Shown: positions 1-32,000, counted from the first letter of the stretch. The stretch is DNA of 32,000 bases from Nostoc sp. NOS(2021) (GCF_017115025.1 NZ_JABXKM010000093.1:7508-39507); one strand, 5' to 3'. Notes: a model not told the origin generated them from the letters alone. Program-made: numbers and translations.

Positions 1-799
1 AGGGCGCGGTGCATTAATTGCCTATCTTACAGGCATTACAACTGTGAGCAACTTTCGCGTTGCTGATATCGCTATTGGTGGTCATGGTGCGCCTCTCGTG
101 CCCAGAGTAGATGCCTATTTACTCAGTCATCCCCAAGAGGGGCGTTGTATTCAAAATATTGGTGGTATTGGCAATGTTGCTTATATTCCGCCTCGGCATG
201 GTGACTGGCTCTCAAAAATTCGCGCTTGGGATACTGGCCCAGGAAATAGTCTATTGGATTTGGCGGTGGAGAATTTAAGCGCTGGTGCTAAAACTTACGA
301 TGAAGATGGCAATTGGGCAGCGAGTGGTACTCCAAGCCATCCATTGGTAGAACAATGGCTCAACCAAGATTACTTTCATCTACCGCCCCCCAAATCCACT
401 GGTCGAGAGTTATTCGGTGTGACTTACCTACATCAGTGTTTAAAAGATGCCCAAGCATACCAACTCAATGCTGCCGACGTACTGGCAACTCTCACGGAAC
501 TTACAGCTGCTTCAATTGTTCATAGTTACCGAACTTTTTTGCTGGAAATGCCACAACGGGTACTATTATGTGGCGGTGGTAGTCGCAATCTCTATTTGAA
601 ACAAAGATTACAGTTTTTGTTGACATCAATACCAGTCTGGACTACAGATGAAGTCGGCTTGAGCGCAGATTTTAAAGAAGCGATCGCCTTCGCGGTTTTA
701 GCCTACTGGCGAAATTTGGGCATTCCTGGCAACCTACCTACTGCGACTGGGGCACCTCAAGAAGTGCTTTTGGGAGAAATTTACCAAGGTCAGTATTGA
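1..799 (+). CDS. anmK: Anhydro-N-acetylmuramic acid kinase, C-terminal ~265 aa; the 5' end lies outside the window
   Basis: The reading frame is open from base 2, with no stop before the listed GTG at 44. Motifs [29 protein letters not shown] and LLCGGGSRN are typical of the AnmK/ASKHA fold. Full-length AnmK is about 380 aa, so the start must be upstream of the window. Confidence 0.85.
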
Positions 800-867
800 G
801 TAGTGAGTCCTGAGTAATGAGTCCTGAGACAGGAAAAACAAACAAGTTAACAATTCAAAATTCAAAA

Positions 868-1000
868 TGACGCTCTCTACGAGACGCTACGCGAACGCTT
901 AGAGCGAGTTCGCGTACCCCTACAATACAAGCAAGCTACGCGCAGCGTCTCGCCCTTAGCGTCTGGCTCCGTCAACGCCAAGGGCGAACGGTGACTCGCA
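868..1000. repeat. Nostoc-type dispersed repeat (ctctacgagacgctacgcgaacgc... family)
   Basis: Closely related copies occur at 13240-13300 (aagcaagctacgc.agcgtctcgc) and 21283-21322 (tctctacgagacgctgcgcgaatgcg). All three are intergenic. Confidence 0.55.
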
Positions 1001-1098
1001 ACTCAGCACGGGCTAAACCATAGCTATCCGCTAACACAACTCAGCCCTGCTATAACTGTAGTCTTGGTGGCACTCGATCAAGACAGGGAATATAGAAG

Positions 1099-1545
1099 GT
1101 GGCTCATACTTTTTTATTGGAACCAGGACGCTGGGCAATGCAAGGAAATTGGCTGGAACGTAATGGTATGCCAATCAGCGTCAAGGGTATGACCTTGGTA
1201 GCTTGGAATCGAGATAACTGGTTCACTATGGCCACAAAACTGATATTTCCTGGTAGCGATCGCTCCGAAATCTCTCTACAATACAAGGGGCGGCTGCATG
1301 AGGGAGAGCGCCAGTATACTTTTTTACTACAACATAATCTTTTGGGGCAGGTTGAAGGCGAAGGCTGGATTGGTCTAGATACTATTGTGCAGCGTTACTG
1401 GGTACTAGGCGATCGTCAGCGTCGTAGTGGCTTTGAAACCCTGCACCGGATTTCGGAAGATACATACTACCTCAGTAGTGGCATCTTGGCTGGTCATTTT
1501 TTAACTAACACAATGGAAGCTAGCCTAGAGCGTCAGTCAACCTAA
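1099..1545 (+). CDS. Hypothetical protein, 148 aa, GTG start
   Basis: A clean ORF in an otherwise ORF-poor interval, with coding-like composition. I recognised no family motif. Confidence 0.5.
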   Translation: MAHTFLLEPGRWAMQGNWLERNGMPISVKGMTLVAWNRDNWFTMATKLIFPGSDRSEISLQYKGRLHEGERQYTFLLQHNLLGQVEGEGWIGLDTIVQRYWVLGDRQRRSGFETLHRISEDTYYLSSGILAGHFLTNTMEASLERQST

Positions 1546-1685
1546 GGGTAGCGCTGCCTCACTGCTGTGCGTCTAGGCTGGAAGCCGGTCGCTCAAACAA
1601 CTCTGGCTACGCACTGGTTTCCCAACGTCCAATGTCTCATGTCTGACCTTGAGGAGTCATCGTTTATTCTCGCCGACCTACTGAG

Positions 1686-2792
1686 TTGTATATGAGTTGT
1701 ATAGTAAAAAAGAAATTATCAAATTATCGTCAGTATTTTAGTATTTTAACCGAACCGTGTAGTCTGGAGTTCAGTTTCGTGAATCCTAAAGTCTCTGTCA
1801 TTATCCCTGCTTACAATACTGAAGCTTATATTGCGAAGGCAATAGAGTCAGCCTTAGAGCAAACGCTCACTGATATTGAAGTTATCATGGTCGATGATGG
1901 TTCAAGTGATAAAACTGTAGAAGTCGCTAAAAGTTTTACTGACCAACGTCTCAAAGTAATAGTTAATCAACAAAATCGTGGGGTTTCTGCTGCGCGTAAT
2001 CGTGCCCTCAGAGCAGCCCAAGGAGAATGGATTGCTGTTCTTGATTCAGATGACTGGTATGCTCCTGAAAGATTAGAAAAGCTTGTGTTGCTGGCCGAGG
2101 AAACAAATGCAGATATGATTGCTGACGATCTTTATTTAATCAAAGATGGTACAACATCTCCTTGGAGTACATTGATTCAAGAAAGTGGAGAACATATAGA
2201 TAAAATTCTCCAAATTGATATTCTTTATTTTGTAGAAACTGATGTCTATGGACAAGTAGGGTTGCATCTGGGTTTAAGCAAGCCTATATTCAAACGAGAA
2301 TTTCTGGTTAAGCACGGCATTGAGTACGATGAAACTATAAGGATAACTGAGGACTTTTGGCTTGATATGAAATGCTTAATCAATGGCGCTCGCTTTTTTC
2401 TTGTGCCAAAACCCTATTATTTCTACCGCTCACGCCCCAATTCTATTGTACGTCAAAGCATATTGTCACGTCTAAATCAATGCTGCATAGCTACTAATTA
2501 TTTCATCCAACAAGAAGTTGTGAAAACAAATCCGGCTTTAATGCGTGCTCTGTCTTATAATCTTGCAGTCTTTAAGAAAAATCTAGCTTACTTTCAAGTT
2601 GTAGTGCCTATAAAGCAAGGTAAATGGGTAACAGCATTGACAGAGATGAGGAAAAATCCGGACTTTGTTTCTGATTTTATTTCTCGGTTTAACAATATTC
2701 TCGAACGTCGAATTCAATACTATGTGATGGGTAATAAATTAGTTTTTGACATGTCTTATAATCTACAGAGAAAACGAAAAACTAATAATTAG
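1686..2792 (+). CDS. Family 2 glycosyltransferase
   Basis: It has the N-terminal GT-A signature VSVIIPAYNTE, then VDDGSSDKT and the DXD-like LDSDDWY. The true start may be a few codons downstream of 1686. Confidence 0.85.
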   Translation: MYMSCIVKKKLSNYRQYFSILTEPCSLEFSFVNPKVSVIIPAYNTEAYIAKAIESALEQTLTDIEVIMVDDGSSDKTVEVAKSFTDQRLKVIVNQQNRGVSAARNRALRAAQGEWIAVLDSDDWYAPERLEKLVLLAEETNADMIADDLYLIKDGTTSPWSTLIQESGEHIDKILQIDILYFVETDVYGQVGLHLGLSKPIFKREFLVKHGIEYDETIRITEDFWLDMKCLINGARFFLVPKPYYFYRSRPNSIVRQSILSRLNQCCIATNYFIQQEVVKTNPALMRALSYNLAVFKKNLAYFQVVVPIKQGKWVTALTEMRKNPDFVSDFISRFNNILERRIQYYVMGNKLVFDMSYNLQRKRKTNN

Positions 2793-3535
2793 TACTATTA
2801 TCACAGTTTTATCAAGAAATAATATATTCTTACGTAGTCAGAATGAGGCTGAAGGTTAAAAACCTGGTGTATCTGTCATTATCCCTACTTACAAAATAAA
2901 GGCAGAGGACAGTCTTGCTGGAGGTAGGAGGAAAGTGCTAATCAAGCAAAACTTTAGTTGTGGATCATTGACCATTAAAATAACAGTTATAAATCCTAAT
3001 AAGCTAGAGCATTATTTACGAGACATGAGGGCTTGGATCTGATAAAATCTGCCCAGCACGGCTTCATGTCGCCCCATCAGGCTTTATTAATATTCAAAAC
3101 TCCGCACTCATTACTCAGTTCTCAGAACTATGTGGTGAGTGTGGTGCTACCTAATTAAGGTTTTTGGGAGATCCTAGAGTTATCTATTTAGTCAAAATTG
3201 GGCAAACTAAAACTACATCACAATTAAAGTGCAAAATGGTACAAAGCGTCATTATAAATCTACCCTTTCTGCTTGTTTGATCTAGCAGGTTGCAATAACC
3301 GTCTCGGTTGCAACCTGCCAGATCATGGGACTGAAAAAAAGCTAGTACAGCACTGCGTAAATAGACCAACGAGTGCAAATCACTGAAAAGCATACCCTGT
3401 AAGCTTTTTGACCTCCGACTTCTGCCTTGCGGTACGAGCCTAGAAAGTCATTTATGGGCACAATAATTCAGATATCAGTCTGAATGCACTTTTCCTCCCA
3501 AACACTTATAACCTGCTTTTGGATTCAAATTCTCT

Positions 3536-5089
3536 ATGTCAGACCCCAACATTGGTCGCTTACTCAGCAAACGCTACCAACTCCAGGAGTTAATCGGTAC
3601 TGGAGCAATGGGTCGGGTTTATCGTGCTAAAGATACTTTGTTGGGAGGTGTACCTGTTGCGGTTAAGTTTCTCGCCCTATCAATCCAAAATGAAAAGATG
3701 CGATTGCATGACCGCTTTGAGCGAGAAGCAAAAACCTGTGCTTTACTAGGGCAAAAAAGCATCCACATTGTCCGAGTCATGGACTATGGCGTAGATGACA
3801 ATAACACCCCGTTCTACGTCATGGAATACCTACAAGGACAAAGCCTAAACAATATTATTCGCAAGCAACGACTGCCTTTACTAAGATTCCTGAGTATGGC
3901 GCGTCAACTCAGCCTGGGGTTACAGTGCGCCCATGATGGCATCCTAGTTGAGGGCACAATTTGCCCAATTATCCATCGCGATGTCAAGCCAAGCAATATC
4001 CTGGTGATTCAAGATCCCAGTTTCGGAGAATTGGTCAAGGTTCTAGATTTTGGTATTGCTAAGTTATTACAGTCAGATGGCGACCATACAAAATTTTATT
4101 TGGGGACACTGGCTTATTCTTCTCCCGAACAGATGGAGGGTAAAGAATTAGACAACCGTGCTGATATTTATAGTTTAGGCGTGATGATGTTTGAGATGCT
4201 CACAGGCAAAATGCCACTGGTGGCACCAACTCACTCTTTTGGAGCATGGTATAAAACACATCACTATCAAAAACCACGTTCTTTTGCTGAGGTTGCACCC
4301 GGATTAGAACTACCAAAAGAAATCGAAAATTTGGTGATGAGTTCTCTAGCTAAAGTACCACGCGATCGCCCCCAAAATATCGCTGAAATCCTCAGAGTTT
4401 TAGCATCTCTAGAAAAGCCTGAGCATACACGCATCCCTAAGCAAGACAGCCATGCCTTAGTTCCTGCTACTACAGTGAGCAATAAGCTTGAACAAAAGAC
4501 AAAAGCCGATTTGCGGGCATCCTGGTCGAACGATGAAATTGCTCGTGCCATTTCCTGGCCCCAAAATAAACCAATTGCCGATATTGTGTTTCCCCAGACC
4601 ATTCACACCAATGAGGAGGTTTTACCAGCTCTGTGGGTGATGCTACCGCAAGAGGAAATTCAAAAGCGCTTACTCTGTACCCGCTATAACCAATTTCTTT
4701 TCATTTCTATTCCCCATCCCATGCTCCTATGGATTACTGTTATCTACAACCGCAAACATGGTGCTAAATGGTTACCTTATTACCTTGATCTCAAAACCAG
4801 TCTTGGTCAAGAAATTGCCCGGTTACTACAGCATACAGGTTCCTACCGCCTGTTGTTCTTTGCACGAGAAACACCAAATCGCTGTACCCATATCTTACTT
4901 TCCAGCGTCGCTTCTGCCCAGCGCCAACGACTGCAAGATTGGGTCGCAATGAGCAATACATTGATGTCCTCTGCCGACCCGCAAATGAGTAAAAGCTTAC
5001 TCAAAAGCGAGTACGAAAAAATTAAGCCTCAAATTCTGGCAAAACTGGAAAGTATTGATACAGATTCTCCATACGATCTTTCTAGCTAG
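3536..5089 (+). CDS. Hanks-type Ser/Thr protein kinase with an uncharacterised ~220-aa C-terminal domain
   Basis: Kinase motifs are present: G-loop GTGAMGRVY, VAVKF lysine, catalytic loop HRDVKPSNIL, DFGIAK, and SPEQ in the activation segment. The C-terminal half (aa ~300-517) has no motif I recognise. Confidence 0.9.
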   Translation: MSDPNIGRLLSKRYQLQELIGTGAMGRVYRAKDTLLGGVPVAVKFLALSIQNEKMRLHDRFEREAKTCALLGQKSIHIVRVMDYGVDDNNTPFYVMEYLQGQSLNNIIRKQRLPLLRFLSMARQLSLGLQCAHDGILVEGTICPIIHRDVKPSNILVIQDPSFGELVKVLDFGIAKLLQSDGDHTKFYLGTLAYSSPEQMEGKELDNRADIYSLGVMMFEMLTGKMPLVAPTHSFGAWYKTHHYQKPRSFAEVAPGLELPKEIENLVMSSLAKVPRDRPQNIAEILRVLASLEKPEHTRIPKQDSHALVPATTVSNKLEQKTKADLRASWSNDEIARAISWPQNKPIADIVFPQTIHTNEEVLPALWVMLPQEEIQKRLLCTRYNQFLFISIPHPMLLWITVIYNRKHGAKWLPYYLDLKTSLGQEIARLLQHTGSYRLLFFARETPNRCTHILLSSVASAQRQRLQDWVAMSNTLMSSADPQMSKSLLKSEYEKIKPQILAKLESIDTDSPYDLSS

Positions 5090-5563
5090 GCATAATTTCT
5101 TAATGTTACATGTTTTAGATGGAACTAAGGAGTGGGCACTCCCAGAATGTAAACTTTTATAAACAAAATATATATAAACATGTAAGTTCTAGTTATATGT
5201 ATAAAGAGTGAGATCACTAACTCCCAAATAAGGGCTGTCTAAATTCTCTCTAAATCTTTCTGTGTACATATTCCAGGAGATTATAAATTTACGCAGGTGT
5301 GATTCTCAGACTAGACGAAACAAAAAGAAGTTTGGCTAAAGCAAACAATAAATTTAGCCTAGAAAGCTAAAGCTAGGTCTAGACTCCAGTAGATGTGCCG
5401 TAGACAATGTTTACTCATTATTCTTAGTTAATTTCGTGAATTGAACTTTTGCGCCGCTCTTGTAGAATTAGTTATCGAAGTTGACGCCCCGACAGCCCCA
5501 GCTCTTTTCCTCTTTGGAACCAAGCAAGAGAAGGAGGTCGCCCACTGCGACATCAGAACGACT

Positions 5564-5761
5564 CTATGCCATAGTGGAACCGGAATCTAAGCCCCACTGG
5601 TGCTTAAGAAGCTCTTGATAAGTTGCCTCGCGCACTACCATTTGCTCATAGAGCTTTACCAAAAAGTCTTTAGCTTGATCGTGGCTCATATTTTGTACCT
5701 GAGTAGAAAATGAGCAAATGCTGAATTGCTGTTCCAAGGATAGTTTCATGGGTTGATTCAT
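5564..5761 (-). CDS. nblA: Phycobilisome degradation protein NblA (65 aa)
   Basis: From the internal ATG at 5761 the product is MNQPMKLSLEQQFSICSFSTQVQNMSHDQAKDFLVKLYEQMVVREATYQELLKHQWGL... This matches the length and the conserved LSLEQQF...SHDQAKDFLVKLYEQM...ATY..LLK core of Nostoc/Anabaena NblA. The upstream 19 codons of the listed ORF are unlikely to be coding. Confidence 0.85.
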   Translation of the reverse strand: MNQPMKLSLEQQFSICSFSTQVQNMSHDQAKDFLVKLYEQMVVREATYQELLKHQWGLDSGSTMA

Positions 5762-6361
5762 AGTTAACTCCGAAAAAACAACGCGTAAAAGAAAGTGATA
5801 TCGCTCACAGAAGTCCAAATGGGATAATAATTGGACTTGTAAGTGTCCAACATTTGTTCCTCTGTATTAAGAAAGATAACAATTGTTTGACAGATTTGCC
5901 CACATCCAAAGTGGGGAATTTTTCTGCTCTGATATCTTGCACCTAATCCTACTGATATACCACCCAAGTCAGCCGAAGCATATTCCAGAAAATAGGCTCT
6001 GTTTGGCCCCAGATAGGTATAACTACCTCCCTGACTCCTTCCTGCTTGGCACAACTCTCCTTTGAGGAGAATATCAAGTGCTATCCTTAACCATCGATAG
6101 TTTTTCTTAAACAAAAAAACTAAGATGCTGTCTCCCCCAGCATGGAGGAAGCTTCGGAGGGTAGGGATTTTAAGGAGGTTGGGGAATGAATGGTAATAAG
6201 CGTGAATTATAGTCGCTCTACCTTATTACGTGCAAGATGTCAATTTAGCAATTCTATGCAAATTTAGCCTCCTTAGGTCACTTTGGAGGCTAAAAGTATT
6301 TGTATCAAATTGTAAAAAGGAAAAATGCTCACGCTGAACAAATTGCTGAGTATATCTACCG

Positions 6362-6416
6362 GATTAATCATTTGTCAGTTGTCCTTTGTCCTTGGACAAC
6401 TGACAAATGATTAATC
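6362..6416. terminator. Perfect 23-bp inverted repeat (9-nt loop) directly 3' of the PP2C stop codon; a possible terminator or stabiliser hairpin
   Basis: The arm gattaatcatttgtcagttgtcc (6362-6384) pairs perfectly with ggacaactgacaaatgattaatc (6394-6416). No U-run follows on the minus strand, so intrinsic terminator function is uncertain. The arms are built from TGTCATT/TGTCCTT-type heptamers. Confidence 0.45.
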
Positions 6417-6417
6417 A

Positions 6418-7155
6418 CTAATGACTATTTTCTTCGAGTGAGACGATGACAACTGTGATGTTATCGTGCCCTCCGTGCTCTTTGGCAGCCTCAACTAGAG
6501 ACATGGCGGCTTTATCAACCCAAGGAGTGTCTTGGAGGCAGCTAGCAATCTTCTGCTCGACAAGTTCTTCTGTGAGACCATCGCTACATAACAGCAAGCG
6601 ATCGCCAACTTTTACATCCAGTGGTTGCAGATCAATCTGATGCAAATCTTCACGCCCCAAACAGCGCGATAATACATGACGAAAAGGATGTAACCGTGCT
6701 TCATCTAAGGTGATGTCACCGATTTTGATTGCCCGTGCTACCCAAGTGTGGTCTTCCGTTACCTGTTCTAATTGCGACTCCCGGAAGCGATACAGCCGCG
6801 AATCGCCAACATGACCGCACCAGGGCGACTCTGGGGAGCGAAAAATTACCGCTACAACCGTTGTACCCATGTCGGCGCGTGCGGGATGATTTTGCTGATC
6901 CTGCAAAATCGCTTCATTGGCACCCCACAAAGCTTGCTCTAGCAATTCTTGGGAAGATTTAGGAGATTGCCAATTTGCCACTAAATACGCCTGAATTTCT
7001 TTAGTGGCAATCCGACTTGCTTCCTCACCTCCGGCATGACCACCCATGCCATCGGCGACAACGAAAAACCGCCCCTCTGGGTCGATATAGTAAGCATCCT
7101 GATTATTAGAACGAATAAGTCCCGGATCGCTAAAACCCGTGAAATTAAGTTTCAT
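6418..7155 (-). CDS. PP2C-family Ser/Thr protein phosphatase
   Basis: PP2C motifs are present: RSNNQDA, VADGMGGHAGGE, GDSRLY, LLCSDGL and GGHDNITVV. Confidence 0.9.
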   Translation of the reverse strand: MKLNFTGFSDPGLIRSNNQDAYYIDPEGRFFVVADGMGGHAGGEEASRIATKEIQAYLVANWQSPKSSQELLEQALWGANEAILQDQQNHPARADMGTTVVAVIFRSPESPWCGHVGDSRLYRFRESQLEQVTEDHTWVARAIKIGDITLDEARLHPFRHVLSRCLGREDLHQIDLQPLDVKVGDRLLLCSDGLTEELVEQKIASCLQDTPWVDKAAMSLVEAAKEHGGHDNITVVIVSLEENSH

Positions 7156-7172
7156 AATTTTTTTTGCAACAA

Positions 7173-8909
7173 TTAATACATACGATCGTAACGGTCAAGG
7201 CGTAAAAGTAATCGGATCACGATTACTGAAAGCCCTGCTGCAATTAAACCAGGAACTAGTGCCCACCATGCATGATTGCTAACCACTAAGATCGTAGCTG
7301 AAAGTGTGAAACCACTGATTAACAGAGCATAGCTTATTGAAAGCTGAATACTGCTCTGCCGCCGCAACAGCCGTTCAGTTTCTATAGAACGAACGCGCAA
7401 GCGCATGTCTCCCCGTTCTAGCTTCTCTAGCGTATCCTCTAATCTACGTGGTAGACCAAACGCAGTACTACTTACTTGAGCTGCTTGGCGACTTAATTCG
7501 TTAAGAAAGCTATTCCCCTCAGAACCATTCATATCGGTCATAAGCTGCATTGCATATGGTTTGGCAACTTCCATAAAGTTAAAATCTGGATCTAAACCTT
7601 TGCCTACCCCTTCCAGAGTAGAAAAGGCTCGCATCACAAAAGTGAAGGTTGCTGGAAATCTAAATGGCTGATTATAAGCTATTTCGTAAAGGTCGTCACT
7701 AATTGCTGCGACCGATTGATTTTCAAAGGGCTTATCCATGAAATTATCCAGCATGTACTGGACGGAACGCCGCACTGGGCCCATATCATCCGTTGGGGCG
7801 ATCGCGCCTAAATCGATCAGAGACTGCACAACGCGATCGCCGTCTTTTTGGGCAATACCAAACAGGGTTTGCATCAATCCTTCGCGGACGTTGGCTTTAA
7901 TCCGCCCCATCATGCCAAAATCGTAGAATATTAAAGCCCCACTTGCACTAACGGCAATATTGCCTGGGTGGGGATCGGCGTGGAAAAAGCCACTATTGAG
8001 TAACTGAATTAAATAGGCTTGAGCGCCTTGACGAGCGATCGCCTTTCGATCCAAACCTGCTGCTTCTAAAGCTTCGTATTGGCTAATTTTAATTCCAGGG
8101 AGATATTCCAAAGTCAGCACTCTGGACGTGGCATAACGCCAATATATTCTTGGGACGTTCACCCAATCGTAGCCGCGAAAGTTCCGGCGAAAAGTATCGG
8201 CGTTACGACCTTCGTTAAGATAATCAATTTCTTCCCAAAGAATACGACAACACTCGTCATAAATACCCAACCAATCTCGCCCTTTTCCCCATTTGGGATG
8301 GTTTTGAAAATAGCGAGTAATTCCCTTGAGAATTTGTAAATCTATTTCAAATAACTTCTTGAGTCCAGGACGTTGCACCTTGACAACAACTGATTCCCCA
8401 GTATACAGCACAGCTTTGTGTACTTGCCCCAAGCTAGCAGCAGCTAGGGGAATAGGTTCAAAATTATGGAATAGTTCAGGAATTTTCTTGCCTAATTCTT
8501 TCTCAATGGTCGCTTCTACTTGCTCATAGCTAAATGCCGGTACTTTGTCTTGTAATTTGGCTAGTTCTTCTACATATTCACCAGGGAATATATCAGCACG
8601 GGTAGAAAACAATTGCCCGACTTTGATGAAGGTTGGCCCTAAATCCAGCAGGGTATTACGAATCCAGACCGCTTGAGTTTTGCGTCTTGCAGCTTGCTTG
8701 ACTTCAGTTACTCCACCCGCGTAACTCCAAGATTTGTTGTATAGCCAAAGCTTGAACATTAAGGTCAAGACAAAAGACCAAATGTCCACAAAACGCCGTC
8801 TGCTAGAGTAGTTTTCCCGATTCCAACGGTATGCCTTTTCTGAATAACCTTGTTCCATATGCTTTGTGTACCGTTGGTTTGCGATCGAATCACCTGGAAG
8901 AAAAGACAC
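7173..8909 (-). CDS. ABC1/UbiB (AarF)-family atypical kinase with C-terminal transmembrane helices
   Basis: Motifs include GPTFIKVGQLFSTR, AAASLGQVHKA, VVVKVQRPG, HADPHPGNI and FYDFGMMG. The tail is hydrophobic (LISGFTLSATILVV..., LIAAGLSVIVI). Confidence 0.9.
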   Translation of the reverse strand: MSFLPGDSIANQRYTKHMEQGYSEKAYRWNRENYSSRRRFVDIWSFVLTLMFKLWLYNKSWSYAGGVTEVKQAARRKTQAVWIRNTLLDLGPTFIKVGQLFSTRADIFPGEYVEELAKLQDKVPAFSYEQVEATIEKELGKKIPELFHNFEPIPLAAASLGQVHKAVLYTGESVVVKVQRPGLKKLFEIDLQILKGITRYFQNHPKWGKGRDWLGIYDECCRILWEEIDYLNEGRNADTFRRNFRGYDWVNVPRIYWRYATSRVLTLEYLPGIKISQYEALEAAGLDRKAIARQGAQAYLIQLLNSGFFHADPHPGNIAVSASGALIFYDFGMMGRIKANVREGLMQTLFGIAQKDGDRVVQSLIDLGAIAPTDDMGPVRRSVQYMLDNFMDKPFENQSVAAISDDLYEIAYNQPFRFPATFTFVMRAFSTLEGVGKGLDPDFNFMEVAKPYAMQLMTDMNGSEGNSFLNELSRQAAQVSSTAFGLPRRLEDTLEKLERGDMRLRVRSIETERLLRRQSSIQLSISYALLISGFTLSATILVVSNHAWWALVPGLIAAGLSVIVIRLLLRLDRYDRMY

Positions 8910-8937
8910 TCTGATTCCTAAACTGTTTTTTCTTAAG

Positions 8938-9010
8938 TGTCCTTTGTCATTTGTCCTTTGTCATTTGCGTACAATTTTTTACTAATGACTAATGACCAAT
9001 GACTAATGAC
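8938..9010. repeat. STRR-type heptamer repeat block forming an imperfect hairpin
   Basis: The left arm is TGTCCTT/TGTCATT heptamers (8938-8967). The right arm is ACTAATG/ACCAATG heptamers (8981-9010). The same heptamers recur at 28267-28321 and 6362-6416. Confidence 0.7.
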
Positions 9011-9015
9011 AAAAT

Positions 9016-9342
9016 TTATGCGGAAGTTCTGCGATAATGTTGCAATTCTGTTCGTAACAGGGCAATTTCTGCTCGTAATTCATCAATATCTGCTTGCAAG
9101 TCACCTGATTCAGAACTGGCTTGCCTACTACCTGTGGTAGATTGACCAGCATTAGCTGTTTCTGCTGCCCGATTTGCCCGCTCTAGGACTTCTTCTGTAA
9201 ACTGGCGCAACTGCTCTCTAGCTTCGGCATCAAATTTGCCCAAATCACTTAAAGCATCGGTCAAGGCGACCTCTAAACGCTCATTGACTACTTCAGCTAC
9301 CGCTCTGCCTACGAAAAAGGCTTGCACAAGGGGGTTACTCAT
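9016..9342 (-). CDS. Hypothetical helical protein, 108 aa
   Basis: A clean ORF with an ATG start and coiled-coil-like sequence ([21 protein letters not shown]..., [17 protein letters not shown]). The family is not recognised. Confidence 0.65.
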
Positions 9343-9567
9343 AAATTTTTGTTACGTTGATCCGCAAGAGAATTATAACTTGCCCGTATGCTTTACGGCT
9401 TCTGCTGAGGAGTTAGAGATTTGGGGTTGGCGATCGCTAGACTAGCTCAGTAAAAAAGATGCTTGATGAAATTTTATGAAATATGACAATCTTTGGGAAG
9501 ATACAACAACTAGCTTAGATATCCCTTCAGTGCTTGATATTACTACTGCCAATGAGAGCAATCTTAG

Positions 9568-10040
9568 TTAAGTTTTATGAGATTCCAGTAACTCTTGATA
9601 ATATTGCTTAGGTGTACTGGGTAAATAAGTCGTCATTTGCAAGGTTTGCTCACTCACCTTGAAACTTTGGCTAATGTTAATTTGGCTAAGGAAGTCTAAA
9701 TCATGGGAAATCACCCACAGCGCCCCTTTGTATTAGTTAATACCACCTTCCATTTGCTCAACGGTGGCTATATCTAGGTTATTAGTTGGCTCATCGAGAA
9801 TCAGCAGGTCAATTTCTGAGATCCTGATTATAGCGATGCCTGCGGCGGGCTACGCCGCTAATCTTGCCAATTCACCCCCACTCAGCACAGAGGCGCTTTT
9901 GTGAACGTCATCATATTTAAAGAGGAAGTGTCCCAACTGTTGACGCAAAAGCTGATAGCTGAGATGAGGATTGGCAGCTTGCATATTTTCCAGAATTGTG
10001 TATCGACGATTTACCAATTCGGAGGTTTGATCGAGATATT
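9568..10040 (-). pseudogene. ABC-F type ATP-binding cassette protein, C-terminal fragment with in-frame stops
   Basis: The minus-strand translation reads ...YLDQTSELVNRRYTILENM...FKYDDVHKSASVLSGGELARLAA*PAAGIAIIRISEIDLLILDEPTNNLDIATVEQMEGGIN*YKGALWVISHDLDFL... The ABC signature LSGGE, Walker B LLILDEPT and the H-loop SHD are all recognisable. The frame contains two stops, and there is no N-terminal half. Confidence 0.7.
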
Positions 10041-10133
10041 ATGATCAAGCTAGTAGGAGAATCAGAAACTCCACCGAAAAGTTGACTCTATCCAGTAATT
10101 ATATCTTGGTGTGAGGAGAAGAATTTTGTACTT

Positions 10134-10325
10134 GTGACAAACAACCGAACTTCTATGCCAGGACATTTAGCTGATCATATCGCTGTTAATCATCACATAT
10201 CAGGAATTTTCATCCTCAATCAAAACTTGAGTATTGGTGAAAATATAGAAGAATTAATAATAGCTGCTTTGGCTTCAGAAGAAGATGAATATCAAGACAG
10301 AATAGTTTATTTACCCTTACCTTAA
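10134..10325 (+). pseudogene. Possible C-terminal remnant of a DUF5615 (PIN-like toxin) gene
   Basis: The segment HHISGIFILNQNLSIGENIEELIIAALASEEDEYQDRIVYL resembles the C-terminus of the DUF5615 gene at 13347-13672 (HAGIIYCAQNRHSIGEILRRLILIWEV). It is only 63 aa, and no DUF433 partner lies upstream. Confidence 0.35.
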
Positions 10326-10415
10326 AAATAGGTGAATGCCTACGGCACGCTATGCGATCGCCAAGTACAACACTGCTACAATAAACCCATAACTACTTGA
10401 TGCCGTCTCCATTCT

Positions 10416-11243
10416 ATGACCATTGCTCAAGAATTAGATTCTCAACAAGGCATCTGCCAAGATGTTATATTTCCCCCTGGTGATTTATATAGTGATGAGC
10501 CTCCCTTGGAAAGCGAACTACATCTAGAGCAAATTATGCTCTTGCTAAAATGTCTAAAATGGCTGTGGCGAGATAGAAATGATTTCTATGCGGCTGGAAA
10601 CCTGACTATCTACTACAGTCCACGCCAACGCAAATCAGAACATTTCCGGGGTCCAGACTTTTTTGTAGTCCTGGGAACTGAACGCAAAACCCGTAAAAGT
10701 TGGGTAGTCTGGGAAGAAGATGGCAAATATCCGAATGTAATTTTGGAAATTCTTTCGGAATCAACAGCTAAGACTGACAAAGATTTAAAGAAAACAATTT
10801 ATCAAGATACTTTTCGTACCCATGATTATTTTTGGTTTGACCCTTACACACAAGAATTTGCGGGATTTCATTTAGTAGATGGAGAATATCAACCTCTACA
10901 AGCTTCGGAGCAAGGACATTTGTGGAGTCATCAGCTAGGGTTATATCTGGGAATTTATCAGGGTCTATTGCGGTTTTTTACACGAGATGGGCAACTAGTA
11001 CCAACACCTGAAGAAACGGCAGAACAAGCAGAAGAAACGGCAGAACAAGCAGAACAAAAGGCAGAACAAGCAGAACAAAAGGCAGAACAGGCAGAACAAA
11101 AGGCAGAACAAGCAGAACAAAAGGCAGAACAAGCAGAACAAAAAGCAGAACAAGCAGAACAAAAGGCAGAACAAGCAGAACAAAAGGCAGAACGTTTGGT
11201 AGCAAAACTGCGGGAGTTAAATATCGACCCAGAGACAATTTAG
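10416..11243 (+). CDS. Uma2 (DUF820) family PD-(D/E)xK endonuclease with a C-terminal heptad-repeat tail
   Basis: The core is GPDFFVV...PNVILEILSESTAKTDKDLKK..Y......YFWFDP, which has the PD...E.LS...D..K layout of the Uma2 family. The tail is (EETAEQA)x2 (EQKAEQA)x6-7 followed by LVAKLRELNIDP. It is a paralog of 19119-19889. Confidence 0.85.
   Translation: MTIAQELDSQQGICQDVIFPPGDLYSDEPPLESELHLEQIMLLLKCLKWLWRDRNDFYAAGNLTIYYSPRQRKSEHFRGPDFFVVLGTERKTRKSWVVWEEDGKYPNVILEILSESTAKTDKDLKKTIYQDTFRTHDYFWFDPYTQEFAGFHLVDGEYQPLQASEQGHLWSHQLGLYLGIYQGLLRFFTRDGQLVPTPEETAEQAEETAEQAEQKAEQAEQKAEQAEQKAEQAEQKAEQAEQKAEQAEQKAEQAEQKAERLVAKLRELNIDPETI
11010..11193 (+). repeat. 21-bp tandem repeat, about 8.75 copies, in frame inside the Uma2 gene
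   Basis: The units gaagaaacggcagaacaagca (x2) and gaacaaaaggcagaacaagca (x6, with single-base variants) are head to tail. Each encodes one 7-aa heptad. Confidence 0.95.
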
Positions 11244-11339
11244 AGTGCTGCGAATGCCTACGGACTGCTACGCGATCGCATATAATGCCATAGGCGATCG
11301 CCTATGGTTGAACTCAAAGGAAAAAAAGGGAGTCTGATC

Positions 11340-12245
11340 AGGGTAAACGCATCTAAATTACTCTTGACCACGACCAAAATTAAGATTCAACGCTGATAAT
11401 CAGTATTTCTCGCTGCACATGATGCAACATCAGAATAGACAGATGCGATACTGTTGACCCGTAATGTCTACAGTCTGGCAGACTTATCTTTATCACCAGT
11501 GTTTAGACGCAAATGGCCAAGTATCTATGAAGCGATACAAGATACCAAACCAGATGAAGACAAATTAATGGAGCGATACATCAAGCAGATACCAACAGAA
11601 GGGCGTGTGTTGTTAGCAGGAACTCATACAGCTTGGTCGCACCCTTCTGGCGATGACACTGAAAGAACGGACTATGGAAAACACTCTTCTCAGCGATCGC
11701 GGCAAATAAACCGATTACGATTGGATAGGGATATAGTACGATAGCTTGGGCAACTAGAAAAAGTGTGTCAATCGATGTCTTCTAGACCACTTTCTCTCTG
11801 GGACAGTGAGTATGGCTGTGCCCCATTTATCCTCAAGACAGCCAATATTGCTGCTGATATTCTAGTTCGGTTACGTTCAAATCTTTGTACTTGCGTCGGT
11901 TCACAATTGATCATTGGTATCGTTTTCTCAAGCAACCTTTACATTGGACAGTAGCAAAATTAAGTACTCCAGAGCAATGCGAACATTGGAGTGACTTAAT
12001 GCCAATGCCGTTAATGACTTGGGAGTTATGGTTAGCTCGTGATATTGTTGCTGATAAGCTGTCGCGCATCTAAATTGTACTTTTTGGAGCCTAAAAGCCT
12101 TGCTGTGAGGTTTTCATCTGGAAAAATTAAATGCGTCTCAGCTTAATGCTCAACAAATGGCAGAAGTCAATGGATAAATTGACTCCTGGAAGAGTTGCTC
12201 AGTCCCATCCCCTTGTCTTTACCCTACCAATATATGATTACTGAA
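11340..12245 (+). mobile_element. Degenerate DDE-transposase (IS4/IS701-like) remnant
   Basis: Transposase-like pieces are spread over several frames: SLADLSLSPVFRRKWPSIYEAIQD..., PLSLWDSEYGCAPFI...ADILVRLRSN, RFTIDHWYRFLKQPLHW, and KWQKSMDKLTPGRVAQS near 12150-12200. They are broken by stops and frameshifts. The 12-mer cgcatctaaatt occurs at 11348 and 12065. The family assignment is approximate. Confidence 0.55.
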
Positions 12246-12261
12246 TCAAGGTTCTAGGTCT

Positions 12262-12474
12262 CTACTTGATGCCACACCGCTCTCTAGACTCCTGCTTTAC
12301 CTTACCAGTCATGGCAGCTTCCTGCAAAGTCATGAAAGCATTAAAATCTTCCAAGTCATACTGGGTAGTCAACAGTTGTCGTAGTTGATTTTCAGCTTCC
12401 ACTGTCAAATAGCCAGTTGCTAAGGCTTTTTGTACAACGTCACGAATTCGAGTCATAGTTGACGCCTCATTCAT
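12262..12474 (-). CDS. Small conserved hypothetical protein (~70 aa)
   Basis: The C-terminal part of the listed 135-aa ORF, M(NEAST)MTRIRDVVQKALATGYLTVEAENQLRQLLTTQYDLEDFNAFMTLQEAAMTGKVKQESRE, resembles a small protein common in cyanobacteria. The start is probably the ATG at 12474 or 12456. The N-terminal extension looks non-coding. Confidence 0.5.
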   Translation of the reverse strand: MNEASTMTRIRDVVQKALATGYLTVEAENQLRQLLTTQYDLEDFNAFMTLQEAAMTGKVKQESRERCGIK

Positions 12475-13346
12475 CCTACTATTTATTAATTCAGGCTTAT
12501 CCAGGTAAAATATGCAGTAGTTTTTGTGCCAAAACTTCAAATTTGCAAGGTTTTTTTGGGCGATCGCGGTAAAGAAGTCATAATTTACACCTTTGTCAGA
12601 AACATTTAATTGAGCGGGGCTTGTTATAACTGAACTTTTAGAATAACGATCCTGTGCTGTTAGGAACACAGTATTGTGTATACTTAAAATGACACACCAG
12701 AGTGAAAACCCGGATTATTTAGATAGACAGAAATTGTTTGGATAAAGTTTCAAACAAGCTATATTAATTTTTTCGCTAAGTCTAAAGATACCCAAGCAGC
12801 AATTGTCAAGTCACCTAAAGAAAGTTACTAAATTTGTTAGAAATTTACCGTTTATTATTTATGCTGATTTCACAGAAGAATCGTTAATCTATTGCCTAAG
12901 TGACTTTAAATACATTAATAACAGTAATAACAGCAGTGAATTCAATTCAAATAGAAGATAAATTTATATAAGTTAAAAATAATTGAGAGTTAAAAAAGTT
13001 ATACGTAGATTTAGTCTTTGCAAAGGGAAAAGCCTTAATGCACGTTGAAAACAAATTCCTTATAAGTTTACTTTGCGGTTTTACTTCTGCGGAAATTGCT
13101 AATGTCGGTGATCAAAGTCGTAGTAGTAATACTGTTAGAGTTTATCTTTATAATGGATTATATAAATACATAGAATAAATGCTGAGTAACCAAACTAGAT
13201 ACTCAGTGAAGCTGAAAAACTGGAGTCGCCCCAGGATGCGTTAGCGTACCTCTGCTATTAAGCAAGCTACGCTAGCGTCTCGCACCAGAAGGTATCGCTT
13301 TTTTGCATTTGAGTAAAATAATAAAAGCCTTTAGAGAAATTCAAGT

Positions 13347-13672
13347 TTATATATCATTTCTATCTGGCTCAATAACTTCCCAGATTAAAATTAAACGCCT
13401 CAATATTTCCCCAATTGAGTGGCGGTTCTGAGCGCAGTAAATAATTCCTGCGTGCATAAACATACCACCTCCTTGATGAAATATCACAAAGTCATCATCA
13501 TGGGTGAAAATTACCCAATTCTCAGACATTGCAAAATAAAGCTGTTCTCCATCTGATATACCTATCAGTCGTTTTTCCGGTGTAGTCGTCACATCAATAC
13601 CACGACGACGTAGCCTTCTGCTATAGCATTACTGACATTCTCATCTAGGTGGAATCGAATTTTTTGTGTCAT
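13347..13672 (-). pseudogene. DUF5615 family PIN-like toxin, disrupted by a 1-nt frameshift
   Basis: From the ATG at 13672 the frame reads MTQKIRFHLDENVSNAIAEG and then hits a stop. Adding one base near 13612 restores ...AEGLRRRGIDVTTTPEKRLIGISDGEQL..., which joins the listed ORF 13347-13592. The start overlaps the 3' end of the DUF433 gene, as is typical for this pair. Confidence 0.7.
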
Positions 13673-13991
13673 TTCGATTCTTTAGTTTTTCTTGCAGAAT
13701 CGAAGGAGTTTCAGCCTGCACTTCTCTGACAAAGGCTTCTCCTTCTGCAATTTGTTGCCTGATTTCGTCTTGATGATCGTGGTAATAAGCTAGAGCAGCA
13801 TAGACATCAGCTAAAGTGATGCTGGGATAATGATAAATAATTTCGTCAGGGGAAAGCCCCATCCGTTCGTGCCAAATAAATATATCTTGCACTGTAATTC
13901 GGTGTCCAGCAATGCGCGGTTTACCCCCACACACACCCAGAGTAATTTCAATGTGTTCTGAGATTACTGGTATCTGAGACATTTTATCCAA
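13641..13991 (-). CDS. DUF433 domain protein (antitoxin-like partner of DUF5615)
   Basis: The segment GVCGGKPRIAGHRITVQDIFIWHERMGLSPDEIIYHYPSITLADVYAALAYY is the DUF433 HTH-like signature. Confidence 0.85.
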   Translation of the reverse strand: MDKMSQIPVISEHIEITLGVCGGKPRIAGHRITVQDIFIWHERMGLSPDEIIYHYPSITLADVYAALAYYHDHQDEIRQQIAEGEAFVREVQAETPSILQEKLKNRNDTKNSIPPR

Positions 13992-14127
13992 GGATACTCC
14001 TATAAGAAGAAAATTATATTATAAGTTATCGGTTTATTAGCGATCGCCTTTCTATTGTCCGTGAAAAAGTGCGTAGGCGTAGACATCCCCAGATTTTATC
14101 TGATACTATATATGATACTATCGCTCC

Positions 14128-14401
14128 ATAAGTAAACTCAAGAAATTAGTGGAGCAATTTCTCAAGCAGCCTCCAGAAGTGCGGTTTCAGGAAGTACGCT
14201 ATTTATTGGAAGCTTTTGGCTTTGAAGAAAAAGGTCTAAGGGTAGCCATCATAGTTTTCGAGACTCCCAAGCTAGAAGATCACTGCACCCAAAACTGGGG
14301 GAAAAAAAGTTAAAGGAGTTTATGTACAGCAAATAGTTGAACTATTAAATTTAGAAGAGTGGATTGATGAAGACACTGAACCAGAAGAACAAGCAGATTG
14401 A
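14128..14401 (+). pseudogene. hicA: HicA-family mRNA interferase toxin, decayed (lost start codon and two frameshifts)
   Basis: Three frames together read (I)SKLKKLVEQFLKQPPEVRFQEVRYLLEAFGFEEK / RSKGSHHSFRDSQAR / ITAPKTGGKKVKGVYVQQIVELLNLEEW. This matches the HicA layout (GF....KGSHH.F......I..PK.GGK.V). The expected ATG is ATA at 14128. Frame shifts fall near the A-run at 14226-14231 and near 14276-14283. Confidence 0.6.
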
Positions 14402-14747
14402 GAAGCCGTCCCTAGAATATTATTTAAATCTTCAGTATCCTGTAACACTTTACCCCGATCCAGAGGGGGGATATGTAGCTCAAATTAAAGATTTACCAGG
14501 ATGTCTCACCCAAGGCGAAACCCTAGAAGAGACAATGGCAAACATTAATGAGGCGCGAGAATTGTGGATTGAAACAGCTTATGAAGCTAGCGATGATATT
14601 CCTTTACCCAGCAGTGATAATAGTTATAGTGGTAAGTTGTTAGTGCGGATGCCAAAATCTCTACATCGTCGTTTAGCTGAGACTGCTGAACGCGAAGGTG
14701 TAAGTCTAAATCAGTATATTGTGTCTTTGTTAAGTGCAGTGGCTTAA
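14364..14747 (+). CDS. hicB: HicB-family antitoxin with a C-terminal ribbon-helix-helix domain
   Basis: The N-terminal HicB fold reads YPVTLYPDPEGGYVAQIKDLPGCLTQGETLEETMANINEA. The RHH-type DNA-binding tail reads GKLLVRMPKSLHRRLAETAEREGVSLNQYIVSLL. The likely start is the ATG at 14367. Confidence 0.85.
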   Translation: MMKTLNQKNKQIEKPSLEYYLNLQYPVTLYPDPEGGYVAQIKDLPGCLTQGETLEETMANINEARELWIETAYEASDDIPLPSSDNSYSGKLLVRMPKSLHRRLAETAEREGVSLNQYIVSLLSAVA

Positions 14748-14877
14748 TTAGAAATCAAGTAATTTTATCTGGTTGCGCGATAGGTGCAAAACTCCGTATT
14801 TTTAAATCATAGATTGAGTCGTTGAGTTTATAATTAGAAACTGTGACTCAGCACTCAGAATTGGAGCGAAGCAACTG

Positions 14878-15423
14878 GTGAGCAGCTTATTACAAGGAGT
14901 CAACCTGTACTTAATTGGTATTATGGGCGTTGGTAAGACTACAGTAGGGCGCTTACTGGCAAAGGAATTGGCTTATGGGTTTGTGGATACCGATGATGTC
15001 ATTGCCCAAGCAACAGGTAAATCTGTCAATCAGTTATTTGCACAAGTTGGTGAAGCCGGGTTTCGCCAGTTAGAAAGCGACGTACTTTCACAAGTTTGTG
15101 CTTTTACAAAGTTGACTATAGCAACCGGTGGGGGCATTGTAATGCGGCGAGAAAATTGGGGTTACTTGCACCACGGTTTGATAGTGTGGCTAGATGTGCC
15201 AGTGGAGATAATTTACAGCCGTTTAGCTGAGGATACCACAAGACCACTGCTGCAAGATGTTGATCCTAAAGGTAAATTGCGATCGCTCCTCGAACAACGA
15301 ACACCACTTTATTCCCAAGCCGATTTGCACATCATCGAGCGAGAGGGAGATACACCTGAAGACGTTGCCCAGCGAGTACTTGAGGCAATTCCTACCGTTC
15401 TCAAAACACAAGTTTCTCATTAA
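14878..15423 (+). CDS. aroK: Shikimate kinase
   Basis: It has the P-loop LIGIMGVGKTTVGRLLA, then DTD, GE..FR..E and ATGGG. The size is typical, at about 180 aa. Confidence 0.9.
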   Translation: MSSLLQGVNLYLIGIMGVGKTTVGRLLAKELAYGFVDTDDVIAQATGKSVNQLFAQVGEAGFRQLESDVLSQVCAFTKLTIATGGGIVMRRENWGYLHHGLIVWLDVPVEIIYSRLAEDTTRPLLQDVDPKGKLRSLLEQRTPLYSQADLHIIEREGDTPEDVAQRVLEAIPTVLKTQVSH

Positions 15424-15859
15424 TCGGGAATATTGATCAGAATGTTGATCACAATCAGACGGTGGTGCAAAATATGAGGAAAACGTACTAACAGATTGTG
15501 TCGAAAAACATCCAAAATAGATAAATCCCCTTACAATTCTTAGACGTTAGGATTTTGGTGGTTATTTCTGCTGCTTCTCTTTTGACTGGGTAATTTGTTC
15601 AATCGATATTAAGGAATAAGAATTAAATAACATACAATTTATGTCTCTGGCTTACCTCACCCTCAATCCCTCTCCGATATATTGGAGAGGGAAGCTAGAT
15701 ACAGGATGAAGTTTTGCATTTTATTTAATCCACGTTCCTAAGCGAGTTTCTGATATTTTCAGAAGATTAGATAATCTCTGCGATCGCTGAAGGATTTATA
15801 TCTGATTTATACCCAACCTAAATCCTCTAAAGCTTGACCGAAGAGGATAAAGAGAGGGA

Positions 15860-15952
15860 GTAGTATTCGTAGTAGGTTTTACCCAAAGTTTCTAGGGTGG
15901 GGTTGGTTTCCCAGTTTTTGGGAAAGGGAAAGGTTTCAAAGCAGTCGCTCAT
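15860..15952 (-). pseudogene. Short remnant of an MmeI-like (type IIG/IIL) restriction-modification or DNA methyltransferase gene
   Basis: The minus-strand peptide SDCFETFPFPKNWETNPTLETLGKTYYEY matches the conserved CFETFPFP...YYEYR segment found near the C-terminus of that family. Only about 30 aa remain, and they are fused to a dispersed repeat. Confidence 0.4.
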
Positions 15953-16043
15953 GGGGGAAACCACGCCAGATGCAACAAGAGTGGCTCGCCGCCCAACGCA
16001 CTGGCTCCCCAATAACGCGCTGCTTCACCAAAATCTAAAATTG

Positions 16044-18017
16044 CTACGCACCTTCGCGCAATTTATCCAACACGCTTCTATCTTCTAAGGTCGAAGTATC
16101 CCCAGATATCTCTTGTCCCGCAGCCAGATTCCGCAGCAATCGGCGCATAATCTTACCCGATCGCGTTTTGGGCAAAGCGTCTGTAAAGCGAATTTCTCCC
16201 GGACGCGCGATCGCACCAATTTCTTTGACAACGTGCTGCTTGAGTTCTCTACTCAGTTCCTCACTTGCCTGATAAGTGCCTTCTAAAGTCACAAAAGCAA
16301 CTACTTCTTCACCCTTAAGTTCATCAGGTTTACCCACTACCGCCGCTTCTGCAACCGCTGGATGTGAAACTAAGGCTGATTCTACTTCCATTGTACCGAG
16401 TCGATGCCCTGAGACATTCAGTACATCATCCACACGACCCATTACCCAGAAGTAGCCGTCTTCATCAAGTCTTGCCCCATCACCAGCAAAGTAAATATAG
16501 TTACCATCTTTGGGCGGAATGTGTTCCCAATAGGTGCGGCGGAAACGTTCTGGATCGCCGTACACTGTCCGCATCATTCCTGGCCACGGATGTCGCACCG
16601 CTAGATAACCGCCTTCATTATTGGGTACGGTGTTTCCTTCTAAATCCACGACATCTGCGATAATTCCGGGGAAGGGAAGAGTTGCCGAACCGGGTTTGGT
16701 GGGAATTGCTCCTGGTAGCGGTGTAATCATGATACCGCCGGTTTCCGTTTGCCACCAAGTATCAACAATTGGACAACGTTCGCCACCAATTACTTTGTGA
16801 TACCACATCCAAGCTTCTGGGTTAATCGGTTCGCCGACGGTTCCCAGCAAACGCAACGAAGACAGGTTTCGCGCATTCGGATGTTGTTCTCCCATCTTAA
16901 TAAATGCCCGAATTGCCGTAGGTGCAGTATAAAAAATATTAACGCCGTATTTTTCAATTACATCCCAGAAACAGCCAGGATTAGAAGCACGGGGCGCACC
17001 TTCATACATCAACGTTGTGGCACCATTGGAAAGGGGGCCGTAGACAATATAGCTGTGTCCCGTAATCCAACCTACATCGGCGGTACACCAATATACATCT
17101 GTATCTTGGAGGTCGAATATCCACTTGCTGGTCATGTGGGTATATAAATTATAACCAGCAGTTGTATGTACTACACCCTTCGGTTTGCCGGTGCTGCCAG
17201 AAGTGTAGAGGACAAACAGCATATCTTCGCTGTCCATTGGTTCGGCGGGACAATCGGCTGATGCACCCTTTTGCAAATCATGCCACCAATGATCGCGTCC
17301 GCCCAACTGCATATAAGTTTCTTGTCCGGTGCGCTTGACAACTAGGACATTTTCTACACTGGGAACAGCACCATCAGCTAAGGCTTTATCTACCTGTTCC
17401 TTGAGAGGAACGATCGCATCTTTCCGCCAACCACCATCAGCCGTGATTACCAGTTTAGCTTTAACATCAATTAAGCGATCGCGCAAAGCTTCGGCACTAA
17501 AACCAGCAAATACTACACTGTGGGGTGCGCCAATTCTGGCACAAGCTAACATGGCGATCGCAGCTTCGGGAATCATCGGTAGATAAATACCGACGCGATC
17601 GCCTTTTTGTACACCCAGTTGCTTCAATACATTGGCAAACTGGCAAACTTCCCGATGCAGTTGGGCATAAGTGAGGGTACGCGAATCACCTGGTTCTCCT
17701 TCCCAAATCAATGCTGCTTTATTTTTGCGCCAAGTAGTGAGATGTCTGTCAAGGCAGTTGTAAGAAATATTAATTTTACCGCCAACAAACCACTTAGCAA
17801 AAGGTGGTTGCCAATCTAATACTGTATCCCATTTTTGGAACCATTCTAATTCTGTTCCAGCCAAATCTGCCCAAAATTGCTGCGGATCGGCTTTGGACTT
17901 AGCATAGAGACGCTGATAGTCATCCAGGCTTTTAATATGGGCTTTCTGTGAGAATTCCGAGGCAGGATGAAATAAGCGGTTCTCTTGCAGGATTGATTCT
18001 ATAGTTGGTTGAGACAT
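16044..18017 (-). CDS. acs: Acetyl-CoA synthetase (AMP-forming)
   Basis: A 657-aa ORF with [45 protein letters not shown] and the C-terminal [12 protein letters not shown] motifs. Confidence 0.97.
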
Positions 18018-18256
18018 GATTACATTTGCAAACGGTATTGTTACTGAAAACTATTTTTAGCTTATTTGTGTCAGACAGTGTTTAGATTTTCCTGAAGCTG
18101 AACAGAAATTGCCAGGTTACTTAGCTTACACCAACCAAAACCAAGCAATCAAAAAAGGTGTAATACCTAGAGGTCATTAACAATTCGTAATTCGTAATGA
18201 CGAATTAGTAATTATTGTTGAACCTGAGAGTATTTTGCCATGAGGAGATACAAGTC

Positions 18257-18348
18257 AGGACTTACGCAGAGACTACGATTTTACGTCATTACGAGCGAAG
18301 CGAAGTAATCGCAAAGGCTTAGTTTTTCGTCACGAGTGCGTAAGTCCT
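18257..18348. repeat. MITE-like element with 12-bp terminal inverted repeats
   Basis: The ends aggacttacgca (18257-18268) and tgcgtaagtcct (18337-18348) are perfect inverted repeats. The interior carries the common Nostoc gtcattacgagcgaagcgaagtaatc hairpin. Confidence 0.6.
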
Positions 18349-18444
18349 AAAGTATGATGCAAAACGCAGATTATACAGCTTGCAGTTTAGAATAATCATA
18401 ATGTTGCAATATGTAAGTACTCTTCACAAACAAAGCCTGAAACT

Positions 18445-19089
18445 ATGACACTCACAGTCGAAGCTAGCAGCCTATCTCTCAACGATGTTCATCGCTTTCT
18501 CAAACTAGAAAAGCTTTCCAATGGTTCATTTGCAGATTTCTTAAGGCTAGAACCACTTTCTGAGTTTGAACAGCAGGATTTATTGCGAATCAGAAACGAC
18601 TTTGAACGTTACTCAAGCGCAGGGAAAATTTCTGAAGGTTTAGTTAAATTTATAACAATTGCACCATTAATGCGGTTAGCTGGGTTTTACGATGTGCCGA
18701 TTCGGTTGACAATGGAAGATAGCATTGCGATCGCCATCGAAGATGAAGACAGAAGAATTACTGGGCGGATGGATATTCTAGCAATCAACAGTCCTCAAAG
18801 TAATATTGCGCCGCCATTTTGGGTTGTAGTGATTGAAACGAAAAATAGTGCGATCGAAGTGGGTGAGGGTTTACCTCAATTACTCACTTATGCTTTTAAA
18901 AGTTTAGATCAACAACCATCTGTTTGGGGACTGGTAACTAACGGACTGCGTTATCAATTTGTTTGTTTAAGACATGAACAGCAGCCAACTTATCAGTTAA
19001 TGCCATTATTAAGTCTGAATGAATCTCCAGGTGCAATCGAGTTATTACAAGTTTGCAAAGCTATCTGCAAGTTACCGAATTTTCAGTAA
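18445..19089 (+). CDS. Standalone PD-(D/E)xK nuclease-fold protein (HsdR N-terminal-domain-like)
   Basis: The layout is SEGLVKFITIAPLMRLAGF...GRMDILAI...FWVVVIETKNS...GLPQLLTYA...VWGLVTNGLRYQF. This gives D...E-x-K catalytic spacing and a TNG...F tail, as in HsdR_N-type domains. Confidence 0.65.
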   Translation: MTLTVEASSLSLNDVHRFLKLEKLSNGSFADFLRLEPLSEFEQQDLLRIRNDFERYSSAGKISEGLVKFITIAPLMRLAGFYDVPIRLTMEDSIAIAIEDEDRRITGRMDILAINSPQSNIAPPFWVVVIETKNSAIEVGEGLPQLLTYAFKSLDQQPSVWGLVTNGLRYQFVCLRHEQQPTYQLMPLLSLNESPGAIELLQVCKAICKLPNFQ

Positions 19090-19118
19090 AATGAACGTAA
19101 ATCGCGGAGCGATCGCTG

Positions 19119-19889
19119 ATGTCTGAACTTGCTACCCTAGAATTCATCTCTGATGAAATTTCAGAGGACGAAGTTATTTTTCCTCCTGGCGATATACTGA
19201 GTCACGAACCACCCTTGGAAAGTGACCTGCATCGTGACCAAATCGATTTGCTGATTCGCATACTTAAATTATGGTGGCGATCGCGGCAAGATTTTTATGC
19301 TTCTGGCAATTTGACGATTTACTACAGTCCTAACCAAAAGAAATCAGAAGATTTCCGTGGCCCAGACTTTTTTGTAGTTTTGGGAAGTCAGAAAAAAGAC
19401 CGTAAGAGTTGGGTAGTTTGGCAAGAAGAGGGCAAATATCCGAATCTGATTGTGGAAATTTTGTCAAGTTCAACAGCAACAGTTGATAAAGGCTTAAAAA
19501 AACAAGTTTATCAGGATACCTTCCGTACACCAGATTATTTCTGGTTTGACCCTGTAACAATGGAACTTCAGGGATTTCATTTAGTAGATGGTAAGTATCA
19601 AGAAATTCAACCCACCACTGATGGACGTTTGTGGAGTCAGCAGTTAGAACTTTATTTGGGAGTTTATGAAGGTAAATTAAGATTCTTCACTACTGAAAAT
19701 CAATTGATATTATCATCTGAAGAACTGGCCCAACAAGCAGAAGAACGCGCCCAACAAGCAGAAGAACGCGCCCAACAAGCAGAAGAATGCGCCCAACAAG
19801 CAGAAGAACGCGCCCAACAAGCAGAACAAGAAATTGCTCGACTGCGGGAGGTTTTACGTATACAGGGCATCGTTCTAGAGAATATTTAA
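19119..19889 (+). CDS. Uma2 (DUF820) family PD-(D/E)xK endonuclease with a heptad-repeat tail; paralog of 10416-11243
   Basis: It has the same core as the first copy (GPDFFVVLG...KYPNLIVEILSSSTATVDKGLKK.VYQDTFRTPDYFWFDP). The tail is (AQQAEER)x4-5 followed by IARLREVL. Confidence 0.85.
   Translation: MSELATLEFISDEISEDEVIFPPGDILSHEPPLESDLHRDQIDLLIRILKLWWRSRQDFYASGNLTIYYSPNQKKSEDFRGPDFFVVLGSQKKDRKSWVVWQEEGKYPNLIVEILSSSTATVDKGLKKQVYQDTFRTPDYFWFDPVTMELQGFHLVDGKYQEIQPTTDGRLWSQQLELYLGVYEGKLRFFTTENQLILSSEELAQQAEERAQQAEERAQQAEECAQQAEERAQQAEQEIARLREVLRIQGIVLENI
19729..19828 (+). repeat. 21-bp tandem repeat, about 4.75 copies, in frame inside the second Uma2 gene
   Basis: The unit gcccaacaagcagaagaacgc is repeated head to tail. 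One copy has a single c-to-t change (gaatgc). Confidence 0.95.
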
Positions 19890-19981
19890 TGACATCAGGA
19901 AATTAAGTAAAGACATTTTCAAGTTAAGATTTAGTTATAAATGTGTGAAAAAAGCGTTATCTTCTGAAAGTAGGGCATCGT

Positions 19982-20671
19982 TTGCAAGCTAAAGAGATTA
20001 AGGAGAAGCTAAAGTCCCTTATCGAGCAAGCCTCCTCGATAGATCATAATTTAGCGAGAAGATTAGATGAAATCAATCGTTGGGTAAAGAATATTAAGCC
20101 AGGTTCCCTGACTGCTAAACCTTTTGTGATTGCTTTTCTGCTAGAGGTGATTACGGATTCTACAATTTGGCTGATAATCAAATCCTTACCTTCAGAAGAA
20201 GAACAAAAAGCAAAGTTCGAGCAAATGACGCCGATTGAGAGATATTGGTATGCTTATCTCTTTCCCAGATGGTTCAATGCAAGTGACTCCAAGTTTTATA
20301 TTTGGAAACAAAAATTAATGGCAGGCGAATTTAATCAGCTTGATGATGATATCATTAAATTAATCGCTCAAGATATTGTCAGTCGTGAAGGTAGTTTTTG
20401 GCAGCGTTATATTGCCGACCTTTCTATGGCAACAGATTTAATTGTTAGTCGTAACAATCAACCACTGTGCATTCAAGTTACCAGTGTTAGTGAAGAACTT
20501 AATTACCAAAAGTACCAAGCTTGGCAAAATACACTGCGATCGTGGGAAATCGAGAGAGGATTGTTTTTAAGTTACAATCCCAAGGATGCTAATTTTGTTA
20601 ACCAGTTAGTCAACGTGGCCCTGTATAACAGTGATTACCTTTCTGGTGGCAAATATTTAAAATTTTCGTGA
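19982..20671 (+). CDS. Hypothetical protein, 229 aa (TTG start as listed)
   Basis: A long clean ORF. Its stop overlaps the start of the next ORF (GTGA at 20668-20671), which suggests translational coupling. No motif was recognised. Confidence 0.55.
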   Translation: MQAKEIKEKLKSLIEQASSIDHNLARRLDEINRWVKNIKPGSLTAKPFVIAFLLEVITDSTIWLIIKSLPSEEEQKAKFEQMTPIERYWYAYLFPRWFNASDSKFYIWKQKLMAGEFNQLDDDIIKLIAQDIVSREGSFWQRYIADLSMATDLIVSRNNQPLCIQVTSVSEELNYQKYQAWQNTLRSWEIERGLFLSYNPKDANFVNQLVNVALYNSDYLSGGKYLKFS

Positions 20672-21183
20672 ATTTTGTGGAATTTGATATTCCAGATTTG
20701 GATTATAGCCTAAATACTTACCTGCTAATTACAGCTTTTATGGTTAATAAAAGAGAAATTCACAGCTGCAACAATCAAGTAGATACATTTGCGGAAGCTT
20801 TAGCAACAGCCCGACAAATGCAGCAAAGCTGGCTAACTTACGGGGTTGATTTTGTCAATTTTTACGTTGAGGATGTAGATGGAGACTGGCTGGAAACGTG
20901 GGGGAATGACGAAATATTAGGTAATTTTCGATTAGATGCTATTAAAGAATTTTTGGTAAGTAATGATAGTGTAGCTGTGAAGGTAAGACAGCATTTAGGA
21001 GAGCGATCGCTATTTGATTTCGCAGTAAACTTAGAAGAATCTTGGAGAATTTCTGAAACCAATGACAGGTTATCTGTTGTGATAAACTTGTTAGCTGGTG
21101 AAGAAAATAGTATTCATACAGATGACATCAGGTTAGTGGATTTAGCAAATAGTCTGCTGGTAAAGTTGGCAGAGATTTTGTGA
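20668..21183 (+). CDS. Hypothetical, strongly acidic protein, 171 aa
   Basis: A GTG start overlaps the upstream stop by 4 nt. By my count it has about 30 D/E against about 12 K/R. No motif was recognised. Confidence 0.55.
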   Translation: MNFVEFDIPDLDYSLNTYLLITAFMVNKREIHSCNNQVDTFAEALATARQMQQSWLTYGVDFVNFYVEDVDGDWLETWGNDEILGNFRLDAIKEFLVSNDSVAVKVRQHLGERSLFDFAVNLEESWRISETNDRLSVVINLLAGEENSIHTDDIRLVDLANSLLVKLAEIL

Positions 21184-21218
21184 AATTTTTAGTTGACTTT
21201 TCACGGTATCTGGAAAGC

Positions 21219-21322
21219 CTCTCTCTAAATCTCTCTCCTAAAAGGAGAGAGACTTTGAATTCCTTCTCTTCCTTTGCGTTCTTCTCTACGAGACGCTGCG
21301 CGAATGCGTCCTTTGCGGTTCG
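21219..21322. repeat. Nostoc-type dispersed repeat with a hairpin (tctctctcctaaaaggagagaga) plus the ctctacgagacgctgcgcgaatgcg module
   Basis: It shares the ctacgagacgct.cgcgaa.gc module with 880-905. The hairpin arms are perfectly complementary. Confidence 0.6.
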
Positions 21323-21507
21323 TTAAAAAATCGACTTTGACAAAGGAGTTAAGCCTTAACCCAAGCGTATTGGGATATAGGCGATCGCTTTTCCAGATAA
21401 GCTTTAATAATCTTTTAGATGTGCAATCTTTATCACTGTTAGTAGTAAGGGTTGATCCTGAATCTGGTAGATAATACGGTATTCACCCAAACGAACCTTA
21501 TACAGAT

Positions 21508-21795
21508 GTAATGAATGCTGAAGCAATTGTTACTCACGTTCGAGCATTCATAAGAAGTGTTTAAGCATTTGTTGCAAACGTTCAATTTTTTATTATCAAT
21601 GTTGCAGCAATAGTTACTCACCTTGAAGCATTTATAAGAAACGTTTAAGTATTTGTTGCAAACGTTCATTTTTTTTGATGAATGCTGAAGCAATTGTTAC
21701 TCACGTTGAAGCATTTATAAGAAACGTTTAAGCATTTGTTGCAAACGTTCAATTTTTTTGATGAATGCTGAAGCGATTGTTACTCACGTTGAAAG
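21508..21795 (+). repeat. Tandem array of an 83-84 bp unit, about 3.4 copies, 124 bp upstream of the NLR-like operon
   Basis: Units start near 21510, 21594, 21677 and 21760 (the last is partial). The consensus is gatgaatgctgaagcaattgttactcacgttgaagcatttataagaaacgtttaagcatttgttgcaaacgttcaattttttt. Each unit ends in a weak hairpin (aaacgttt-13 nt-aaacgtt) followed by a T6-8 run. Confidence 0.9.
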
Positions 21796-21918
21796 TTTTC
21801 CCTTATAACGTACACTCGACTTTCAGGGGATAAATTGGATTAGCCTGTATCTCTCTGGAATATAAACAGCTGTTATTGTATCCATCAGTGAAGATGTCGC
21901 TGGATAAGGTAGGATATT

Positions 21919-22335
21919 TTGGAACCAATTACAGCTAGTGCGATCGCAACTCTGGCTTTTACCAAAGCATTTGAGAAAACCGTCGAGAAATTTACTGAAG
22001 CAGCCCTTGCTAAAATAGATGAGCTGCGAAAAAAGATTTGGGGTAAGTTACGGGGAAATCTGAAAGCAGAAACAGCCCTACTTGCTGCTGAAAAAGGCTC
22101 TAAACCAGATTTAGACCGAGTTGCTGCTTACTTGCAGATAATTTTACATGAAGAACCGGAGTTTGCTAAAGAAGTAGAAACACTGGCTCGTGAAATTGAG
22201 GCTGGTAAGATAGTAGACAAAAGCACTATGAGCCAAATCAATCAAGACAATGCCAAGGGATGGCAAAATAAGATTGACGGTGGAACAGTTTATCAAGGCG
22301 ATATTAACATTCATCATGCACCCCCCAATTCTTGA
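21919..22335 (+). CDS. Small helical protein (138 aa) with a C-terminal G/N/Q-rich motif shared with the downstream NLR; candidate Bell/HeLo-like effector
   Basis: TTG start, preceded by aaggtagga. Residues 1-100 look all-helical, with a hydrophobic first helix MEPITASAIATLAFTKAF. Residues 104-132 (MSQINQDNAKGWQNKIDGGTVYQGDINIH) repeat at the N-terminus of the next gene. Confidence 0.7.
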   Translation: MEPITASAIATLAFTKAFEKTVEKFTEAALAKIDELRKKIWGKLRGNLKAETALLAAEKGSKPDLDRVAAYLQIILHEEPEFAKEVETLAREIEAGKIVDKSTMSQINQDNAKGWQNKIDGGTVYQGDINIHHAPPNS

Positions 22336-22346
22336 ATTGAGCCATC

Positions 22347-24953
22347 ATGAACCAAAGCAACCAGGATAATGCCAGGGGATGGGAAACTGAGGTAAAGGGT
22401 GGAACAGTTTATCAAGGCGATATTCGTATCAACAATTACCCGACTCAGCACTTACAGTCAACTTCTCCAAATAATATTCCTTACCGGGGTGTCGCCAACT
22501 TTGTCGGGCGGGATGAGAAACTTGTAGAAGTGCATAAAAAATTGCTGCAAAATGACAGCGCAGCAATTTTGGCTGTGGCTGGTATGGGGGGAATGGGTAA
22601 AACTGAACTGGCGACACAATACGGACACCGCTACAAAGTCAATTATCCTGGTGGGCTTTGCTGGTTAGATGCCAGAAAACTAGATTTAGCAGCAGAGATT
22701 GTGGAGTTTGCTAAGTTTTACATGAAACTGGAAGTACCGCAAAACTTATTGACTTCCCAGGAACAAGCAAAATGGTGCTGGCATAATTGGCAACCACAAA
22801 CAGGACTAGTCTTGGTAGTATTGGACAATGTTGACGATGTGACTAACTGGAAAAATTCTCGCCAAGTACTACCAACAGATAACCGCTTCCGTATATTGAT
22901 GACAACTCGGTTGCGAAATATCCATTCAACCGTTCAACAGATAACTTTGGATGAACTCTCACCAAACGATGCTTTGAATTTGTTGACAACTTTGTTGGGT
23001 GAGAATGATAGGCGGGTGCAACGGGAACCACAAACGGCAGCAAATTTATGTAAATGGCTGGGATATCTGCCTTTAGGTTTGCAATTAGTCGGCGCGTATT
23101 TGGCAGAAGATCCAAATTTGTCTTTGGCAGAGATTTTACAACAATTACCAGCCCAAGAAAAGTCTCAATTGGAAGCTGTATTTGAATTAAGCTGGCAACA
23201 ACTCGATTTTATGACACAGTGTGTCGGTGAGTTGTTGAGTTTATTTGCCCCAGATATCATTCCTTGGCAAATAGTTGAATCTGTCAGTCAGCAGCTAAAT
23301 TGGGCAAAGGCAGATGTTGACAAGGCGAGAAAGCAACTTTATCAACGCCATTTAATTCAAAGCGTAGCAGAAGGAGAAAGTTGTTATAAAATTCATCCTT
23401 TAATTAGGGAGTTTTTGCAAGGGAAATTAGTAGGGTTAAACACAGCCGATGACTTCAAAAAAGCCTTTGCCGCAGCATTAGTAGAAATTGCTCAGAAAAT
23501 ACCTAAATTTCTTACCCTTGAGGATATCAAGTCAGTGCAACTGTCAATTCCTCATTTAAATGAGGTGGCACAAAATCTGATTGATATTGTGGAGGATAAA
23601 AATTTATTCTGGGTTTTCAATGGCTTGGGCAGATTCTATAAAGGACAAGGTTTGTATACCTTAGCAGCACCTTGGTATGAGCAAGGATTATCAACGGTGC
23701 AAACCCGTTTGGGAGAAGCACATCCCGATGTTGCCACCAGCCTGAACAACCTGGCATTACTCTACGATTCTCAAGGACGCTACGACCAAGCCGAACCGCT
23801 GTATTTCCAAGCTTTAGAACTAACAAAACGTCTGTCTGGTGAAAATCATCCCAATGTTGCCAGCAACCTGAACAACCTGGCATTACTCTATTATCATCAA
23901 GGGCGTTACTCTGAAGCTGAACCGTTATCGCAACAAGCAATAGAACTAGATAAGCGATTTTTAGGAGAAGAAAATCCTGAGATTGCTACAGATTTTCATA
24001 ATTTGGGATTAATATATCGCGCTCAAGGACGTTACTCTGAAGCCGAATCATTGTTTTTACAATCATTAGAACTTAAAGAGCGCATACTGCAAGAAGCTCA
24101 TCCCTTATTAACAGATACTATTTACGCTCTTGGCTATATGTACAGAGAACAAGGATGCTACAAGGAGGCAGAACCTTTATGTTTAAAAGCATTAGAGCTT
24201 GATAAATATCTATTGGGAGATAACCATCCTAATGTTGCTGAAAGTCTCAATAATTTAGCAGAAATGTATCGTGTAATGGGACGTTACAGCGAAGCAAAAC
24301 CGCTATATCTACAAGCTTTAGAACTTTATAAACGCCTGTTGGGAGATGCACACCCCTTTGTTGCCACCAGCCTGAACAACCTGGCAAATCTCTACAATTC
24401 TCAAGGACGCTACGACCAAGCCGAACCCCTGTATCTCCAAGCTTTAGAACTGAGAAAACGCCTGCTGGGAGAAGCACATCCCTTTGTTGCCACCAGCCTG
24501 AACAACCTGGCAAATCTCTACAATTCTCAAGGACGCTACGACCAAGCCGAACCCCTGTATCTCCAAGCTTTAGAACTGAGAAAACGCCTGCTGGGAGAAG
24601 CACATCCCTTTGTTGCCACCAGCCTGAACAACCTGGCAAATCTCTACAATTCTCAAGGACGCTACGACCAAGCCGAACCCCTGTATCTCCAAGCTTTAGA
24701 ACTGAGAAAACGCCTGCTGGGAGAAGCACATCCCTTTGTTGCCACCAGCCTGAACAACCTGGCAAATCTCTACAATTCTCAAGGACGCTACGACCAAGCC
24801 GAGCCCCTGTATCTGCAAGCTTTAGAAATTCGTCAGCAGGTGTTTGGGGTAAATCATCCCAATACGGTTACTGTTCGGCAAAATCTAGAAAATCTTCAAG
24901 CTCAAAAGAGTGATAACTCTAAAGTTAAGAACAATACTAACAATTCTTGGTGA
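22347..24953 (+). CDS. NLR-like STAND ATPase with an N-terminal short motif, an NB-ARC domain and TPR (KLC-type) repeats
   Basis: It has Walker A AGMGGMGKTELA (nt 22581-22604), Walker B LVLVVLDNVDD, RILMTTR, and LGYLPLGLQLVG (GLPL motif). About eleven 42-aa TPR units follow (H/NP.VA.SLNNLA.LY..QGRY..AEPLY.QALEL). The ATG lies 11 nt after the upstream stop. Confidence 0.92.
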   Translation: MNQSNQDNARGWETEVKGGTVYQGDIRINNYPTQHLQSTSPNNIPYRGVANFVGRDEKLVEVHKKLLQNDSAAILAVAGMGGMGKTELATQYGHRYKVNYPGGLCWLDARKLDLAAEIVEFAKFYMKLEVPQNLLTSQEQAKWCWHNWQPQTGLVLVVLDNVDDVTNWKNSRQVLPTDNRFRILMTTRLRNIHSTVQQITLDELSPNDALNLLTTLLGENDRRVQREPQTAANLCKWLGYLPLGLQLVGAYLAEDPNLSLAEILQQLPAQEKSQLEAVFELSWQQLDFMTQCVGELLSLFAPDIIPWQIVESVSQQLNWAKADVDKARKQLYQRHLIQSVAEGESCYKIHPLIREFLQGKLVGLNTADDFKKAFAAALVEIAQKIPKFLTLEDIKSVQLSIPHLNEVAQNLIDIVEDKNLFWVFNGLGRFYKGQGLYTLAAPWYEQGLSTVQTRLGEAHPDVATSLNNLALLYDSQGRYDQAEPLYFQALELTKRLSGENHPNVASNLNNLALLYYHQGRYSEAEPLSQQAIELDKRFLGEENPEIATDFHNLGLIYRAQGRYSEAESLFLQSLELKERILQEAHPLLTDTIYALGYMYREQGCYKEAEPLCLKALELDKYLLGDNHPNVAESLNNLAEMYRVMGRYSEAKPLYLQALELYKRLLGDAHPFVATSLNNLANLYNSQGRYDQAEPLYLQALELRKRLLGEAHPFVATSLNNLANLYNSQGRYDQAEPLYLQALELRKRLLGEAHPFVATSLNNLANLYNSQGRYDQAEPLYLQALELRKRLLGEAHPFVATSLNNLANLYNSQGRYDQAEPLYLQALEIRQQVFGVNHPNTVTVRQNLENLQAQKSDNSKVKNNTNNSW
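24353..24802 (+). repeat. Perfect 126-bp tandem repeats (about 3.6 copies) encoding identical 42-aa TPR units
   Basis: Copies begin at 24361, 24487, 24613 and 24739 and are base-for-base identical as far as I can read. They diverge only after 24802. Confidence 0.95.
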
Positions 24954-25026
24954 CAGAAACTTTTAGGGTTATTTGATTAAAGCAAAAGTTGTAATCATAG
25001 AAGACAGTTAGCGCTCTCTTCTCATC

Positions 25027-25152
25027 CTACTCTGAAAACAGCACCTCTAAATCGCGGCAGCCACTCACTACCTGCAAAACTTTAATCCCCTCTAGAATTG
25101 GGCGGTAAAATATTAAATAATAATCTTTAGGGTTCGCAATTTTCACCAATTA
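25027..25152 (-). pseudogene. RelE/ParE-family toxin, 3' remnant
   Basis: The minus strand reads LVKIANPKDYYLIFYRPILEGIKVLQVVSGCRDLEVLFSE*, which matches the ParE C-terminus pattern (Y.I.YR......I.V..V.HG..D....F). The upstream part is replaced by repeat DNA. Confidence 0.55.
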
Positions 25153-25215
25153 CAGCAGTTTTCATGTATTTAGACCACAATTATGAGACCTAACCCCCAG
25201 CCCCTTCCCTACAAG

Positions 25216-25368
25216 CAGGGTGGTTTCATACAAGCAGAGAAAAACTAAAACTGGGTTTCAAAGCCTCTCCCCCCGTGGGGGAGAGGAATGGAAGCGGGGT
25301 AAAAGCCATGCCACAAAACGAGGAATCAAGACTTATGTATTTTTCTTTTTTCGTATGAAACCACCCTG
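25216..25368. repeat. 153-bp MITE-like element with 16-bp terminal inverted repeats, flanked by a 20-bp direct duplication
   Basis: The ends cagggtggtttcatac (25216-25231) and gtatgaaaccaccctg (25353-25368) are perfect inverted repeats. The flanks cccagccccttccctacaag occur at 25196-25215 and 25369-25388. Confidence 0.65.
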
Positions 25369-25766
25369 CCCAGCCCCTTCCCTACAAGGGAAGGGGAGAA
25401 AATCAAAGCCTTTCTCCTACAAGGAGAGAGGTTTGGAGAGAGGTCTATTTGTGGTTCATTTACCTGAAAATCGCTGTAAATAAGATTGCTATGGAAACTA
25501 CTGATGCACAATAATGGCATCTCGACTTATTTCAATATAGGAATGCTGCTTAAACAATTCTGTATGAAGATGCACATAAGAAAACCCCCCTGTAGTCCCC
25601 CCTTGGTAAGCTACCGTGTATACACAAGTCGAATTACCCCCCTTAATCCCCCCTTATTAAGGGGGGAAACAAGAAATCTAGTTCCCTCCCCTAAGAAAGG
25701 CGATCGCCCTCTGCCAAGAAGCTGCGATCGCCTTTCCCTAAAGCCCCATTCTGGGAGACAATTACA

Positions 25767-26066
25767 ATGATGACACAAGTACAAAAGTTTGTAAAAAATC
25801 AGAAGTTCGCCCAATCAGAATTACAACAGTACTTAGATGGCGAAAACTTAAATACACCCATCCTTAATCAATCTTCTGAAAATCAATTACCGAAAAGAGA
25901 ACCGATAAAACATCTATTAATAGGTTCTCCAAAAGCAGTTACTAGCACAATTCACTATCTGCAAGTGATTGGCTACGCCAGCATCGGCGATTGGAGTCCG
26001 CTACTACCAACCGCCAACCCAGGCGAGGTAATGAGTATTTTAATCCGTCAGATTTTAATGCAATAG
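25767..26066 (+). CDS. Small hypothetical protein, 99 aa, cyanobacterial-type
   Basis: A clean ORF with an ATG start. The C-terminal part, HLLIGSPKAVTSTIHYLQVIGYASIGDWSPLLPTANPGEVMSIL, resembles a family I recall from other cyanobacteria. The function is unknown. Confidence 0.6.
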   Translation: MMTQVQKFVKNQKFAQSELQQYLDGENLNTPILNQSSENQLPKREPIKHLLIGSPKAVTSTIHYLQVIGYASIGDWSPLLPTANPGEVMSILIRQILMQ

Positions 26067-26168
26067 GACATATCAATATGGTGCGTTGTCGTGTAGCGCA
26101 ACGCACCCTACTTGAACTTCATCTATCGTAGGGGTTTAGCACATTGCTAAACCCAAAAAGCAGTGATT

Positions 26169-26262
26169 TTAATCAGAAAATAGCGCCTCTAAATCTTGGT
26201 AGCCACTCACTACCCGCACAACTTCAATCCCCTCTACAATTGGGCGATAAAATATCAAAAAA
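26169..26262 (-). pseudogene. Second RelE/ParE-family toxin 3' remnant; paralog of 25027-25152
   Basis: The minus strand reads FLIFYRPIVEGIEVVRVVSGYQDLEALFSD*. It is roughly 85 percent identical in DNA to the first remnant over the shared part. It is truncated at 26263 by a MITE-like repeat. Confidence 0.55.
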
Positions 26263-26265
26263 ATT

Positions 26266-26336
26266 GTAGGTTGGGTGGAGGCTTTGCGTAACCCAACATC
26301 CTGATATATGTTGGGTTGCGCTCCGCTCCACCCAAC
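26266..26336. repeat. MITE-like palindromic repeat (gtaggttgggtggag ... ctccacccaac)
   Basis: It contains nested inverted repeats: gtaggttgggtggag / ctccacccaac, and gcgtaacccaacat / atgttgggttgcgc. Confidence 0.6.
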
Positions 26337-26655
26337 AAAAGTCTACGTCTAATGCACTATTAAAGCCTTGAGGGTCCACTACGTGCATTTCAAAAATCAA
26401 ATACTAGTCCTATATTCTAATTCGAGATCCGAAATGACGGCAGTCCATTGCGATCGCATCAAGCTAAATACTATACTTTTAGTGTATGGAATAGTACCAA
26501 AAATATCCTAATGGTACGGCGATCGCACACATTCAACCCCCTTCAAAATGCACCACAACCACGTTAAGCTGAATAGAGTAGCAATTTATTGCGCTTTTTA
26601 ACATGAAAATCTCTGTGACTGTCAAATTTTAATTTTTTCTGCTTGAGAAACCCGG

Positions 26656-27378
26656 ATGCTAGACCAAATTTTTGATTACCTCAACTTTCATTTCAGCGTT
26701 GAAGCCCCGATAGTTCTGCTGATCCTGATATTTTTAGAGGCGGTGTTATCTGCCGACAATGCGATCGCCCTGGCTGCGATCGCTCAAGGGCTAGAAGACA
26801 AAGAACTTGAGCGTAAGGCCCTCAACTTTGGTTTAGTCGTTGCCTATGTGCTGCGAATCACCCTAATTCTTACCGCCACCTGGGTGCAACAATTCTGGCA
26901 ATTTGAATTATTGGGTGCTGCTTACTTGCTGTGGTTGGTATTCCAACACTTTAGCTCTCAACAAAGTGAAGACGATCACCATCACGGGCCGCGTTTTACT
27001 TCGTTATTGCAAGCGATACCCGTGATTGCATTTACAGATTTGGCATTTTCTTTGGATAGCGTGACAACTGCGATCGCAGTTTCTCAAGAAAAATGGCTGG
27101 TGCTGACGGGTGCAACAGTTGGTATTATTACGCTGCGATTCATGGCGGGATTGTTTATCCGTTGGCTAGACGAATTTGAAAACCTAGAAGATGCAGGCTA
27201 TGTAACTGTAGCCTTGGTGGGCTTGCGCTTATTGTTGAAAGTGGTGAACGACGATCTAGTTCCACCAGAATGGATCATGATTCCTGCCATCTTCCTAATT
27301 TTAGGCTGGGGATTTTCCAAGCGTATTGGCACTGAATTACCCCAAGTAGAACCAGAAAAGAGCGAAGTCTCTAAGTGA
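26656..27378 (+). CDS. TerC-family integral membrane protein
   Basis: It has multiple hydrophobic helices. The paired signature LSADNAIALAAIA and FSLDSVTTAIA is typical of TerC/Alx proteins. Confidence 0.9.
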   Translation: MLDQIFDYLNFHFSVEAPIVLLILIFLEAVLSADNAIALAAIAQGLEDKELERKALNFGLVVAYVLRITLILTATWVQQFWQFELLGAAYLLWLVFQHFSSQQSEDDHHHGPRFTSLLQAIPVIAFTDLAFSLDSVTTAIAVSQEKWLVLTGATVGIITLRFMAGLFIRWLDEFENLEDAGYVTVALVGLRLLLKVVNDDLVPPEWIMIPAIFLILGWGFSKRIGTELPQVEPEKSEVSK

Positions 27379-27518
27379 GAAGCAAAAAGTGAGGAGTGAG
27401 GAGTTATTAGGGATTTCCAACAAATAAATTATCCAATCTTGTAGGGTGGGCGTATCTTGCCCGCTTTTGGTTAAGGGCGGACGAGACAGCATTGGTGTCA
27501 ACTTAGAGAGTGAAATCG

Positions 27519-27636
27519 GCGGTTAGAAACCGCGTCTACACAGGCAAAACCCACCTCCGTGGGTTAAAAAACCTTAATTTTCTCTTAGCCCACGGAGGTG
27601 TGGCTCTCGTTTGTGTAGCCGCGAATTCCATTCGCC
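27519..27636. repeat. Palindromic dispersed repeat between the convergent TerC and ndk genes
   Basis: The arm ctacacaggcaaaacccacctccgtggg (27536-27563) is an imperfect inverted match to cccacggaggtgtggctctcgtttgtgtag (27589-27617). A ggcggttagaaaccgc hairpin flanks it. Confidence 0.6.
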
Positions 27637-27675
27637 AGGTCTCTTAGTTATGAATTTTTAACTCCTAACTCTCCA

Positions 27676-28125
27676 TTACTCGTGCAACCAAGGCGTTAAG
27701 TGTGGTTGCCAATTGACCAATTCTTCATCCTTAAACCATAGGGCTATTTCCTGTTGCGCGGTTTCTGGAGCATCAGAACCGTGGATCAAGTTGCGACCAA
27801 TATTTAGACCAAAATCGCCGCGAATCGTTCCCGGCTCTGCTGTTAAGGGGTTTGTCGCACCAATAATTTTTCTGGCAGATGCAATAACGCCATCACCTTC
27901 CCATACCATCGCCACCACTGGGCTAGAAGTGATAAATTCCACTAAACCACCAAAAAAGGGACGTTCTCGGTGAACACCATAGTGTTGTTCAGCCAATTCC
28001 CGACTGACTTTCAGGAACTTTAAACCAACTAGGGTAAAACCTTTAGTTTCAAAGCGACGGATAATTTCCCCCACTAATCCCCGCTGTACTCCATCAGGCT
28101 TAATTGCTAAGAATGTGCGTTCCAA
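27676..28125 (-). CDS. ndk: Nucleoside diphosphate kinase
   Basis: [21 protein letters not shown]...NLIHGSD is canonical NDK. I place the start at the TTG at 28125, which gives MERTF and 149 aa, rather than the TTG at 28137 in the ORF track. Confidence 0.93.
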
Positions 28126-28266
28126 AGCGATCTCCAAAAACTTAATGAATTTTTTATTTAGTCAATTGTCCCCGAAGTTCTGATCTAAGGAAGTCTTATC
28201 TCAGACTACTCTCTTTGTTATTTGTCATTTGTTCTTCGTCCTCTGTCAAGAGTCCAAGGGTTTTGT

Positions 28267-28321
28267 ACTAATGACCAATGACTAATGACCAATGACTAAT
28301 GACTAATGACTAATGACCAAT
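28267..28321. repeat. STRR-type heptamer tandem repeat (ACTAATG/ACCAATG), about 8 copies
   Basis: The repeat is read directly. It lies in the divergent ndk/speA intergenic region. Confidence 0.9.
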
Positions 28322-28419
28322 CAGAGTTTATCTCAGAAATTATCTTTGGGTGCATATACGTTCTCAAACGAATGCGCTAAATTGTTAATTTGTGGGTGAA
28401 ACACAGAGGTTAGGAAGAA

Positions 28420-30435
28420 ATGGGTGTTGAGTCAACTGCTACATCTGACGAGGTGGTACTACCGTCCAATGGACAGAAATCTGAAGTGAAAGATCATAAG
28501 CACAAAAAACTGTTACCACCTAGTCCTACCACAGGAGATTTACCTCGCTCCTGGAAAATTGAGGATAGCGAAGCCTTGTACCGCATTGAAGGATGGGGAC
28601 AACCTTATTTTTCCATTAGCGCTGCTGGACACGTTACCGTTGCACCCAAGGGCGATCGCGGGGGATCTCTTGACTTGTTTGAATTGGTCAACGCCATGAA
28701 ACAGCGCAACTTGGGACTTCCCATGTTGATTCGCTTTTCCGATATTTTGGAAGACCGGATTGAGCGGTTGAATGCTTGTTTTAATAAAGCGATCGCCCGC
28801 TACAACTACCCTGGTGTCTACCGTGGTGTGTTTCCCGTCAAGTGCAACCAAGAGCGGCATTTGATTGAGGATTTAGTGAAATTTGGCAAGCCCCATCAAT
28901 TTGGTTTAGAAGCCGGTTCCAAGCCAGAATTAATGATTGCTCTGGCTGTCTTGGATACACCAGGAGCATTATTAGTTTGCAACGGCTACAAAGACCGAGA
29001 ATACATCGAAACGGCAATGTTAGCCCAAAGACTAGGGCAAACACCAATCATCGTCTTAGAACAAATTGAAGAGGTTGATTTGGTGATTGATGCCAATCGC
29101 CAGTTAGGTATTAAGCCGATATTAGGTGTTCGCGCTAAACTCAGTACCCAAGGCATGGGACGTTGGGGTGCCTCTAGTGGCGATCGCGCTAAATTTGGTT
29201 TGACAATGCCTGAGATAATCGAGGCTGTTGACAAATTACGGGAAGCTAACCTGCTCGATTCTTTGCAGTTGATGCACTTCCATATCGGCTCACAAATCTC
29301 TGCCATTAATGTAATTAAAGATGCCATCCAAGAAGCCAGTCGCATTTATGTGGAATTGTCGATGCTGGGGGCGGATATGAAATACCTTGATGTTGGTGGC
29401 GGCTTGGGCGTAGATTATGATGGCTCCCAAACCAACTTCTATGCATCGAAAAATTACAACATGCAGAACTATGCCAATGACATCGTGGCAGAGTTAAAAG
29501 ATACCTGTGCTGAACGGCAGATTACTGTACCAACACTGATTAGTGAAAGTGGACGAGCGCTCGCTTCCCATCAGTCGCTGCTGATTTTTGATGTTCTCAG
29601 TACTAGCGATGTCCCCCTCGACGCGCCAGAACCTCCACAAGAGGGAGAATCCCCAATTATTAATTATCTTTGGGAAAGCTACCAATCCATCAACCAAGAG
29701 AATTACCAAGAGTTGTATCACGATGCTGCACAATTCAAAGAAGAAGCTATCAGCCGCTTCAACTTAGGAATTTTACGCCTCAGAGAACGAGCCAAAGCCG
29801 AACGCCTCTACTGGGCTTGTTGTCAAAAAATTCTTAACATCACTAGACAGCAAGAATACGTACCCGATGAACTGGAAGACCTAGAAAAGATTATGGCTTC
29901 CATCTACTACGTGAATATGTCAGTGTTTCAATCAGCACCAGATTGCTGGGCGATCGATCAGCTATTCCCAATCATGCCAATCCACCGCTTGGATGAAGAA
30001 CCAACGCGGCGAGGAATTTTAGCAGACCTCACCTGCGACAGTGATGGTAAAATCGACCGCTTTATTGACCTGCGCGATGTCAAGTCAGTTTTAGAGTTGC
30101 ACACCTACAAGCCCGGAGAACCCTATTATTTGGGGATGTTCTTAAATGGAGCTTACCAAGAAATCATGGGCAATTTGCACAACCTATTTGGCGATACTAA
30201 CGCCGTTCACATCCAATTAACGCCTAAAGGCTATCAGATCGAACACGTTGTCAAAGGTGACACCATGAGCGAAGTAGTGAGCTACGTCCAGTATGACTCG
30301 GAAGATATGGTGGAAAACATTCGCCAACGTTGCGAGAAAGCTTTAGAGGAAAAGCGCATCACCCTAGCAGAATCTCAGCGGCTGCTACAAACCTACGAGC
30401 AGAGCCTCAGAAGATATACGTACTTAAATAGTTAG
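28420..30435 (+). CDS. speA: Biosynthetic arginine decarboxylase
   Basis: A 671-aa ORF with WKIEDSEALYRIEGWG, the PLP-lysine motif FPVKCNQ, HFHIGSQ, DVGGGLGVDY and the LADLTCDSDG motifs typical of SpeA. Confidence 0.95.
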   Translation: MGVESTATSDEVVLPSNGQKSEVKDHKHKKLLPPSPTTGDLPRSWKIEDSEALYRIEGWGQPYFSISAAGHVTVAPKGDRGGSLDLFELVNAMKQRNLGLPMLIRFSDILEDRIERLNACFNKAIARYNYPGVYRGVFPVKCNQERHLIEDLVKFGKPHQFGLEAGSKPELMIALAVLDTPGALLVCNGYKDREYIETAMLAQRLGQTPIIVLEQIEEVDLVIDANRQLGIKPILGVRAKLSTQGMGRWGASSGDRAKFGLTMPEIIEAVDKLREANLLDSLQLMHFHIGSQISAINVIKDAIQEASRIYVELSMLGADMKYLDVGGGLGVDYDGSQTNFYASKNYNMQNYANDIVAELKDTCAERQITVPTLISESGRALASHQSLLIFDVLSTSDVPLDAPEPPQEGESPIINYLWESYQSINQENYQELYHDAAQFKEEAISRFNLGILRLRERAKAERLYWACCQKILNITRQQEYVPDELEDLEKIMASIYYVNMSVFQSAPDCWAIDQLFPIMPIHRLDEEPTRRGILADLTCDSDGKIDRFIDLRDVKSVLELHTYKPGEPYYLGMFLNGAYQEIMGNLHNLFGDTNAVHIQLTPKGYQIEHVVKGDTMSEVVSYVQYDSEDMVENIRQRCEKALEEKRITLAESQRLLQTYEQSLRRYTYLNS

Positions 30436-30537
30436 GGACTGGGGACTGGGGACTAGGGAAATTTTTTCCCAATATCCAATCCTCAATACCAATAACCAAT
30501 CCCCAGTCCCTAATACCCAGTCCCCAATCCCCATTCC
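30436..30537. repeat. STRR1-type heptamer block (GGGGACT on the left, CCCCAGT/CCCCAAT on the right) forming an imperfect hairpin between convergent genes
   Basis: The left side is gggactggggactggggactaggg and the right side is ccccagtccctaatacccagtccccaatcccc. The block fills the whole gap between the speA stop and the stop of the next gene. Confidence 0.85.
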
Positions 30538-31707
30538 CTAATTTGCGTTTGTCCCCAACAATTCCTCTATCGCTTGTCGCTCAACAGGGGTATGTGATGG
30601 GACTGTCTGACGGGCATCGGTAATCAGCCAGTCTAAAGCAGCGGCTTGAACGTCAATCGCAGCGCCAGTTTTATCTACGCAATAACGTCCAAATACTAGC
30701 TTATCGACTAACCGGACTCCCGGACCCAGGCGCGACCACTCAAAAATTACGCTGTTATCTACTGTTGCGCCACTACATATCCAACAATTGGGGCCAATCA
30801 TCGAAGGGCCGACAATTTTAGCTCCGTCTTCGATTCTCGTCATACCGCCAATATAAACGGGGCCTGTGATATCCACTTTGTCCCAATTTACGGCGACATT
30901 TAAGCCAGTGTAGATGCCAGGGGCGACTTCATGACCAGGAATTTGCACATTTTTGATTTCACCCAGCAGCACACCGCGAATCGCCCGCCAATAGTCTGGG
31001 ACTTTACCAATATCTACCCATTCAAAGTCCATAGGGATGGCGTAGAAGGGAGCTTTGATTTCTACCAATTTGGGAAACAATTGGCTACCAATGTCATACT
31101 CGATACCAGAGGGGATATAATCAAAAACCTCTGGCTCAAAGATGTAAATACCTGTGTTGATGTTCGTGCTGAGGGCTTCTTCAGTTGAAGGTTTTTCTTG
31201 GAAAGCTTTGACGCGACCATCTTCGTCAGTCACAACTACACCGTAGCTAGAAACTTCTTCCTTGGGGACAGATTTCGTGATAATAGTAGCGATCGCCCCT
31301 CTAGCTCTATGCCATTTAACCGCCGCAGTTAAATCCAAGTCAATCAAAGCATCACCGCACAAAACCACAAAGGTATCATCAAAAAAGGGTGAGAAGTCTT
31401 GGATGCGCCGCATTCCTCCAGCTGAACCGATTGCTTCCCCCTCCAATTTACCCTCGTCATCAATTTTCCCTTCAAAGGAATAGGCAATCTGTACCCCAAA
31501 CCGTTGACCATCACGGAAATAGTTTTCTATTTCTTCAGCCAAATGACTAACGTTGACCATAATTTGGTCAAATCCATGTTGGCGTAACAGTTCTAGCAAG
31601 AACTCCATCACTGGCTTTTGCAGGATGGGAATCATTGGTTTGGGAATTGTATAGGTAATCGGACGCACGCGAGTACCCTTGCCAGCCGCGAGAATCATCG
31701 CTTTCAT
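30538..31707 (-). CDS. NDP-sugar pyrophosphorylase (mannose-1-phosphate guanylyltransferase-like) with a C-terminal left-handed beta-helix
   Basis: It has the N-terminal signature MKAMILAAGKGTRVRPITYTIPKPMIPI. The hexapeptide-repeat-like C-terminus reads VYIGGMTRIEDGAKIVGPSMIGPNCWICSGATVDNSVI. Confidence 0.9.
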   Translation of the reverse strand: MKAMILAAGKGTRVRPITYTIPKPMIPILQKPVMEFLLELLRQHGFDQIMVNVSHLAEEIENYFRDGQRFGVQIAYSFEGKIDDEGKLEGEAIGSAGGMRRIQDFSPFFDDTFVVLCGDALIDLDLTAAVKWHRARGAIATIITKSVPKEEVSSYGVVVTDEDGRVKAFQEKPSTEEALSTNINTGIYIFEPEVFDYIPSGIEYDIGSQLFPKLVEIKAPFYAIPMDFEWVDIGKVPDYWRAIRGVLLGEIKNVQIPGHEVAPGIYTGLNVAVNWDKVDITGPVYIGGMTRIEDGAKIVGPSMIGPNCWICSGATVDNSVIFEWSRLGPGVRLVDKLVFGRYCVDKTGAAIDVQAAALDWLITDARQTVPSHTPVERQAIEELLGTNAN

Positions 31708-32000
31708 AAAAATTTATTCCTCAACCACAAGCCAGTTTACTTTCATCGAGTGATACTTAATCATCAGTTTTTATTTCTGCTCTAAGTTATCCTTCAAGAC
31801 AGGGATAACAGGAATTTAGTGGTTATTGCAACCATAGGTATACTTAGATGACAAGCGATCGCTTATCTTTTCAATTTACTCGGATTTTGGGGCTGAAGCA
31901 CAAATCTGTAAATTATCTGTAGAGCTACTTTTGGCTTTCTTAGTTCTTCGGCTGCTCAAAAGGTTTGCAGGAGTTAGCTGAATCTCTAAGTAAGCGAATT

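Follow-up and report, generated by a model that had tools for sequence, protein, structure and literature searches.

A conserved gene pair of cyanobacteria encodes a predicted PD-(D/E)xK-fold protein and a small acidic partner

Four adjacent genes and their neighbours

Four closely spaced ORFs lie on the plus strand of a 32,000-nucleotide stretch of DNA from Nostoc sp. NOS(2021), here called the window, and they raise the question of whether they work as one system. An interpretation made from the DNA letters alone (the sequence-only reading) held that all four, possibly with an NLR gene, form one MITE-bounded defence system or island in which ORF3 and ORF4 are translationally coupled. The four ORFs are confirmed on this strand (18445-19089, 19119-19889, 19982-20671 and 20668-21183), with the Uma2 gene, ORF2, beginning 29 nt past the ORF1 stop, and the NLR is present downstream as an NB-ARC and TPR protein encoded at 22347-24953. 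A scan of the window for Rfam families and tRNAs returned none.

18257-18348, no strand assigned: small dispersed repeat of MITE-like type, ending in perfect 12-nt inverted repeats
18445-19089, plus strand: ORF1, 214 aa, canonical PD-(D/E)xK protein (PADLOC PD_DExK, 3.5e-8; GRMDIL / VIETK / TNG)
19119-19889, plus strand: ORF2, 256 aa, Uma2-family PD-(D/E)xK protein (Pfam Uma2, 4.6e-25)

ORF1 had been described as an HsdR_N-like PD-(D/E)xK protein. The superfamily assignment holds, given the visible D...ExK motif and the PADLOC match, but the HsdR_N label does not, because the Pfam HSDR_N_2 score of 14.5 bits lies below the gathering cut-off of 25. ORF2 scores 88.5 bits against Uma2/DUF820 (PF05685; gathering cut-off 27) and ends in a coiled-coil repeat, (AEERAQQ)n, that is encoded by a tandem array of 5.1 copies of a 21-nt unit at 19719-19826 (TRF).

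Gene neighbourhoods separate ORF3 and ORF4 from these two genes. The two are adjacent in all 80 Nostoc species loci retrieved, and also in Anabaena PCC 7108, Richelia sinica, Trichodesmium and Dapis, in diverse metagenomic loci and on two cyanobacterial plasmids. Thus, the pair travels together across cyanobacteria with neither nucleases nor an NLR as obligate companions, and in the loci examined it has the adjacent, co-directional, linked arrangement of type II toxin-antitoxin genes. ORF1 and Uma2, by comparison, occur at the pair's locus only in Nostoc (66 and 74 of the 80 loci, respectively), and both are missing there in Anabaena, Richelia, Trichodesmium and Dapis; ORF1 is missing in loci L081, L083, L091 and L098. 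The NLR accompanies the pair in 14 of the 80 Nostoc loci. ORF1 is therefore a Nostoc-genus-specific insertion between the acetyl-CoA synthetase gene (acs) and ORF3, and the variable insertion site, the true hotspot, lies downstream of ORF4, where the distance to TerC ranges from 366 to 5404 nt across other loci. ORF1, Uma2 and the NLR each entered later and independently, on one side or the other of the pair, and lie next to it by coincidence. Values of dN/dS are 0.17 for ORF1 and 0.18 for Uma2.

The proposed MITE boundaries also dissolve. The element at 18257-18348 is dispersed, recurring at unrelated positions in three other Nostoc loci (L005, L029 and L052), and the downstream element is a terminator-like hairpin rather than a second MITE, so the two elements do not match each other and delimit no mobile unit.

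A fixed locus beside acs with mobile relatives

ORF3 and ORF4 constitute an autonomous, cyanobacteria-specific operon of two genes. In Nostocales and Oscillatoriales the pair is oriented divergently from acs, an adjacency observed in Nostocales, Trichodesmium, Dapis and one further locus (L087). Both genes are under purifying selection, with dN/dS values of 0.11 for ORF3 and 0.25 for ORF4 (0.065 for acs). Hence, instead of belonging to a variable island, the Nostoc pair is a fixed, vertically inherited, core-like locus beside a housekeeping gene, under selection that approaches the constraint on acs itself.

Beyond Nostocales and Oscillatoriales the distribution is patchy. Copies of the pair lie beside ParA, ParD-like and relaxase genes, and plasmid copies lie near partition, integrase and relaxase genes. 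Only two plasmids in PLSDB carry the partner module, both of them with a full-length ORF3 homologue, and a search for phage copies of the pair found none. ORF3 homologues that are 92-95% identical occupy three different genomic contexts, which defines a mobile subclade. At one locus (L089) the whole pair is present in two tandem copies; at another, a tacA-GNAT gene stands in place of the ORF3 homologue and the partner gene is retained. Gloeobacter has an ORF3 homologue without a recognisable partner.

The sequence-only reading had singled out these two genes as a candidate for an undescribed two-component system, and this part of it stands: the two genes keep their synteny between distantly related cyanobacteria, neither has a family in Pfam, NCBIfam, PADLOC or PHROGs, and the pair is previously undescribed, with no paper describing it in a limited literature search.

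ORF3 has a predicted nuclease fold with a variant motif

19936-19942, plus strand: TATAAAT, -10-like element about 39 nt before the ORF3 start (upstream alignment)
19982-20671, plus strand: ORF3, 229 aa, TTG start (AF2 model, Foldseek, conservation)
19982-20383, plus strand: N-terminal all-helical domain of ORF3, aa 1-134 (AF2 model)
ORF3 aa 135-229, plus strand: C-terminal PD-(D/E)xK-fold domain (AF2 model, Foldseek)

ORF3 begins with TTG in 88 of 95 loci, and the TATAAAT upstream of it, conserved in Nostoc, Anabaena and Richelia, is a putative promoter of the pair's own. The family is small, with 108 clusters at 50% identity among 1.84 billion proteins. Neither the single sequence searched against Pfam, NCBIfam, PADLOC and PHROGs nor 31 family members searched against Pfam gave a family, and a profile search against PDB sequences returned nothing. 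Weak family-scan matches to PAZ_2 (E 0.0097) and Tn7_TnsA-like_N (E 0.014) were treated as noise. Thus, no sequence-profile link between ORF3 and any nuclease family, including those in Pfam, was found.

The predicted structure is more informative. The AF2 model (pLDDT 94.4) has a core of the restriction-endonuclease-like order alpha-beta-beta-beta-alpha-beta. Foldseek comparison with the PDB places Hjc resolvases at the top (probability 0.99, E 0.03) along with restriction enzymes, and comparison with BFVD returns nucleases, restriction endonucleases and VRR-NUC proteins (best E 0.009). The E-values are weak, and almost all meaningful structural matches in both databases are PD-(D/E)xK nucleases. 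The sequence-only reading had recognised no motif in either gene of the pair; for the 229-aa protein this no longer holds, whereas ORF4 is still without a fold or family match.

Conserved positions in ORF3 are D146, M149, T151, D152, C163, Q165, T167, K177 and W181. The nearly invariant D152 lies immediately ahead of strand 153-156, the position of the beta2 aspartate of this superfamily. The third core strand (162-168) carries C163-x-Q165-x-T167 rather than (D/E)xK, and the invariant K177 lies in the helix that follows beta3, giving the variant motif D146/D152/Q165-x-T167/K177. An acidic residue before the PD aspartate and a lysine moved into helix alpha2 both have published precedents (PMC3424549), and D146 and K177 are possible substitutes for the missing (D/E)xK. 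Equally, the QxT in beta3 means that ORF3 may be catalytically inactive. We conclude from the model that the C-terminal domain has a predicted PD-(D/E)xK restriction-endonuclease-like fold with a variant, active-site-like constellation.

ORF4 is shorter than called and has a portable N-terminal module

20668-20739, plus strand: non-coding spacer between ORF3 and ORF4 (frame closed in 57/80 loci)
20740-21183, plus strand: ORF4, 147 aa, pI 4.4, net charge -14, from the invariant Met25 start
20776-20913, plus strand: conserved N-module of ORF4, aa 13-58, a helix plus YVEDVDGDWLETWGNDE
ORF4 aa 62-146, plus strand: C-terminal helical bundle, specific to Nostocales
21230-21252 (wider limits 21224-21258), plus strand: terminator-like hairpin with a 10-bp stem, closing the ORF3-ORF4 operon

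The GTGA at 20668-20671, taken earlier as a sign of translational coupling, is real as sequence, but the overlap it suggests comes from extending ORF4 too far upstream. Met25 of the 171-aa ORF (ATG at 20740) is invariant in all homologues, and in 57 of the 80 Nostoc loci the upstream frame meets a stop ahead of the ORF3 stop. The spacer varies between 64 and 69 nt among Nostoc loci, so the upstream frame is not preserved, and other genera have an intergenic gap of 44-75 nt. These four observations show that ORF4 is a protein of 147 aa and that the 24-codon N-terminal extension is non-coding. The acidity that had been pointed out survives this correction in smaller measure: the net charge of -18 is right for the 171-aa ORF, and the true protein carries -14.

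Across cyanobacteria the only conserved part of the partner is an N-module of about 45 aa, comprising an amphipathic helix and an acidic, Trp-rich GDWLExWG(D/E)n tail, with G35, E44, W50, L51 and W54 invariant. This module is portable, occurring alone in proteins of 65-83 aa, with a helical bundle in Nostocales, or fused to DUF1822. The one such fusion found, on pANA01, combines the N-module with the C-terminal half of DUF1822, and the gene directly downstream encodes a 1890-aa CHAT protein. Partner C-termini are otherwise variable; in the short forms the C-terminal half has a net charge of -3 to -15, which is -8 or lower in seven of eight.

In the ORF4 model the C-terminal bundle reaches pLDDT 82-92 and the N-module, modelled alone, 47-73. 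Foldseek matches all had E >1, to bromodomains or phycocyanin, and represent helical noise. The single sequence matched no family in Pfam, NCBIfam, PADLOC or PHROGs, a profile search against PDB sequences returned nothing, and 41 partner-family sequences had no Pfam match, including none to a DNA-binding (HTH, RHH or AbrB) domain. The name DUF4253, attached by NCBI to one homologue (P0156), was rejected, as no Pfam DUF4253 was detected in P0156 or ORF4 at E<=10, or in the 41 members at E<=1.

A model for the pair and its alternatives

Linkage, predicted fold, conservation and modularity are documented above; beyond them, we infer that ORF4 may bind and inhibit ORF3 and that ORF3 may have nuclease activity. 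The reading we prefer, to which we give a probability of roughly 0.5, is that the acidic ORF4 regulates or inhibits ORF3, a protein of nuclease fold, and that the pair arose as an addiction module and later became a core locus. ORF4 would be the dedicated acidic partner of ORF3, with its N-module docking on ORF3 and folding upon binding. The docked module would mask or regulate the nucleic-acid-binding or catalytic surface of ORF3, in the manner of a nuclease inhibitor or an antitoxin, and the conserved weak TTG start would hold ORF3 levels low.

The existence of mobile plasmid copies suggests an addiction-module origin, and the addiction-like traits of the family are its partition and relaxase neighbours, the multiple contexts of near-identical ORF3 homologues, the replacement by tacA-GNAT and the conserved TTG. 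One copy would then have been fixed divergently beside acs in Nostocales and Oscillatoriales and inherited vertically, and the Nostocales partner would have acquired its additional helical domain. The strictly vertical inheritance of the Nostocales pair, under strong purifying selection, counts against an addiction-type model, being unusual for toxin-antitoxin or defence genes, and a cellular role fits these features equally well. Also against the preferred reading are the QxT in beta3, the weak Foldseek E-values, a large-gene-first order that is atypical of toxin-antitoxin systems, the lack in ORF4 of an antitoxin-type DNA-binding domain and the Gloeobacter homologue that has no recognisable partner.

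Such a role is the substance of the nearest alternative, which we consider clearly less probable. ORF3 would be a structure-specific nuclease or other nucleic-acid-processing factor in recombination, repair or chromosome maintenance, ORF4 would be its regulatory or targeting subunit, and the copies on plasmids would help to maintain those plasmids, for instance by resolving multimers. Holliday-junction resolvases of the Hjc type as best structural matches, the fixed position next to acs in both orders, the ORF3 dN/dS and the presence of the pair in every Nostoc species locus retrieved are what such a factor would display, and partition, integrase and relaxase genes adjoin the plasmid copies. 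Less easily accommodated are the patchy occurrence outside the two orders, the very small family, the mobile subclade in unrelated contexts, the locus that has lost its ORF3 homologue and the non-canonical catalytic motif.

It is unlikely, in our estimation, that ORF3 is instead a non-catalytic adaptor, an inactivated PD-(D/E)xK scaffold or sensor on which the ORF4 N-module docks to couple it to differing effectors (the helical bundle, or the DUF1822-CHAT caspase on pANA01) in signalling or conflict systems. The QxT that replaces (D/E)xK in beta3 and the variable partner C-termini would suit this role, as would the fusion upstream of the CHAT gene, given that DUF1822 has been reported in caspase-centred conflict neighbourhoods (PMC8195603). 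However, a single fusion was found, most partners are bare proteins of 65-83 aa with no effector nearby, and the conserved D146/D152/K177 constellation resembles a retained active site.

The four-gene island is largely refuted by the synteny data and very improbable: shared strand, tight spacing, conservation of the block within Nostoc and PADLOC matches of ORF1 (CRISPR-associated PD_DExK) and Uma2 (PDC-S03 candidate models) favour it, but the acs-ORF3 interval of other genera contains neither gene, few loci have the NLR, the overlap is an artefact, the supposed boundary repeats do not match each other, ORF3 seems to be served by a conserved promoter-like element of its own, and ORF3 and ORF4 match no PADLOC-DB v2 family at E<=1.

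A broader proposal, which we regard as rather doubtful, is that ORF3 and the N-module form an unrecognised docking pair of two different modules, in which ORF3 as sensor or effector would recruit different outputs (the helical bundle, a CHAT caspase along with DUF1822, or no output at all), with one copy domesticated to a core function and linked to acs since Nostocales and Oscillatoriales diverged.

Irrespective of mechanism, two families annotated as hypothetical are now defined, one with a predicted PD-(D/E)xK fold and a variant active-site motif and the other its small acidic partner, linked across cyanobacteria that include ecologically important Nostoc symbionts and Trichodesmium, and mobile and fixed versions of one module are available for comparison. 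If ORF4 is an inhibitor or an adaptor, as is plausible, the pair would offer a compact system for examining how an addiction-type nuclease module turns into a core locus and for following the reuse of a short docking module, of which the DUF1822-CHAT fusion is an example.

Comparison with known systems

Among PD-(D/E)xK proteins such as archaeal Hjc resolvase, ORF3 shares the predicted core and the aspartate at the N terminus of beta2. Its preceding acidic residue and its lysine in the next helix parallel the active-site migrations documented in the superfamily, whose variant-motif members include EcoO109I (EPD-XXK) and Pa4535 (PD-EXX-K). Unlike the superfamily, ORF3 has Gln-x-Thr in beta3, no match to a Pfam nuclease profile and an extra 134-aa helical N-terminal domain.

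Nuclease-inhibitor pairs and toxin-first type II systems include NucA-NuiA of Anabaena, barnase-barstar and, for gene order, HigBA and MqsRA. ORF3 and ORF4 resemble these in combining a nuclease fold with a small, very acidic protein, in having plasmid copies near partition genes, in being duplicated as a unit and in one case where the partner outlives the large gene. They have no homology to any of them, ORF4 has no detectable DNA-binding domain of the kind usual for type II antitoxins, and in Nostocales the pair forms a core locus passed on vertically, unlike a patchily distributed mobile element.

XisH/XisI is another mostly cyanobacterial pair of a PD-(D/E)xK-fold component and a small partner. 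XisH structures 2okf and 2inb appear among the ORF3 Foldseek matches at ranks 30 and 33, with E about 1, and Pfam gives no XisH match, so ORF3 is not assigned to XisH. The pairs also differ in protein sizes and domain architecture, and ORF4 is unrelated to the XisH/XisI partner.

Effector-associated adaptor domains have been described in conflict systems of multicellular bacteria (Kaur et al., eLife 2021; PMC8195603). The N-module is similarly short and portable, free or fused to DUF1822 beside a CHAT/caspase protein. By contrast, the proposed docking would join two different modules rather than copies of the same domain, one fusion was found, and most ORF3-ORF4 loci are without an effector or NTPase.

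Within the locus, hhalign comparison of the ORF3 family with Uma2 and ORF1 detected no relation, so that ORF3 is not a detectable paralogue of its neighbours, and this counts against the four-gene reading. As a lead only, the layouts E-I-L-S...K in Uma2 and Q-V-T-S...K in ORF3 seem parallel by eye.

Gene layout of the cluster

The sequence-only reading took four same-strand ORFs at 18445–21183 for a defence island, and a six-frame ORF list contains all of them.

16044–18017, minus strand: acetyl-CoA synthetase (acs), upstream of ORF1–ORF4
18445–19089, strand shared by ORF1–ORF4: ORF1, 214 aa
19119–19889, same shared strand: ORF2, 256 aa
19982–20671, same shared strand: ORF3, 229 aa, TTG start
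20668–21183, same shared strand: ORF4 as a 171-aa ORF, GTG start
21919–22335, downstream of ORF4: 138-aa ORF
22347–24953, downstream of ORF4: NB-ARC+TPR protein (NLR)

TerC, ndk and arginine decarboxylase genes lie beyond the last two. The canonical D...ExK signature is present in ORF1 (GRMDIL, VIETK, TNG), which matches the generic CRISPR-associated PD_DExK model of PADLOC (3.5e-8); its earlier description as HsdR_N-like finds little backing in Pfam HSDR_N_2, which reaches just 14.5 bits where the cut-off is 25. As proposed, ORF2 clearly belongs to Uma2 (4.6e-25), and its C-terminal AEERAQQ repeat derives from a tandem array (21 nt × 5.1, 19719–19826). The length of the Uma2 match differs among Nostoc loci, and the coiled-coil tail (AEERAQQ)n may vary in length.

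ORF3 and ORF4 stay together as an obligate pair

Scanning a single genome from each species yielded 274 stretches with ORF3 relatives, of which the best 80, all Nostoc or binned with Nostoc, were examined as Nostoc loci. In none of these best 80 of 274 is ORF3 separated from ORF4, and the pair thus travels together. Uma2 is found in 74/80, ORF1 and acs each in 66/80, and the 138-aa gene with the NLR in only 14/80. In Anabaena PCC 7108 and Richelia sinica the order is acs(−), ORF3, ORF4, with no nucleases between; past ORF4, R. sinica continues with TerC, ndk and speA, the backbone of the window minus its insertions. In Trichodesmium, Dapis and a further cyanobacterial MAG, acs(−) is followed by a 231–232-aa ORF3 homologue and a 67–83-aa partner.

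These data show that ORF3 and ORF4 constitute an obligately linked, cyanobacteria-specific module, and that ORF1, Uma2 and the NLR are non-obligate companions with which the pair does not consistently travel. A four-gene defence system is largely excluded by this synteny. The divergent acs/ORF3 arrangement is kept in Nostocales, Trichodesmium, Dapis and the further MAG; cyanobacterial gene order is rarely conserved over such evolutionary distance.

Pairwise comparison with the Nostoc loci gives median dN/dS values of 0.065 for acs, 0.11 for ORF3, 0.17 for ORF1, 0.18 for Uma2 and 0.25 for ORF4, and ORF3 is 92–99% identical among Nostoc species. The copy in Nostocales and Oscillatoriales is a fixed locus beside acs, under purifying selection. 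The TTG start of ORF3 is kept in 88 of 95 loci, Trichodesmium included. Because a −10-like TATAAAT roughly 39 nt upstream of ORF3 is conserved in Nostocales, the pair may have its own predicted promoter.

The ORF4 product is shorter than its ORF

The 171-aa ORF has database homologues annotated mostly as 146–147 aa, Met25 is invariant in alignments, and orthologues from Anabaena and Richelia (59% and 55% identical) start there. An ATG aligned to position 20740 is present in 80/80 Nostoc loci, and in 57 of them the upstream frame is interrupted ahead of the ORF3 stop. The ORF3–ORF4 spacer ranges from 64 to 69 nt across these loci and the upstream frame is therefore not preserved. In other genera the gaps are intergenic (44–75 nt), and in a single metagenomic pair the two genes share 11 nt. 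Given the invariant Met25, the closed frame, the variable spacer and the starts and gaps of homologues, the real product is, on this sequence comparison, 147 aa (20740–21183; predicted net charge −14, pI 4.4). Translational coupling through an ORF3/ORF4 overlap, as first suggested, falls with this start, and the charge of −18 then counted holds for the 171-aa ORF, not for the real product.

A variant motif on a predicted PD-(D/E)xK fold in ORF3

Searched exhaustively with HMMER, 1.84 billion representative proteins contain just 108 clusters of the ORF3 family, whose members are mostly about 230–245 aa long; its organism-named members are all cyanobacterial (for example, Gloeobacter Gll3491, Waterburya and a Chondrocystis plasmid). 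ORF3 has no match in Pfam, NCBIfam, PADLOC, PHROG or PDB sequences. Neither it nor its partner family is present in the curated libraries searched, and we found no paper describing either. The general kind, a nuclease-fold protein with a small acidic partner, is already known.

An AlphaFold2 model of ORF3 (31-sequence alignment, pLDDT 94.4) comprises eight helices (aa 3–134) followed by an alpha/beta domain (aa 138–228). Foldseek against the PDB returns Hjc Holliday-junction resolvases first (E 0.03, probability 0.99, TM to target 0.46), then restriction enzymes, Can2, R2 endonuclease and XisH, and named BFVD matches are mostly PD-(D/E)xK, restriction-endonuclease and VRR-NUC proteins. Single E-values are weak; the two libraries agree on the fold. 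On this model ORF3 has a PD-(D/E)xK fold and a variant form of the motif, where no motif had been recognized in the orphan pair. Conserved residues are D146 (short helix ahead of beta2), D152 (beta2 start), C163, Q165 and T167 (beta3), and K177 and W181 (helix alpha2). Since the conserved beta3 residues are C163, Q165 and T167, the strand lacks a canonical (D/E)xK, a point to be weighed for the rival explanation that ORF3 and ORF4 are a non-catalytic adaptor pair. Known variants have an acidic residue ahead of the PD Asp (EcoO109I) or a Lys shifted into helix alpha2 (Pa4535) (PMC3424549), and by analogy a predicted active site in ORF3 is plausible.

The conserved part of the partner is a short acidic module

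At every distant locus except that of Gloeobacter, a 65–83-aa ORF lies directly 3′ of the ORF3 homologue and has in common with ORF4 the N-terminal segment ...L..G.D.V..YVEDV.GDWLE.WG.(D/E)n, here called the N-module (ORF4 aa 13–58). A profile from five short partners finds 402 proteins; the best 120 of these are mostly 65–80 aa, and the organism-named ones among them come from Trichodesmium, Okeania, Hydrocoleum, Dapis and Microcoleaceae. G35, E44, W50, L51 and W54 are invariant, and the tabulated short forms, with a single exception, carry their charge chiefly in the C-terminal half. Modelled alone with AlphaFold2, the N-module gives a long helix and a disordered acidic tail (pLDDT 47–73); the Nostocales-only C-terminal extension of ORF4 gives a confident helical bundle. 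Searches for a fold or family related to the partner found none.

On Anabaena sp. 90 plasmid pANA01, an ORF3 homologue (54% identical) precedes a 218-aa protein whose first ~55 residues are the N-module and whose remainder matches DUF1822 over the C-terminal half of that domain (1.5e-17). Next comes a 1890-aa CHAT protein. DUF1822 has been reported from caspase-centred conflict neighbourhoods (PMC8195603). The conserved part of the partner is thus shown to be a short, portable, acidic module.

Mobile copies and possible function

An 18-kb Chondrocystis plasmid carries ORF3 family members next to ParA, ParD-like and integrase genes; one further copy neighbours NikA, relaxase and ParA genes, and another a DUF87 ATPase and a DNA methyltransferase. 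Homologues 92–95% identical occur in three different contexts. No phage records with the family were found. Locus L089 (171–2025) holds two full pairs in tandem (239+72 aa and 232+74 aa), whose large proteins are 45% identical; some conserved residues are gone from the first copy (for example, Q165 is R there). At one and the same locus beside glutamate synthase, the ORF3 homologue of L095 (4244–4954) is replaced in L099 (4207–4967) by tacA and a TacT-like GNAT gene; L099 keeps the small partner gene (90% nucleotide identity), after which comes a duplicated piece of the GXGXG domain of glutamate synthase.

The N-module would bind ORF3 and regulate or inhibit it, and the pair may descend from a plasmid addiction-type nuclease–inhibitor module. 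A rival to this reading is a housekeeping nuclease (ORF3) with ORF4 as its regulatory subunit. A bolder proposal, to which we give roughly one chance in five, has the N-module act as a portable docking domain of a domesticated hub with the nuclease fold.

A variable insertion hotspot follows ORF4

The distance from ORF4 to TerC is 366–5404 nt in other Nostocales loci and 5473 nt in the window (21184–26655). Because it is so variable, the region after ORF4 is an insertion hotspot, with the NLR module as an occasional occupant. Otherwise this interval of the window holds only short ORFs of doubtful status (25220–26066). The MITE-like repeats said to bound the cluster prove to be a dispersed element (18257–18348), found at unrelated positions in three other loci, and, near 21219, a terminator-like hairpin (21224–21258).

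The intergenic region upstream of the 138-aa and NLR genes contains an 83-nt tandem repeat (21511–21793; 3.4 copies, 89% matches), within which shorter periods of 42 and 21 nt recur. The NLR gene starts 12 nt past the 138-aa ORF, and the two occur together in 14/80 Nostoc loci. The C-terminal 32 residues of the 138-aa protein, MSQINQDNAKGWQNKIDGGTVYQGDINIHHAP, share 63% identity with the N-terminal 32 of the NLR (22347–22445; E 5e-14), a likeness that could stem from a local duplication or from a short adaptor module common to both.

Follow-up and report, generated by a model that had tools for sequence, protein, structure and literature searches.

Two adjacent genes in a stretch of 32,000 nucleotides from Nostoc sp. 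NOS(2021), referred to here as the window, encode proteins that share a short motif, placed at the C-terminus of the first and at the N-terminus of the second. This arrangement raises the question of whether the two proteins communicate through their motifs, as do the effectors and NLR-like receptors of amyloid-signalling systems. The effector/NLR shared-motif architecture proposed in an earlier note on this DNA is present and falls within a named family, BASS9; in our view the two genes likely make up a Bell/NLR module of the BASS9 type that belongs to the Nostoc chromosome and signals through amyloid. The genes and motifs are arranged as follows.

21919..22335, + strand: Bell-domain effector gene with a C-terminal BASS9 motif (138 aa, TTG start, TGA stop)
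22228..22314, + strand: Bell-side BASS9 motif, aa 104-132, MSQINQDNAKGWQNKIDGGTVYQGDINIH
22336..22346, + strand: intergenic spacer of 11 nt between the Bell and NLR genes, ATTGAGCCATC
22347..24953, + strand: NB-ARC/TPR NLR-like ATPase gene with an N-terminal BASS9 motif (868 aa, ATG start)
22347..22433, + strand: NLR-side BASS9 motif, aa 1-29, MNQSNQDNARGWETEVKGGTVYQGDIRIN

The coordinates and sequences of the two ORFs, their common strand and the 11-nt gap were reproduced as previously described. The NLR lies in a frame other than that of the Bell ORF, with its own ATG and its own copy of the motif. Since the spacer is the same or near-identical across the Nostoc orthologs, both genes are probably read from one transcript with coupled translation. 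The motif copies are identical at 19 of 29 residues and 68 of 87 bases, including a run of 27 identical nucleotides (GGTGGAACAGTTTATCAAGGCGATATT; 22279-22305 and 22398-22424). This similarity, already reported in the earlier note, was recovered in full: the local alignment of the two motifs scores 120, compared with 22.2 ± 4.9 for shuffled sequences (maximum 50; n = 20,000), corresponding to z = 20. Identical codons are used for 15 of the 19 identical residues. The motif, described before as G/N/Q-rich, indeed contains 40% N+G+Q over its 29 residues, together with alternating hydrophobic residues and a GG turn. Scanning all six reading frames with a regular expression revealed no further copies in the window.

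By sequence comparison, the Bell/NLR pair is a further member of the published BASS9 family, whose members are presumed to switch on cell death through amyloid, and as such it brings nothing new. Over all of its 138 aa, the Bell protein shares 67% identity with a protein of Calothrix sp. PCC 6303 (P0006), which provides the homology to catalogued Bell proteins: residues 104-126 of P0006 are the exact string given for AFZ02241.1, the Calothrix PCC 6303 Bell protein that appears as a BASS9 partner in Table S2 of Dyrka et al. (2020). The Bell-side motif matches this published string (MTQINQDNAKGWQTKVDGGTAYI) at 18 of 23 residues. In addition, the N. punctiforme ortholog B2IX19 belongs to the cya_03 motif set, and this set has been assigned to BASS9 (PMC8086366). 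As in BASS9, the motif is found at the effector C-terminus and at the NB-ARC N-terminus of collinear genes within 5 kb of each other, here with a gap of 11 nt. Overall, the published pairs (Dyrka et al., 2020, cya_03/nlr_20; e.g., AFZ02241.1/AFZ02242.1, with further examples in Calothrix NIES-4101 and Microcystis PCC 7806) share with the window pair a homologous Bell protein (67-71% identity, 138 aa), the core M-x-Q-x-N-x-D-N-A-K/R-G-W-Q-x-x-V/I-x-G-G-T, and an NB-ARC/TPR partner encoded collinearly a few nucleotides away. Two-gene BASS9 pairs are known from Calothrix, Microcystis, Leptolyngbya, Pseudanabaena and Chamaesiphon. On the other hand, the Nostoc-clade NLR N-terminus, MNQSNQDNA(K/R)GW...GGTVYQGD, is absent from the published pair table. 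Over the published 23-residue span the partner motifs of the window are identical at 15 positions, whereas those of the published pairs are identical at 9-13, and this is the highest within-pair identity seen among BASS9 pairs; moreover, the match reaches 29-32 residues through the VYQGDI core, which is identical in DNA. The view that the module is uncharacterised does not hold for it as a kind, BASS9 having been described already. In the literature consulted, amyloid formation has been tested for BASS1, BASS3 and BASS11 motifs only, and as late as 2024 the role that Bell/NLR pairs play in multicellular bacteria was still called unresolved.

In the effector, a helical domain of roughly 95 residues is followed by a flexible linker and then by the motif.

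21919..22203, + strand: Bell helical domain, aa 1-95, with the MEPIT hydrophobic helix 1 followed by four more helices

Its TTG start, preceded by aaggtagga, is shared by the Nostoc orthologs; other genera use ATG or GTG here. The N-terminus reads MEPITASAIATLAF, of which M1, E2 and P3 are conserved in at least 90% of 47 homologs, and nearly all of the 193 Bell homologs are 134-146 aa long. The AlphaFold model contains helices at residues 6-18, 27-44, 48-58, 62-78 and 80-95 (pLDDT 72-89), in keeping with the earlier description of a helical protein with a hydrophobic first helix. Both the all-alpha N-terminal domain of about 100 residues in a protein of about 120-140 aa and the hydrophobic N-terminal helix in which residue 2 or 3 is acidic (MEPIT) are as expected of Bell, and a 'MEPIS' N-terminal signature is common to the Bell/Hell/Bab domains and Avast2. 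The protein is predicted to be disordered from residue 100, and a pLDDT below 50 over the motif marks the latter as unstructured in the modelled monomer. Searches of Pfam, NCBIfam and PADLOC with the small protein gave no significant family; the top match was DUF7607 (E = 0.075), which was also matched, always weakly, by 11 of the 47 homologs scanned. The earlier note proposed a comparison with HeLo models: Pfam HeLo, Helo_like_N and SesA gave no match at E up to 1, either with the window protein or among the top families of the 47 homologs. Some Bell homologs carry the UniRef name 'NACHT-NTPase and P-loop NTPases N-terminal domain-containing protein', and no Pfam family corresponding to this name was found among the matches listed. 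A profile search of PDB sequences returned nothing meaningful, and Foldseek with the AlphaFold model against the PDB returned generic helical bundles only (E > 4, TM of the best matches ≤0.23), with no similarity to HeLo or MLKL detected. Fold topology is reported to vary widely across the Bell-related superfamily.

The second gene encodes a protein whose domains are readily recognised.

22515..23150, + strand: NB-ARC domain, aa 57-268, with Walker A at 22581-22604 and Walker B at 22812-22838
22899-22910 and 23067-23081, + strand: NB-ARC sub-motifs MTTR and LPLGL, respectively
23721..24854, + strand: nine KLC-type TPR units of 42 aa each, aa 459-836, the presumed sensor domain
24298..24827, + strand: TPR-coding unit of 126 nt in 4.2 tandem copies, 97% identity

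In the 868-aa protein, the NB-ARC domain (PF00931) reaches 70.9 bits, the cut-off being 23.5, and TPR_12 reaches 505 bits; with nine TPR units, the previous identification of an NB-ARC protein with KLC-type TPRs is upheld. The motifs GMGGMGKT (aa 79-86), LVVLDNVDD (156-164) and MTTR (185-188) occur as listed before, but the supposed 'GLPLGL' reads G-Y-LPLGL (239-245). An NB-ARC domain above the Pfam threshold with Walker A, Walker B, sensor and GxP motifs, and C-terminal repeats that build a superstructure, are the attributes of an NLR-like STAND ATPase, and the protein has them. The last four TPR units are near-identical, three of the 126-nt units encode the same protein sequence, and the NLR varies in length from 585 to 1090 aa among orthologs.

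The pair is found at one chromosomal site, adjoining acs, in at least 17 related Nostoc loci as well as in Nodularia, and at least 19 Nostoc loci retain the two ORFs undamaged. The dN/dS ratio is 0.17 for the Bell domain, 0.21 for the Bell motif, 0.41 for the NLR motif and 0.35 for NB-ARC; because it stays between 0.17 and 0.41 in all four parts, the Bell and NLR genes are under purifying selection. The same nucleotide variants are seen in both motif copies, for instance the core GCTTATGTCGGC and a synonymous T private to one locus (L021). Variants common to both copies indicate, as a pattern in the sequences, that the two copies evolve in concert by gene conversion; their 5' parts carry fixed paralog-specific differences. 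In the syntenic Nodularia locus both copies changed together (GYQIGTATGTNYFGG and GYQVGKATGNNHFGN), and motif scores average 73 for cognate against 58.5 for non-cognate partners, the observed mean being reached in none of 20,000 permutations. Among close Nostoc orthologs, however, the cognate motif is not consistently the best match, and loci such as L004, L017 and L018 mix VYQG and AYVG cores; therefore, strict pair specificity is not supported among them.

Loci other than that of the window show a different arrangement. A single motif copy is present in 23 homologous loci, where the Bell ORF stops at a TGA and the NLR carries on in the same frame without a start codon. These one-frame loci include the orthologous acs-linked locus of Scytonema HK-05, whose NLR has been annotated from an internal GTG. 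Another 52 metagenomic loci were found through the sequence pattern of the element, which included the TGA. In the one-frame loci, the TGA is followed by CTNNAG and, after an 8-nt spacer (CUACAGUC), by a hairpin of 5 bp. Pairing of its GGGA loop with a UCCC located 9 nt further on could form a pseudoknot, and compensatory changes occur in both helices. The one-frame NLR has neither a start codon before the P-loop nor a second motif copy. Independent initiation of the in-frame NLR was rejected for most loci, where no in-frame ATG, GTG or TTG occurs until codons 38-54, at or beside the P-loop; the residues before this first possible start correspond in alignment to residues 41-52 of the NLR in the window, where they are part of the protein. 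Among 71 elements in the loci retrieved, none has a sense codon in place of the TGA; 52 of these elements are not independent in this respect, having been retrieved by a TGA-containing pattern. Judged from these features, the one-frame junction looks like programmed UGA read-through; selenocysteine insertion at the TGA is considered unlikely. Rfam gave no family for the element when five one-frame loci were searched, and nothing relevant on read-through in NLR or amyloid systems of bacteria turned up in the literature searched. In one locus (L092), an alpha/beta-hydrolase precedes the TGA element. As for the window, the element is absent from it, even with 3 mismatches allowed, and read-through of the window Bell TGA was ruled out by a second in-frame TGA four codons on.

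Taking the two arrangements together, we slightly favour the idea that the two-gene module and the one-frame gene with programmed UGA read-through are interchangeable ways of putting the amyloid motif of the effector on the sensor. In the one-frame loci, termination at the UGA would give an abundant Bell-motif effector, and read-through would give a rarer Bell-motif-NLR sensor from the same ORF. The duplicated-motif pair of the window would then be an evolutionary derivative, or the ancestor, of the one-frame arrangement.

The way in which the BASS9-type module may act can be proposed by analogy with HET-S/NWD2, the BASS1/BASS3 pairs (Dyrka et al., 2020) and Bab/Agp of E. coli. A ligand, most likely phage-derived, would bind the TPR domain of the NLR, whereupon NB-ARC would exchange nucleotide and the NLR oligomerise. 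The clustered N-terminal motifs could then fold cooperatively into a cross-beta nucleus, which would template the motif, identical in its core, of free Bell proteins. Templating would free Bell helix 1 from its helical sheath and let it enter the membrane and kill the cell, so that one cell of the filament would be sacrificed in an abortive infection. In E. coli, a Bell-type effector with BASS11 carries out abortive infection that depends on amyloid (Ibarlosa et al., 2024 preprint).

Related systems differ from the window pair in several respects. In HET-S/NWD2 of Podospora anserina, too, a helical effector that targets the membrane ends in an amyloid motif and the neighbouring NLR begins with one, and templating upon oligomerisation is the logic that the Nostoc pair may share. 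However, there is no detectable sequence or fold match; HET-S/NWD2 combines a HeLo effector with a NACHT-WD40 NLR, whereas the window pair combines Bell with NB-ARC-TPR, and HET-S has two pseudo-repeats where the Bell protein has one motif. For Bab/Agp (BASS11), abortive infection has been demonstrated experimentally (Ibarlosa et al., 2024 preprint); the Bab effector domain ('Babybell') is shorter, about 80 aa, and its motif belongs to a different family. Avast2/Avs and bNACHT, antiviral STAND NTPases with a MEPIS domain fused at the N-terminus, resemble the window pair in having a STAND ATPase with a repeat sensor, coupled to a Bell-like killing helix. In these proteins effector and NLR form one polypeptide that can do without an amyloid relay, while in the window the effector is separate and linked through the shared motif only.

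The antiphage role proposed for the BASS9-type module has to be weighed against others. The same amyloid-templated activation of Bell might serve programmed cell death during development or under stress, or allow filaments to tell self from non-self, as in fungal heterokaryon incompatibility. Such a role, rather unlikely in our opinion, is favoured by the near confinement of Bell, NLR and BASS to multicellular or aggregate-forming prokaryotes (Dyrka et al., 2020), by the conserved chromosomal position of the module amid housekeeping genes, outside any prophage or obvious defence island, and by the near-identical TPR repeats of variable copy number, which resemble those of fungal allorecognition NLRs. 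It is at odds, on the other hand, with the antiphage abortive infection observed in the sole functional test of a Bell-type amyloid pair, and with the neighbouring ORFs (PD-(D/E)xK-like and Uma2/PDC-S03), which match candidate defence models. As a whole, the neighbourhood of the pair is only weakly defence-like, which counts against the antiphage reading. We find it improbable that the motif is an ordinary, non-amyloid tag for stoichiometric hetero-association, by which the NLR would hold or recruit Bell without prion-like templating. Its composition, length and terminal position are those of BASS families forming amyloid prions, and the single copy that would serve both products in the one-frame loci fits homotypic stacking better than a heterodimer interface, even if its predicted disorder as a monomer and the many substitutions tolerated between published BASS9 partners (9-13/23 identical) would suit such a tag.

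Finally, the earlier note held that orthologs with one continuous gene would reduce the two ORFs to a gene split by a recent partial duplication. The orthologous Scytonema locus is, as it happens, one reading frame broken only by a TGA, with one motif, and two further observations speak for a split: the NLR linker ...PTQHLQS... resembles the one-frame junction ...TQHQP*LQPS..., and 15 of the 19 identical motif residues share codons. Given the resemblance of the linker to the junction, an origin of the second motif copy by duplication is plausible, but such an origin would not imply loss of function. That the pair is a functionless remnant is barely credible, considering that at least 19 Nostoc loci keep the two ORFs undamaged, that the 5' parts of the motifs carry fixed paralog-specific differences, that dN/dS is 0.17-0.41, and that two-gene BASS9 pairs occur across five further genera; conservation, fixed differences and dN/dS effectively rule out the split-gene or pseudogene reading. 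The existence of a one-frame ortholog thus leaves function standing, because the two-gene form is intact and conserved and evolves under purifying selection, and because the one-frame form has its own conserved recoding-like signal.

As an amyloid-signalling module, the window pair is one more, unusually well-matched, example of a catalogued family and leaves existing knowledge unchanged. It nevertheless offers a clean test case, with the highest within-pair identity, a DNA-identical core and orthologs in tractable Nostoc strains, and the orthologous loci, at least 19 in number, with VYQG and AYVG cores constitute a natural comparison set for specificity. If the read-through is true, it would be a rare instance of programmed stop-codon read-through in a bacterial chromosome and could explain why many motif-bearing Bell proteins lack a motif-bearing NLR partner in published screens; current annotations would then truncate one-frame NLRs, as in Scytonema HK-05.

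The region upstream of the pair contains the following elements.

21503..21793, no strand: array of 41/42-nt units (about 3.4 copies of an 83-nt double unit) in the spacer that precedes the Bell gene
21789..21816, + strand: weakly supported promoter-like site TTGAAA-16-TACACT, some 100 nt before the Bell start

In a consensus scan, promoter sites were no more numerous than in shuffled sequences. The upstream operon ends with a terminator-like hairpin (21230-21252), and the 41/42-nt array is partly kept at the same position in orthologous Nostoc loci, with 77-84% identity.

The small helical putative effector (Bell), the NB-ARC/TPR ATPase (NLR) and the motif that they share are encoded by the following elements:

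21919-22335, + strand, Bell gene (138 aa, TTG start, TGA stop)
22228-22314, + strand, Bell-side motif copy, compared with the same region in loci L001-L021
22347-24953, + strand, NLR gene (868 aa), beginning 11 nt past the Bell TGA
22347-22433, + strand, NLR-side motif copy, compared with the same region in loci L001-L021
24298-24827, tandem TPR-coding repeat (126-nt unit, 4.2 copies, 97% identity)

Both ORFs, their 11-nt spacing and the shared motif are as the earlier note had described them. The two motif copies (Bell aa 104-132 and NLR aa 1-29) are identical at 19 of 29 residues and 68 of 87 nucleotides, with a common run of 27 nt (22279-22305 = 22398-22424). Their local alignment scores 120, as compared to 22 ± 4.9 in 20,000 shuffles, and a pattern scan of the six-frame translation found no third copy in the window. 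The TTG start of Bell, with a Shine-Dalgarno-like aaggtagga just 5′ of it, is kept in all close Nostoc orthologs; the homologous codon is ATG or GTG in other genera.

The reading of the large protein as NB-ARC plus TPR holds: the NB-ARC domain reaches 70.9 bits (cut-off 23.5) and the TPR region consists of nine 42-residue units. The Walker A, Walker B and MTTR sequences quoted previously are confirmed; the motif given as GLPLGL actually reads GYLPLGL. The four terminal TPR units are near-identical and ortholog NLRs vary from 585 to 1090 aa, which fits the repeat-shuffling regime described for the sensors of fungal and bacterial NLRs. Alternatively, assembly collapse of repeats may be a source of the length differences among orthologs; several assemblies break in the TPR repeat. 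An antisense ORF of 172 aa overlapping this repeat (24247-24765) is probably a by-product of it.

Outside the motif the small protein is helical, as had been proposed: its AlphaFold model (alignment of 47 homologs) has five helices within residues 6-95 (pLDDT 72-89) and a tail unstructured from residue 100. This protein falls under no model in Pfam, NCBIfam or PADLOC, and Foldseek with the model returned nothing useful on kinship to HeLo or MLKL. The databases hold 193 Bell homologs, nearly all of 134-146 aa and from filamentous or colonial cyanobacteria, among which an N-terminal M-E-P is almost invariant. The Bell domain, found in multicellular bacteria, has been defined as a helical domain of about 100 aa with a hydrophobic helix 1 and an acidic residue 2 or 3, and ten BASS motif families are common to Bell C-termini and adjacent NB-ARC/NACHT N-termini (Dyrka et al., bioRxiv 10.1101/2020.01.06.895854). 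For BASS9 (profiles cya_03/nlr_20), Table S2 of that study gives the Calothrix PCC 6303 pair AFZ02241.1/AFZ02242.1, with the Bell-side string MTQINQDNAKGWQTKVDGGTAYI at residues 104-126 of AFZ02241.1. The Calothrix PCC 6303 homolog in our set (P0006), 67% identical to the window Bell over its whole length, carries MTQINQDNAKGWQTKVDGGTAYI exactly at 104-126. Furthermore, the Nostoc punctiforme ortholog B2IX19 (…EAGKIVDKSTMTQINQDNAKGWQTKVEGGT) belongs to the cya_03 set (PMC8086366), which is assigned to BASS9, and MEPIT at the start of the window Bell corresponds to "MEPIS", a signature reported for the N-termini of Bell, Hell, Bab and Avast2. On these sequence grounds the window module is identified as a BASS9 Bell/NB-ARC-TPR pair, in support of the amyloid-signalling architecture suggested by the earlier note. 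The Nostoc NLR N-terminus (MNQSNQDNA…) is absent from the published pair table; therefore the pair is new to BASS9 but of a kind already known. It adds one member to the family, and its interest as such is modest.

Scanning one genome per species, we found 60 related loci. The window layout (Bell, 11-nt spacer, MNQSNQDN… NLR) occurs in 19 of them, every one Nostoc, and at least 17 of these have flanking DNA in common with the window. The common gene order is acs, PD-(D/E)xK-like ORF, Uma2 ORF, two unknown ORFs, repeat array, Bell and NLR, with TerC after the NLR in some of the syntenic Nostoc loci. Since at least 17 loci keep this flanking order, the module occupies a stable chromosomal site. 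The corresponding window features are:

18445-19089, PD-(D/E)xK-like ORF (PADLOC PD_DExK, 3.5e-8)
19119-19889, Uma2-family ORF (PDC-S03), with a paralog at 10416-11243
19982-20671 and 20668-21183, two overlapping ORFs (229 and 171 aa)
21503-21793, repeat array upstream of Bell (41/42-nt units, 83-nt double unit, about 3.4 copies)

Pairwise dN/dS is 0.17 for the Bell domain, 0.21 for the Bell-side motif, 0.41 for the NLR-side motif and 0.35 for NB-ARC.

The 5′ parts of the two motif copies have fixed differences specific to each paralog, and the core is common to both at the DNA level. A variant core, GCTTATGTCGGC (AYVG), is present in the Bell copies of L013, L014 and L017 and, with unchanged nucleotides, in the NLR copies of L004, L013, L014 and L018; likewise, a synonymous T private to L021 is found in both of its copies. 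These shared nucleotides imply gene conversion, which would keep the copies matched. In a syntenic Nodularia locus both copies are altered together, to GYQIGTATGTNYFGG and GYQVGKATGNNHFGN. In a comparison of 13 pairs drawn from different lineages, in which the newly collected sequences are longer than the 23-mers already published, cognate motifs score 73 and non-cognate motifs 58.5; the cognate value was not reached in any of 20,000 permutations. Strict pair specificity is not seen among the close Nostoc loci: L004, L017 and L018 combine different core types.

Anatomy, conservation and concerted motif evolution are thus documented for the module, and a mechanism can be proposed by analogy with HET-S/NWD2, the BASS1/BASS3 experiments and E. 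coli Bab/Agp. Binding of a ligand by the TPR domain would lead to oligomerisation of the NB-ARC domain, whereupon the N-terminal NLR motifs would nucleate a cross-beta fold able to template the motif of free Bell proteins; helix 1 of Bell, once freed, would attack the membrane. For BASS1 and BASS3, fibrils, prion behaviour and seeding of Bell-side by NLR-side motifs have been observed. In E. coli Bab/Agp, a Bell-type effector carries out abortive infection in an amyloid-dependent manner.

A different layout characterizes 23 of the 60 loci, from Scytonema, Brasilonema, Rivularia, Calothrix, Fischerella, Iphinoe, other genera and second loci of Nostoc sp. LPT. Here the NLR lies in frame with the Bell ORF without a second motif copy, and its first in-frame ATG, GTG or TTG is usually found at the P-loop or next to it (codons 38-54). 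All 23 Bell-motif ORFs end in TGA, with C as the next base in 22; stops in the two-gene loci are TGA (19), TAG (3) and TAA (2). Directly 3′ of the TGA is a conserved element of about 30 nt, CTACAGTCGTCCGAACGGGAACGGACAAAG, with a conserved CTNNAG and, past an 8-nt spacer, a 5-bp hairpin (93.6% of cells paired), a helix also recovered by RNAalifold. Two of the pairs have changed in a compensatory way (U-A replaced by C-G in 9 sequences, C-G by G-C in 5), and the covariation seen was reached by 0 of 500 shuffles. Because the amino acids encoded there change as well, the constraint acts on the RNA. The GGGA loop is able to pair with a UCCC located exactly 9 nt past the hairpin in 57 of about 71 elements, and the compensatory variants CGGA/UCCG (L026, L051) and GGCA/UGCC (L042) also occur, which suggests an H-type pseudoknot. 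Rfam has no family for the element.

A metagenome scan with a pattern that includes the TGA retrieved 52 further loci, where the element follows small proteins, nearly all starting MEP(L/F/V/I) and ending in varied amyloid-like motifs, and precedes in-frame NB-ARC/NACHT ORFs. In a single case (L092:707-1609, +) a 301-aa alpha/beta-hydrolase (DUF676/PGAP1-like), reminiscent of lipase-type effectors in fungal NLR systems, takes the place of Bell. The TGA-element architecture is found outside the window, in L025-L055 (e.g., L030:4430-4475), L061-L112 and L113:4430-4475. Programmed UGA read-through is the most economical reading of the one-frame loci; a single ORF would then supply both the effector (Bell-motif) and the sensor (Bell-motif-NLR). 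Our literature searches found no description of this one-frame TGA Bell-NLR architecture. Its occurrence in loci related or orthologous to the window is the result that most deserves follow-up.

One such ortholog belongs to Scytonema sp. HK-05:

AP018194.1:3534981-3543412, L113: acs, PD-DExK-like ORF, Bell, TGA element, NLR

Its 223-aa ORF is 74% identical to the window ORF 18445-19089, and the two NLRs are 54% identical over their full length, the alignment beginning at post-TGA residue 14, equivalent to window NLR residue 41. The deposited NLR start, an internal GTG, drops residues conserved with the window NLR. By gene order and these alignments L113 is orthologous to the window, yet has the one-frame TGA architecture; a search of the window found no TGA-hairpin element. 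The earlier note had held that orthologs with one continuous gene would mean that the two ORFs are simply a split gene. One-frame relatives do exist, but these have specialisations of their own, and the two-gene form is conserved independently of them; they fit the wording of that objection and not its sense.

The window is chromosomal Nostoc DNA with housekeeping genes including acs, aroK, ndk, speA and terC, about 85-94% identical to lichen-associated and free-living Nostoc genomes over common stretches. The genes immediately upstream of the module match a PD-(D/E)xK nuclease model and PDC-S03/Uma2, a candidate defence family, which hints weakly at a role of the region in defence. Each Uma2 ORF has a 21-nt in-frame tandem repeat (11010-11193, 8.8 copies; 19719-19826, 5.1 copies). 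The two overlapping ORFs, without Pfam, NCBIfam or PADLOC match, are kept beside the pair in Nostoc orthologous loci. The repeat array, located between a terminator-like hairpin (21230-21252) and Bell, has 81-nt copies 85-94% identical to each other and is partly conserved in these loci. Intergenic tandem heptamers (ACTAATG, CCCAATC; 8981-9010, 28267-28321, 30468-30542) are similar to the STRR repeats known from heterocystous cyanobacteria. Finally, a HicB-family antitoxin ORF (14364-14747) and a cluster of Ser/Thr kinase, PP2C phosphatase and ABC1 kinase (3536-5089, 6418-7155, 7173-8909) appear unrelated to the Bell/NLR pair.
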